Of a stretch of 40,046 nt of DNA, positions 1 through 40,046 are shown piece by piece. A model generated the notes under the pieces. It ran no database searches, was not told the origin of the DNA, and saw nothing but the letters and a program-made list of their open reading frames with translations. How positions within the stretch are numbered: the stretch's first letter is position 1; every line of letters begins with the position of its first letter. Location of the stretch: contig DATMIG010000191.1 of assembly GCA_035554335.1 (NCBI GenBank), positions 1 through 40,046 on the forward strand, read 5' to 3'. The position numbers and the translations under genes were made by a program. This stretch comes from Burkholderiales bacterium. Its GTDB lineage: Bacteria > Pseudomonadota > Gammaproteobacteria > Burkholderiales > SG8-39.

Positions 1-1303
1 CGCACCACGCCATGCAGACGCCGGCCAGGTCGGCCGCGGCGAGGAAGAGCTCGTAGGCCTGCTCGAAGTGCGCGCGCGACTGCGTCGGGTTGAACGGCAG
101 CCGGCACAGGCCGTGCCAGTAGCAGAGCCACGGATCGCGCCGCGCGAGCCCCGCCGGCAGGTGCGCGAGCCAGCGCTCGACCACCTGGCTGCGGCCCTGC
201 TCGATGAGGCGCGGCGCCTCGCGCCGGATGAGCTCGGCGAGCGAAGCGAAGTCGCCGGCCGAATGCAGGAGCTCGGCGGCGTTCTCGGCCTGGCCGTGCG
301 CATCGAGGAGCGCCGCCGCCTTCTGCTGCAGCGCCTTCAGCTCGAGCGGCTTGAAAACGCTGCGCGCGCGGCCCGACAGGAACTGCCGGAAGAGCGGGTG
401 ATACTCGTACGTGACGCTGCCGGGGTGCTTCAGGGTGAAGTAGTTCTTGCGGTAGAGCTCTTCCAGCACGTCGATCGCGCGGGCGTTGCCGGTGAGCTCG
501 CCGAGCGTCTCGGCGGTCGGCTTCGGCAGCAGAGCGCTCGCGAGCAGCACGCGCTGCGTCTCAGGAGCGAGGGCGGAGAAGACCTCGCCGCCAAAGTAGT
601 CGAAGAGCGCCTGCGGGCTCGCTTCGGCGAGCGGGCGCGAGAGCGCGGCGCCGTCTTTCTGCTCGAGGAGCAGCGTGAGCCCCGCCGCCCAGCCCTGCGT
701 GCGGCCGTGCAGCTCGACGTGCGACACCGCGCCGGTGCGCTCGCCACGCCGCAGGCGCTCGATGCTCCTCACCTCGTCGAGCGTGAGCTGCAGGTCCTCC
801 CAGCGCAGCACGTCGCCGACGATGCGTGCGAGCTCCGGCGGCGGCGGCGTGCGGCTGAGGACGGCGACGGCGAACCCGGTCGGCAGCCTCGCCAGTCCTT
901 CGGCGAGGAGCTCGTGCAGCGGCGCGCCGACCGGGATCTCATGGTAGTTGTCGAGCACCAGCACGCACGGCCCCGGAAGCCGCGACGCCAGCGTCTCGAA
1001 GAAGCGCCGCGCGAATACGTCGAGCCCGCCCAGGTATTCGGCGGTGAGATGCGGCAGCCCGCCGCCGGCGGCGAGGCCGAGGTAATGGAAGAAGGTCGCC
1101 GGGTCGGCGTCGCCCGCATCGAGCTGGAACCAGAGGTGGCGCAGCTCGCGCGCATCGACATAGCTGCTCGCGAGCGTCGTCTTGCCGGCGCCCGGCGGCG
1201 CGCTGATCCACGTGACGCCGGCGCCGGCGTCGAGGCGCCGGAAGAGGCGCTCGCGGGGCAGGACTTCGGTGTACCGGGGGCGCGCGAGCTTGGCGTTCGG
1301 CAT
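1..1303 (-). CDS. MalT/LuxR-family STAND NTPase regulator, N-terminal ~434 codons (gene continues beyond left edge)
   Basis: Absent from the ORF track because it has no stop inside the window. Own reverse-strand translation from ATG 1303..1301 gives MPNAKLARPRYTEVLPRERLFRRLDAGAGVTWISAPPGAGKTTLASSYVDARELRHLWFQLDAGDADPATFFHYL...CVLVLDNYHEIP... It has Walker A GAGKTT and Walker B-like VLVLDNYH, followed by a long helical region, as in MalT-like ATP-dependent LuxR regulators. The C-terminal HTH is not visible. The + ORF 68..1531 is its antisense shadow. Confidence 0.75.
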   Translation of the reverse strand, partial: MPNAKLARPRYTEVLPRERLFRRLDAGAGVTWISAPPGAGKTTLASSYVDARELRHLWFQLDAGDADPATFFHYLGLAAGGGLPHLTAEYLGGLDVFARRFFETLASRLPGPCVLVLDNYHEIPVGAPLHELLAEGLARLPTGFAVAVLSRTPPPPELARIVGDVLRWEDLQLTLDEVRSIERLRRGERTGAVSHVELHGRTQGWAAGLTLLLEQKDGAALSRPLAEASPQALFDYFGGEVFSALAPETQRVLLASALLPKPTAETLGELTGNARAIDVLEELYRKNYFTLKHPGSVTYEYHPLFRQFLSGRARSVFKPLELKALQQKAAALLDAHGQAENAAELLHSAGDFASLAELIRREAPRLIEQGRSQVVERWLAHLPAGLARRDPWLCYWHGLCRLPFNPTQSRAHFEQAYELFLAAADLAGVCMAWC

Positions 1304-1360
1304 CGACAAAATTCTGCCGAGCGGTTTTACGCGCGGTCTACCGGGGGTTCTTCAGGGTTC

Positions 1361-1391
1361 TTTAAAAGCGCTGTCGAATGGCAACGACAGC
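1361..1391 (-). terminator. Putative intrinsic terminator after the Fe-S protein gene
   Basis: Stem GCTGTCG (1370..1376) pairs with CGACAGC (1385..1391). On the minus strand it is followed by GCTTTTAAAG, and it lies 20 nt after the stop at 1411. Confidence 0.45.
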
Positions 1392-1410
1392 TATCGCGGC
1401 CTGCTCTAGG

Positions 1411-2736
1411 TCAGATGCCGTACGCCCGGCGCAGCAGCGTGAGCGGGTGCGCCTTCTCGGCGCTCTTCGCCTCGTCGCCCATGCCCTGCATGATGTGGCG
1501 GGCAGCGATCGGGCAGTCCGACGATACGTAGTCCGCTTCGGCCGCCGCCATCTGCCGGAACACCGGCCGGCCGATCTTCATCGAGTTGTCGAAGTACTCG
1601 GTCTTCACGCCCCACGTGCCGTCGTGCCCCGAGCAGCGCTCGACCATCGTGACCTCGGTGCCCGGCACCATTTCGAGCGCCTCGCGCGTCTTCTGTCCCA
1701 TGTTCTGCACGCGCGAGTGGCAGGGGATGTGATAAGCGACCTTGCCCAATGGGTTTTTGAAGTCGGTGCGTAACAGGCCGTCCCGCTTGCGCAGGACGAA
1801 ATATTCGAACGGATCGAACATCGCGTCGCGCACGAGCGCCGCCTCCGGATCGTCCGGATACATGAGCGGCAGCTCCTGCTTGAACATGAGCGTGCACGAG
1901 GGGACCGGCGCGAGGATCGCGTAGCCTTCGCGGGCGTATCGCGCGAGCACCGGCATGTTCTTCTTCTTCAGCCCGTCGACGCCCTCGAGGTCGCCGAGCT
2001 CCAGCTTCGGCATCCCGCAGCACGCTTCCTTCTCCACCAGCGTCCACGGGATCTCGTTGTGCTCGAGCAGCGCGACGAGATCGTGGCCCATCACCGGCTC
2101 GTTGTAGTTCGCGTAGCAGGTGGCGAAGATCGCGACCTTGCCGGGCGTGTTCTTGCCGTCCTTCACCTGGAACGGCCTGGCCTTCGGCACAGCCGAGCGG
2201 AACTTCCTCGGCGCGTAGGGCGGCAGCTCGCGATCCTGGTGCACGCCCAGCACGGCCTGCATCGCCGCTCGCGCGGGCTTGAAGTGGTTCAGCGCGTTGA
2301 CCGTCTGCGCGACCACCGGGATGGCGGCGAGCTTGCCGTTACGGTCGGTGGAGGAGAGCAGGCGGTCGCGGAACTTCGCGCCGGTCCTGAACTTGATCGC
2401 CTTCGCGCGCAGCATGACGTGCGGGAAGTCCACGTTCCAAGGATGCGGCGGAACGTAGGGACACTTCGTCATGTAGCAGAGGTCGCAGAGGTAGCACTGG
2501 TCCACGACCTTGGCGTAGTCCGCCTTCGCCACGCCATCGACCTCCATCGTCTTCGAGTTGTCGACGAGGTCGAACAGCGTGGGGAAGGTGGTGCACAGGC
2601 TGACGCAGCGGCGGCAGCCGTGGCAGATGTCGAAGATGCGCTCGAGCTCCTTCTCCGCCTTCGCCGGATCCCAGAACTCCTCGGTCTGCCAGCCGAGCGG
2701 GTGCCGGGTCGGCGCTTCGAGCGAACCTTCCCTCAT
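1411..2736 (-). CDS. (Fe-S)-binding oxidoreductase with ferredoxin-type clusters and CCG cysteine-rich domains (HdrD/GlpC/LutA-like)
   Basis: 441 aa. Cys clusters CHGCRRCVSLC and CYLCDLCYMTKCP are followed by Cys-rich CCG-type regions (EACCGMP, PSCTLMF, IPCHS, RCSGHDG). The gene sits 3 nt downstream of the rubrerythrin gene. Confidence 0.85.
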   Translation of the reverse strand: MREGSLEAPTRHPLGWQTEEFWDPAKAEKELERIFDICHGCRRCVSLCTTFPTLFDLVDNSKTMEVDGVAKADYAKVVDQCYLCDLCYMTKCPYVPPHPWNVDFPHVMLRAKAIKFRTGAKFRDRLLSSTDRNGKLAAIPVVAQTVNALNHFKPARAAMQAVLGVHQDRELPPYAPRKFRSAVPKARPFQVKDGKNTPGKVAIFATCYANYNEPVMGHDLVALLEHNEIPWTLVEKEACCGMPKLELGDLEGVDGLKKKNMPVLARYAREGYAILAPVPSCTLMFKQELPLMYPDDPEAALVRDAMFDPFEYFVLRKRDGLLRTDFKNPLGKVAYHIPCHSRVQNMGQKTREALEMVPGTEVTMVERCSGHDGTWGVKTEYFDNSMKIGRPVFRQMAAAEADYVSSDCPIAARHIMQGMGDEAKSAEKAHPLTLLRRAYGI

Positions 2737-2739
2737 CGC

Positions 2740-3168
2740 TTAGTCGGACAGGACGTCGAGCGCCTTCTGGAAGCGATTGGCGTGGCTACGCTCGGCCTTC
2801 GCCAGCGTCTCGAACCAGTCGGCAATCTCGCCGAAGCCTTCGTCGCGCGCCTGCTTCGCCATGCCGGGGTACATGTCGGTGTACTCGTGCGTCTCGCCCG
2901 CCACCGCCGCCTTCAGGTTGTCGCGCGTGCGGCCGATCGGCAGGTTGGTCGCCGGATCGCCTACCGCTTCCATGTACTCGAGGTGGCCGTGCGCGTGGCC
3001 GGTCTCGCCCTCGGCGGTGGAGCGGAACAGCGCCGCGACGTCGTTCTGGCCTTCGACGTCGGCCTTCGCGGCGAAATAGAGATAGCGGCGGTTGGCCTGC
3101 GATTCGCCGGCGAACGCGGCCTTCAGGTTGTCGTGGGTCTTCGTGCCTTTGAGCGCTTTCATGGACAT
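2740..3168 (-). CDS. Rubrerythrin-family diiron protein lacking a rubredoxin domain
   Basis: 142 aa. The N-terminus [19 protein letters not shown] is rubrerythrin-like, and two ExxH diiron motifs are present (ETGH, ERSH). There are no CxxC pairs at the C-terminus. Confidence 0.85.
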
Positions 3169-3246
3169 CTCCTTCGAAAGGATGGGAGCAGGCTAAGCCC
3201 CCGCTTCGCGTGGATCAAATGGATATTCGCAATTCCGCCGATCGGT

Positions 3247-3870
3247 TTACTTGATGGCGGACTCGATCTCCGAGAACGTGCGCGCGACCTCGCCCCCGGC
3301 GGGCAATGCAACGCCGAGCTGGCGGGCGATCTGCGAGACCGAAAAGATGCCGCGGATCATCGTGCGGCGCAGCGGCGGATCGAGCGGCCGGCGACCCGGG
3401 CTCTCGTCGAAGTCGACCACCAGCGCATGCTGGCGTCCGGCGCGCCGCAGCGTCTCGAGCACGTGCCCGACGTGCGCCCCGCGCAGGTCGCTGAATTCGA
3501 TCGCTTCCACCTGCTCCACCGGCGTCATCACGTCGGCCACGGTCAGCTCGTCGCGCCCCACGCCTCGCTCGGTGGCGGCGCGCACCGGCTTCTCGCTCAG
3601 GATGTCGGTGGCGGTGATCACGCCGAGGACGTTCTCATAGTCGTCGGCGACCAGGAGCAGGCGCACGCCCCGGGTGATCATGAACTGATTGGCGGCGGCG
3701 AGCGGCGCCTGCGGGCGGATGGTCGCCGGCGCGGTGCGCGTAAGGTCGGTCATCACGTCGACCGCCGCGGACTCGGCGCTGACGCGCGGCGGTTGCGGCT
3801 GCATGGGCCGCCGGAAGCCCGCGTTGGCGCCCAGCCCGCGGGAGGGAAGCGGCTGATACTGACGATCCAC
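3247..3870 (-). CDS. CBS domain-pair protein
   Basis: 207 aa with two CBS-like repeats: DVMT...ITRGVRLLLVADDYENVLGVITATDIL and VADVMTPVEQVEAIE...HALVVD...IRGIFSVSQI. Confidence 0.75.
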   Translation of the reverse strand: MDRQYQPLPSRGLGANAGFRRPMQPQPPRVSAESAAVDVMTDLTRTAPATIRPQAPLAAANQFMITRGVRLLLVADDYENVLGVITATDILSEKPVRAATERGVGRDELTVADVMTPVEQVEAIEFSDLRGAHVGHVLETLRRAGRQHALVVDFDESPGRRPLDPPLRRTMIRGIFSVSQIARQLGVALPAGGEVARTFSEIESAIK

Positions 3871-3894
3871 GCGCGCTAGTCCATCGCCACGCTT

Positions 3895-4410
3895 CTAGAG
3901 GTGAGCGGTCTCCAGCCGGCGCGGCCGCGCGCGGCGATCGGCGTGCAGGTAGCGATGCAGCTCGAGCAGCGCCTGGCGGTAGACGTCGCGCTTGAAGTCG
4001 ATCACGGCATCGAGCGGCACCCAGTAATCATGCCAGCGCCACGCGTCGAATTCGGGATGGCCGCTTGCGCGAAGCTTGACGTCGCAGTCGCGCCCGACCA
4101 TGCGCAGGAGGAACCAGATCTGCTTCTGCCCGCGGTAAAGCCCCTTGCAGTCGCGCCGCGTCCACTTCTCGGGCACGTCGTAGCGCAGCCATTCGCGCGT
4201 GCGGCCGAGGATGCGCACGTGCGTCCGCTGCAGCCCGATCTCCTCCTCGAGCTCGCGGAACATGGCCTGCAGCGGCGTCTCGCCGTGCTTGATGCCGCCT
4301 TGCGGGAACTGCCAGGCGTGCTGATTGACCCGCTTGCCCCAGAACACCTCGTTCCGCGGATTGGCGAGGATGATGCCGACGTTCGGACGGTAGCCTTCCT
4401 TGTCGAGCAT
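3895..4410 (-). CDS. rppH: RNA pyrophosphohydrolase RppH (NudH)
   Basis: Nudix box [23 protein letters not shown]. The N-terminus [15 protein letters not shown] is collinear with E. coli RppH as I remember it. The start is set at ATG 4410; the ORF opens at 4419. Confidence 0.9.
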
Positions 4411-4501
4411 GGGCTGCAACCGCCTTCAGTTACCAACGGTAAAATGCGTCCATCCGATTTTTCCACAGGCGACGGGCAATGACAATGCTCGCGCCCGCTC
4501 G

Positions 4502-6199
4502 ATGAAAACCTCCAGATTCTTCATTGCGACGCAGAAGGAAGTGCCCGCTGAGGCGGAGATCGCAAGCCACCGCCTGATGCTGCGCGCGAGCCTGATCCGG
4601 CGTCTCTCCGCGGGCATTTACACGTTCCTGCCCCTCGGACTCCGCATCGTGCGCAAGGTCGAGGCGATCGTCCGGCAGGAAATGAACCGCGCCGGCGCCA
4701 TGGAGTTGATCATGCCCGTGGTGCAGCCCGCGGAGCTGTGGCAGGAGTCGGGACGCTGGCAGGCCTACGGGCCGGAGCTGCTGCGCTTCAAGGATCGCCA
4801 TGAGCGCGACTTCGTCATGCAGCCGACCTCCGAAGAGGTGATCACCGAGCTCGCGCGCGGCGAGCTGAAGAGCTACCGCCGGCTGCCGGCGCACTTCTAC
4901 CAGATCCAGACCAAGTTCCGCGACGAGCGCCGTCCCCGCTTCGGCATCATGCGCGGGCGCGAGTTCGTCATGAAGGACGGCTATTCTTTCCACGCCGACT
5001 ACGAGGACCTGCAGCGCGAGTACCGCAACATGCACGACACCTACACGCGCATCTTCACGCGGCTCGGGCTGCGCTTCCGCGCGGTGGCGGCGGACACCGG
5101 CGCGATCGGCGGCACCGGCTCGCACGAATTCCACGTCCTCGCCGATTCCGGCGAGGACGCGATCGCCTTCTGCCCGCAGTCGGACTACGCCGCCAACGTC
5201 GAGCTGGCCGAGGCGCTCGCGCCGGGCACGCGCGGCGCGCCGCGCGAAGAGATGAAGAAAGTGCCGACGCCGGGCAAGAAGACCTGCGAGGAGGTCGCCG
5301 CCCTGCTCAAGATCGACCTGAAGAAAACGGTGAAGTCGGTGCTCGTGATGCACGACGATCAGCTGCACATGCTGCTCGTGCGCGGCGACCACTCGCTGAA
5401 CGAGATCAAGGCGCAAAAGGCGATCGGCGCCTTCCGCTTCGCCTCCGAGAAGGAGATCCAGGCCGTGCTGCACGGCCCGGCCGGCTACATCGGCCCGCTC
5501 GGCGCGAAGGGCGTGAAGGTCGTCGCCGACCGCCGCGTGGCGCTGATGAGCGACTTCGTGTGCGGCGCGAACGAGGAAGGTTTCCACCTGACGGGCGTCA
5601 ACTGGGGGCGCGACCTGCCGGAGCCCGAGGTGGCCGATATCCGCAACGTCGTCGCCGGCGACCCGAGCCCGGACGGCCAAGGCAAGCTCGAGATCGTGCG
5701 CGGCATCGAGGTCGGCCACATCTTCCAGCTGCGCACGAAGTATTCCGCCGCCATGGACGCCACGTTCCTGGACGACCAGGGCGAAAACCGCCCATTCGAG
5801 ATGGGCTGCTATGGCATCGGCGTGACGCGCATCGTGGCGGCCGCGATCGAGCAGAACCACGACGCGAAGGGCATCATCTTCCCGGCGCCGATCGCGCCGT
5901 TCGAGGTCTGCATCGTGCCGATCGGCTACCAGAAGAGCGCCGCGGTTCGCGAGGCCGCCGACAAGCTCTATTCCGATCTGCAAAAAGAGAACATCGATGT
6001 GCTGCTCGATGACCGCGAGGAGCGACCGGGCGTGCTCTTCGCCGACATGGACCTGATCGGCATCCCGCACCGCATCGTGCTCGGCGATCGCGGTCTCGCG
6101 GCCGGCAACGCCGAGTACAAGGCGCGGCGGGACGAAAAAGGGTCCGACGTGCCGCTCGGCCAGGTGGTGTCCTTCCTGCGGGAGCGCCTCGCCGCATGA
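4502..6199 (+). CDS. proS: Prolyl-tRNA synthetase
   Basis: 565 aa from ATG 4502 ([29 protein letters not shown]...). Class II aaRS motifs are present ([26 protein letters not shown]), with a bacterial-type insertion domain. The track start at 4400 is an upstream extension. Confidence 0.95.
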
Positions 6200-6786
6200 C
6201 CCGCCTGCTGGCGCTCGCCCTGCTGCTGCCGATTCAGGCCTGGGCCGGCGCACAGCAGTACGAACCGCTCGCCGACTCGGTGCGCACGCGGCTCTCGCAG
6301 GCGGTGTCCGACAAGGCGGTGCCGTCGATGGCGTTTCGCTCGAGCGCCGACGCCCAGCGCTGGCTGAACGCGATGGACCATCGCCTCGAGCGGCGCATTC
6401 CCGACCGCAAGACGCGGCTCGAGCTCCTGCGCACCGTGCATTACGAGGCGACGCGCGCGCGGCTCGACCCGCAGCTCGTGCTCGGCGTGATCGAGGTCGA
6501 GAGCGGCTTCCGCAAGTACGCCGTTTCGCGCGCCGGGGCGCGCGGCTACATGCAGGTGATGCCGTTCTGGGTGAAGATGATCGGACAGCCCAACCACAAC
6601 CTCTTCCACCTGCGCACGAACCTCGCCTACGGCTGCGCCATCCTGCGCCACTACCTCGACGTGGAGAGGGGCGACTACTTCCGCGCGCTCGGGCGCTATA
6701 ACGGCTCGCTCGGCAAGCCGGAGTATCCGAACCTGGTCCTGAGCGCCTGGCGCGGGCGCTGGAAATACGACGGGCCCATAGGATGA
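6196..6786 (+). CDS. Secreted lytic transglycosylase (SLT domain)
   Basis: 196 aa with signal peptide [17 protein letters not shown] and SLT motifs GVIEVESGF and GYMQVMP. Its ATG overlaps the proS stop (ATGA at 6196..6199). Confidence 0.85.
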
Positions 6787-6794
6787 ACTGAGGG

Positions 6795-7763
6795 GTGATC
6801 AACCAGCTCCTCGCGCGCCATCCGCGCCTCGCCAACCGCATCTGGGGCTTCACGCCGCCGGAGACCGGCACCATCGTGCTCGTGCACCGGCGCGTGTACA
6901 TCCTGCCGACGCAGCTCGGCTGGCTGTTCGCGCTGACGCTGACGATCCTCCTCGTCGGCTCGATCAATTACGCGCTCTCGCTCGGCTTCGCGCTCACCTT
7001 CCTCCTCGCCGGGATGGGGCTCGCCGGCATGGCGCACACGGCACGCAATCTCGCGCGCATGGCGATCAGCATCGGGCGCGTCGAGCCGGTATTCGCCGGC
7101 GAGCAGGCGCAGTTCCGCCTCTACCTCGACTCGCGCGCGAGCTTCGACCGGCCCGCGGTGCTCGCGCGGCACATAGCGAGCCGCGCGCAGCTGGTGGTCG
7201 ACGTTCCTGCCGGCGGCCTCGCCGAGGTGATTCTTTCGGTGCCGGCGCAGAACCGCGGCTGGCTGCCGATCGGCCGCGTGATGCTCGAGACGCGCTTTCC
7301 GCTCGGCATCTTCCGCTCGTGGAGCTACGTCGAGCCGAACCTGCGCTGCCTGGTCTACCCGAGGCCCGAGCGCTCGCCGCTGCCCGCGCCGACGGCGGAG
7401 GCGGCGCGCGGCGCGATGCGCTCGCCGATGCCCGGCAACGACGACTACTCCGGCCTTCGCACCTACCAGCTGTCCGATTCGCCGCGCCATGTGGCCTGGA
7501 AAGCGGTGGCGCGCAACGAGGACATGCTCACCAAGCAGTTCACCGGCGAAGCCGCGGCCGAGCTGTGGCTCGACTGGAACCGCCTGCCGCCCTCGATGGG
7601 CGTCGAGCAGCGCCTGTCGCGCCTCGCCGGCTGGGTGATCGCCGCCGAGCGCGCCGGCGTCAACTACGGCGTGCGCCTGCCCGGCAACGAGGTGCCGCCG
7701 GGCCGCGGCGACGCGCACCACGCGGCGTGCCTGCAGGCCCTGGCGCTGCACGGGGTGGCATGA
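6795..7763 (+). CDS. DUF58 family membrane protein
   Basis: 322 aa with a GTG start and N-terminal TM helices. The DUF58-like core reads DDYSGLRTYQLSDSPRHVAWKAVAR. It sits immediately upstream of a tgpA-type gene, as is typical. Confidence 0.8.
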   Translation: MINQLLARHPRLANRIWGFTPPETGTIVLVHRRVYILPTQLGWLFALTLTILLVGSINYALSLGFALTFLLAGMGLAGMAHTARNLARMAISIGRVEPVFAGEQAQFRLYLDSRASFDRPAVLARHIASRAQLVVDVPAGGLAEVILSVPAQNRGWLPIGRVMLETRFPLGIFRSWSYVEPNLRCLVYPRPERSPLPAPTAEAARGAMRSPMPGNDDYSGLRTYQLSDSPRHVAWKAVARNEDMLTKQFTGEAAAELWLDWNRLPPSMGVEQRLSRLAGWVIAAERAGVNYGVRLPGNEVPPGRGDAHHAACLQALALHGVA

Positions 7764-9745
7764 AAAGCGTGCCGCATCCGCTCACGCCGGAGATGCGGCA
7801 GCTCACGCTGAAGGACCTGGTGTGGCTGACCGGGTCGTTCGCCCTCGTCATCGCGCCGCATGTCGCGCGCGCCCCTTGGTGGCTGACGCTGCTCACGCTG
7901 TGCCTCTTCGGCTGGCGCTTCTACTACACGCTGAACCGCGTGCCGCTGCCGTCGCGCTGGCTGGTGGTCGGCGTGGCGCTGGTCGGCATGTTCGGCGTGT
8001 GGCTCGAGTACCGCAGCCTCTTCGGCCGCCAGCCCGGCATCATCCTGCTCGTGCTCTTCTCGGGACTGAAGATGCTCGAGTCGCGCACCCACCGCGACGG
8101 CGCGGTGGCCGCGTTCCTCGGCTACTTCCTGATCATCACCAATTTCCTGTACACGCAGACCATCCCGACCGCGGTGCTCATGTGCGCGGGCGTTTTCACC
8201 ATCACCGCCACGCTGGTCGGCTTCGCCGCGCCGAATCGCGCGCTGCGGCTGAACCTGCGCACCACCGCCGTCGTCCTCGCCCATGCGGCGCCGGCGGCGC
8301 TGGTGCTCTTCGTCCTCTTTCCCCGCGTGCAGGGCCCGCTGTGGGGCCTGCCCCAGGACGCGTACGGCGGCATGACCGGCCTTTCCGAGACCATGGCGCC
8401 CGGCAACCTCTCGCAGCTCGCGCTCTCGGACGCCATCGCCTTCCGCGCCTCGTTCGAAGGTACGCCGCCGCTGCCGGCGCTGCGCTACTGGCGCGGCCCG
8501 GTGCTGTGGGACTTCGACGGCCGCACCTGGTCCTCGGGCATGAGCTACCTCATCGGCTACCAGGAGAAGCCGATGCAGGGCGAGATTTACCGCTACTCGG
8601 TGGTGCTCGAGCCGCACAACCACCACTGGCTCTTCGCGCTCGAGACGGCGCAGAGCCTGCCCGAGCGCTCGCGCATGACCTTCGACCACCAGATCCTGTC
8701 GACCACGCCGGTGCGCAACCGCATGCGCTACGACATGGTCTCGGTGGTCAGCAACACCGGCCTCGCGCCGGACGAGGAGCGTGCGTCGCTCACGCGCGCG
8801 CTGCGCCTGCCGCCGGGTTACAACCCGCGCGCCGTAGCGCTCGCGCAGCAATGGCGCTCGCGCGGCGGCACTGACGCCGAGATCGTGCAGCGGGCGCTCG
8901 TCTTCCTGCGCCAGGGCAAGTTCGTCTACACCCTCGAGCCGCCCATCCTCGGGCGCGATTCGGTTGACGAATTCCTGTTCGACACGAAGGCGGGCTTCTG
9001 CGAGCACTTCTCCTCGTCCTTCACCTTCCTCATGCGCGCGGCGGGCATTCCGGCGCGCGTGGTGACCGGCTACCAGGGCGGCGACCTGAATCCGGTCGAC
9101 CTGATCGTCACCGTGCGCCAGTCGGACGCGCATGCCTGGAGCGAGGTGTACTTGCGCGGGATGGGCTGGGTGCGCGTCGATCCGACGGCGGCGGCGATGC
9201 CGCGCCGCGTGGAAGCCGGCCTCGCGCAGGCCCTGCCGCAGACGGCGACGCTGCCCTTCCTGATGCGGCCGCAGATGGAATTGCTGCGCGCGCTGCGCAA
9301 CCGGTGGGAAGCCGTGGCGCACAAGTGGAACGTCTGGGTGCTCGGCTACAACCCGGAGCGCCAGCGCGAGCTGATGCTCTCGCTCGGCATGCGTAACGCC
9401 GACTGGCAGAAGCTCTCGGCGCTGCTCTTCGCCTTCCTCGGCCTGATGACGCTCGCGCTGCTCGTCTGGTCGCTGCGCCGCCTGACGCGGCCGGATCCGG
9501 TGCAGCGGGCGTGGGCGCTGTTCTGCAGCAAGCTCGCGCGTCATGGCGTGGTGCGGGAGTCCCACGAAGGGCCGCGCGACTATTCGACGCGCGCGGCCCG
9601 CGCGCTGCCGGCGTCGCGCCGCGCGATCCTGCGCATCGCGTCGCTCTACATCGGCCTGCGGTATGGGGAAAAGGCAGGCGAAAAGGCGAGCCGCCCGAGC
9701 ACGGCACGGCTCCAGCGCCTGGTGGGGCAGCTGCGCCTGACATGA
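7760..9745 (+). CDS. tgpA: Transglutaminase-like inner-membrane protein (TgpA-type: polytopic N-domain + transglutaminase core + C-terminal TM/tail)
   Basis: 661 aa from ATG 7760 (ATGA overlap with the DUF58 stop). There are multiple TM helices. The catalytic context is GFCEHFSS (Cys), DAHAWSEV (His), VRVDPT (Asp). The track start at 7319 is an out-of-gene extension. Confidence 0.85.
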   Translation: MKSVPHPLTPEMRQLTLKDLVWLTGSFALVIAPHVARAPWWLTLLTLCLFGWRFYYTLNRVPLPSRWLVVGVALVGMFGVWLEYRSLFGRQPGIILLVLFSGLKMLESRTHRDGAVAAFLGYFLIITNFLYTQTIPTAVLMCAGVFTITATLVGFAAPNRALRLNLRTTAVVLAHAAPAALVLFVLFPRVQGPLWGLPQDAYGGMTGLSETMAPGNLSQLALSDAIAFRASFEGTPPLPALRYWRGPVLWDFDGRTWSSGMSYLIGYQEKPMQGEIYRYSVVLEPHNHHWLFALETAQSLPERSRMTFDHQILSTTPVRNRMRYDMVSVVSNTGLAPDEERASLTRALRLPPGYNPRAVALAQQWRSRGGTDAEIVQRALVFLRQGKFVYTLEPPILGRDSVDEFLFDTKAGFCEHFSSSFTFLMRAAGIPARVVTGYQGGDLNPVDLIVTVRQSDAHAWSEVYLRGMGWVRVDPTAAAMPRRVEAGLAQALPQTATLPFLMRPQMELLRALRNRWEAVAHKWNVWVLGYNPERQRELMLSLGMRNADWQKLSALLFAFLGLMTLALLVWSLRRLTRPDPVQRAWALFCSKLARHGVVRESHEGPRDYSTRAARALPASRRAILRIASLYIGLRYGEKAGEKASRPSTARLQRLVGQLRLT

Positions 9746-10746
9746 GGCGCTTCCTGCTCGCGGCGCTCATTGCGCCGCTCATCGCCCACGCGCAGCCCGC
9801 CGCTGAACCGGCGCCCGCGCCGCCGCCCGCGCCTCAGCCCTACGGCCAGCGGCCGCAGGTGCAGGCCTTCATCGCCGACCTCGTTCAGCGCCACGGCTTC
9901 GCCGAGCAGGAGCTGCAGGCGCTCTTTGCGAAGGTGCAGCCGGTCGACGGCGTGATGCAGCTGATGGTCCCGGCCGAGCGTCCGCCGTGGGAACAGTACC
10001 GGGCGATGTTCGTGAACGAGGCTCGCATCGAGGGCGGGCTTGCGTTCTGGAAGGCGCACCGCCGCTCGCTGGCGCGCGCGCAGCGCGAGTATGGCGTGCC
10101 GGCGCAGTACATCGTCGCCATCATCGGCGTCGAGACCTATTACGGGAAGAACATGGGGCGCTGGCGGGTGATCGACGCGTTGTCGACGCTGGCCTTCGAC
10201 TACCCGGCGCGCTCGGCGTTCTTCAAGGGCGAGCTCGAGCAGTACCTGCTGCTCGCGCGCGAGGAAGGCCTCGACGTCTTCGCGCTGCGCGGCTCGTTCG
10301 CCGGCGCGATCGGCATCCCGCAGTTCATGCCGGGCAGCCTGCGACGCTATGGCGTGGACTTCGACAAGAACGGCACGATCGACCTGCGCGGCTCGCCCGC
10401 CGACGCGATCGGCAGCGTCGGCAACTTCCTCAAGAACCATGGCTGGCGCAAGGGCGAGGCGGTGATCTATCGCGCGAAAGTGAAACGCGAAGAGGGGCTG
10501 AAGTACGTCGACGGCTCGGTCACGCCGAAGGTGCCGCTGAAGGAGCTGCTCTCCGCCGGTATCGAGCTCCATCCCAAGCCGCGGTCGACCGACGCGCTCG
10601 GTGTGCTGGTCGCGCTCGGCGACGAGCACCGTGTCGGGCTCAACAATTTCTGGGTGATCACGCGCTACAACCGCAGCGCTTTCTATGCGACGGTGGTAGC
10701 GGACCTGGGCGCCGCGCTCGCCGCGCGTCAGAGGGCCGGCAAATAG
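9742..10746 (+). CDS. mltB: Lytic murein transglycosylase B
   Basis: 334 aa from ATG 9742 (ATGA overlap with the tgpA stop). It has signal peptide MRRFLLAALIAPLIAHA and motifs IIGVETYYG, AGAIGIPQFMPGS, DFDKNGTIDL. Confidence 0.9.
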   Translation: MRRFLLAALIAPLIAHAQPAAEPAPAPPPAPQPYGQRPQVQAFIADLVQRHGFAEQELQALFAKVQPVDGVMQLMVPAERPPWEQYRAMFVNEARIEGGLAFWKAHRRSLARAQREYGVPAQYIVAIIGVETYYGKNMGRWRVIDALSTLAFDYPARSAFFKGELEQYLLLAREEGLDVFALRGSFAGAIGIPQFMPGSLRRYGVDFDKNGTIDLRGSPADAIGSVGNFLKNHGWRKGEAVIYRAKVKREEGLKYVDGSVTPKVPLKELLSAGIELHPKPRSTDALGVLVALGDEHRVGLNNFWVITRYNRSAFYATVVADLGAALAARQRAGK

Positions 10747-11540
10747 CGCAGCGGATCGACCGCCGCCGAGCCCTTGCGGATCTGGAAGTGCAGCTTCGGC
10801 CGGTCGGAGTCGGACGAGCCGAGCTCGGCAATCTTCTGGCCGCGCGCGACCGACTGCTGCTCCTTCACGAGGATGTCACGGTTGTGCGCGTAGACGGTGA
10901 TGAAGCCGTTGTCGTGCTTGATGACGACGAGCTTGCCCAGCCCCGGAATGCCGTTGCCCGTATAGGTGACGCGGCCGGCCGCCGCGGCGACGATCGGCTC
11001 GCCGGGCTTGCCGTCGATGTCGATTCCCTTCGAACGCGGCTCGGCGAAGCCGGACAGGATCCTTCCCTTCACCGGCCACATGAACTCACCGACATCCTTC
11101 GTCGCCGCCACCGGCGGCACCGGCGTGGGGGCCGGAGCGGCCGGCACCGGGGGGAGCGGCTTCGCAACTGGTGGTGTATCGAGCGGCCGGGACTCGACGC
11201 CGCGGGAGGCGATCCTGCCGACCACCGGCGCGCCGGGCGGCGGCTCGGGCGGCTTGACGCGCAGCACCTGGCCGGCGCGGATCTTCGTCGGGTCGTCCAG
11301 GTTGTTCCATTGCGCGACCTCGCGATAGTCGGCGCCGTTCTCGAGCGCGATGCTATAGAGCGTGTCGCCCTTCTTCACCAAGTAATGGCCCTCCGGCACC
11401 ACCGGCGTCGGAGCGGCGGGCGCAGCGGGGGCCGCGACCGTCGGCCGGGCCGCGGCGCCCGAGCGGTCCACGACCGGAGCCGGCTTGTGCGGCGAGGCGC
11501 AGCCGGCGAGGAGAAGCACGACGATCGCACACCGCCTCAT
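10728..11540 (-). CDS. nlpD: NlpD-type LysM/M23 murein-hydrolase-activator lipoprotein
   Basis: 270 aa with lipobox LLLAGC and a LysM domain ([29 protein letters not shown]). A Pro-rich linker precedes the M23 domain ([22 protein letters not shown]...[16 protein letters not shown]...LHFQIR). It follows surE-pcm. Confidence 0.9.
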
Positions 11541-12172
11541 GCCTTGCCCGCCTTCATCGGCACGAAACGCACCGGATCAAGCTCGGTCTCCACATATGCA
11601 CGGCCGTTTCGCTCGATCAGCACGAGGCGCTGTCCTGTTTTGCCGTCGGACACGGGCAATATCATTCTGCCACCGGGCGCGAGCTGGCGTAGCAGCGCCT
11701 CCGGGATGGTGGGCGCGGCGGCCGCCACGATGATCGACTGGAAAGGCGCCGCCTGCTCGAGCCCGGCATAGCCGTCGCCATGGGCGAGGCGCAGGTTCGC
11801 GAGGCGCAGGCCGAGCAAGTTGCGGCGCGCGCGCTCGAGGAGCGCCTTGATGCGCTCGATCGAGTAGACCTCGGGAAAGATGGCCGCCAGCACCGCCGCC
11901 TGGTAGCCGCAGCCGGTGCCGATCTCGAGCGCCTTGCCGGGCGTTCTGCCCTCCAGGAGGAGCTCGATCATCCGCGCCACGACGTAAGGCTGCGAGATGG
12001 TCTGCGAGAAGCCGATCGGCAGCGCGGTGTCCTCGTAGGCGCGGCTGGCGAGCGCTTCCTCGACGAAGGCGTGGCGCGGCACCGAGCCGAGCGCGGCGAG
12101 CACGCGCTCGTCGCGGATGCCCTTGGCGCGCAGCCGCTCGACCATGCGCCCGCGGGTGCGCGAGCTGGTCAT
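11537..12172 (-). CDS. pcm: Protein-L-isoaspartate O-methyltransferase
   Basis: Motifs [11 protein letters not shown] and the SAM motif [16 protein letters not shown]. The start is set at ATG 12172 ([19 protein letters not shown]) by collinearity with E. coli Pcm; the ORF opens at 12208. The stop overlaps the nlpD ATG (ATGA). Confidence 0.9.
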
Positions 12173-12192
12173 GCCTATTCCCGGCGCCGGAT

Positions 12193-12936
12193 TCAGAGCG
12201 CCAGCCATTCCCTGGCGCGCGGCAGTTGAGACGAGTGCGTGAGATCCATGCGAAGCGGCGTCACCGAGACGCGCTGGTTCTCGACGGCGTGGAAGTCGGT
12301 GCCCGGCCCGGCGTCGGCGGCGCCGCCAGCCGGACCGATCCAGTACGCGTCCTCGCCGCGCGGCGTGCGCAGCTTGATCACCGGCTCGGCCTTGTGCCGC
12401 TTGCCCAGGCGCGTCACCTCGATGCCGCGCAGGCGCTCCGGCGCGATATCGGGCACATTCACGTTCAGGAGCACCGGCTCGCCGAACGGCGCGTGCGCGA
12501 GGCGCTCGGCCATCTTGAGCGCTACCTGGATGGCGGAGTCGAAATGCTGGCCGGCCTTGCTGGTGAGCGAGACGGCGAGCGAGGGGATGCCGAGCAGGTA
12601 CCCTTCGACCGCCGCCGCCACGGTGCCGGAATAGATGGTGTCGTCGCCCATGTTGGCGCCGAGATTGACCCCCGAGATGACCATGTCGGGCGTGAAGTCG
12701 AGCAGCCCGGTGACGGCGATGTGCACGCAGTCGGTGGGCGTGCCGTTGACGGAGTAGTAGCCGTTGGGCGCCCGGCGCACGATGAGCGGGCGGTCGAGCG
12801 TCAGCGAGTTCGACGCCCCGGAGCGGTCGCGCTCCGGCGCGACCACCGTGACCTCGCCCAGCCGGCGCAGCGCTTCGGCGAGGAGCGTGATCCCCGGGGC
12901 GAAGTAGCCGTCGTCGTTGGAAACGAGAATTTTCAC
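12193..12936 (-). CDS. surE: 5'/3'-nucleotidase SurE
   Basis: GTG 12936 gives (M)[15 protein letters not shown], the canonical SurE N-terminus. The track start at 12984 is an extension. Confidence 0.9.
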
Positions 12937-12975
12937 GCGAACGATTCTACAGTCCGGAACGAATTGAACAGGTTG

Positions 12976-14724
12976 ATGCGCCACTATCTAACCGGCGTGC
13001 GTGCGGCGCTCTTCACGCTGGGACTCTTCTGCCACGGCGCCTTCGCCGCCGGTCTCACATACAACGTCGAGATCGACGCGCCGAAGGAGCTGAAGGGGCG
13101 CCTGCAGAAGGGCCTCAACATCGTGCGCTGGAAGAACGACCCCGAGATGAACACCGAGCGGCTGAAGCGCCTGGTCGACGAGGCGGTGCGCGAGTCGAAG
13201 GAAGCCGCCGCCACCGAGGGCTACTTCTCGGCCGAGGTGACGTCGGACGTGGATTCGTCCGCCGAGCCGTGGACGGTGCGCATCCGCATCGCGCCGGGCG
13301 AGCGCACGAAGGTGGACCACGTCGAGATCCGCTTCCTCGGCCCGGGGGCGACCGACGGCGAGGCGCGCCCGACGCGCGAGCGCGTGCAGGAAGGCTGGAG
13401 CCTGCGCAAGGGCGAGCCCTTCCGCCAGGAAGACTGGAACGACGCGAAGCGCCGCGCGGTGCGCACGCTCTCCGGCTGGCGCTACGCGGCGGCCGACATC
13501 GCGAAGAGCGAGGCCGACATCGACCCGGAGGGCCGCAAGGCCTCGCTGCTGGTCGAGCTGCAGAGCGGACCGCGGTTCCGGTTCGGCGAGCTGCATGTCA
13601 GCGGCACCAAGCGTTATTCCGACGCGCTGGTCGAGAACCTGGCGCCGATGAGGCCCGGCGAGACCTACGACCGCGACAAAGTCACCCTCTATACGCGCCG
13701 GCTGCTCGAATCGGGCTACTTCGCGAGCGTGCAGGCCGAGGTCGACTCGCAGACCTCCGCCGCCGAGGCGACGCCACTGCGCGTGGCCGTGATCGAGGCG
13801 CCCCAGCATCACTTCGAATCGGGCATCGGCTACAACACCGACGTCGGCCCCAAGCTCGAGGCGCGCTACACGAACCAGGACGTGTTCTCGCGCGCCTGGC
13901 GCTTCGGCTCGCAGCTCAACATCGACGAGAAGATCAAGAACCTGGCGGTCAACCTCGACACGCCGCCGCGGCCGGGCGGCGTGTGGAACAGCTTCTTCGC
14001 CCGCGCGCGCGAGGAGGACATCCAGAACGAGCTGACGCGCGAGCAGTCCTTCGGCCACATCTACAACATCGGCGCGAGCGCCGCGCCGACCAGCCTCATC
14101 AGCTCCGTGCACTTCGACGAAAGCCACATCGTCGGCGGCGCGGCCGACGACCGCCACGCCGTCTACTTCGGCGTGAAGAAGGCGTTCCGCAGGACCGACG
14201 AGCTGGTCTCGCCGCGCGAGGGCTACTACGCCACCGCGGAGATCGGCGGCTCGCCCGAGCAGCTTTCCACCCGCTCGTTCCTTCGCGGGGTCGTCACCGG
14301 CTCGCTCTTCTTCCCGGTGCAGCGCAACGGCGACCTCCTGTTCCGCGGCCAGGCCGGCCTCGTCGGCTCGAGCGCGCGCCAGGGCATTCCGGGCACCTTC
14401 CTCTTCCGCACCGGCGGCGACCAGACGATCCGCGGCTACGCGTTCGAGAGCATCGGCGTCGAGCAGGACGGCGCCATCGTCGGCGGCCGGCGGCTGCTCA
14501 TCGGCAGCATCGAATACACGCAGTGGATCGGCGAAGGCTGGGGCCTCGCCACCTTCGTCGATTCGGGCAGCGCCTGGGACAGCGGCGCGAACACCACCGT
14601 CGCCACCGGCTACGGCGTCGGCGTGCGGGTGCGCACGCCGATCGGCCCGATCCGCGCCGACCTCGCGTATGGCGCGCTGAACAGCGACTGGCGCATCCAT
14701 TTTTCCGTGGGATACGGCTTCTGA
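12976..14724 (+). CDS. tamA: Translocation and assembly module outer-membrane protein TamA (Omp85 family)
   Basis: 582 aa from ATG 12976, with a signal peptide and POTRA-like repeats. The Omp85 barrel ends in [12 protein letters not shown] (terminal Phe). It is followed by a TamB-type gene. The track start at 12226 is a shadow extension over surE. Confidence 0.9.
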
Positions 14725-14756
14725 GGGCGCGTCCGTTCCTCTGGGCCGGCGGCGGG

Positions 14757-17700
14757 GTGGCCCTCCTCCTCGCGGCGGCGGTCGGCTTCATCTGCTGGCT
14801 CTTCGCCACGGAGCCCGGCCTGCAGTGGGCGCTTCGCCAGGCCGAGCAGCGCTCGGGCGGCAAGCTCGCCTTCGAGGGCGTGCGCGGCACGCTGGCGAAC
14901 ATCGTCGAGATCGAGCGCGTGCGCTTCGACTCCGGCGGCACGGTGGTCGAGGCGCGCGGCGTCGCCGGCCACGGTCACCTCGCTGCGGCGCTCGGCGGGC
15001 GGCTCGTCGTCGAGCCGCTTCGCATCGCTTCGCTCGACATCGCGATGACTCCGGACGACAAGCCCACGCCGGCGTCGCCGGTTGCGCTTCCGTTCGGCAT
15101 CCGGCTGGGCGAGCTGCAGCTCGACCGGCTGCACATCCAGCTGCCCGGCGCCACGTACGAATTCGCCAACCTGCGCTTCGACCATGTCGGCCTGAATGCG
15201 CCCTCCGGCGTCTCGGCGCAGGGCAGCTTCGAGTTCCAGCACGACCAATATCCCGTCGCCGCGAGCCTCACGCTCGGCGGCACGCTGGAGGAGCTGAATC
15301 TCCACCTGAAGGGCACGGCCGCCGGCATTCCCGCCGACGTGCGCGGCCTGGTGACGCCTTCGCGCCCGCAGAAGGTGAAATCCGCCGAGGTGCGCGCCGG
15401 GCCGCTCGACCTCGCGCAGCTGAATGCCGAGCTGCCGCATGCCGAGCTCGAGCTTGCGCTGCGCGCCACGGGGACGGCGAAAGGCTTCGCCGGCACGCTC
15501 GAGGCGACGAACAAGACCGCCGGCCCGCTCGACCGCCAGCGTCTGCCGCTCGCCAGGGCGCAGACCACGTTCAGCACTGACCTGCAGTCTTTCGAGCTCG
15601 AGAAATTGCAAGTCATGCTCGCGGGCGGCGGCACGCTCGAAGGCCGCGGCGTCGCGTCGGCATCCGGCTTCGAAGGTGAGGTGAAAGCGAGCCGGCTCAA
15701 CCTGCGCGGCCTGCGCTCGGACCTGCGCGAGACGGCGCTCTCGGGACCGCTCGAGCTCTCGCTCGGGCGCGAGGTGCAGACGGTGCGCGGCACGCTGTCG
15801 CAGCCGGGCATGAGCGTGACCGCGGAGGTGGCGAGAAAAGGCGACGACATCGATATCCGGCGCCTGCACGCCGCGGCCGAAGGCGGCGAGGTCAGCGGCA
15901 GCGGCAAAGTCCGGCTGGGCGAGCCGATCGGATTTGACGCGAAGCTCGCGCTGTCGGGTTTCAATCCGGCGGCCTTCGGCGACTATCCAGCCGCGGCCAT
16001 CAGCGGCACGGTCGCTGGCAAAGGCAATTATGGCAAAGACATCCGCGCCGACGTCGAATGGTCGCTCGCGGACAGCAACCTGTACGGCGAACCCCTCCAC
16101 ACGAATGGCAAGGCACGCGTCGCCGGCAAGCGTGTGCTGGACGCGAACGCGGACGCGACGCTCGCCGACACGCACGCCACGATACGCGGCGCGTTCGGCG
16201 GCGCGGGCGACCGCCTGGCGTGGACGCTGGAAGCGCCGAAGCTCGAAGAGCACGTGGAAGGCATGAGCGGCCGCCTGAAGGCGAGCGGCAGCCTGGGCGG
16301 CACGTGGGAAAACCCGTCGCTCGTCCTCGAGGCGCAGGGCGAGGAGCTCGAGTTTCCGCACGGGCTCAAGGCATCGCGCGCGAACGCGGAGTTTGCCGGC
16401 ACCGCGACGCGCCATGCCGCGCAGATCCTGCTGCGCGTCGAGGGCACGGACATCCAGGCGCGCCTCGCCGGCAGCTTCAAGGGCGGCCAATGGACCGGCG
16501 ACATCCTCGCGCTCGAAGGCAACGGACGCGTGCCCTTCGTCCTGCGCGCGCCGGCGCCGCTCAAGGCGTCGCGCCAGCGCGTCGAGCTCGGCTATGTCGC
16601 GGCATCGGTGGGCGACGGCCGCCTGCTCGTCAAGGAGCTCTTGTGGTCGAAGGAGCGCGTCGCCTCGGTGGGCGAGTTCAGCGGCCTGCCCGCACAATGG
16701 CTCATCACCGCGCTCGGCCAGAGCGCACACTTGCGCTCCACGCTGCTCCTCGACGGCCAGTGGGAGATCGCCGCCGCGCCGACATTGAGCGGCACGCTGA
16801 GCGTGCGCCGCACCGCGGGGGACCTCACCATCGTCGGCGAGAACGAGCTCGAGCTCGGTCTGCAGGGCATCTCGCTCGATGCCCGCTTCGCCGCCGCGGG
16901 CGTCGGCGTGCGTCTCGACGTGGCCTCGAGCTATGCCAGCGGCACGCTTGCCGGCCAGATCGGCCGCGACCCCGACGCGGGCGCGCTCACGCTCGGCAAG
17001 AACTCCCCGCTCTCGGCGCAGGGGCAGATCGAGCTCGCGCACGCGAAGCTCGTCGCCGAGCCGTTTCTCGCCGACAGCCGCTTCGACGGCCGCATCGGCG
17101 CCGACGTCGAAATCAGCGGCACCCTCGCCGATCCGGTGTTCGCCGGAGCGCTGCGCGGCGATGCGATCGCCTTCGACTATCCGCCGCTCGGCATCTACCT
17201 CAAGAACGGCCAGTTCCGCGCGCGGCTCGCCGGCGATGCGTTGCAGGTCGAAAGCCTGAGCATCCAGGCGGGCAGCGGCACGTTCACCGCGAGCGGCACG
17301 CTGCCGCTGCGGCTGGCCGAGGGCAGCAACGCCCGCCTCACCTGGCAGGCGCGCCACTTCGCTCTCCTCGAGCGGCCCGACATGCGCATCATCACTTCGG
17401 GCGAAGGCGATGCCACCTTCGACGGGCAAAGGCTCGCCTTCTCGGGCGAGCTGCGCGTGGAGCGCGGGCACATCCAGTACGACACGCAGCGCGTGCCGAA
17501 GCTCGGCGACGACGTGGTGGTCGCCGGCGAGAAGCGCCCCACGGCGCGGGCGCGCTCCGCCCTGCCGGTGGACCTCAACCTCGACCTCGACCTCGGCTCG
17601 AACCTCACCATCGCCATGCAGGGCCTGGAAGGCAAGCTCGGCGGACGCGTGAATGTGTCGACGACGAAGGAAGGCGAGCTTCGCCTCTACGGCCGGCTGC

Positions 17701-18275
17701 AGACGCTGAACGCGACCTTCTACGCGTACGGCCAGAAGCTGCAGGTCGACCCGGGCATCGTCATCTTCGACGGCCCGCCCGACAACCCGGCGCTGCAGAT
17801 CACCGCCTGGCGCCGCAACCAGGCCGTCGAGGCCGGCGTGCAGATCAGCGGCACGGTGCGCGCCCCGCGTGTCCAGCTCGTGTCGCAACCACCGGTCTCG
17901 GAAGGCGAACGCCTGTCGTGGCTGGTTCTCGGGCGAGCACCCACTGACGCTACAAAGGCCGATCTCGGCCTGTTGCAGGCCGCGGCGGGTGCGCTTCTGT
18001 CGCGCGGCGACTCCCTGCCGCTCGACCGACGCATCGCGCGCAGCTTCGGCCTGGACGAAATCAGCTTCCGCGGCTCGGGCCAGACGCAGGACAGCGTCGT
18101 GGCCGTCGGCAAGCGCTTCTCCGACAAGCTCTATCTCAGCTACGAGCAGGGCATCGGTACGGTGGCCTCCAGCCTGGTGAAGCTCGACTACGCCCTGTCG
18201 CGGCGCTGGTCGGCGCGGATCGAGACCGGCACCTCGACCGGCGGCGGCATCTTCTATCGCTTCTCGTGGGACTAG
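14757..18275 (+). CDS. tamB: Translocation and assembly module inner-membrane protein TamB (DUF490)
   Basis: About 1172 aa. It has an N-terminal signal anchor (ALLLAAAVGFICWLFA), a long beta-rich body, and a DUF490-type C-terminus (VAVGKRFSDKLYLSYEQGIG...IETGTSTGGGIFYRFSWD). The start is uncertain; see the finding on this gene. Confidence 0.85.
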   Translation: MALLLAAAVGFICWLFATEPGLQWALRQAEQRSGGKLAFEGVRGTLANIVEIERVRFDSGGTVVEARGVAGHGHLAAALGGRLVVEPLRIASLDIAMTPDDKPTPASPVALPFGIRLGELQLDRLHIQLPGATYEFANLRFDHVGLNAPSGVSAQGSFEFQHDQYPVAASLTLGGTLEELNLHLKGTAAGIPADVRGLVTPSRPQKVKSAEVRAGPLDLAQLNAELPHAELELALRATGTAKGFAGTLEATNKTAGPLDRQRLPLARAQTTFSTDLQSFELEKLQVMLAGGGTLEGRGVASASGFEGEVKASRLNLRGLRSDLRETALSGPLELSLGREVQTVRGTLSQPGMSVTAEVARKGDDIDIRRLHAAAEGGEVSGSGKVRLGEPIGFDAKLALSGFNPAAFGDYPAAAISGTVAGKGNYGKDIRADVEWSLADSNLYGEPLHTNGKARVAGKRVLDANADATLADTHATIRGAFGGAGDRLAWTLEAPKLEEHVEGMSGRLKASGSLGGTWENPSLVLEAQGEELEFPHGLKASRANAEFAGTATRHAAQILLRVEGTDIQARLAGSFKGGQWTGDILALEGNGRVPFVLRAPAPLKASRQRVELGYVAASVGDGRLLVKELLWSKERVASVGEFSGLPAQWLITALGQSAHLRSTLLLDGQWEIAAAPTLSGTLSVRRTAGDLTIVGENELELGLQGISLDARFAAAGVGVRLDVASSYASGTLAGQIGRDPDAGALTLGKNSPLSAQGQIELAHAKLVAEPFLADSRFDGRIGADVEISGTLADPVFAGALRGDAIAFDYPPLGIYLKNGQFRARLAGDALQVESLSIQAGSGTFTASGTLPLRLAEGSNARLTWQARHFALLERPDMRIITSGEGDATFDGQRLAFSGELRVERGHIQYDTQRVPKLGDDVVVAGEKRPTARARSALPVDLNLDLDLGSNLTIAMQGLEGKLGGRVNVSTTKEGELRLYGRLQTLNATFYAYGQKLQVDPGIVIFDGPPDNPALQITAWRRNQAVEAGVQISGTVRAPRVQLVSQPPVSEGERLSWLVLGRAPTDATKADLGLLQAAAGALLSRGDSLPLDRRIARSFGLDEISFRGSGQTQDSVVAVGKRFSDKLYLSYEQGIGTVASSLVKLDYALSRRWSARIETGTSTGGGIFYRFSWD

Positions 18276-18288
18276 TCCGGTCGGACTA
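18273..18288. promoter_or_regulatory. Perfect palindrome TAGTCC-GGTC-GGACTA upstream of RNA gene A (candidate operator)
   Basis: 16-bp inverted repeat that overlaps the tamB stop codon. The same half-sites recur at 19476..19491 upstream of RNA gene B. Confidence 0.4.
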
Positions 18289-18357
18289 TGAAAAAAGCGC
18301 GGCGCAAGTCGGATGGGACATAGCGGCGGACCGGGATCCGTCGCATGATGCTGACCT

Positions 18358-18541
18358 GTGTAGGACGTCACCTACACGGGACTGGATGAGCGGCCATCAC
18401 GAAGTTACCAGTGCCGTCCGAGAGACCGACTCGAAGGTGGAGCCGGTCCACGGTAGCGCCAAACTCTGTGTAGTCGCCGTCTGATTCGCCAAAGCAGTGG
18501 CAGCACCGGAGGGCACGTCTAGCGGACGCGCCCTCTTTTTT
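18358..18541 (+). ncRNA. Candidate small RNA, copy A of a paralogous pair (family not recognised)
   Basis: It opens with a 5' hairpin, GTGTAGG (18358..18364) pairing with CCTACAC (18371..18377). It ends in an intrinsic terminator, GAGGGCACG (18509..18517) pairing with CGCGCCCTC (18527..18535), plus T6. It aligns end to end with 19540..19727. No + strand gene lies downstream. A -10-like CATGAT sits at 18344..18349. Confidence 0.6.
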
Positions 18542-18622
18542 CGTCCACCGCTGTTAGGAATTGTGCAGGAGCGCGGGCGCGCGCGATATCGCCGCACGCC
18601 GCGTCATATTGTCGCCGCCCGT

Positions 18623-18835
18623 TTACAGCTTGCGGCTGAACGGTCCGCTCGCCACCAGGTCGAGCGCCTTCATGTAAATGCGGGTCGGCGGCTTGCCGCG
18701 GCCCTTCAACCAGTGCGCGATTTCTTCTTCCGAGGCGCCGAGGTATTCGGCCAGCTGCCGCAGGCTGCCGATGGTGGAAAGCGCCAGAGCCAGAGTACGG
18801 GTCACCGAGTTCTCTACCGCAGCCTGCATGGGCAT
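18623..18835 (-). CDS. Small putative HTH DNA-binding protein (70 aa)
   Basis: From ATG 18835: MPMQAAVENSVTRTLALALSTIGSLRQLAEYLGASEEEIAHWLKGRGKPPTRIYMKALDLVASGPFSRKL. The segment SLRQLAEYLGASEEEIAHWLKG looks like a helix-turn-helix. The ORF opens at 18907, and the family is not recognised. Confidence 0.5.
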   Translation of the reverse strand: MPMQAAVENSVTRTLALALSTIGSLRQLAEYLGASEEEIAHWLKGRGKPPTRIYMKALDLVASGPFSRKL

Positions 18836-18978
18836 CACCTTGCAGGGGATTAGAAAGTCTCGGCGCCCCCGCCGCAGTGACCGATTGCCCTCCAGACTGT
18901 GCGCCATTGCCGCCTCGGCGGAAGGCGCTGCTCGTCACATCGGTGTCATGGCCGAGTCGCAAATCGACCCGGGTTCCT

Positions 18979-19413
18979 TCAGGCGGCGTTCAGGGCTTTA
19001 TCGTCGTGGTCGATGCCGGCGGCCGCGTACAGGCGCTCCTGCGAGCGCAGGACCCGCTCGACGAGCTCGATGAGGCGCGGCGCGAGGAAAGGCTTCACCA
19101 GGCAGGCCGAGCCGAGCGCCTCGGCGTGGCTGCGCAGGTCGGAGCGGCCGGTCATGAAGATCACCGGCACCCAGGGCATCGCGGAGTCGGCGATCAGCGC
19201 GGAGACGAAGTCCAGGCCGCTCACGTACGGCATGTGCGCGTCGACGATCATCAGGTCGGGCTTCTCGTCGCGCACGCGCTGCGCGGCGCGGCGTGCGCTC
19301 TCGGCGAGGACCACGCGGTAGCCGGCGTCCTCGAGCTGGAGCCTCAGGAGCTCGCGAATCGGCTGCTCGTCGTCGACGACAAGGATGGTGCGGTGGCGGC
19401 TCTGTTCTTTCAT
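18979..19413 (-). CDS. Orphan single-domain response regulator (REC only)
   Basis: 144 aa with acidic pocket VVDDE, phospho-acceptor D in LMIVDAHMP, T in FMTG, and K in LVKPF. A strong SD (GAGGAGGAGG) lies upstream. There is no output domain and no histidine kinase gene in the window. Confidence 0.85.
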   Translation of the reverse strand: MKEQSRHRTILVVDDEQPIRELLRLQLEDAGYRVVLAESARRAAQRVRDEKPDLMIVDAHMPYVSGLDFVSALIADSAMPWVPVIFMTGRSDLRSHAEALGSACLVKPFLAPRLIELVERVLRSQERLYAAAGIDHDDKALNAA

Positions 19414-19475
19414 GGTTTGCCTCCTCCTCGGGCGAGATTCTCGTCCCGCGGGGCTTCCCGACGGCAGGGACCGGC

Positions 19476-19491
19476 TAGTCCTGACGGACTA
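19476..19491. promoter_or_regulatory. Perfect palindrome TAGTCC-TGAC-GGACTA upstream of RNA gene B (candidate operator)
   Basis: Same half-sites as 18273..18288, located in the response regulator / RNA B intergenic region. Confidence 0.4.
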
Positions 19492-19539
19492 ACGGGTAAA
19501 ACCGACAGAGCACGAGGCGAGCGTCGTACGATACCGACC

Positions 19540-19727
19540 GTGCTGTAGGACATGACTGACACAGCACGGGAAGCGCGGCCAGCACGGTGTTAGCAGCGCC
19601 ATCCGAGAGACCGATTCGGCGTTGAACCGGTCCACGGTAGCGCCAAACAGGGTGTAGTCGCCGTCCGACTCGCCAAAGCAGTGGTCATACCGGAGGGCAC
19701 ATCTAGCGGGTGTGCCCTCTTTTTTTT
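19540..19727 (+). ncRNA. Candidate small RNA, copy B of the paralogous pair
   Basis: It opens with a 5' hairpin, GTGCTGT (19540..19546) pairing with ACAGCAC (19561..19567). It ends in a perfect terminator, GAGGGCACA (19693..19701) pairing with TGTGCCCTC (19711..19719), plus T8. Long identical blocks are shared with copy A. A -10-like TACGAT sits at 19527..19532. Confidence 0.6.
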
Positions 19728-19868
19728 CTCGACCGCCCGCGCATTGTGCCGGCGGGCCGGCGCCGCCGCTATCGCCGGCGCTGGAATTGTCGTGTAGCTA
19801 AGCCTTGGAAAAAACGCGTGGAGTCCTGTCGACGTCGCGGCAGGGCGTCGCGACAGAAGAACTACGCG

Positions 19869-20435
19869 CTACCGCGTGGTGGTCTTGCGGATTTCCTTCT
19901 CGTCGGACCACTCGAGCAGCCCGTTGCGGATGTTCCACAGCTGCAGGTTGAACTTGTAGTACACGTCCTTCGTGTTCTTCACCTCCTTCACGATGGAGGT
20001 GATGTTGCCTTCCATGCGGTACTGGGCGCCGACCATCTGGCCCTTCTCGACCGCGTGCTCCTTGGCGTAATACTCCGACTGCTGGCGCTTGATCTCGTCC
20101 ACCTGCTGCGTCATGCCGGGCGCGTCGACGGCGAAGCGCACCCGGCCGCCTTTCTGCAGCTCGGCGCGGATGGAGTCGGTGATCGAGCGCGTGTCGATGT
20201 ATTCGCTCGTCTTGTTCCGCACTTCCTGCACCGTGACGATCGGCAGGTTGCCGCTCGCGATCACCGGCGCCTGCTGCATCGAGCGCGCCATCGACTCGGC
20301 GATCATCTGCAGGTCGGTCGAGCCGAACTGGTTGGTGACCGTCTCGACGCCGCGCGCATCGCCGTAGCTCGTTTTCTCGTGCGCGCACCCCGCCGCCAGT
20401 GTGGCGAGGGCGGCGGCCAGCAAGAGTTTCTTCAT
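19869..20435 (-). CDS. lpoB: LpoB-like outer-membrane lipoprotein (COG3417-type)
   Basis: 188 aa with lipobox LAAGC. The sequence pattern is typical of LpoB-family proteins as I remember them (IVTVQEVRNKTSEYIDTRSITDSIRAEL...YRMEGNITSI...YKFNLQLWNIRNG). A ycfL-like gene lies next to it. Confidence 0.65.
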   Translation of the reverse strand: MKKLLLAAALATLAAGCAHEKTSYGDARGVETVTNQFGSTDLQMIAESMARSMQQAPVIASGNLPIVTVQEVRNKTSEYIDTRSITDSIRAELQKGGRVRFAVDAPGMTQQVDEIKRQQSEYYAKEHAVEKGQMVGAQYRMEGNITSIVKEVKNTKDVYYKFNLQLWNIRNGLLEWSDEKEIRKTTTR

Positions 20436-20439
20436 GGCG

Positions 20440-20874
20440 TTATTCCCCGCTCATCAGGATCAGGCGGAAGTCGACCGCTTTCGCGTTCGGCGCCACCGTG
20501 CTGATCATCAGGTTGGAGTTGTTGTAGAGCATGAGCGGCTTCCAGGTCTCCTCGTCCGCCGCGCGCATGCCCTCGCGGTCGATCCAGCGGAATTTGTACG
20601 AGATGCGCTTCACGCTGGAGGAATCGTTGTTCAGGTTGGCGTCGATCTTGAGGAGGTCGCCCGCCTTCGTGCAGCGCATCTCGGTCGGCTGGATGGTGGT
20701 GCGGCGGCCTTCCATCGCCGTCTTCGCCTTCACGAGCTCGTCCATCGAGCCGACCTTCTGCTCGCCGATCGGGCAGCCGAACGCGTAGCCGGGTTGCTCG
20801 AAGCCTTTCTTGGTGGCACACCCGGCGACCAGCGCCGTCGCGGCGAGCGCCGCAAGAACCAGTCTCGTTTTCAT
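20440..20874 (-). CDS. YcfL-like (DUF1425) lipoprotein
   Basis: 144 aa from ATG 20874 (MKTRLVLAALAATALVAGC...), with a lipobox and the motif ISYKFRWIDREGM. It has a 1-nt overlap (TGATG) with the upstream gene. The track start at 21063 is an extension. Confidence 0.65.
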   Translation of the reverse strand: MKTRLVLAALAATALVAGCATKKGFEQPGYAFGCPIGEQKVGSMDELVKAKTAMEGRRTTIQPTEMRCTKAGDLLKIDANLNNDSSSVKRISYKFRWIDREGMRAADEETWKPLMLYNNSNLMISTVAPNAKAVDFRLILMSGE

Positions 20875-22232
20875 CAGAATCTCCCTTTGGGCGCGTTGAC
20901 GTAAAGCCGCCCGGACAGTAGTCGAAAGTCTATCACCGCGTAGCGGCCCGAAACCTCGATGCGCGTCGTCTGCTCGCCGGCGTAAGTCTGTAGCGAGACT
21001 TCGTGCACGCCGGGCGGCAGGCGCACGCGCGCGATCGACACTTCGCCGGGCAGCGTGCGCCACGTGCGGTCGTCAGCCGTCTGCAGGAAAGACGCAAGGG
21101 CGAAGGCGCCGAGCGCCGCCGCCGCCCCGGCCTGGCGGTCGGAGTGCTGCTGCGCCTGGTATTGCAGCAGCGCGGCGCTCGTCGCGCGAGCCGTGGCGCG
21201 CAGCATGATGCCCGGCATGTCGTCCTTCAGGCTGCGGCGCGCCATCAGGTCGATGCTCGTGATGGGCGTCAGCGTGACCCGCTGCCCGCCACCGATCGTC
21301 AAGCCGAGCGCCGCGTCGTGGAACGGCCCGGGGATGAGCAGCGGGAACGAGAAAGGAATGATGATCAGCTTGTCGCCGACCGGCACGGGCAGGCGGAACT
21401 GCTGCGCGCGCAGCGCGGGCGCCGTGCCGGCGGAGACGATGAAGAGCACTTCCGTCATGCCGTCGTTCGAGCCGCTCAGGCGCGAGTCGAGACCGCGCAG
21501 CGCCTCCTCGAGCGCAGGCTTGCCCGGCTGCAGCTCGTTCGCAAGGCGATAGCCCGGCGCGGCGAGGCTGCCCTCGTTCAGCGCCTCATAGACGAAGCCG
21601 GCGAGGTAATGCGAGAGCGCGCTCTGATAGCCGTTCTTCAGCGCGTTCACTTCCGGATTGTCGATGGTCTGGACCGGGTAGCCGTTCAGCTCCTTGAAGC
21701 TCGTTCTCGCGCCGCGCTTCTTCGCCTCGGCCTCCACCTCGGCGAGCTCCTTCTCGCGCGCAGCGGCGATCTGCGCCTCGAGCTCGTGGGTCTGCTTGAT
21801 GGCGACGCGCGCGTCTTCGAAGCGGCCCATGGCGAGGTAATTGAGCGCCATGTAGGTCGTGAGCATCACCTTCTCGTAGTCGTGCGCCTCGTACGTGCGC
21901 AGCTTGTCGCTCACCACGTAGCTCGACGCGCTGCGCAGCAGATCGGCCGGCGACTGCGTGCCCGACTCGATGCGCTGCTGCGCCACGGTCCACGCCTTCT
22001 GGCTTTCGTCGTAGCGCGCGCGCATGCGCTCCAGCATGCCGAGCTCGAAGTAGTAAAGGAGATCCTTGCCGGTGCGGTTGTTCGCCTCGAGCCGGCTCAC
22101 CGCGGCGTCGAGGTTGCCGGTCGCCGCCTGGCTCAGGGTCGCGCCGAGCTCGCCGTCGTAGGTGCGCACGGTGGCGCAGCCGGCGACGATGCCCGTGACA
22201 ACGGCGATCACGATGCCGCGCGTGGACGGCAT
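20874..22232 (-). CDS. Uncharacterised lipoprotein with TPR-like N-terminal region (COG3014-like partner of ycfL/lpoB)
   Basis: 452 aa with lipobox IVAGC and a helical repeat-like N-terminal half (LLYYFELGMLERMRARYDESQKAW..., MALNYLAMGRFEDARVAIKQ). The family assignment is from memory of the conserved three-gene neighbourhood. Confidence 0.6.
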   Translation of the reverse strand: MPSTRGIVIAVVTGIVAGCATVRTYDGELGATLSQAATGNLDAAVSRLEANNRTGKDLLYYFELGMLERMRARYDESQKAWTVAQQRIESGTQSPADLLRSASSYVVSDKLRTYEAHDYEKVMLTTYMALNYLAMGRFEDARVAIKQTHELEAQIAAAREKELAEVEAEAKKRGARTSFKELNGYPVQTIDNPEVNALKNGYQSALSHYLAGFVYEALNEGSLAAPGYRLANELQPGKPALEEALRGLDSRLSGSNDGMTEVLFIVSAGTAPALRAQQFRLPVPVGDKLIIIPFSFPLLIPGPFHDAALGLTIGGGQRVTLTPITSIDLMARRSLKDDMPGIMLRATARATSAALLQYQAQQHSDRQAGAAAALGAFALASFLQTADDRTWRTLPGEVSIARVRLPPGVHEVSLQTYAGEQTTRIEVSGRYAVIDFRLLSGRLYVNAPKGRF

Positions 22233-22308
22233 ACCCTCCCTTTCTTGGTATGCCGATCTTAACGCCGGCCACCCGCGCCGGCGGCCGCCGTTGGTCGTGT
22301 AATTTCTT

Positions 22309-23160
22309 CTAGTTCTTCGCCACGTTCACGTAGCGGTGCTCGGGCGGCGGGTTCTGCTTCGCCGCGAGATACACCGGCTCGAGCTTCGCGCCGAGCTCCT
22401 TCAGCTTCGCGGAGCGGTTTTCGGGCGACGGGTGCGTGGAGAGGAACTCCGCCGGCCCCTTGCCGAGCTTCGCCATCTTGTCCCACAGCGTCACGGCCGC
22501 CTTCGGATCGTAGCCGGCGCGCGCAGCGAGCTGCGTGCCGACCGCATCGGCCTCGCTCTCGCCTTCGCGGCTGTTCGGCAGCGTGATGGCGACCTGCGCC
22601 GCCATGTCCATCGCCTGGCCGCCGAGGCTGCCGACGCCCGTCACGATGCCGAGCGCCTGCACGCCGAGGCTGGTCGAGCGCGCGACCGACATGCGCTCGC
22701 GCGTGTGGTCGAGGAGCGCGTGGCTGATCTCGTGCCCCATCACCTGCGCGAGCTCGTCGTCGGTGATCTTGAGCTGCTCCCACATGCCGGAGTAGACAGC
22801 CATCTTGCCGCCCGCCATGCAGAAGGCGTTGACCGTCTTCGGGTCGTTGATGACCTGCACTTCCCAGCGCCAGCCCGAGGCGTCGGGGCGGAACTGGATG
22901 GCCTGCGCGATCAGCCGATCGGTGATCTCCTGCACCTTCTTCAGCCGCGGGCTCAGCGTGTCCGGCGTGCCCCGCTCGATCTGCTTTTTCTTGTCGAGGT
23001 CCGCCATCATCTGGCGATAGGCCTGCGACGAGCCGTCGATCGCCTCCTTCTCCGACACGAGCCCGATCAGCTGGGATCGGCCGGTGATGGGATTGGTAGA
23101 GCAGGCGCTCACCAGCGCCACCAGGACCAGGGCGGGGAGATTTCGTGTCATCGGGCGCAT
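22309..23160 (-). CDS. M48 family zinc metalloprotease lipoprotein (LoiP/YggG-like)
   Basis: 283 aa with lipobox LVSAC, the HEISH zinc motif (MGHEISHALLDH), and a downstream EGESEAD. Confidence 0.85.
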   Translation of the reverse strand: MRPMTRNLPALVLVALVSACSTNPITGRSQLIGLVSEKEAIDGSSQAYRQMMADLDKKKQIERGTPDTLSPRLKKVQEITDRLIAQAIQFRPDASGWRWEVQVINDPKTVNAFCMAGGKMAVYSGMWEQLKITDDELAQVMGHEISHALLDHTRERMSVARSTSLGVQALGIVTGVGSLGGQAMDMAAQVAITLPNSREGESEADAVGTQLAARAGYDPKAAVTLWDKMAKLGKGPAEFLSTHPSPENRSAKLKELGAKLEPVYLAAKQNPPPEHRYVNVAKN

Positions 23161-23397
23161 TCTAGGTTCGCCGCGAAAGCAAGATGTAACTGATTGTATT
23201 CAGGTTTCCGCGCCGGCGGCCATTGCGGCGGTGCTAGATGCTTTGTCGGGGCCGCCCCCTCTACAATCTGGCCTGCTGTGTTCGAAATTCGCGGCCGCAC
23301 GACCCGGAAGCACCCTCAGGAATCCGGCTTCGCCCATCCCCCGCAGTGGATCCACGAGTCGCTCGCCGCGAAGGTATTTCTCGGAAAGGAAAGCCCG

Positions 23398-23580
23398 TTG
23401 CTGATCTCCCGCCGTCGTGAAGCGAAAAGGCGCGCCCTCCTCCAGATGCTGGACCGCATTCCTGTCCGCTCCGAGCGCCCGACGCCCATTGCGAAGCCGG
23501 CCAGCGTGCCGGCGGACGTCCCTGCCGTTTCTCCGGGGGCGAGAAACCTTCCCGGCCTGCAAAACCGCATCCAGAAATGA
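23398..23580 (+). CDS. Possible small ORF (60 aa from TTG; 44 aa from ATG 23446), function unknown
   Basis: A purine-rich SD-like GGAAAGGAAAG lies about 5-8 nt before TTG 23398. GC3 is high, and the stop comes 4 nt before the 13-bp hairpin at 23585. There is no recognisable motif (LLISRRREAKRRALLQMLDRIPVRSERPTPIAKPASVPADVPAVSPGARNLPGLQNRIQK). Confidence 0.25.
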   Translation: MLISRRREAKRRALLQMLDRIPVRSERPTPIAKPASVPADVPAVSPGARNLPGLQNRIQK

Positions 23581-23584
23581 ATCC

Positions 23585-23618
23585 GGGGTCAGAGCCCATG
23601 CAACAGGGCTCTGACCCC
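23585..23618. terminator. 13-bp stem hairpin downstream of lon (possible bidirectional terminator)
   Basis: GGGGTCAGAGCCC-ATGCAACA-GGGCTCTGACCCC, located 8 nt after the lon stop. There is no clear U-tract on either strand. Confidence 0.45.
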
Positions 23619-23626
23619 GATTAGCG

Positions 23627-26052
<2,426 letters not shown>

Positions 26053-26056
<4 letters not shown>

Positions 26057-26472
26057 GCGCCTTCCTTCTTCCTGAAGACGAGAGTGAGCACGCCGTCGGC
26101 GAAGTTCTTCGCCACCAGCTCGAGCGGCGCGTACGGGTCCGCGAGCGGGAGCCCGATCTGGCGCTCGAAGCGGCCATACGGAATCTCGATGCGGTGCAGG
26201 TTCATGTCGCCGCGGCAGGGAAACGGCCGCACGGCGGAAACGGTGAGGCCCGCAGGGTCCAGCGTGACGGTGATGGAATCGGCCGGCACGCCGGGCAGCG
26301 CCACCTGCACCTGCAGGCGATCCGCCGACTCGGTAATGTCCACCGGCGGGATCCAGGAAACCGACCCGGCAACGTTTTCGTGCTGGAAAAACTGGCGCTG
26401 CAGCTTCTCCGCCCGGTCGAGCATCGACAGGGCTTCGCTCCACATCCAGTTGGAAAGGTCGCGCGATCTCAC
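26053..26472 (-). CDS. Hsp20/alpha-crystallin family small heat-shock protein
   Basis: The alpha-crystallin domain reads WIPPVDITESADRLQVQVALPGV...GVLTLVF. GTG 26472 is the first possible start; ATG 26445 and 26424 are alternatives. The stop TGA overlaps the lon ATG (ATGA). Confidence 0.8.
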
Positions 26473-26529
26473 CGGTCTTAAGTGGCGGCGAGGGCCGCCT
26501 GGTTCAAGACCGCCGCAAGAATCAGTCCG

Positions 26530-27480
26530 TCACGGCTTTTGGGCTTGCTTTAACAGCCACTTGCGAAACGCGACGACCGCGGGCCGCTCCGCAATGACCT
26601 CAGGACAAACAAGGTAATACGCCGAGCGCGGCTTCAATTCCACTTTAAACGGTGCGCAAAGACGGCCCGAGGCGAGATCCGCATCGACGAGCGGCCGCAG
26701 GGCGAGCGCGATGCCGAGCTTCTGCGACGCGGCCTCGAGCGAAAGGATGTTCGACGAGAAATGCGGCCCGCGCGTGCCGTCGACCTGGTCGCCGACGCCC
26801 GCTTCGTCGAGCCACTTCTGCCAAGCGTGGCCCTGCGCGACGAGGTCCATCGCGTCGTCGTGCAGGAGCGTGTGTCGGGCGAGATCGGCCGGCTGCTGGA
26901 TCGGCGGGTCGCCCTTGACGAGCTCCGGGCTCGCCACGGCAACGGTGGATACGCCGAACAGGCGATCGGCGCGATGGCCGGGATAGTCGCCGGCGCCGAG
27001 GTGGATCTCCACCCCCGAGGTGTCGCTGCGCAGATCGAGGTTCGAGACGAGCGCCGCCGAATCGAGCGCGCCGGCGTCCACCATCTTGGAGAGCGCCACC
27101 ACGCGCACATCGATCTTCGGCTCCTCCTTCTGGAAGTGCGCGAGGCGCGGCATCAGCCAGCGCGCGGTGAACACGGGCGGCGCGGTGATCTGGAGATCGG
27201 TTTCGTCCGCCCTCACATGGATCGTCTCGACGGCGGCGGCGAGCGCATCGAAGCCGTCGCGCAATCTCGGCAGCGCCGCGCGCGCGGCTTCGGTGAGCTG
27301 CACGCCGCGTCCGGCGCGCTTGAAAAGCTGCACGCCGAGGTAGTCCTCGAGGCTCTTGATCTGGTGGCTCACCGCCGCCTGCGTAATCGAAAGCTCGTTC
27401 GCCGCCTCCTTGAACGACAGATGGCGGGCCGCGGCTTCGAATACGCGTAACGCATTCAACGGTGGCAGGCGGTAAATCAC
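26530..27480 (-). CDS. LysR-family transcriptional regulator (GcvA/AmpR-like subfamily)
   Basis: 316 aa. The N-terminal wHTH reads LPPLNALRVFEAAARHLSFKEAANELSITQAAVSHQIKSLE, followed by a LysR substrate-binding domain. Confidence 0.9.
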   Translation of the reverse strand: MIYRLPPLNALRVFEAAARHLSFKEAANELSITQAAVSHQIKSLEDYLGVQLFKRAGRGVQLTEAARAALPRLRDGFDALAAAVETIHVRADETDLQITAPPVFTARWLMPRLAHFQKEEPKIDVRVVALSKMVDAGALDSAALVSNLDLRSDTSGVEIHLGAGDYPGHRADRLFGVSTVAVASPELVKGDPPIQQPADLARHTLLHDDAMDLVAQGHAWQKWLDEAGVGDQVDGTRGPHFSSNILSLEAASQKLGIALALRPLVDADLASGRLCAPFKVELKPRSAYYLVCPEVIAERPAVVAFRKWLLKQAQKP

Positions 27481-27559
27481 GCTATCGATGAGTTTTTCTT
27501 ATGCGAGGGCTGAGAATTGATCGTTTGTTCTGGTGCGAGCACGGCCTTACATTGCTTGC

Positions 27560-27706
27560 ATGAAAAACCGTGAACTGAACCTGCAGGTACCGACGCCCGC
27601 GGAATTGTACGCGGTCGAGCGTGCGGCCAAGGTCGCGCGCGCCGCCGAGATGGCGCGCCTCGTGCGTGCCGCGTTCGCGGGAGTGAAAGGAGTACTCCAT
27701 GCTTAG
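27560..27706 (+). CDS. Small ORF 1 (48 aa), divergent from the LysR gene; unknown function
   Basis: Below the track's size cutoff. Sequence: MKNRELNLQVPTPAELYAVERAAKVARAAEMARLVRAAFAGVKGVLHA. GC3 is high, and its 3' end overlaps the start of small ORF 2 by 8 nt. Confidence 0.4.
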   Translation: MKNRELNLQVPTPAELYAVERAAKVARAAEMARLVRAAFAGVKGVLHA

Positions 27707-27872
27707 AACACCGTTCTGGAAAAACGCCGCGGCCTCGCTGCCGCCGCACGTGCGCGCCCGCCACATCAGCGCGATGGAGCAGGCGGAACGCTGGGAACTC
27801 GCGCTCGACGGCGCGATCGAAGCCTGGTCGCGGGTAAAAGCCACGTTCGCGCAACCGCGCGGCGCGCACTGA
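27699..27872 (+). CDS. Small ORF 2 (57 aa); unknown function
   Basis: Sequence: MLRTPFWKNAAASLPPHVRARHISAMEQAERWELALDGAIEAWSRVKATFAQPRGAH. An SD GAAAGGAG lies about 7 nt upstream of the ATG. It is below the track's size cutoff. Confidence 0.4.
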   Translation: MLRTPFWKNAAASLPPHVRARHISAMEQAERWELALDGAIEAWSRVKATFAQPRGAH

Positions 27873-27901
27873 GAAGCAGCGCACTAACAACCGGCTGCCT
27901 C

Positions 27902-28013
27902 GCCGTCCGAGCAAATCCGACGCCTCCTCCTCCTCCTCTGGCTAGGGCGCGCTCGGGCGGCGAGCATTAATTTTCTGTCACACAAACCGGGACGAAAGTC
28001 CCGGTTTGTTTTT
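27902..28013 (+). ncRNA. CU-rich structured element C3: 11-bp stem enclosing a (CCU)5 loop, followed by an intrinsic terminator
   Basis: Stem GCCGTCCGAGC (27902..27912) pairs with GCTCGGGCGGC (27951..27961), including one G-U pair. The loop contains CCTCCTCCTCCTCCTC (27923..27938). The terminator is AAACCGGGAC-GAAA-GTCCCGGTTT (27984..28007) plus GTTTTTG. Confidence 0.45.
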
Positions 28014-28014
28014 G

Positions 28015-28020
28015 TATTAT
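28015..28020 (+). promoter_or_regulatory. -10-like TATTAT placed 6 nt before the Nudix ATG (possible leaderless promoter)
   Basis: TATTAT-CCCCGC-ATG. With standard -10 geometry the A of the ATG (28027) falls at +1. There is no SD between the terminator and the ATG. Confidence 0.3.
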
Positions 28021-28026
28021 CCCCGC

Positions 28027-28452
28027 ATGAAGGTTAAAGCCCAGCCGCGCGCCGCCGGCGTCGTCGTCTTCCGCCGCACCGGTCGCGGCGTGTACCTCCT
28101 GATCCTGCGGGCGTACAACAACTGGGACTTTCCCAAGGGCCTCGTCGATGCGGGCGAAGACCAGCTCAGCGCCGCGCAGCGCGAGCTGAGGGAAGAAACC
28201 GGCCTCGCCGGCGTCGACTTTCCGTTCGGCGACGAGTTCAAGGAGACGCTGCCCTACTCGAACAACAAGGTGGCGCGCTATTACCTCGGCGAGACCGAGG
28301 AAGTGGAGATCGAGCTGCCGGTATCCAAGGAGCTCGGCCGTGCCGAGCACCACGAGTACCGCTGGGTCACGTACGACGAAGCCGAGGATCTCCTGCCGCC
28401 GCGCCTCGCCGTCGTCCTCGACTGGGCGAGGCGCACCATTTCCGGTGGTTAG
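28027..28452 (+). CDS. Nudix hydrolase (Ap4A-hydrolase-like size and motif)
   Basis: 141 aa from ATG 28027 (MKVKAQPRAAGVVVFRR...), with Nudix box GLVDAGEDQLSAAQRELREETGL. Confidence 0.85.
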   Translation: MKVKAQPRAAGVVVFRRTGRGVYLLILRAYNNWDFPKGLVDAGEDQLSAAQRELREETGLAGVDFPFGDEFKETLPYSNNKVARYYLGETEEVEIELPVSKELGRAEHHEYRWVTYDEAEDLLPPRLAVVLDWARRTISGG

Positions 28453-28481
28453 GAAATTGGGGTCTGACCCCCATTTCATTT
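28453..28481. terminator. Imperfect palindrome between the convergent Nudix and ppc genes
   Basis: GGAAATTGGGGTCTGACCCCCATTTC followed by ATTTCC. It forms about 9 bp with one bulge and lies between the stops at 28452 and 28489. Confidence 0.4.
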
Positions 28482-28488
28482 CCGGCGG

Positions 28489-31191
28489 CTAGCCGCTGTT
28501 GCGTAACCCTGCTGCCACGCCATTGATCGTGAGGTGAATCGCGCGCAGTAGCCGCTCGTCGCCGCCGTCGGCGCGATGGCGGCGAAGGAGCTCGACCTGC
28601 AGGTGGTTGAGCGGATCGAGGTAAGGGAAGCGATTGCGGATCGAGCGCGCGAGGGTCGGGTTGTCGGCGAGGAGCTGCGTCTGCTGCGTGATCGCCGCGA
28701 GCCAGCGCCGCGCGAGATGCCATTCGGTGTCGATCGCCGAGAATACGTTGGCGCGCAGCGTCGCATCCGGCACGAGCGACGCATAGCGCGAGGCGATGGC
28801 GAGGTCCGTCTTCGCGAGCACCATGTCCAGGTTGGACAACACCGCGCGGAAAAAGGGCCAGGCGCGGTACATCGCGCGCAGCTCATCCAGCTTGCCGCGC
28901 TTCGTGGCGATCCAGTCCTCCACCGCGGCGCCGAAACCGTACCACCCCGGCAGCATGAGGCGCGACTGGCTCCAGCTGAACACCCAGGGGATCGCGCGGA
29001 TGTCCTCGATGGTCTGCGTGCTTTTGCGCGACGCCGGCCGGCTGCCGATGTTGAGCTGCGAAAGCTCGGCGATCGGCGTCGACGCGCGCCAGTAGTCGAT
29101 GAAGCCCGGCGCCCGCACCAGCTCGCGGTAAGCGTCGAAGGCCGTCTGCGCCAGCGTCTCCATGATCTGTGCGTGGCGCGCGTGGGCTTCCTCGTCGCCG
29201 CGGCGCGCGAGGCTCGCTTCGAGCGTCGCCGCCGCCAGCGCCTCGAGGTTGCGGCGTCCGCTCTCCGGGTCGGCGTATTTGCTGGCGATGACCTCGCCCT
29301 GCTCCGTCAGCCGGAGCGCGCCGTCGACGGTTCCCGGCGGCTGCGCGAGCACCGCCTCGTAGCTCGGCCCTCCGCCGCGGCCGATGGTGCCGCCGCGACC
29401 ATGGAAGAGCCGCAGCCGCACACCGCGCGGCTTGCAGACGTCGCGCAACGCCTCCGCCGCCTTGTAGAGCGCCCAGTTGGACGCCACGTAGCCACCGTCC
29501 TTGTTGCTGTCCGAGTAGCCGAGCATCACCTCCTGCTCGTTCCGGCGTGCGTCGATCCAGGCGCGATAGAGCGGCAGCTCGAGCGCCTTCTTCATCACAT
29601 CACCACAGCTCGCAAGGTCCGCGATCGACTCGAAGAGCGGCACGATGTCGATCTCGAGCGGCGCCGGCGCGCCGGGGCGCACGAGCCCCGCCTCGCGCAG
29701 CAGCAGCCCGACCTCGAGCAGATCCGATACCGAGTCGCAATGCGAGATCACGTAGCGCGCCACCGAGCGCGCACCGAAGCGGCGGCGGCCCTGCGCCGCG
29801 GCCTCGAGGATGGCGAGCTCTTTCTGCACGAGCGGCGAGTATTCGACGTAGGGCGAGCGCAGCAGCCGCGGGCTCGACAGCTCCTTCTCCAGGAGCGCCA
29901 CGCGCTGCGCCTCATTCATCTCGCGATAGCCCGGCGTGCCGGCGCGGGCGAGAAGCTCGTCCACCGCCTGCTCGTGCATGTCCGAGCTTTGCCGCAGGTC
30001 CAGGGGCGCGAGATGGAAGCCGAAAACCGAGACCTTGCGCTCGAGCGAGCGCAGGCGACCGCTCGCCAGCAGCGCCGCGCCCTGCGCCTTGAGCGCGCCA
30101 GAAATGATCGCGAGCTCGGCCGCGAATTCGTCGGCGCTGCCGTAGGCGGGCGCCCTGTTCAGGGGCGGCGGGCTCGCCGCGTGCTGCGCGAGCGCTTCCG
30201 CCGTCGCAGCGACGCGCGCATAAATCCCGGTGAGCGCGCGCCGATACGGCTCGTCCTGGCGGTGCGGCGAGGGATCGCCCGAACGTTCGGCCAACGACGC
30301 CACCTCCGGCGGCACGTGCGCCTGGCGGCCGGACAGGCCGAGCTCGCGGCCGAGCGAGTTCACTTCGGCGAGGTAGTGCTCGAACACGAGCCGCGCATGC
30401 AGCACCTGCGCCGTGCGCAGCACCGCCGCGTCGACGTTCGGATTGCCGTCGCGATCGCCGCCGATCCAGCTGCCGACCGTGAGGAAAGGCGGCAGCCACG
30501 GCAGCTCGTGCATCTGGAAGCGCTCTTTCAGCGCGTGCTCGAACTCGCCGTAGAGCCGCGGCAGCTCCTGGAGGAACGTGAGGCGGAAGAAGTTGATGCC
30601 GTTCGTCACCTCGTCCGACACCTGCAGCTTGTGGAGCCGCAGCATCGAGGTCAGCCACAGGCGCAGCACCTCCGCGTGGATCGCCTCGTCGCGCTCCGCG
30701 TTCTGCGGCTGCGCGATGAGGCGCGCGATCTCGCGCTCGCAGTCGAGGATGCTCTGGCGCTGGACTTCGGTCGGATGGGCCGTGAGCACCGGGCTCACCT
30801 GGGCGCGCTCGAACCAGGCCAGCAGCTTTTCAACACCCACGGACTTCACTTGGTCGAGCGCGTACGAGAGGCTACCCGGCCGCCTCGGCGAGCCCGCAGC
30901 CGCATGCACGCGCCGCCGGCGGTGCTGCTGCTCGTCCTCGGCGATGTTGAGGAGGTGCGAGAAGAAGCTGAAGGCGCGCACCACGTCCATCGTCTGGTCG
31001 AGGTCGAGCGCGTTCAGCAGCGCATCGAGCCCGCCCTCGCCCGCGTTGTCCTTGCGGAAGGCGACGGCCGCCTGGCGGATGCCCTCGATGCGCTCGAACG
31101 TCTCGGCGCCCGCCTGGCCGCGGATCACCTCGCCGAGCAGGCGCCCGAGCAGGCGCCGGTCCTCGCGCAGCAGGTTCTCCTTGTCATCCAT
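28489..31191 (-). CDS. ppc: Phosphoenolpyruvate carboxylase
   Basis: 900 aa with motifs VLTAHPTE and GYSDSNKDGG and the C-terminus INGVAAGLRNSG. Confidence 0.95.
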   Translation of the reverse strand: MDDKENLLREDRRLLGRLLGEVIRGQAGAETFERIEGIRQAAVAFRKDNAGEGGLDALLNALDLDQTMDVVRAFSFFSHLLNIAEDEQQHRRRRVHAAAGSPRRPGSLSYALDQVKSVGVEKLLAWFERAQVSPVLTAHPTEVQRQSILDCEREIARLIAQPQNAERDEAIHAEVLRLWLTSMLRLHKLQVSDEVTNGINFFRLTFLQELPRLYGEFEHALKERFQMHELPWLPPFLTVGSWIGGDRDGNPNVDAAVLRTAQVLHARLVFEHYLAEVNSLGRELGLSGRQAHVPPEVASLAERSGDPSPHRQDEPYRRALTGIYARVAATAEALAQHAASPPPLNRAPAYGSADEFAAELAIISGALKAQGAALLASGRLRSLERKVSVFGFHLAPLDLRQSSDMHEQAVDELLARAGTPGYREMNEAQRVALLEKELSSPRLLRSPYVEYSPLVQKELAILEAAAQGRRRFGARSVARYVISHCDSVSDLLEVGLLLREAGLVRPGAPAPLEIDIVPLFESIADLASCGDVMKKALELPLYRAWIDARRNEQEVMLGYSDSNKDGGYVASNWALYKAAEALRDVCKPRGVRLRLFHGRGGTIGRGGGPSYEAVLAQPPGTVDGALRLTEQGEVIASKYADPESGRRNLEALAAATLEASLARRGDEEAHARHAQIMETLAQTAFDAYRELVRAPGFIDYWRASTPIAELSQLNIGSRPASRKSTQTIEDIRAIPWVFSWSQSRLMLPGWYGFGAAVEDWIATKRGKLDELRAMYRAWPFFRAVLSNLDMVLAKTDLAIASRYASLVPDATLRANVFSAIDTEWHLARRWLAAITQQTQLLADNPTLARSIRNRFPYLDPLNHLQVELLRRHRADGGDERLLRAIHLTINGVAAGLRNSG

Positions 31192-31194
31192 AGA

Positions 31195-31518
31195 ATGACT
31201 CTAATGGATTACCGCAGCCGCGCGCTAAAGCTGTTCCCTCACGTGTGCGCACGCTGCGCCCGAAACTTCCCGCCGAGTCGGCTGCGCGAACTGACGGTAC
31301 ATCACCGCGACGGCAACCACGACAACAACCCGCTCGACGGCTCCAACTGGGAGCTGCTCTGCATCTACTGCCACGAGAACGAGCATGCGCGCGCGGTCGA
31401 CTCGCAGGCCGGCGGCAACGCGAAGCAGACCGATCCCGCGCCCGCGAAGCATCGGCCGCTCGCCGGACTGGATAAGCTCATCACGGAAAAAAAGAAGCCG
31501 CCCGAGGGCGGCTTCTAG
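31195..31518 (+). CDS. yajD: YajD-family HNH nuclease
   Basis: ALKLFPHVCARCARNF...LRELTVHHRDGNHDNNPLDGSNWELLCIYCHENEH is collinear with E. coli YajD as I remember it. The start is ATG 31195 or 31204. These are the last 107 codons of the shadow ORF 28576..31518. Confidence 0.85.
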   Translation: MTLMDYRSRALKLFPHVCARCARNFPPSRLRELTVHHRDGNHDNNPLDGSNWELLCIYCHENEHARAVDSQAGGNAKQTDPAPAKHRPLAGLDKLITEKKKPPEGGF

Positions 31519-31662
31519 AAGGCCATTCCCCAGGGAGGAGGAGAAGAGAATGGCTAGGGGAGTAGGCATTCTGCGCATCCCCGCTTCCCTTGTCTGTCGC
31601 GCGCTCCGGAAAGTTAGGGTCGCAGCGGTGCGACAGGGATTTCCCTTACGAGGAAATTGCCG
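31487..31662 (-). ncRNA. CU-rich structured element C1: degP 3'UTR or 3'UTR-derived sRNA with CCUCCUCCC in a hairpin loop
   Basis: On the minus strand it starts right after the degP stop. A helix is formed by CTGTCGC and GCGACAG (31630..31636 with 31594..31600). A hairpin GCCATTC/GAATGGC (31522..31554) has the loop UCUUCUCCUCCUCCCUGGG. The terminator is GAAGCCGCCC/GGGCGGCTTC (31494..31515) plus T7 (31487..31493). Confidence 0.5.
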
Positions 31663-33153
31663 CTAGCCGATTTCAATTGGCACGAAGACTGTCGCATCCC
31701 CTCTACGCACGAGTAGCGCGACGTTGTCTTTCGCCTTCGCGACCATCGCGCGCAGCTCGTCCACCGACTTGACCGGCTTGCCGTTCACGGCGGTGATGAG
31801 ATCGCCGCGGCGCAGGCCCGCCTTCGCCGCGGGGCCGGTGGCGCGCTCCACGACCAGGCCGCTCGCGTTGCCGCCGAGCTGCTTCTTTTCTTCCGGGGTG
31901 AGCGCACGAACGGCGAGACCGAGCTTGCCGCCTTCTTCCGGATTGGGCTGCGCGCTGCCGTTCTTCGCCACCTGCTCGTTCTTCATCTCGCCGACGGCGA
32001 CGCCGAGCGTCTGCTTCTTGCCGCCGCGCCAGATCTCGAGCTCGCTCTTCGTGCCGGGCTTGGTCTGCGCGACGACCGGCGGCAGCTCGCTCGAGGTCTC
32101 GATCTTCTTGCCGTTGAAGGCGAGGATCACGTCGCCCGGCTGCAGGCCCGCCTTCTCCGCCGGACCGCCGGCCTCGACCGTGGAGACCAGCGCGCCCGTC
32201 GGGCGATCGAGGCCGAACGATCGGGCGAGCGACGCGGACACTTCCTGGATGCCGATGCCGAGGCGGCCGCGCTGCACCTTGCCGGTCTTGAGGAGCTGCT
32301 CCTCCACGTTCCTCGCCACGTCGATCGGAATCGCGAAGGCGAGACCCATGTAGCCGCCGGTGCGCGAGTAGATGGCGGAATTGATGCCGATCACCTGCCC
32401 CTGCATGTTGAAGAGCGGACCGCCGGAATTGCCGGGGTTCACCGCCGCATCGGTCTGGATGAACGGTACGTAGCTGCCCTCGGGCAGCGAGCGCGAGGTA
32501 CCGGAGACGATGCCGGAGGTGACGGTGTTCTCGAAGCCGAACGGCGAGCCGATGGCGATCACCCATTCGCCGACGCGCACCTTGGACGCATCGCCGAGCT
32601 TGACGGTCGGCAGATCCTTCGCGTCGATCTTGACCACGGCGATGTCGGTCGTGTGGTCGAGGCCCGCGACCTTGCCCTTGAACTCGCGGCGGTCGGCGAG
32701 CTTGACGCGCACCTCGTCCGCGCCCTCGACGACGTGCGCATTGGTGAGGATCACGCCGTTCGGGTCGACGATGAAGCCGGAGCCCATGCCCTCGCGCGGC
32801 ACCGGCGGCTGCGCGCCTTCCATGCCGAAGCGGCGCAGGAACTCGTTCAGCGGATTGTCGTCCTGCTCGTCATCGCCCTGGTCGTTTCCGCGACCTCCGA
32901 AGGCCTGCGGCTTCGGCGCCGAGACGGTCGCGCGGATGTTCACCACCGCGCCCTTGTTGGCTTCGGCGATGGCGGCGAAGTCGGGCAGCGCCTGGACGGG
33001 CGCGCCGGAGGCCTGTGCGCCGGTCGGACTACCGGGCGAAGCGGCCGAAGCGCCTTGCGCAGCCTGGGGTTTGGCCGGTTGCTCGGTGGCCGGGGAGCAC
33101 GCGGCGCCGACACAAGCGGTTATTAAGGAAAACGCAAGGATTGCTGGCTTCAT
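31663..33153 (-). CDS. degP: Periplasmic serine endoprotease, HtrA/DegP/DegQ/MucD family (two PDZ domains)
   Basis: 496 aa with a signal/lipobox-like N-terminus. The catalytic triad contexts are TNAHVV, DIAVVKI and GNSGGPLF. Two PDZ domains are present (GIGIQEVS..., LGLAVRALTPEE...). Confidence 0.9.
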   Translation of the reverse strand: MKPAILAFSLITACVGAACSPATEQPAKPQAAQGASAASPGSPTGAQASGAPVQALPDFAAIAEANKGAVVNIRATVSAPKPQAFGGRGNDQGDDEQDDNPLNEFLRRFGMEGAQPPVPREGMGSGFIVDPNGVILTNAHVVEGADEVRVKLADRREFKGKVAGLDHTTDIAVVKIDAKDLPTVKLGDASKVRVGEWVIAIGSPFGFENTVTSGIVSGTSRSLPEGSYVPFIQTDAAVNPGNSGGPLFNMQGQVIGINSAIYSRTGGYMGLAFAIPIDVARNVEEQLLKTGKVQRGRLGIGIQEVSASLARSFGLDRPTGALVSTVEAGGPAEKAGLQPGDVILAFNGKKIETSSELPPVVAQTKPGTKSELEIWRGGKKQTLGVAVGEMKNEQVAKNGSAQPNPEEGGKLGLAVRALTPEEKKQLGGNASGLVVERATGPAAKAGLRRGDLITAVNGKPVKSVDELRAMVAKAKDNVALLVRRGDATVFVPIEIG

Positions 33154-33183
33154 GGTCAGCCTCTGGACACTGGGGTTGACCCT

Positions 33184-33211
33184 TTAGATGCGGCGACCAA
33201 GGCGGACGTTC
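33184..33211 (-). promoter_or_regulatory. SigmaE (RpoE/AlgU)-type promoter candidate upstream of degP
   Basis: Minus strand: GAACGT (33211..33206), a 17-nt spacer, then TCTAA (33188..33184), about 30 nt upstream of ATG 33153. An SD AGAGG follows. This compares with the consensus GAACTT-N16/17-TCTNA as I remember it. Confidence 0.45.
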
Positions 33212-33216
33212 AATCC

Positions 33217-34662
33217 CTAATGCAGCCCCGTGCAAAAGCGGCCGACGTAGGGCAGGAGCTTCTCGGCGAAGGCCTTCGCCTCGGCATTGGCGGCCCGCAG
33301 ACGCACCATCGCCTCTTCGGCCTCGCGCCGCAGCTTTTCCACGTCCACGCCCAGGACCTTGCGATCGCGCACGATGAAACGGCCGCCCGCCATCACGTGC
33401 TCGACGCCGGTACCGTCCTCGCCGAACACGATCTGCTGCGCGAGGTCGTTGAGCGGCACGTAATGCAGCGCGGACAGGTCGAGGAAGACGAGGTCGGCCT
33501 TCCAGCCCTTTTCGATGCGCCCGATGCGGTCGAAGCCGAGCGCCTTCGCGCCGCCCTCGGTGGCCGCATGGAACGCCTCGCGCGCGCTGATCCATTCGCC
33601 GACCGAATGATCCTTGACGCGCGAGAGGTAGCACGCGAGCCGCATCGCCTCGAACGCGTTCAGGTTGTCGGAGCACGCCGTGCCGTCCGTGCCGACCGCC
33701 ACGTTGATCCCGGCCGCCAGCATGCGCCGCATGTCGGCGACGCCGGAACCCAGCTTCAGGTTGCTGCCCGGGTTGTGCGACACCGAAGCGCCGGCGTCGG
33801 CCAGGCGCTGGCGATCCTCGTCGCCCAGCCACACGCCGTGCGCCACGCAGAAGCCGGGGCTCAGCATCTCCAGCTTCGCAAGGTGCGCGACGAGCGAATG
33901 GCCATACACCTTCGGCGCGATGATCGACTGCATCTTCGATTCGGCCACGTGCATCTGCATGCCGAGGCCGTGCTCGCGCGCGAGATCGCGGCACTCGCGC
34001 AGGAATTCGTCCGAGCAGTGGTGCGGGATGCTGGGCCCGAGCGCGGGCTTCACCTGCTCGCGCGGATGCCGCCAGGCCGCCAATATCTTCCGGCAGGCCT
34101 CGATCGACTGCTCGTGCGGCGCCGCTTTCGCTTTCAGCGCTTCGCTTCTCAGCGGCTCGGGCAGCGCGTCCGCGAGACCGGGGACCGCCTCCCAGTAGCT
34201 CTTGTCCGTGATCTGCGGCGCGATCACCGCGCGCAGTCCGACCTTCGCATAGGCCTCGGCCACCGCCGCCATGCCTTCGACCGTCGGCAGCGGAAATTCC
34301 GCGAACATGTCGTACGCCGCGGTGCAGCCCTTGCGCGCCATCTCCGCCGCGCCAAGCGTGGCCGAGAGGGCCTTGTCTTCCAGCGTGCGGCGGCCGGTCG
34401 ACCACGGCACGGCCGTGAGATAGAGCTCCAGGTTGTAGCGGTCGAAAAGACCTTTGGCCAGGTTGGCGGTGGCATGGTTGTGCCCGTTGACGAGCCCCGG
34501 CATCAGCGCGCGCCCGGTCGCGTCGACGCGTTCCATGCCGTCGCCTTTCACGCTGCCCGGTGCAACGAGGTCCTTGATCGTGTCGCCCTCGACGATCACG
34601 TCGAGCGCCTCCGCGGCGAACGTCTTCGGCCGCACCACCTTCGCGCCATGGATGAGGATCAT
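33217..34662 (-). CDS. Amidohydrolase-superfamily protein (COG0402 chlorohydrolase/aminohydrolase-like; substrate unknown)
   Basis: 481 aa starting MILIHGAKVV, with the HxH metal motif LVNGHNH and motifs MHVAES and AVGTDG. Confidence 0.85.
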   Translation of the reverse strand: MILIHGAKVVRPKTFAAEALDVIVEGDTIKDLVAPGSVKGDGMERVDATGRALMPGLVNGHNHATANLAKGLFDRYNLELYLTAVPWSTGRRTLEDKALSATLGAAEMARKGCTAAYDMFAEFPLPTVEGMAAVAEAYAKVGLRAVIAPQITDKSYWEAVPGLADALPEPLRSEALKAKAAPHEQSIEACRKILAAWRHPREQVKPALGPSIPHHCSDEFLRECRDLAREHGLGMQMHVAESKMQSIIAPKVYGHSLVAHLAKLEMLSPGFCVAHGVWLGDEDRQRLADAGASVSHNPGSNLKLGSGVADMRRMLAAGINVAVGTDGTACSDNLNAFEAMRLACYLSRVKDHSVGEWISAREAFHAATEGGAKALGFDRIGRIEKGWKADLVFLDLSALHYVPLNDLAQQIVFGEDGTGVEHVMAGGRFIVRDRKVLGVDVEKLRREAEEAMVRLRAANAEAKAFAEKLLPYVGRFCTGLH

Positions 34663-34670
34663 GGCGGGAG

Positions 34671-34676
34671 ATTATC
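34671..34676 (-). promoter_or_regulatory. -10-like GATAAT placed 8 nt before the amidohydrolase ATG (possible leaderless promoter)
   Basis: Minus strand: TTTTTGTC-GATAAT-CTCCCGCC-ATG. There is no SD. The arrangement parallels 28008..28029. Confidence 0.25.
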
Positions 34677-34679
34677 GAC

Positions 34680-34865
34680 AAAAAGAAGCCGCCCGAAGGC
34701 GGCTGTCCAAGGGGTTGAGCCAGGTCCTAGGGAGTGCGGACGTTGGCTCCAGGGAGGAGGACTGCATTGTGCAAATCCGCGGCCGCGCTGTCTGTCACCC
34801 GGCTTTGGCTTTTGGGGTCCGAAACCGTTCGACAGGAAAATCCCCGACAGGGAAAATCCGTGCTG
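34680..34865 (-). ncRNA. CU-rich structured element C2, paralog of C1 (sRNA or leader upstream of the amidohydrolase gene)
   Basis: On the minus strand it carries two GGATTTTCC(C)TGTCG repeats (34830..34859) and a CTGTC/GACAG helix. It also has UCCUCCUCCCUGG (34749..34761) and a CUCCCUAGG loop (34726..34734). The terminator is AGCCGCC-TTCG-GGCGGCT plus TCTTTTTG (34680..34704), 24 of 25 nt identical to the C1 terminator. Confidence 0.5.
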
Positions 34866-34879
34866 ACCGCACTCCTGTA

Positions 34880-36619
34880 ATGCCTCTCCTTACGCTCCAG
34901 AACGCCGAGCTCGCCTTTGGCGACCTCCCGCTCCTCGACCGGGCCTCGTTCGCCCTCGAGGAGCGCGAGCGCATCGGGCTCATCGGGCGTAACGGCACCG
35001 GGAAATCGTCGCTGCTCGCCGTGCTCGCCGGCACGCGCATGCTCGACGACGGCGAGCTGAGGAAAACGGACGGGCTGCGCATCGTCTTCGTGCCGCAGGA
35101 GCCGGCCTTTCCCGCCGACACGCCGGCGCCCGCGCACAAGCTCGAGGAATTCTTCCACCGCCTGGGCATCGATCTCGAGCTCGATCCGGCGAAGGCGTCG
35201 GGCGGCGAGCGCAAGCGCGCGGCGCTCGCCGCCGCCTTTGCGCAGGAGCCGGACGTGCTGCTCCTCGACGAGCCGACCAACCACCTCGACATCGACGGCA
35301 TCGTCGCGCTGGAGAATCTCCTCGTGCGGCAGCCGGCGGCGATCTTCGTCACGCACGACCGCGCCTTTCTCGACCGCGTGGCGACGCGCATCCTCGAGCT
35401 CGACCGCGGGCGCCTCGTTTCCTTTCCCGGCAACTTTTCCGCCTATGAGCAGCGCAAGCGCGAGCAGCTCGCCGTCGAGGCCGTCGTGCATGCGAAGTTC
35501 GACAAGTTCTGGGCGCAGGAAGAAGCCTGGATCCGCAAGGGCATCGAGGCCCGGCGCACGCGCAACGAAGGCCGCGTGCGGCGCCTCGAGCGCCTGCGCG
35601 ACGAGCGCGCGGCGCGGCGCGAGCGCGCCGGGAACATCAGGCTCGCCATCGGCGAAGGGCAGCGCTCCGGAAAGCTGGTGGCCGAGCTCACCGAGGTGGC
35701 GAAGTCATTCGGTGGTCGCACGCTCATCCAGGGCCTCGACCTGATCGTCTCGCGCGGCGACCGCATCGGCCTCATCGGGCCCAACGGCGCCGGCAAGACC
35801 ACGCTCATCAAGCTGATCCTCGGCGAGCTCGCGCCCGACGCCGGGCGGGTGCGCATCGGCGCCAACGTGGCGCCGGCCTACTTCGACCAGCTGCGCGAAG
35901 TGCTGGACGAGGAAAAGACGGTCGCCGAAACGATCAGCCCCGGCTCCGAATGGGTCGACCTGACATCGGGCCGCAAGCACGTGATGAGCTATCTCGGCGA
36001 CTTCCTCTTCCCGCCGCGCCGCGCGAATTCGAAGGTCGCGATGCTCTCCGGCGGCGAGCGCAACCGCCTGCTGCTCGCGCGCCTCTTCTCGCGTCCGGCC
36101 AACGTGCTGGTGCTCGACGAGCCGACCAACGACCTCGACATCGAGTCGCTCGAGCTCCTCGAAACCGCGCTGCAGGACTATGCCGGCACGCTGCTCCTCG
36201 TCAGCCACGACCGCGCTTTCCTCGACAACGTGGTGACGCAGACGCTGGCCGCGCAAGGCGATGGCGTGTGGAAGGAGTACGCGGGCGGGTATAGCGATTA
36301 TGTGCAGCAGTCGCAAAATCAACCCCCCGCTCGCAAAGACAGCTCGCCTCCCCCCGCGGCGGGCGGGCGGCCGGAAAAGGCGCGCACAAAACTGAGCTAC
36401 AAGGAAACGCGGGAGCTGGAAGCGCTGCCGAAAGAAATCGAGACGCTCGAAGAAGAGCAGAAGCAGATCCAGGCGCGCATGCACGCCGCCGACTACTACA
36501 AGCAGCCGCCGGACATCCTGCGCGCGGATCGCGACCGCGAGGCCGAGATCGCGCGGCTGATCGACGACAAACTGGAGCGCTGGGCGGCGCTGGAGGAGAA
36601 AGCCAAACCGCCGGCGTGA
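34880..36619 (+). CDS. uup: ABC-F family ATPase, Uup-like (C-terminal coiled-coil tail)
   Basis: 579 aa from ATG 34880. It has two NBDs, with Walker A motifs GRNGTGKSS and GPNGAGKTT. SGGE signatures are present, along with LLLDEPTNHLD and LVLDEPTNDLD. The ABC-F linker reads FWAQEEAWIRKGIEARRTRNEGR. The C-terminus is charged and helical. Confidence 0.85.
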   Translation: MPLLTLQNAELAFGDLPLLDRASFALEERERIGLIGRNGTGKSSLLAVLAGTRMLDDGELRKTDGLRIVFVPQEPAFPADTPAPAHKLEEFFHRLGIDLELDPAKASGGERKRAALAAAFAQEPDVLLLDEPTNHLDIDGIVALENLLVRQPAAIFVTHDRAFLDRVATRILELDRGRLVSFPGNFSAYEQRKREQLAVEAVVHAKFDKFWAQEEAWIRKGIEARRTRNEGRVRRLERLRDERAARRERAGNIRLAIGEGQRSGKLVAELTEVAKSFGGRTLIQGLDLIVSRGDRIGLIGPNGAGKTTLIKLILGELAPDAGRVRIGANVAPAYFDQLREVLDEEKTVAETISPGSEWVDLTSGRKHVMSYLGDFLFPPRRANSKVAMLSGGERNRLLLARLFSRPANVLVLDEPTNDLDIESLELLETALQDYAGTLLLVSHDRAFLDNVVTQTLAAQGDGVWKEYAGGYSDYVQQSQNQPPARKDSSPPPAAGGRPEKARTKLSYKETRELEALPKEIETLEEEQKQIQARMHAADYYKQPPDILRADRDREAEIARLIDDKLERWAALEEKAKPPA

Positions 36620-36642
36620 CCGCGGCGGCCTGCCGCCGCGGT
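36619..36642. terminator. 10-bp GC hairpin between convergent genes
   Basis: ACCGCGGCGG-CCTG-CCGCCGCGGT overlaps both stop codons. No U-tract is present. Confidence 0.35.
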
Positions 36643-36968
36643 TACTTCAGGTTCCAGCTCGAGCGGGCCATGAAGACAATGGTGGCGTAGCCGATCACGT
36701 ACACCTCCGGCGCGGTGCCGGCGGGATCGAGCACCATCGCGGTCGACCAGTTGCAGCCCGAGTTGTCGGGCGGCTCGAGTCGCGTGATGTCGACGACCTT
36801 CACCTTCTCGCAGCCCGGCACGGTCTGGATCATCGCCGAGAGGTTCTTCATCAGATCCTCGCGGGAGAAGTGCTTGCGACCGTCGTCTGCCGTTTTCTCG
36901 TCTCCAAAGATGAAATCGCCGCCGGCGGTCTCGTCCGGATCGTTCAGCGGATTCTGCGGGGCGCCCAT
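36642..36968 (-). CDS. Hypothetical protein (108 aa)
   Basis: Sequence: MGAPQNPLNDPDETAGGDFIFGDEKTADDGRKHFSREDLMKNLSAMIQTVPGCEKVKVVDITRLEPPDNSGCNWSTAMVLDPAGTAPEVYVIGYATIVFMARSSWNLK. The composition looks coding and non-shadow, but no motif is recognised. Confidence 0.5.
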   Translation of the reverse strand: MGAPQNPLNDPDETAGGDFIFGDEKTADDGRKHFSREDLMKNLSAMIQTVPGCEKVKVVDITRLEPPDNSGCNWSTAMVLDPAGTAPEVYVIGYATIVFMARSSWNLK

Positions 36969-37065
36969 CCTCGCGAAATTTTAGCTGCTTGTCCGTCGCG
37001 GGAGGGTGGAGAAATTCGGGGTCGGAGCCTAAGAATTATTCCGGCCCCGACCCCGCCATAAGGCC

Positions 37066-39201
37066 TTAGCGCGCCAACGGCTCGGGACGCAGCTGCACCT
37101 TCACGATCTTGGGATAGTTGGACTTTCCGCCTTCCAGGTGGAAGTTCACGCGCGTGCCCGAAGTTGTCCACAGGGCGCGTCCCTTCCAGCCGGCGGCCGG
37201 ATCGTCCACGCGGCCGTCGACGTTCTTCGGGAACAGGCCCGACGGATACGGCAGGCGCAGGACGAGGAACTTGCCGTCGACGAACGGCATGATCGAGTCG
37301 GAGCCGTTGCCCATGACGATCGGCACGTCCTTGCCGAGGCCCAGCACATTGAAGCGATCGACCCAGACGTAATAGGGAATCTCCGCGCTGCCGTCGTCCT
37401 TCACGTCGCGCATCTGCGGACCGGGAAGCTTGTGCAGCGTCCAGCCTTCCGGGCAATGCTTGCCGGTGGCGGTCGGCCCGTTCAGCACCTTGCACTTGCG
37501 GCGATCGAATTCACCGAGGTGACCGCTCGAAAGCGCAACCCAGTACACGCCATCGGCGGCGATGTCGCCTCCGCGCGGCCCGTAGCCGGGCAGCGGCGGC
37601 TCGTACACCTCGGTGAGCGCGGTGTGGATTGGATCCGGCCCCGGCGCGATGCGAATGATGGAGCCGGGATAACCGATCACGGTGCCCCACACCGAGTCGT
37701 CGGTGAGCTGCGGCGCGATCGCGTACGGGTTCAGCATCACCTGCTTGTCCTTCTTCGGATCGAGCGGCTGATCGGCCCGCGCGTAGTCGCCACGCTTTCC
37801 ATCCCCATTCGTGTCGAGGATGAACGGCGTCCAGCCCTGCGAGGCGCGCTCGTCCTTCGTCTGCTCGAACTTCTTCACGTCGAGCCAGCCGATCACGCCC
37901 GGCCCGACGACGCCGGCGCTGGTCCAGAGGACGCCGTTCCTGTCGAAGTTGAGGTGATGCGTCGGGAAGCAGGTGCGCACCAGCGTCCACTGGTTGGTGT
38001 ACGGATCGAACATGCCCAGATGCCGGTTGGCGCCGCCGGTCAGCGGGAAGGCCTTCGCCGACTCGTTGCCCGGCGCCTTGCCGCACCAGTCGGGATTCGC
38101 GTCCGGGGTGATGCGCGAGGTAAACCAGGTGCGCGCCCTCTCGTCCATCATCGGGTTGTGGTTGAGGGTGTGGCCTTCCCAGTACGGCTTGTCGCCCCAG
38201 TAGGCCGACTCGCCATAGGGCGCCGACTTCACCGACGGGGTGTTCGGGTCGCGCAGCGGGTGCAGGATCTCGATCGCGCGGTTGGTGCGCGGATCGACGA
38301 CGCCGACGCGGTCGGTCGAATCCTCGGGCGAGTTGTACACCGCGCCGCCCGGGTTCACCCGCGGATTGCGCCGGTCGGTCGATACCACGTCGTGCGCGTA
38401 GAACTGCGGATGCGAGTAGTCCCACATCGTGATGACGAGGTTGCGCTCGAGGCCCTCCGGGCGCCGCGGCTTGTCGAACGGCAGCTCGCCCTTCGCCACG
38501 CGGTCGGTCCAGTCGGCGAAGTTGCCGATCGCGCGCTCGCCGTCCAGCCTGCTGATGTCGCGCGCCATGAGCGCCTGTGCACTCCCCGCGCGCAGGCGAT
38601 TGCGCCACGCCTCGTGCGAATTGCCGTTGCCCATCTTCATGAAGAGCGCCGGTACCGTGCGGGTGCCCGGCGTGCCGAGCGCATGGCAAGACTGGCAGGC
38701 GCCCGACTTGATGGTGTTCAGCCACTGCTGCTGGCTCGACACCGGCCCGAGCGGAAACTCGTTTGCCGCCGGCACCTTGAGCATGGAGAACCAGTACATC
38801 GCGGGGTAGTGCTCGGCCGCCTCCCGCGCATTCGCCTCGCGGCCCGCGCGCAGGTTGAGGTTGCTGCCTGGCGTCGCGCTCACCTTCTGCGAGTCGATGA
38901 GCCCGTAGCCGCGCACCCAGACCGCGTAATTGGCCTTCGGCAGGTCGGGCACGGCGAAGCGACCCTGGTCGTCCGTGACGACCACCTTGTAGAAGGGCGT
39001 CGGCAGGTCCTTTGTCTCCGCGATCACCCAGACGCCGGCTTCCGGGCCCTTGTCGCCCGTCACCGTGCCGGTGATGTCGTCGCCTTCGCTGACCGGTGCC
39101 GCCTGGATCGCGGCGCCGCCGCTTCCGGGCATCTGCTGGCACGAGACGATACCCAGCGCCGCGAGGACCGCCGCGCCGATCAACAGTTTTCTGGATTGCA
39201 T
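37066..39201 (-). CDS. Uncharacterised lipoprotein: CarboxypepD_reg-like beta-sandwich + single heme-c (CxxCH) site + large C-terminal domain
   Basis: 711 aa with lipobox GIVSC and an SD AAGGGGGA. It contains ITGTVTGDKGPEAGVWVIAETKD...RFAVPDLPKANYAVWVRGYG and the single heme motif GACQSCHALG. The roughly 500-aa remainder is rich in W/G/P/D. Confidence 0.75.
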   Translation of the reverse strand: MQSRKLLIGAAVLAALGIVSCQQMPGSGGAAIQAAPVSEGDDITGTVTGDKGPEAGVWVIAETKDLPTPFYKVVVTDDQGRFAVPDLPKANYAVWVRGYGLIDSQKVSATPGSNLNLRAGREANAREAAEHYPAMYWFSMLKVPAANEFPLGPVSSQQQWLNTIKSGACQSCHALGTPGTRTVPALFMKMGNGNSHEAWRNRLRAGSAQALMARDISRLDGERAIGNFADWTDRVAKGELPFDKPRRPEGLERNLVITMWDYSHPQFYAHDVVSTDRRNPRVNPGGAVYNSPEDSTDRVGVVDPRTNRAIEILHPLRDPNTPSVKSAPYGESAYWGDKPYWEGHTLNHNPMMDERARTWFTSRITPDANPDWCGKAPGNESAKAFPLTGGANRHLGMFDPYTNQWTLVRTCFPTHHLNFDRNGVLWTSAGVVGPGVIGWLDVKKFEQTKDERASQGWTPFILDTNGDGKRGDYARADQPLDPKKDKQVMLNPYAIAPQLTDDSVWGTVIGYPGSIIRIAPGPDPIHTALTEVYEPPLPGYGPRGGDIAADGVYWVALSSGHLGEFDRRKCKVLNGPTATGKHCPEGWTLHKLPGPQMRDVKDDGSAEIPYYVWVDRFNVLGLGKDVPIVMGNGSDSIMPFVDGKFLVLRLPYPSGLFPKNVDGRVDDPAAGWKGRALWTTSGTRVNFHLEGGKSNYPKIVKVQLRPEPLAR

Positions 39202-39352
39202 CGCATCCCCCTTGACCGGGATGCTACTAAAGGCGCGCGCCCTGGCGGCGCGCGTTTTGAAGAGTGAACCCGGCGCGGTTCAAGGCCGCGCCGGGGTCAG
39301 TCCACTACCAGGGACCGGGCTTTTGGAGGGCCCGGCAAAGCGAAACCTGCGG

Positions 39353-39553
39353 CTACTCGTCTACCAGCTCGGCCTTCTCGAACTTTGCCTGCGCGAAAGC
39401 GCGCAGCTGGGAAATCGCATCGACCACCTTCGTCCCGTATGCGGGCGCGAACTCGATCACCTTCGAACCGTCGACCACGTCGTCCTGCCTGAGGCAGATG
39501 TAGCCGTTGTCGGCGACGAACACTTCGATATCGGACTGCCCCCGGATGCGCAT
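39353..39553 (-). CDS. Small protein (66 aa), paralog of the partial gene at 39861..40046
   Basis: ATG 39553 is preceded by a strong SD AAGGAGG. Sequence: MRIRGQSDIEVFVADNGYICLRQDDVVDGSKVIEFAPAYGTKVVDAISQLRAFAQAKFEKAELVDE. The track start at 39715 is an extension. Confidence 0.6.
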   Translation of the reverse strand: MRIRGQSDIEVFVADNGYICLRQDDVVDGSKVIEFAPAYGTKVVDAISQLRAFAQAKFEKAELVDE

Positions 39554-39706
39554 TGCGGTGTTGCCTCCTTGCGAGAACCGAATCGTAGGTCGCGCGCCCG
39601 CACGATTCGTCGAAGCGCAAGTATCCCGGGTGGATGAGTCTCGAAGGGGCGACGTCGGAAATGCCTCTCGCGCATATACTGGCGGCCGCAAAAGAAAGGG
39701 ACCGCC

Positions 39707-39829
39707 ATGCGCCACACCACGAAGAACCTGAAGAACCGCCGACGCCTTCAGCAGATCGAGAAGAAGCTGAAGCGGACGAAGAAAGAAGCGAAGCGCGCCA
39801 CGCGGCGCGCCACCAAGGCAGCGGCGTAG
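39707..39829 (+). CDS. Possible 40-aa highly basic peptide
   Basis: Sequence: MRHTTKNLKNRRRLQQIEKKLKRTKKEAKRATRRATKAAA. An SD-like GAAAGGGA lies about 7 nt upstream and GC3 is very high. It is below the track's size cutoff. Confidence 0.35.
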   Translation: MRHTTKNLKNRRRLQQIEKKLKRTKKEAKRATRRATKAAA

Positions 39830-39860
39830 CGCCGGCCGCCGTTCTCGGGCTTACGACGCG

Positions 39861-40046
39861 CTCATTCGTCGATCAGCTCGGCTTTCTCGAATTTCGCCTG
39901 CGCGAACTGCTGCAGGCTGGCGATGGCGCCGGCCACCTTCTGGCCGTAGGCGGGCGCAAACTCGATCGTCTTCTCTCCGTCGACCGTGTCGGTCTGCTTG
40001 AGGCAGATGTAGCCCTCTTCGGAGATGAAGATCTGGATGTCGGGCT
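39861..40046 (-). CDS. Small protein paralog, C-terminal 61 codons (start just beyond the right edge)
   Basis: Own reverse translation: ...PDIQIFISEEGYICLKQTDTVDGEKTIEFAPAYGQKVAGAIASLQQFAQAKFEKAELIDE*. By my count, 40 of 60 aligned residues are identical to 39353..39553. Confidence 0.6.

Follow-up and report, generated by a model that had tools for sequence, protein, structure and literature searches.

In the Qrr1-5/LuxO system of Vibrio, scattered homologous small RNA (sRNA) genes reportedly each lie behind the same regulator-binding palindrome. The Qrr RNAs are about 100 nt long, have a long, unpaired and conserved seed, and are expressed from sigma-54 promoters with an NtrC-type activator. 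GlmY and GlmZ of Enterobacterales are two homologous sRNAs of ~185-205 nt that consist of long irregular hairpins followed by a terminator. One two-component system, GlrK-GlrR, controls both of them, one of the two genes is beside the regulator operon, and one sibling serves as a decoy for RapZ. The Rsm and Csr RNAs sequester a protein, and they carry many GGA motifs in hairpin loops.

We analyzed 40,046 nucleotides (positions 1 to 40,046 of contig DATMIG010000191.1) of a Burkholderiales bacterium, which we refer to as the window. To our knowledge, no member of the soil Burkholderiales lineage concerned has been cultured, and no sRNAs are known from it. From comparison of sequences, we consider two ideas, taken jointly, to be rather probable. 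The first is that two regions of the window, RNA-A and RNA-B, are genes of an uncatalogued family of highly structured sRNAs of ~190 nt in uncultured soil Burkholderiales. The second is that each copy is a self-contained unit, and that a helix-turn-helix (HTH) protein with input from a receiver domain controls this RNA regulon as well as its own operon.

RNA-A and RNA-B (Table 1) are paralogous and ~80-86% identical. A preliminary description had reported two such terminator-ended copies on the plus strand; they do align where it had placed them, and all five of the identical blocks that it quoted are present. In a MAFFT alignment of 18330-18560 with 19510-19745, the mean column identity is 86%, and a repeat finder independently detected the copies (repeats D3, 105 nt, 86%, and D8, 75 nt, 79%). 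The likeness is far beyond chance, and both copies are syntenic in every related contig with enough flanking sequence. Relative to the preliminary description, the covariance model starts 8 nt further upstream in RNA-A and 7 nt further upstream in RNA-B, and the 5' hairpins that had been noticed in both copies turn out to be longer than described. It had also been observed correctly that no plus-strand gene follows either copy, as the next genes in the 3' direction, encoding the HTH protein after RNA-A and LpoB after RNA-B, are both on the minus strand.

Table 1. Positions in the window of the two predicted RNA genes, their parts and the associated genes and sites
Feature	Position	Strand	Description
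RNA-A	18350-18542	+	A-type copy; covariance model 210.3 bits, E 3.6e-46
RNA-A, P1 5' hairpin	18355-18380		strands CCTGTGTAGG/CCTACACGGG
RNA-A, rod	~18383-18483		with variable apical hairpin
RNA-A, terminator	18508-18541		loop UCUAGCGGA
RNA-B	19533-19726	+	B-type copy; covariance model 202.1 bits, E 2.6e-44
RNA-B, P1 5' hairpin	19538-19569		strands CCGTGCTGT/ACAGCACGG
RNA-B, rod			
RNA-B, terminator	19692-19727		
Operator A	18273-18288		palindrome TAGTCCGGTCGGACTA, exact match; starts with the tamB stop codon (18273-18275)
Operator B	19476-19491		palindrome TAGTCCTGACGGACTA, exact match; between the divergent RR-HTH operon and RNA-B
-10-like hexamer of RNA-A	18344-18349	+	CATGAT; consensus nAnnAT
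-10-like hexamer of RNA-B	19527-19532	+	TACGAT; commonest hexamer there across homologues
HTH gene	18623-18832	-	68-70-aa XRE/Cro-fold protein; convergent with RNA-A; candidate operator-binding factor
Response regulator (RR) gene	18979-19413	-	144 aa, receiver-only; first gene of operon; divergent from RNA-B
LpoB gene	19869-20435	-	next gene 3' of RNA-B

Protein-coding function is ruled out on either strand. No reading frame is conserved on the plus or the minus strand, a frame is open through the core in at most 43 of 112 sequences, and the lengths of the apical hairpin among homologues fall in all three mod-3 classes. In contrast, base pairs are preserved by compensatory changes, as is characteristic of structured non-coding RNA, and these comparative data support the earlier reading as an RNA rather than a peptide. 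The statement that this RNA is not a named family also withstood a search of Rfam 15. At the gathering score, neither the window nor 20 diverse homologous loci gave a match, and no match at E<=10 overlapped RNA-A or RNA-B. A weak RT-19 match (28 vs 78.3 bits) falls within the HTH coding region, on the opposite strand, and we attribute it to chance. No tRNA or tmRNA-like element was found. We also searched the literature on operator half-sites, on sibling sRNAs of Betaproteobacteria and on sRNAs of Burkholderiales, where we found nothing relevant.

In the consensus fold, a 5' hairpin precedes a long irregular rod, whose internal loops are invariant; the terminator that follows has a loop, CUAGCGG, that does not vary either. 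The fold z-score is -3.0 for RNA-A and -3.0 for RNA-B. In the analysis of homologues that had been suggested as a check, base pairs do covary: 98.5% of cells were paired and 15 of 37 pairs showed compensatory changes, values that none of 500 shuffles reached, while slid controls were 35-55% paired. When P1, the CAC/GUG helix and the closing helix are added, the compensatory pairs number 25 of 52. An alignment made by MAFFT from sequence only already had 7 compensatory pairs, and the P1 hairpin is formed by 92 distinct 5' segments. The 3' end of each copy is an intrinsic (Rho-independent) terminator, in which a U tract directly follows a G+C-rich hairpin. That of RNA-B was detected by a scan (13 pairs, T8), and that of RNA-A appears in the minimum free energy fold with U6. 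Covariation occurs in 7 of the 13 pairs of the terminator stem; the G-C to A-U change seen earlier between the two copies is real and recurs in homologues (GC in 89 and AU in 16 at that pair).

The helices of the rod covary while its internal loops, of which the largest is ~8 nt, are invariant. Conserved positions are paired, nearly all conserved nucleotides are inside the rod, and no part of the RNA varies less than the rod's 3' strand. Some of this invariance may reflect short divergence times, because the sampled lineage is narrow.

We found 178 homologous matches, spread over at least 148 loci of soil metagenomes and of metagenome-assembled genomes of Burkholderiales, with several RNA copies per genome. 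The copies that we checked are intergenic and mostly convergent with the downstream gene. A-type orthologues adjoin tamB in 8 of 11 cluster members. B-type orthologues are divergent from the RR and HTH genes and convergent with lpoB, and both syntenic positions are kept across genera. Some short variants (L090:6278-6438, L067:1359-1526 and L047:1-224) lack the apical half of the rod and look like deletion derivatives; they keep the 3' strand of the rod. Among 23 genome matches to a 20-mer, three (Lichenihabitans L011 and L013, and Comamonas L029) are regarded as chance, as only the 20-mer itself matches.

The window contains the home locus of the RNA family, in which RNA-B diverges from the RR-HTH operon and RNA-A converges on it. 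The preliminary description had proposed a module of a regulator and two sibling sRNAs, and had asked whether the RR and HTH genes co-occur with the RNA. The adjacent regulators were borne out, but the family is not a pair, given its several copies per genome. The HTH gene is the constant partner, whereas the RR gene is optional: it is present in most home loci and missing in some. In all HTH contigs that extend far enough (L001-L008; L009 ends 100 nt past the HTH gene), the RNA flanks the HTH gene, and in L017 and L022, where the RR gene is absent, the HTH gene is the only one found between two RNAs.

The strongest regulatory signal in the homologues is a conserved palindromic operator, which the preliminary description did not include. 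Its consensus is a 16-bp palindrome, TAGTCC-N4-GGACTA, found upstream of nearly every RNA copy. The strict palindrome is present upstream of 127 of 157 copies, and when up to two mismatches are permitted it is found in 133 of 139 unique upstream regions, compared with 3 of 2000 shuffles. Conversely, 127 of the 132 strict palindromes in 780 kb are associated with an RNA. The palindrome is also kept upstream of the RR gene in a locus from which RNA-B is absent (L010). In 71% of 136 unique promoters, a hexamer of the form.A..AT immediately precedes the RNA. The center of operator A is 69 nt before the end of the -10-like hexamer of RNA-A; operator B is centered 49 nt before the end of the hexamer of RNA-B, and its center is also 70 nt upstream of the start codon of the RR gene. 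Among the homologues, distances of the operator center cluster at -25, -36/37, -47/48, -58/59 and -69, and the best period is ~11 bp (R=0.83), although relatedness among the sequences inflates the statistics of this phasing.

A strict scan for the sigma-70 consensus found no full promoter in the region, which fits our inference that the RNA promoter is factor-dependent. Two other promoter types were considered. The best matches to a sigma-54 promoter (TGGCAC-N5-TTGCA) in 136 upstream regions are no better than those in shuffles, and the spacing is unsuitable, by eye, for an ECF-type -35/-10 promoter. In the -25 class the operator lies over the -35 region, and the other distance classes are at activator-like positions. 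No single mode of action fits both kinds of class.

The HTH protein has 64 homologues, all of them metagenomic, and scores 22.4 bits against the Pfam family YdaS_toxin (PF15943), for which the cut-off is 30. Its AlphaFold model has four helices (pLDDT 85.1). A Foldseek search with this model retrieved Aca7, Aca1, P2 C, HipB and C.AhdI with probabilities of 0.99-1.0 and TM-scores, normalised to the query, of 0.57-0.75; the E-values are only ~0.1-0.4, the domain being small. The modeled fold is thus a compact helical bundle of the XRE/Cro-cI type like known operator-binding dimers, and in the model it matches proteins that bind short palindromes as dimers, e.g., Aca1 and C-proteins. The RR matches PF00072 (E 7.8e-22, residues 10-118) and has no output domain. 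Its translation has the residues of a receiver domain, namely D13, D14 and D58 of the acidic pocket, T88 (the Thr) and K107 (the Lys).

The gene neighborhood makes the HTH protein the likely operator-binding factor: RNAs flank its gene, it is the sole gene between RNAs in two loci, and its operon has the palindrome. However, 48 of the 87 copies for which both flanks are readable are away from any HTH or RR gene, and the palindrome could instead be the binding site of a global regulator whose gene is elsewhere.

We therefore propose the following arrangement. Homology, structure, the operator with its phasing and the gene neighborhood are what the comparisons show, whereas transcription, the factor's identity and the RNA's target are inferred. 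Each unit would consist, in order, of an operator on one helix face, a weak -10-like hexamer, the 5' hairpin, the rod and the intrinsic terminator. A dimer of the HTH protein would bind the operator and thereby control every RNA copy in the genome together with its own operon, and the receiver protein, where present, would supply a phosphorylation signal. The RNAs would be the regulatory output. The least certain step is how they act. We slightly favor a model in which a protein partner recognizes the RNA in its folded form, with the RNA as a decoy or sponge in the manner of GlmY-RapZ or RsmY/Z, over classical seed pairing, because nearly all conserved nucleotides are in the rod and there is no conserved single-stranded seed.

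The most serious alternative, which we regard as appreciably less probable than the proposed arrangement, is that the RNAs are sibling sRNAs of the classical kind, which act in trans by pairing with mRNAs and probably depend on Hfq. The seed might then be contained in the rod, with GGUAGCGCCAAAC and GUAGUCGCC as possible examples, or else in the short 5' tail; a chaperone would free it. Like Qrr, PrrF and OmrA/B, the RNAs are multi-copy paralogues behind a common operator, and they end in an intrinsic terminator with a U-tail. Such classical terminators are just as typical of sRNAs that pair with the help of Hfq, which counts against our preference for a protein decoy. Moreover, the most invariant part of the RNA, the rod's 3' strand, is the part that the short variants retain, and the invariance of both strands of the rod could arise from one of them being a sequestered seed. 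On the other hand, the consensus RNA has no conserved unpaired stretch longer than ~4 nt, and bulges and internal loops that are invariant in both strands are more typically a mark of RNAs recognized by proteins. The two CGCCAAA motifs in each copy, which had been put forward as possible seeds outside the helices, do not fit that role, as both are in or beside helices. The first is inside the rod, in the GCGC/GCGC and AAC/GUU helices, and the second is conserved only as UCGCC, beside the helix that closes the rod.

It is improbable that the copies are instead cis-acting elements, whether 3'-end or terminator modules, antisense or convergent-transcription devices for the HTH gene and lpoB, or a 3'UTR of tamB. 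In favor of such a role, tamB and RNA-A are on the same strand, separated by 75 nt that contain no terminator, RNA-A converges on an HTH gene that has no minus-strand terminator of its own, and B-type copies stay beside lpoB even in distant relatives. However, an operator and a -10-like element accompany each copy individually, also in many surroundings that are unrelated (e.g., SpoT, Der, DctM and TctC), tandem copies ~250 nt apart occur, and the same RNA is kept whatever the neighboring gene. A REP or MITE-like origin, as a dispersed repeat or miniature mobile element with only the appearance of a gene, might explain several dispersed and tandem copies per genome, but is very improbable given that A-type and B-type synteny is conserved across genera, no terminal inverted repeats are seen in alignments of the copies, there are no matches in viral contigs or plasmids, so that a phage or plasmid origin is rejected, and the layout is directional, from promoter to terminator, with compensatory changes.

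If the RNAs are transcribed as predicted, they form a well-defined new regulatory RNA family with an operator and a candidate regulator. Because pairing is nearly total and the internal loops are invariant, which suggests a protein partner, the family may represent a new RNA-protein regulatory pair and not simply a further seed-pairing sRNA. Additionally, the operator, which occurs at five phased distances in over 130 natural promoters, offers a ready data set on the position of a binding site versus promoter function. A more speculative extension, to which we give little weight, is that an XRE/Cro-type protein and a stand-alone receiver run a regulon made up almost only of at least three copies of one RNA, with the A-type and B-type copies divided into decoy and effector like GlmY and GlmZ. 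This would be an undescribed RNA-based signaling output in an abundant uncultured soil lineage, possibly tied to cell-envelope biogenesis in view of the tamAB and lpoB neighborhood.

Compared with known systems, the RNA resembles 6S RNA (~185 nt) in its length and its largely double-stranded, rod-like fold. However, its 5' and 3' ends are not paired with each other, it has small internal loops only and no large central bubble, and it has a separate 5' hairpin and its own terminator; there was also no match to the 6S covariance model. As in the RsmX/Y/Z system with GacA of Pseudomonas and in CsrB-type RNAs, multi-copy sRNAs each have a conserved upstream palindrome for one regulator, but the median here is 3 GGA motifs per RNA and 0 in hairpin loops (maximum 2), so a Csr/Rsm sponge is rejected. 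RNA-B and the RR-HTH operon have the same layout as OxyR/OxyS, GcvA/GcvB and SgrR/SgrS, in which the sRNA diverges from its own regulator gene with the site between them. OxyS, GcvB and SgrS differ in being single-copy and in having clear pairing regions, and their regulators are of the LysR or SgrR type. The likeness to Qrr1-5/LuxO extends to a scattered multi-copy sRNA, a common palindrome, one copy divergent from the regulator operon and input from a receiver domain. In contrast to Qrr, the RNA described here is ~190 nt long and almost fully paired, it has no sigma-54 consensus above shuffles, and the HTH is a separate 70-aa XRE-type protein. Finally, the family differs from GlmY/GlmZ in having no similarity to them by sequence or covariance model, as no Rfam match was found, another lineage and promoter type and more than two copies, and we know of no link between it and RapZ; what it shares with them is homologous sRNAs of similar length, irregular hairpins followed by a terminator, and one gene by the regulator operon.

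The two look-alike stretches of the preliminary description are present as stated when positions 18100-20000 are read: all of its identical blocks were found, and the copies with their flanks have a mean column identity of 86% (MAFFT). The copies, here RNA-A and RNA-B, were recovered by a repeat finder in the window as the repeat families D3 and D8, and each folds with a z-score of about -3 against its own shuffles. Folds of both copies bear out the claim that their 5' hairpins differ in sequence and that each ends in a G+C-rich hairpin with a U6 or U8 tail; a terminator scan reported the RNA-B terminator outright. This confirms the observation, whose earlier interpretation also holds at its core.

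Features of the window and of homologous loci (L handles: contigs of MAGs or metagenomes)
Feature	Sequence	Position	Strand	Remark
tamB	window	end at 18275		upstream of copies; stop TAG 18273-18275
Operator A	window	18273-18288
RNA-A	window	18350-18542	+	A-type copy
UAGCG site, rod	window	18445-18453
UAGCG site, terminator	window	18508-18541
HTH gene	window	18623-18832	-	70 aa; between copies; weak Cro-like signal
Rfam RT-19 match	window	18679-18775	-	28 bits (gathering score 78.3)
Receiver-only response regulator (RR)	window	18979-19413	-	between copies; PF00072, E 7.8e-22
Operator B	window	19476-19491
RNA-B	window	19533-19726	+	B-type copy
UAGCG site, terminator	window	19692-19727
lpoB and DUF1425 gene	window		-	downstream of copies
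Long ORF	window	34454-36619	+
D4/D6 direct repeats	window	35085-35387, 36038-36239		75-82% identity, about 850 nt apart
D2 direct repeat (181 nt)	window	39357-39555, 39866-40046	-	75% identity
Short RNA variants	L090; L067; L047	6278-6438; 1359-1526; 1-224
Tandem RNA pairs	L116; L140; L143; L148	901-1533; 2257-2885; 2627-3257; 6917-7547
DUF3606 gene	L008; L009; L065	1602-1778; 1393-1569; 4291-4488

Elsewhere in the window, D2 reads as a pair of small paralogous ORFs, each about 65 aa long; the second continues past the window end. D4/D6 lie inside the long ORF, and a domain duplicated within one protein is their probable source.

RNAalifold, applied to a sequence-only alignment of 32 copies, predicted the terminator and a long hairpin that takes up most of the RNA, and seven pairs already had compensatory changes. 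A covariance model was built and 120 matches were aligned to it. In this alignment, which is biased towards the first structure because it was fitted to it, 98.5% of cells are paired and both-sided changes occur in 15 of 37 pairs, with at least one in every helix; none of 500 shuffles equalled these pairing values, and pairing fell to 35-55% when partners were slid as a control. Three features were then added to the structure: the core of the 5' hairpin (P1), a CAC/GUG helix, and a helix of the post-P1 segment with the supposed linker CGUCUG. With these helices, which lie outside the covariance model used for alignment, 25 of 52 pairs are compensatory. P1 forms in 92 distinct 5' segments (median 12 pairs). 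Given the covariation, the added helices and P1, we therefore describe the RNA as P1, a long irregular hairpin (the rod) and a terminator. The predicted rod is 100-130 nt long; its internal loops are small and do not vary, and its tip is variable and shows covariation. The pentamer UAGCG occurs in three places: the terminator loop, the 3' strand of the rod (GGUAGCGCC) and the DNA that precedes A-type copies by about 38 nt, where it is part of CATAGCG.

The earlier preference for an RNA over a peptide is supported by two observations: any single frame anchored to the invariant core is open in at most 43 of 112 sequences, and tip lengths (12-38 nt) fall into all three classes modulo 3. In line with the RNA not having been recognised as any named family, Rfam 15 gave no match at gathering score in the window, none overlapping either copy at E<=10, and none in 20 diverse homologous loci. 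The RT-19 match lies inside the HTH coding sequence and was taken as chance.

For the small HTH protein 64 homologues were found, every one metagenomic; the common gene order on their contigs is lpoB, RNA, RR, (EamA transporter), HTH, RNA, tamB, with both RNA copies at equivalent positions. Scanning species-representative genomes for an invariant 20-mer gave 20 real loci, 17 of them labelled as Burkholderiales or Betaproteobacteria without cultured members (one single-cell genome, otherwise MAGs) and three on contigs labelled 'Enterobacteriaceae'; one further real locus is in a 'Myxococcota' MAG, and three matches were discarded, their similarity being confined to the 20-mer itself. The MAG contigs L016, L026 and L031 (CAYZFN01; 'uncultured Enterobacteriaceae') and L028 (DASUFZ01; 'Myxococcota') carry genuine RNA copies with lpoB or RR neighbours, and their labels or binning look wrong. 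A gapped-pattern search of metagenomes yielded at least 120 soil contigs, and a profile built from all matches yielded at least 178 RNA matches in at least 148 loci; viral contigs and plasmids had no match. Several MAGs hold at least three copies on different contigs. The two copies are paralogous as proposed, but the family is larger than a pair, a genome carrying several members.

To the preliminary account we add a putative operator that is conserved and phased. The palindrome TAGTCC-N4-GGACTA, seen by eye and then searched for, precedes each window copy and has no other match in the 40 kb with two mismatches allowed. Among relatives, the strict palindrome is upstream of 127 of 157 copies, and with up to two mismatches it is found in 133 of 139 unique upstream regions versus 3 of 2000 shuffles. 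Conversely, the fetched DNA, about 780 kb, contains 132 strict palindromes, and 127 of them accompany an RNA copy; the remaining five are at contig ends, beside a truncated copy, or upstream of RR in locus L010, although RNA-B is absent there. The stop codon of tamB forms the first triplet of operator A, and upstream genes in the unrelated Lon-N-domain context (L035, L073, L092, L150 and others) likewise end at the palindrome's TAG.

The operator centre precedes the start of the RNA model by 25, 36/37, 47/48, 58/59 or 69 nt, which makes five separate distance classes with a best period of about 11 bp (vector strength 0.83; p-values are inflated by relatedness). In 71% of promoters the RNA is immediately preceded by a nAnnAT hexamer, a scan found no full sigma-70 promoter in the region, and the sigma-54 consensus was not found upstream of the copies. 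Hexamer, phasing and these negatives would fit a weak promoter in need of a factor that binds one helix face. In the -25 class, however, the operator would cover the -35 region, a repressor-like position with which the other classes are not reconciled. This class is a divergent subfamily (L035, L039, L057, L073, L078, L092, L105, L119, L124, L125 and L150), outside which the centre lies 36-69 nt upstream.

Neighbouring genes were counted for the 87 copies with both flanks readable. The HTH gene is convergent on the 3' side in 23, the divergent upstream gene is HTH in 9 and RR in 11, and 48 have none of these arrangements. Such orphan copies adjoin unrelated genes (SpoT, Der, DctM, TctC, a Lon-N-domain protein), and some form tandems spaced by about 250 nt; four loci have direct tandem pairs with neither HTH nor RR nearby. 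In L017 and L022 the two RNAs enclose no gene but HTH, and RR and EamA are therefore optional. Accordingly, of the RR/HTH module first proposed, HTH remains as the constant partner while RR does not. RNA sequence clusters follow both gene context and operator distance: A-like copies have the operator at -58/59 and converge with HTH, and B-like copies have it at -47/48, diverge from RR/HTH and converge with lpoB. The HTH model (pLDDT 85) matches Aca7, Aca1, P2 C, HipB, C.AhdI and SinR, all of them small XRE-type proteins whose dimers bind short palindromes. From neighbourhood, shared divergent promoter and fold, we infer that the HTH protein is a candidate palindrome-binding factor. A small DUF3606 gene lies beside HTH or EamA in some relatives (L008, L009), and in L065 it occupies the expected HTH place.

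As to what the RNA may do, we slightly favor recognition of the folded RNA by a protein, because this terminator-ended RNA has almost no free conserved bases, because bulges on both rod strands and the terminator loop are invariant, and because the two paralogue types stay distinct across genera. The loop, CUAGCGG, is unchanged among copies, and in the averaged pairing probabilities conserved unpaired runs do not exceed about four bases. GlmY/GlmZ, in which one sibling is a protein decoy, offers the clearest precedent. Close behind is a classical pairing sRNA, for which the U-tailed terminator speaks, as does the 3' strand of the rod, which is the most conserved part of the RNA and the one that the short variants keep; the CGCCAAA stretches once suggested as seeds found no support. 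A Csr-like sponge is an unlikely reading, since the RNA has few GGA motifs and these are not in loops, and a 6S-like role is at odds with the fold. The three short variants keep CGGTAGCGCCAAAC..GTAGTCGC..terminator without the apical half of the rod, and probably arose by deletion at the A-type position; the L090 remnant begins with a TGGTCCGG-N6-CCGGACCA hairpin resembling operator half-sites.

The layout of the module is similar to that of Qrr/LuxO, where siblings are dispersed and have an upstream site in common, one of them lying divergent to the regulator, as well as to RsmXYZ/GacA and to the divergent pairs OxyR/OxyS, GcvA/GcvB and SgrR/SgrS. No test that was run places it in any of these; it is a new family within a familiar type of system, from an uncultured lineage and with an unusually extensive structure.

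Follow-up and report, generated by a model that had tools for sequence, protein, structure and literature searches.

Cuckoo RNAs are defined by two to four adjacent hairpins, each with CCUCCUCCC in its loop (Reinkensmeier & Giegerich 2015; PMC4615179). Among 2,680 genomes they were found only in Alphaproteobacteria (Rhizobiales, Rhodobacteraceae), and cuckoo, CcsR and NfeR1 RNAs all bear CCUCCUCCC loops (PMC4615179). Burkholderia double-hairpin sRNAs (ncS03, ncS05, ncS27, ncS62; RF02278 'toxic small RNA') have unpaired, CU-rich stretches with complementarity to ribosome-binding sites, and each genome has 3-5 copies; they are 57-92 nt long and have two hairpins nearly throughout, the second being the terminator (PMC5688073). 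Neisseria NmsR (RcoF / NgncR_162-163), also betaproteobacterial, shows tandem siblings with two CU-rich unpaired stretches complementary to the ribosome-binding site (PMC5688073). Burkholderia anti-hemB RNA (ncS04, RF02837) carries CUCCUCCCUG in a hairpin loop that is followed by a terminator.

In a 40,046-nt stretch of Burkholderiales DNA (hereafter the window) we analysed a unit termed C2 (34680-34865, minus strand) together with its sibling C1 (31487-31660, minus strand). In comparison to the alphaproteobacterial cuckoo RNAs (ar14/NfeR1, SmelA075/A099, CcsR1-4 = RSs0680a-d), the C1 hairpin loop holds the identical CCUCCUCCC, and multi-copy siblings, varied neighbourhoods, clusters and an intrinsic terminator are common to both. 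The units described here differ in having one motif hairpin plus a single-stranded motif, with a consensus loop CCCUCCCUCCCUU: C1 has a single motif hairpin, and in C2 the exact motif is single-stranded while the loop reads GCACUCCCUA. The host differs as well, with protein matches pointing to Burkholderiales MAGs and not to Alphaproteobacteria. No Rfam family reached its gathering score when the window and 20 family contigs were screened. C1 came closest to ar14 (RF02344; 34.8 bits, E = 5e-4, against a gathering score of 58.8); other family copies scored 27.9 bits or less (best match in L137, 27.9 bits), and C2 had no ar14 match at E <= 10. As in anti-hemB RNA, a motif-bearing loop precedes the terminator, and RF02837 aligned to C1 with 25.6 bits (E = 0.005, gathering score 49.5) over motif and terminator only, with no match in C2.

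The Burkholderia double-hairpin sRNAs share with the family a Burkholderiales host and a high-GC genome; in both, several homologues recur within a genome and have an upstream motif in common (PMC5688073). Tandem arrays were seen only in the family described here, and the sequences of its hairpin (GAGCCA...UGGCUC) and terminator are distinct. RF02278 was not detected at E <= 10 in 31300-35000, nor at E <= 1 in five contigs with nine copies. Folds, covariation and copy number nevertheless agreed with a double-hairpin architecture, and this modelled match shows that the units would work like the Burkholderia RNAs, not that they are homologous to them. NmsR, which we compared by description, differs in host order, GC content and stem sequences, and no Rfam or sequence similarity to it was found in the window or the family contigs searched. 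The C2 family is probably a new member of a familiar sRNA type in which CU segments block ribosome-binding sites; its nearest known counterparts are the Burkholderia double-hairpin sRNAs, the cuckoo RNAs and the NmsR siblings.

Two paralogous units around degP and an amidohydrolase gene

A preliminary description had read C2 as a second copy of the C1 element, and all strings it described were recovered on the minus strand at their given positions. The formal alignment outside the terminator, which it had set as a check, was significant: local alignment of C1 and C2 without the terminator gave z = 7.3-12.1 under three scoring schemes, and the score was matched by 0 of 1000 dinucleotide shuffles and 0 of 946 other window segments. 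Because the alignment reaches z = 7-12 without the terminator, C1 and C2 are true paralogues as judged from their sequences. They lie 3.19 kb apart as direct repeats and enclose, as had been described, the amidohydrolase gene (34662-33217) and degP (33153-31663). C2 occupies the 217 nt that separate the ATG of the amidohydrolase gene (34662) from that of the divergently oriented uup (34880). The upstream region of C1 begins 3 nt past the degP stop codon, and its terminator overlaps the end of an HNH gene.

Exact CCTCCTCCC occurred only twice in 40 kb, both times on the minus strand (31533-31541 and 34752-34760), and the 13-mer TCCTCCTCCCTGG was present at 34749-34761 in C2 and 31530-31542 in C1. 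GGAWWTYCCTGTCG was found exactly at 34830-34843 and 31631-31644 at a chance expectation of 0.08 matches; of the two C2 occurrences claimed earlier, the one at 34845-34859 (GGATTTTCCCTGTCG) has one extra base and is a near-repeat. The GAGCCA/TGGCTC hairpin with its CUCCCUAGG loop was located at 34749-34717. A single mismatch in 25 positions separates the terminators AGCCGCCTTCGGGCGGCTTCTTTTT and AGCCGCCCTCGGGCGGCTTCTTTTT, exactly the match of 24 in 25 nt first reported; as repeat family D8 they show 26/28 identity. The order of the two CU motifs had been called swapped, and modular evolution had been suggested as the cause. The alignment is collinear (5' CU motif to 5' CU motif, loop to loop), and what is exchanged is only which site bears the longer CCUCCUCCC version, which leaves modular evolution superfluous.

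Promoter geometry and extent of the transcribed region

In 50 of 51 aligned copies nnGACA and nAnAAT (CACAAT/CAGAAT) were separated by exactly 17 nt, the spacer itself being variable (0.2-0.9 bit per column). The upstream columns nnGACA showed G46/T5, A51, C51 and A44/G7 (n=51), and the downstream columns nAnAAT showed A in 51/51, A in 45, A in 50 and T in 51/51. All four independent copies (L170, L174) had CAGACA-N17-CA(C/G)AAT. From its sequence, nnGACA-N17-nAnAAT is a canonical sigma-70-type promoter, and GACAGACA is predicted to hold its -35 box. As GACAGACA and nAnAAT at a fixed distance of 17 nt form such a promoter, the 5' half of the unit would therefore not be RNA. This promoter geometry moves the element boundaries drawn earlier, since the GGAWWTYCCTGTCG repeats, the CTGTC/GACAG helix and GACAGACA would be DNA control sequence and not RNA. 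Divergent neighbour genes start, at the closest, 4-40 nt upstream of the conserved block, and the promoter must therefore lie within the unit. CAGACA agrees poorly with TTGACA, so that transcription may depend on an activator. The control features of the two units are as follows.

34797..34860, minus strand: C2 upstream control region, predicted to be untranscribed in the sRNA; boxes kept at fixed spacing in family copies
34859-34845 and 34843-34830, minus strand: C2 near-repeats GGATTTTCC(C)TGTCG, from the sequence
34836-34830, minus strand: C2 Box A, CCTGTCG, at conserved spacing
34820-34810, minus strand: C2 Box B, GGACCCCAAAA, at conserved spacing
34789..34794, minus strand: predicted C2 -35 hexamer CAGACA (part of GACAGACA), from family columns and the 17-nt spacing
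34766..34771, minus strand: predicted C2 -10 hexamer CACAAT, from family columns
31597..31660, minus strand: C1 upstream control region with hairpin/palindrome ATTTCC..GGGAAAT, GGAAATCCCTGTCG (31644-31631) and Box B GACCCTAAC (31621-31613)
31568..31596, minus strand: predicted C1 core promoter with -35 CAGACA (31596-31591), 17-nt spacer and -10 CAGAAT (31573-31568)

The C2 upstream region is possibly an UP-element or activator site, and it may double as a plus-strand uup promoter (TCGACA-N17-GAAAAT, 34829-34857). A PWM of boxes A and B matched family copies only in 1.07 Mb scanned. The boxes were also considered as a sigma-32 or ECF promoter, and this was rejected on account of wrong spacing, of differences to the sigma-32-type promoters of the lineage (hsp20-lon, degP) and of the absence of PWM matches at other genes. 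The CTGTC/GACAG long-range helix proposed in the preliminary description lacked covariation, with 76.8% of cells paired versus 73.7% in shuffles and 25/51 sequences unpaired at the central pair. A helix between Box A and Box B was dropped likewise, its covariation being weak or absent.

In another reading the RNA would be longer, starting upstream of GACAGACA from an unusual promoter formed by boxes A and B; it would measure about 115-120 nt and gain a further domain at its 5' end. The conserved fixed spacing of the two boxes agrees with this, as do sub-threshold Rfam alignments of ar14 and BjrC1505 that reach into the upstream region and a conservation of GCGACAGACAG that exceeds that of a typical -35 box. 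However, the distance from Box A to AAAT is 13 nt and gives no standard sigma-70 geometry, the boxes look unlike the sigma-32 promoters of this lineage, and RNAalifold found no structure in the extra 5' domain. Long forms also folded poorly, with z = -1.9 and -2.5 and MFE frequencies of 0.03-0.13 (C2 long form: z = -1.9, 0.03). Tandem 'follower' copies without boxes A and B still keep the -35/-10 pair, and a longer RNA would leave the constant 17-nt length of the variable spacer unexplained. We therefore consider it unlikely. In extent, this longer form roughly equals the element of the preliminary description less its first 40 nt and matches the Rfam ar14 alignment.

Structure and putative function of the RNA

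For a shorter RNA that starts downstream of the -10 box, the following features were predicted.

34681..34762, minus strand: predicted C2 sRNA of ~80 nt; putative 5' end (±4 nt) placed from the -10 box, 3' end from the terminator U-tract
34749..34761, minus strand: C2 CU-rich site 1, UCCUCCUCCCUGG, predicted single-stranded at the sRNA 5' end; putative anti-Shine-Dalgarno seed
34717..34749, minus strand: C2 central hairpin GAGCCA/UGGCUC + GUCC/GGAC, from the RNAalifold consensus and covariation
34734-34726, minus strand: C2 hairpin loop GCACUCCCUA, which is CU-rich site 2, from the RNAalifold consensus
34680..34704, minus strand: C2 intrinsic terminator AGCCGCC-UUCG-GGCGGCU, then UCUUUUU, from the terminator scan, the D8 repeat family and compensatory variants
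34671..34676, minus strand: -10-like GATAAT directly past the terminator, 8 nt before the amidohydrolase ATG (34662)
31487..31563, minus strand: predicted C1 sRNA of ~75 nt (covariance model R1, 68.2 bits, E = 1e-15)
31562-31554, minus strand: C1 CU site 1, CUCCCCUAG, part of the predicted sRNA
31554-31522, minus strand: C1 hairpin, the loop of which bears CCUCCUCCC (31541-31533)
31516-31493, minus strand: C1 terminator and U-tract, terminator loop CUCG

The covariance model R1 scored C2 with 73.2 bits (E = 6e-17) at 34678-34762. The short form of C2 folded at -35.6 kcal/mol (z = -4.2, MFE frequency 0.71) and C1 at -34.8 kcal/mol (z = -5.3). Within the family 97.5% of hairpin cells were paired and nine pairs showed compensatory changes; for the covariation of hairpin and terminator, 0 of 500 shuffles reached any of five measures. 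The terminator of L080a is a compensatory variant (GGUCGCC/GGUGACC), and the family counterpart of CU-rich site 1 is CUUCCCCCUG. A small ORF from the conserved ATG of CACAATG was considered and rejected: the distances between ATG and hairpin in different copies do not differ by multiples of three, and this ATG would be untranscribed in the model we prefer.

An own promoter and an own intrinsic terminator, conserved across contexts, were recognizable in each unit, as is expected of an independent sRNA gene. With good though not full confidence we regard C2 as a stand-alone sRNA gene, sibling of C1 within a multi-copy family, and likely a trans-acting blocker of translation that pairs with Shine-Dalgarno sequences. 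The preliminary description had offered an independent sRNA as one of two options, and this proved the best reading of C2, with strand specificity and an end at the ~34681 terminator. Each unit would be transcribed from its own sigma-70-type promoter. The RNA, about 75-85 nt long, would begin with a CU-rich, single-stranded segment, continue into a hairpin whose loop is CU-rich and end in a GC-rich intrinsic terminator with U-tail. The CU-rich stretches (CCUCCUCCC, CUCCCU) resemble the 3' end of 16S rRNA, and pairing in trans with Shine-Dalgarno regions is therefore the most likely mode of action. The regulon would comprise several mRNAs, whose translation initiation such pairing would block. 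Hfq would probably be bound at the U-tail; the GC-rich terminator with its run of 5-8 U residues and the unpaired, seed-like CU stretches would be an indirect signature of the Hfq type. Any strong Shine-Dalgarno sequence in the window is complementary to the CU stretches, such as AGGAGGAGG ahead of the gene that starts at 19413, so that target prediction was uninformative.

This near-identity of the CU motifs to the anti-Shine-Dalgarno, which would let them pair with any strong Shine-Dalgarno sequence, would also suit an RNA that titrates S1 or another pyrimidine-binding factor or competes globally with 16S rRNA, and many sibling copies are typical of titrating RNAs. However, no GGA-type or other known protein-sponge motif was found, the closest characterised analogues (NfeR1, CcsR, ncS27, NmsR) are described as base-pairing regulators (PMC5688073, PMC4615179), and the sequence is equally compatible with specific mRNA pairing and with titration. 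We judge such an RNA very unlikely.

Family distribution and genomic contexts

The search with a C1+C2 model that had been proposed defined a family with exactly two copies in the window. With filters off, R1 found these at 73 and 68 bits, and the next full-length match in the window scored 11.8 bits. In total at least 70 family copies were counted. They are spread over about 50 contigs from metagenomes or MAGs; GC content is 61-70% throughout, and one contig is from an NCBI Burkholderiales MAG (copies on contig DATLDY010000064.1). With nhmmer, at least 66 full-length copies were found, at least 60 of these unique. Among the matches listed, R1 scores formed two groups, with 51 matches at >=58 bits and the rest at <=42 bits. 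Copies stood singly or in tandem arrays of 2-3, with up to three R1 copies per contig. The metagenome search pattern demanded CTCCC plus this terminator, and both the terminator invariance and the family census are biased thereby. Four copies outside model building, in loci found via the ppc protein (L170, L174), scored 66-80 bits with R1.

ProRS and Ppc of the window were 84-86% and 79-85% identical, respectively, to proteins of NCBI 'Burkholderiales bacterium' MAGs. The exact amidohydrolase of the window matched no record, and relatives were reached via homologues. In GTDB, 27 betaproteobacterial amidohydrolase loci (56-73% identity) lacked the element and had another gene upstream; R1 gave no match in these 369 kb, which bounds the distribution only. 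The C1/C2 family is a large, uncatalogued one in an uncultured high-GC soil Burkholderiales lineage.

Copy neighbourhoods were varied (convergent, divergent and tandem). Multiple intergenic copies of about 150 nt, the inverted repeats CTGTCGC...GCGACAG and the frequent position between convergent genes as a terminator, as in C1 at the HNH gene, would fit a dispersed, non-genic REP/BIME/MITE-type repeat that only supplies terminators and does nothing of its own at the level of RNA. A common REP/MITE-type repeat would lack strand bias, as the preliminary description had noted, whereas every copy showed the same polarity of promoter, RNA and terminator. The unpaired CU motifs and the promoter hexamers, and not the element ends, are the most conserved parts, covariation in the hairpin stem goes together with a conserved loop, no terminal inverted repeats and no obvious target-site duplications were seen, transcription signals are present, and orthologous copies are retained at syntenic sites in genomes whose proteins are 85-89% identical. 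A dispersed repeat is accordingly very unlikely.

The position of C2 upstream of the amidohydrolase gene is kept in L043, L045, L128 and L174. Together with a terminator that ends 18 nt before the ATG and the lack of an evident strong independent promoter, this would agree with the other option offered before, a cis-acting leader or attenuator of the amidohydrolase(-degP) transcript in which the terminator gates read-through. However, units of the family are also found downstream of degP (C1), after the amidohydrolase gene (L047), in arrays and before convergent genes, so that the unit is not bound to a particular regulated gene. Neither the fixed position nor the exclusive terminator/antiterminator structures of an attenuation leader were found: the distance between terminator and ATG ranges from 18 to 50 nt among orthologues, and RNAalifold gave no conserved alternative antiterminator pairing. 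The degP gene has a sigma-32-type promoter of its own. Past the terminator, GATAAT in C2 has counterparts at the same position in CATAAG (L174) and CGTAAG (L043), and the amidohydrolase start has no Shine-Dalgarno sequence; GATAAT is possibly the promoter of a leaderless amidohydrolase mRNA. We hold the leader to be quite improbable, although some read-through from C2 into the amidohydrolase gene may occur.

The stand-alone gene family comprises at least 70 copies, is absent from Rfam 15 and was defined from sequence alone with clear gene boundaries; its host, a soil Burkholderiales lineage, is represented by metagenomes only. MAG annotation can make use of R1 and the promoter signature, and the promoter alignment documents sigma-70 geometry empirically, which is rare for uncultured lineages of high GC. 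We regard two further ideas as rather unlikely: that the family is a betaproteobacterial cuckoo/ar14 branch, by shared ancestry or lateral transfer, and/or that C1 and C2 bracket the amidohydrolase gene and the sigma-32-driven degP as a functional module. In the first case an anti-Shine-Dalgarno sRNA gene would have been shared or moved between proteobacterial classes. In the second, C1 would double as the 3'UTR of degP, transcription past the C2 terminator would supply the operon, and a global translational brake would be coupled to the envelope and protein-quality stress response. Anti-Shine-Dalgarno siblings with exact CCUCCUCCC, for cuckoo RNAs so far found only in Alphaproteobacteria, now extend to this lineage. 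Their presence beside the Burkholderia double-hairpin RNAs and Neisseria NmsR supports the view that such siblings are a recurrent solution for global translational control.

A second copy of the element in a conserved locus

Gene placement by ORF and GC3 analysis together with Pfam searches gave the following layout in this 68% GC window:

34880 (ATG), plus strand: uup (ABC-F), divergent
34680-34865, minus strand: C2, CU-rich element between uup and the amidohydrolase gene in minus-strand order
34662-33217, minus strand: amidohydrolase
33153-31663, minus strand: degP
31487-31660, minus strand: C1, the sibling copy, after degP in minus-strand order
31195-31518, plus strand: HNH/YajD-like gene (107 aa), convergent on C1
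31191-28489, minus strand: ppc

A plus-strand ORF of 980 aa (28576-31518) was rejected as an artefact fusing ppc antisense to the HNH gene, and a 938-aa 'Lon' ORF was over-extended, the true lon start being ATG 26054. A (CCT)5 run lies at 27923-27937 (plus strand) between a LysR-type regulator gene (27480-26530, minus) and a NUDIX gene (28006-28452, plus). Because ProRS and Ppc are 84-86% and 79-85% identical, respectively, to proteins of NCBI 'Burkholderiales bacterium' MAGs, and GTDB relatives of the amidohydrolase are all betaproteobacterial with at most 73% identity, the host is considered an uncultured soil Burkholderiales lineage.

The motifs listed in the preliminary description were all found on the minus strand where it placed them. 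GGAWWTYCCTGTCG, said to occur twice in C2 and once in C1, is exact at 34830-34843 and 31631-31644 (0.08 exact matches expected by chance), while the copy at 34845-34859 is one base longer. Within the 40 kb, each element holds one exact CCTCCTCCC, both on the same strand, and there are no others; the terminators are near-identical as described, with a mismatch at 1 of 25 positions. Similarity also extends beyond the terminators: local alignment of C1 and C2 without them gave z = 7.3-12.1, and neither 1000 dinucleotide shuffles nor 946 other segments of the window produced a score as high. The pair thus passes the refutation test of the preliminary description, which asked for significance beyond the terminator, and C2 is a genuine second copy. 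The proposed swap of the two CU motifs was not borne out, as the alignment is collinear, 5' CU site to 5' CU site and loop to loop; the apparent swap is merely which homologous CU site has the longer CCUCCUCCC version.

Amidohydrolase homologues of 80-100% identity led to loci keeping the uup / C2 / amidohydrolase / degP / C1 / HNH synteny, with C2 orthologues in four of them (L043-L046) and a C1 orthologue in L045; a further locus, L047, holds two more copies in other contexts. Orthologues resemble their positional counterparts more closely than their paralogues, and the duplication is therefore older than these species.

A single metagenome scan with the pattern CTCCC-N12-42-GCCGCCNNNGGGCGGCTTNTTT, followed by nhmmer on its matches, yielded at least 66 full-length copies, at least 60 of them unique; the census is biased by the pattern and the counts are lower bounds. 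Among the matches listed, all contigs with family copies have 61-70% GC, and in seven loci two or three copies stand in tandem, repeating about every 155 nt (L114:2065-2503; L137:985-1423; L069:674-1116; L068:3651-3959; also L160, L166 and L121). Scores of R1, a covariance model of the RNA part, also fell into two groups among the matches listed, 51 at 58 bits or more and the remainder at 42 bits or less; the latter are unrelated terminators caught by the pattern. With filters off, R1 found exactly two copies in the window, C2 at 73.2 bits and C1 at 68.2 bits, and no other full-length match scored above 11.8 bits; R1 E-values are rough and both copies lie within the training alignment, so that independent support comes from four copies outside it (66-80 bits), reached via Ppc homologues. 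Locus L174 supplies two of these, its C1 and C2 orthologues, and L170 (NCBI Burkholderiales MAG GCA_035525655.1, DATLDY010000064.1) the other two, which flank degP. R1 found no copies in 369 kb from 42 GTDB loci or in loci L171-L173, and the family is therefore regarded as lineage-restricted. Profile and covariance searches, as the preliminary description had proposed, do delimit a multi-copy family.

A predicted promoter inside the conserved block

The 51-sequence family alignment (A3) contains two short, nearly invariant blocks, positioned as follows:

34794-34789 (C2) and 31596-31591 (C1), minus strand: predicted -35 box, nnGACA; G46/T5, A51, C51, A44/G7
34771-34766 (C2) and 31573-31568 (C1), minus strand: predicted -10 box, CACAAT/CAGAAT, of the block nAnAAT; A51, A45, A50, T51

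The spacer between them is exactly 17 nt long in 50 of the 51 copies and 16 nt long in the other, with only 0.2-0.9 bit in each of its columns. Such spacing and conservation are those of a sigma-70 promoter (TTGACA-N17-TATAAT), and the module reported as GACAGACA is on these grounds the putative -35 box. The -35 variants ATGACA and CTGACA shift toward the sigma-70 consensus, and the four independent copies have the same arrangement. Transcription should start about 7 nt after the -10 box, directly at CU site 1, the first of two unpaired CU-rich stretches.

Several observations agree with this promoter and favour a short transcript. Only 4-40 nt separate the conserved block from the starts of divergent genes upstream, which would place the promoter within the block; in tandem arrays, 'follower' copies keep the -35/-10 pair but not boxes A and B further upstream; RNAalifold found no structure upstream of the -10 box; and the short RNAs fold more sharply (C2, 82 nt, -35.6 kcal/mol, z = -4.2; C1, 75 nt, -34.8 kcal/mol, z = -5.3; MFE frequency 0.71 each) than the long forms (z = -1.9 and -2.5; MFE frequencies 0.03 and 0.13). 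The element boundaries of the preliminary description were accordingly drawn too wide, its 5' modules being predicted promoter and upstream DNA by the geometry of the 51 copies. The CTGTC/GACAG long-range helix described there was not supported: 76.8% of cells are paired compared with 73.7% in shuffles, the central pair fails to form in 25 of 51 copies, and 48 of 500 shuffles reached the covariation score. Pairing between boxes A and B was weakly better.

The upstream modules lie at about -50 to -90 with conserved fixed spacing:

Box A: GGAWWTYCCTGTCG repeats
Box B: GACCCYAA or TTTACA..AAAT
Palindrome: GGGAAWTTCCC

A PWM built from the boxes matched family copies only in 1.07 Mb. We read them as a putative UP-like or activator site. 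Sigma-32 promoters were rejected, as those of this lineage read (C/A)TTGAAC-N13-14-CC(G)C(A/C)(T/A)CT(A/T)A. The palindrome, immediately 5' of Box A at 31641-31650 and 34841-34853 (minus strand) and present also in L043, L045, L128, L146 and L174, is confined to copies of the window's own sub-lineage and is a possible transcription-factor site. Follower copies carry GAAATG...GTTTTTCC in place of both boxes; two promoter-upstream types suggest possible differential regulation of siblings. Read on the plus strand, the two GGATTTTCC(C)TGTCG repeats give TCGACA-N17-GAAAAT (34829-34857). This was the sole sigma-70-like site in a scan of 31300-35000 and is well placed as a putative uup promoter, with a leader of about 16 nt before ATG 34880.

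RNA structure and neighbouring genes

The family consensus RNA consists of a variable stretch of 3-8 nt, the unpaired CU site 1 (CUUCCCCCYG), a hairpin GAGCCAuuCACCC - UCCCUCCCUU - GGGUauGGCUC with CU site 2 in its loop, a linker ACCCCUAAGAG, and GCCGCC-UUCG-GGCGGC followed by UUCUUUUUUU. Hairpin and terminator are paired in 97.5% of cells, with double changes in nine pairs; compensation is also seen in L068a, whose stem is wholly different, and in the terminator of L080a. On all five measures of this pairing, each of 500 shuffles fell short of the observed value, and slid controls fell to 23-53% paired. The scan pattern included the terminator and not the hairpin, which makes terminator invariance partly circular, but the terminator is equally conserved in protein-reached copies.

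Two sigma-32-type promoters were predicted in the window:

33214-33182, minus strand: ATTGAAC-N14-CCGCATCTAAAG before degP, within the 63-nt spacer downstream of the amidohydrolase stop
26508-26477, minus strand: textbook CTTGAAC-N13-CCGCCACTTAAG before hsp20-lon

The second precedes an hsp20-like small heat-shock gene directly upstream of lon (pair at 26472/26445-23627, minus). The degP motif recurs, as CTTGAAC-N14-CCCATCTAAG, before degP in L170 (150-185). Given its own predicted promoter, degP is probably a heat-shock gene and not simply co-transcribed with the amidohydrolase gene. C1 begins 3 nt past the degP stop codon and no terminator intervenes, so degP transcripts from the predicted degP promoter should end at the C1 terminator, and C1 can double as a putative degP 3'UTR. 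The C1 terminator and the final nine codons of the convergent HNH gene overlap; the end of this gene (...KKKPPEGGF*) is encoded by the reverse complement of the terminator hairpin, as also in L045 and L174; the terminator is therefore bidirectional and partly coding.

The amidohydrolase ATG comes 18 nt after the end of the C2 terminator and has no Shine-Dalgarno sequence. Directly after the terminator is a -10-like GATAAT at 34676-34671 (minus strand), with CATAAG in L174 (6206-6213) and CGTAAG in L043 (~5965) at the same position. The distance from this box to the ATG is 8-9 nt in the window and in L174, where that ATG likewise lacks a Shine-Dalgarno sequence, which suggests a leaderless amidohydrolase mRNA rather than dependence on read-through, although some read-through may occur. 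In L170 two copies flank degP (51-132 and 1770-1852) with no amidohydrolase gene between them, and the association of the family with degP may be older than that with the amidohydrolase.

Known relatives and a possible function

Across the window and 20 family contigs, no Rfam 15 match rose to the gathering score of its family. Sub-threshold matches of C1 were ar14 (34.8 of 58.8 bits), BjrC1505 and anti-hemB; C2 had none except in its terminator, other family copies were alike, and RF02278 was never among the matches. The family thus resembles the double-hairpin, cuckoo and NmsR class and is no detectable member of a curated family. Cuckoo RNAs were found in Alphaproteobacteria only, among 2,680 genomes (PMC4615179), and convergence on the anti-Shine-Dalgarno sequence is a simpler reading than shared ancestry with them.

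The 16S anti-Shine-Dalgarno sequence is nearly copied in both unpaired CU stretches, and the predicted RNA closes with a GC-rich terminator and a long U-tail. This design matches that of the cuckoo, CcsR and NfeR1 RNAs (PMC4615179) and of the Burkholderia double-hairpin sRNAs. In the Burkholderia RNAs, the CU stretches show complementarity to ribosome-binding sites, start regions account for 55-80% of predicted interactions, and cells over-expressing ncS27 grow more slowly (PMC5688073). The sRNA reading of C2 in the preliminary description appears right in kind, and the element is, as predicted from these features, a well-defined new sRNA family of familiar type. Its most likely function would be to act in trans by occluding the ribosome-binding sites of multiple mRNAs, probably assisted by Hfq.
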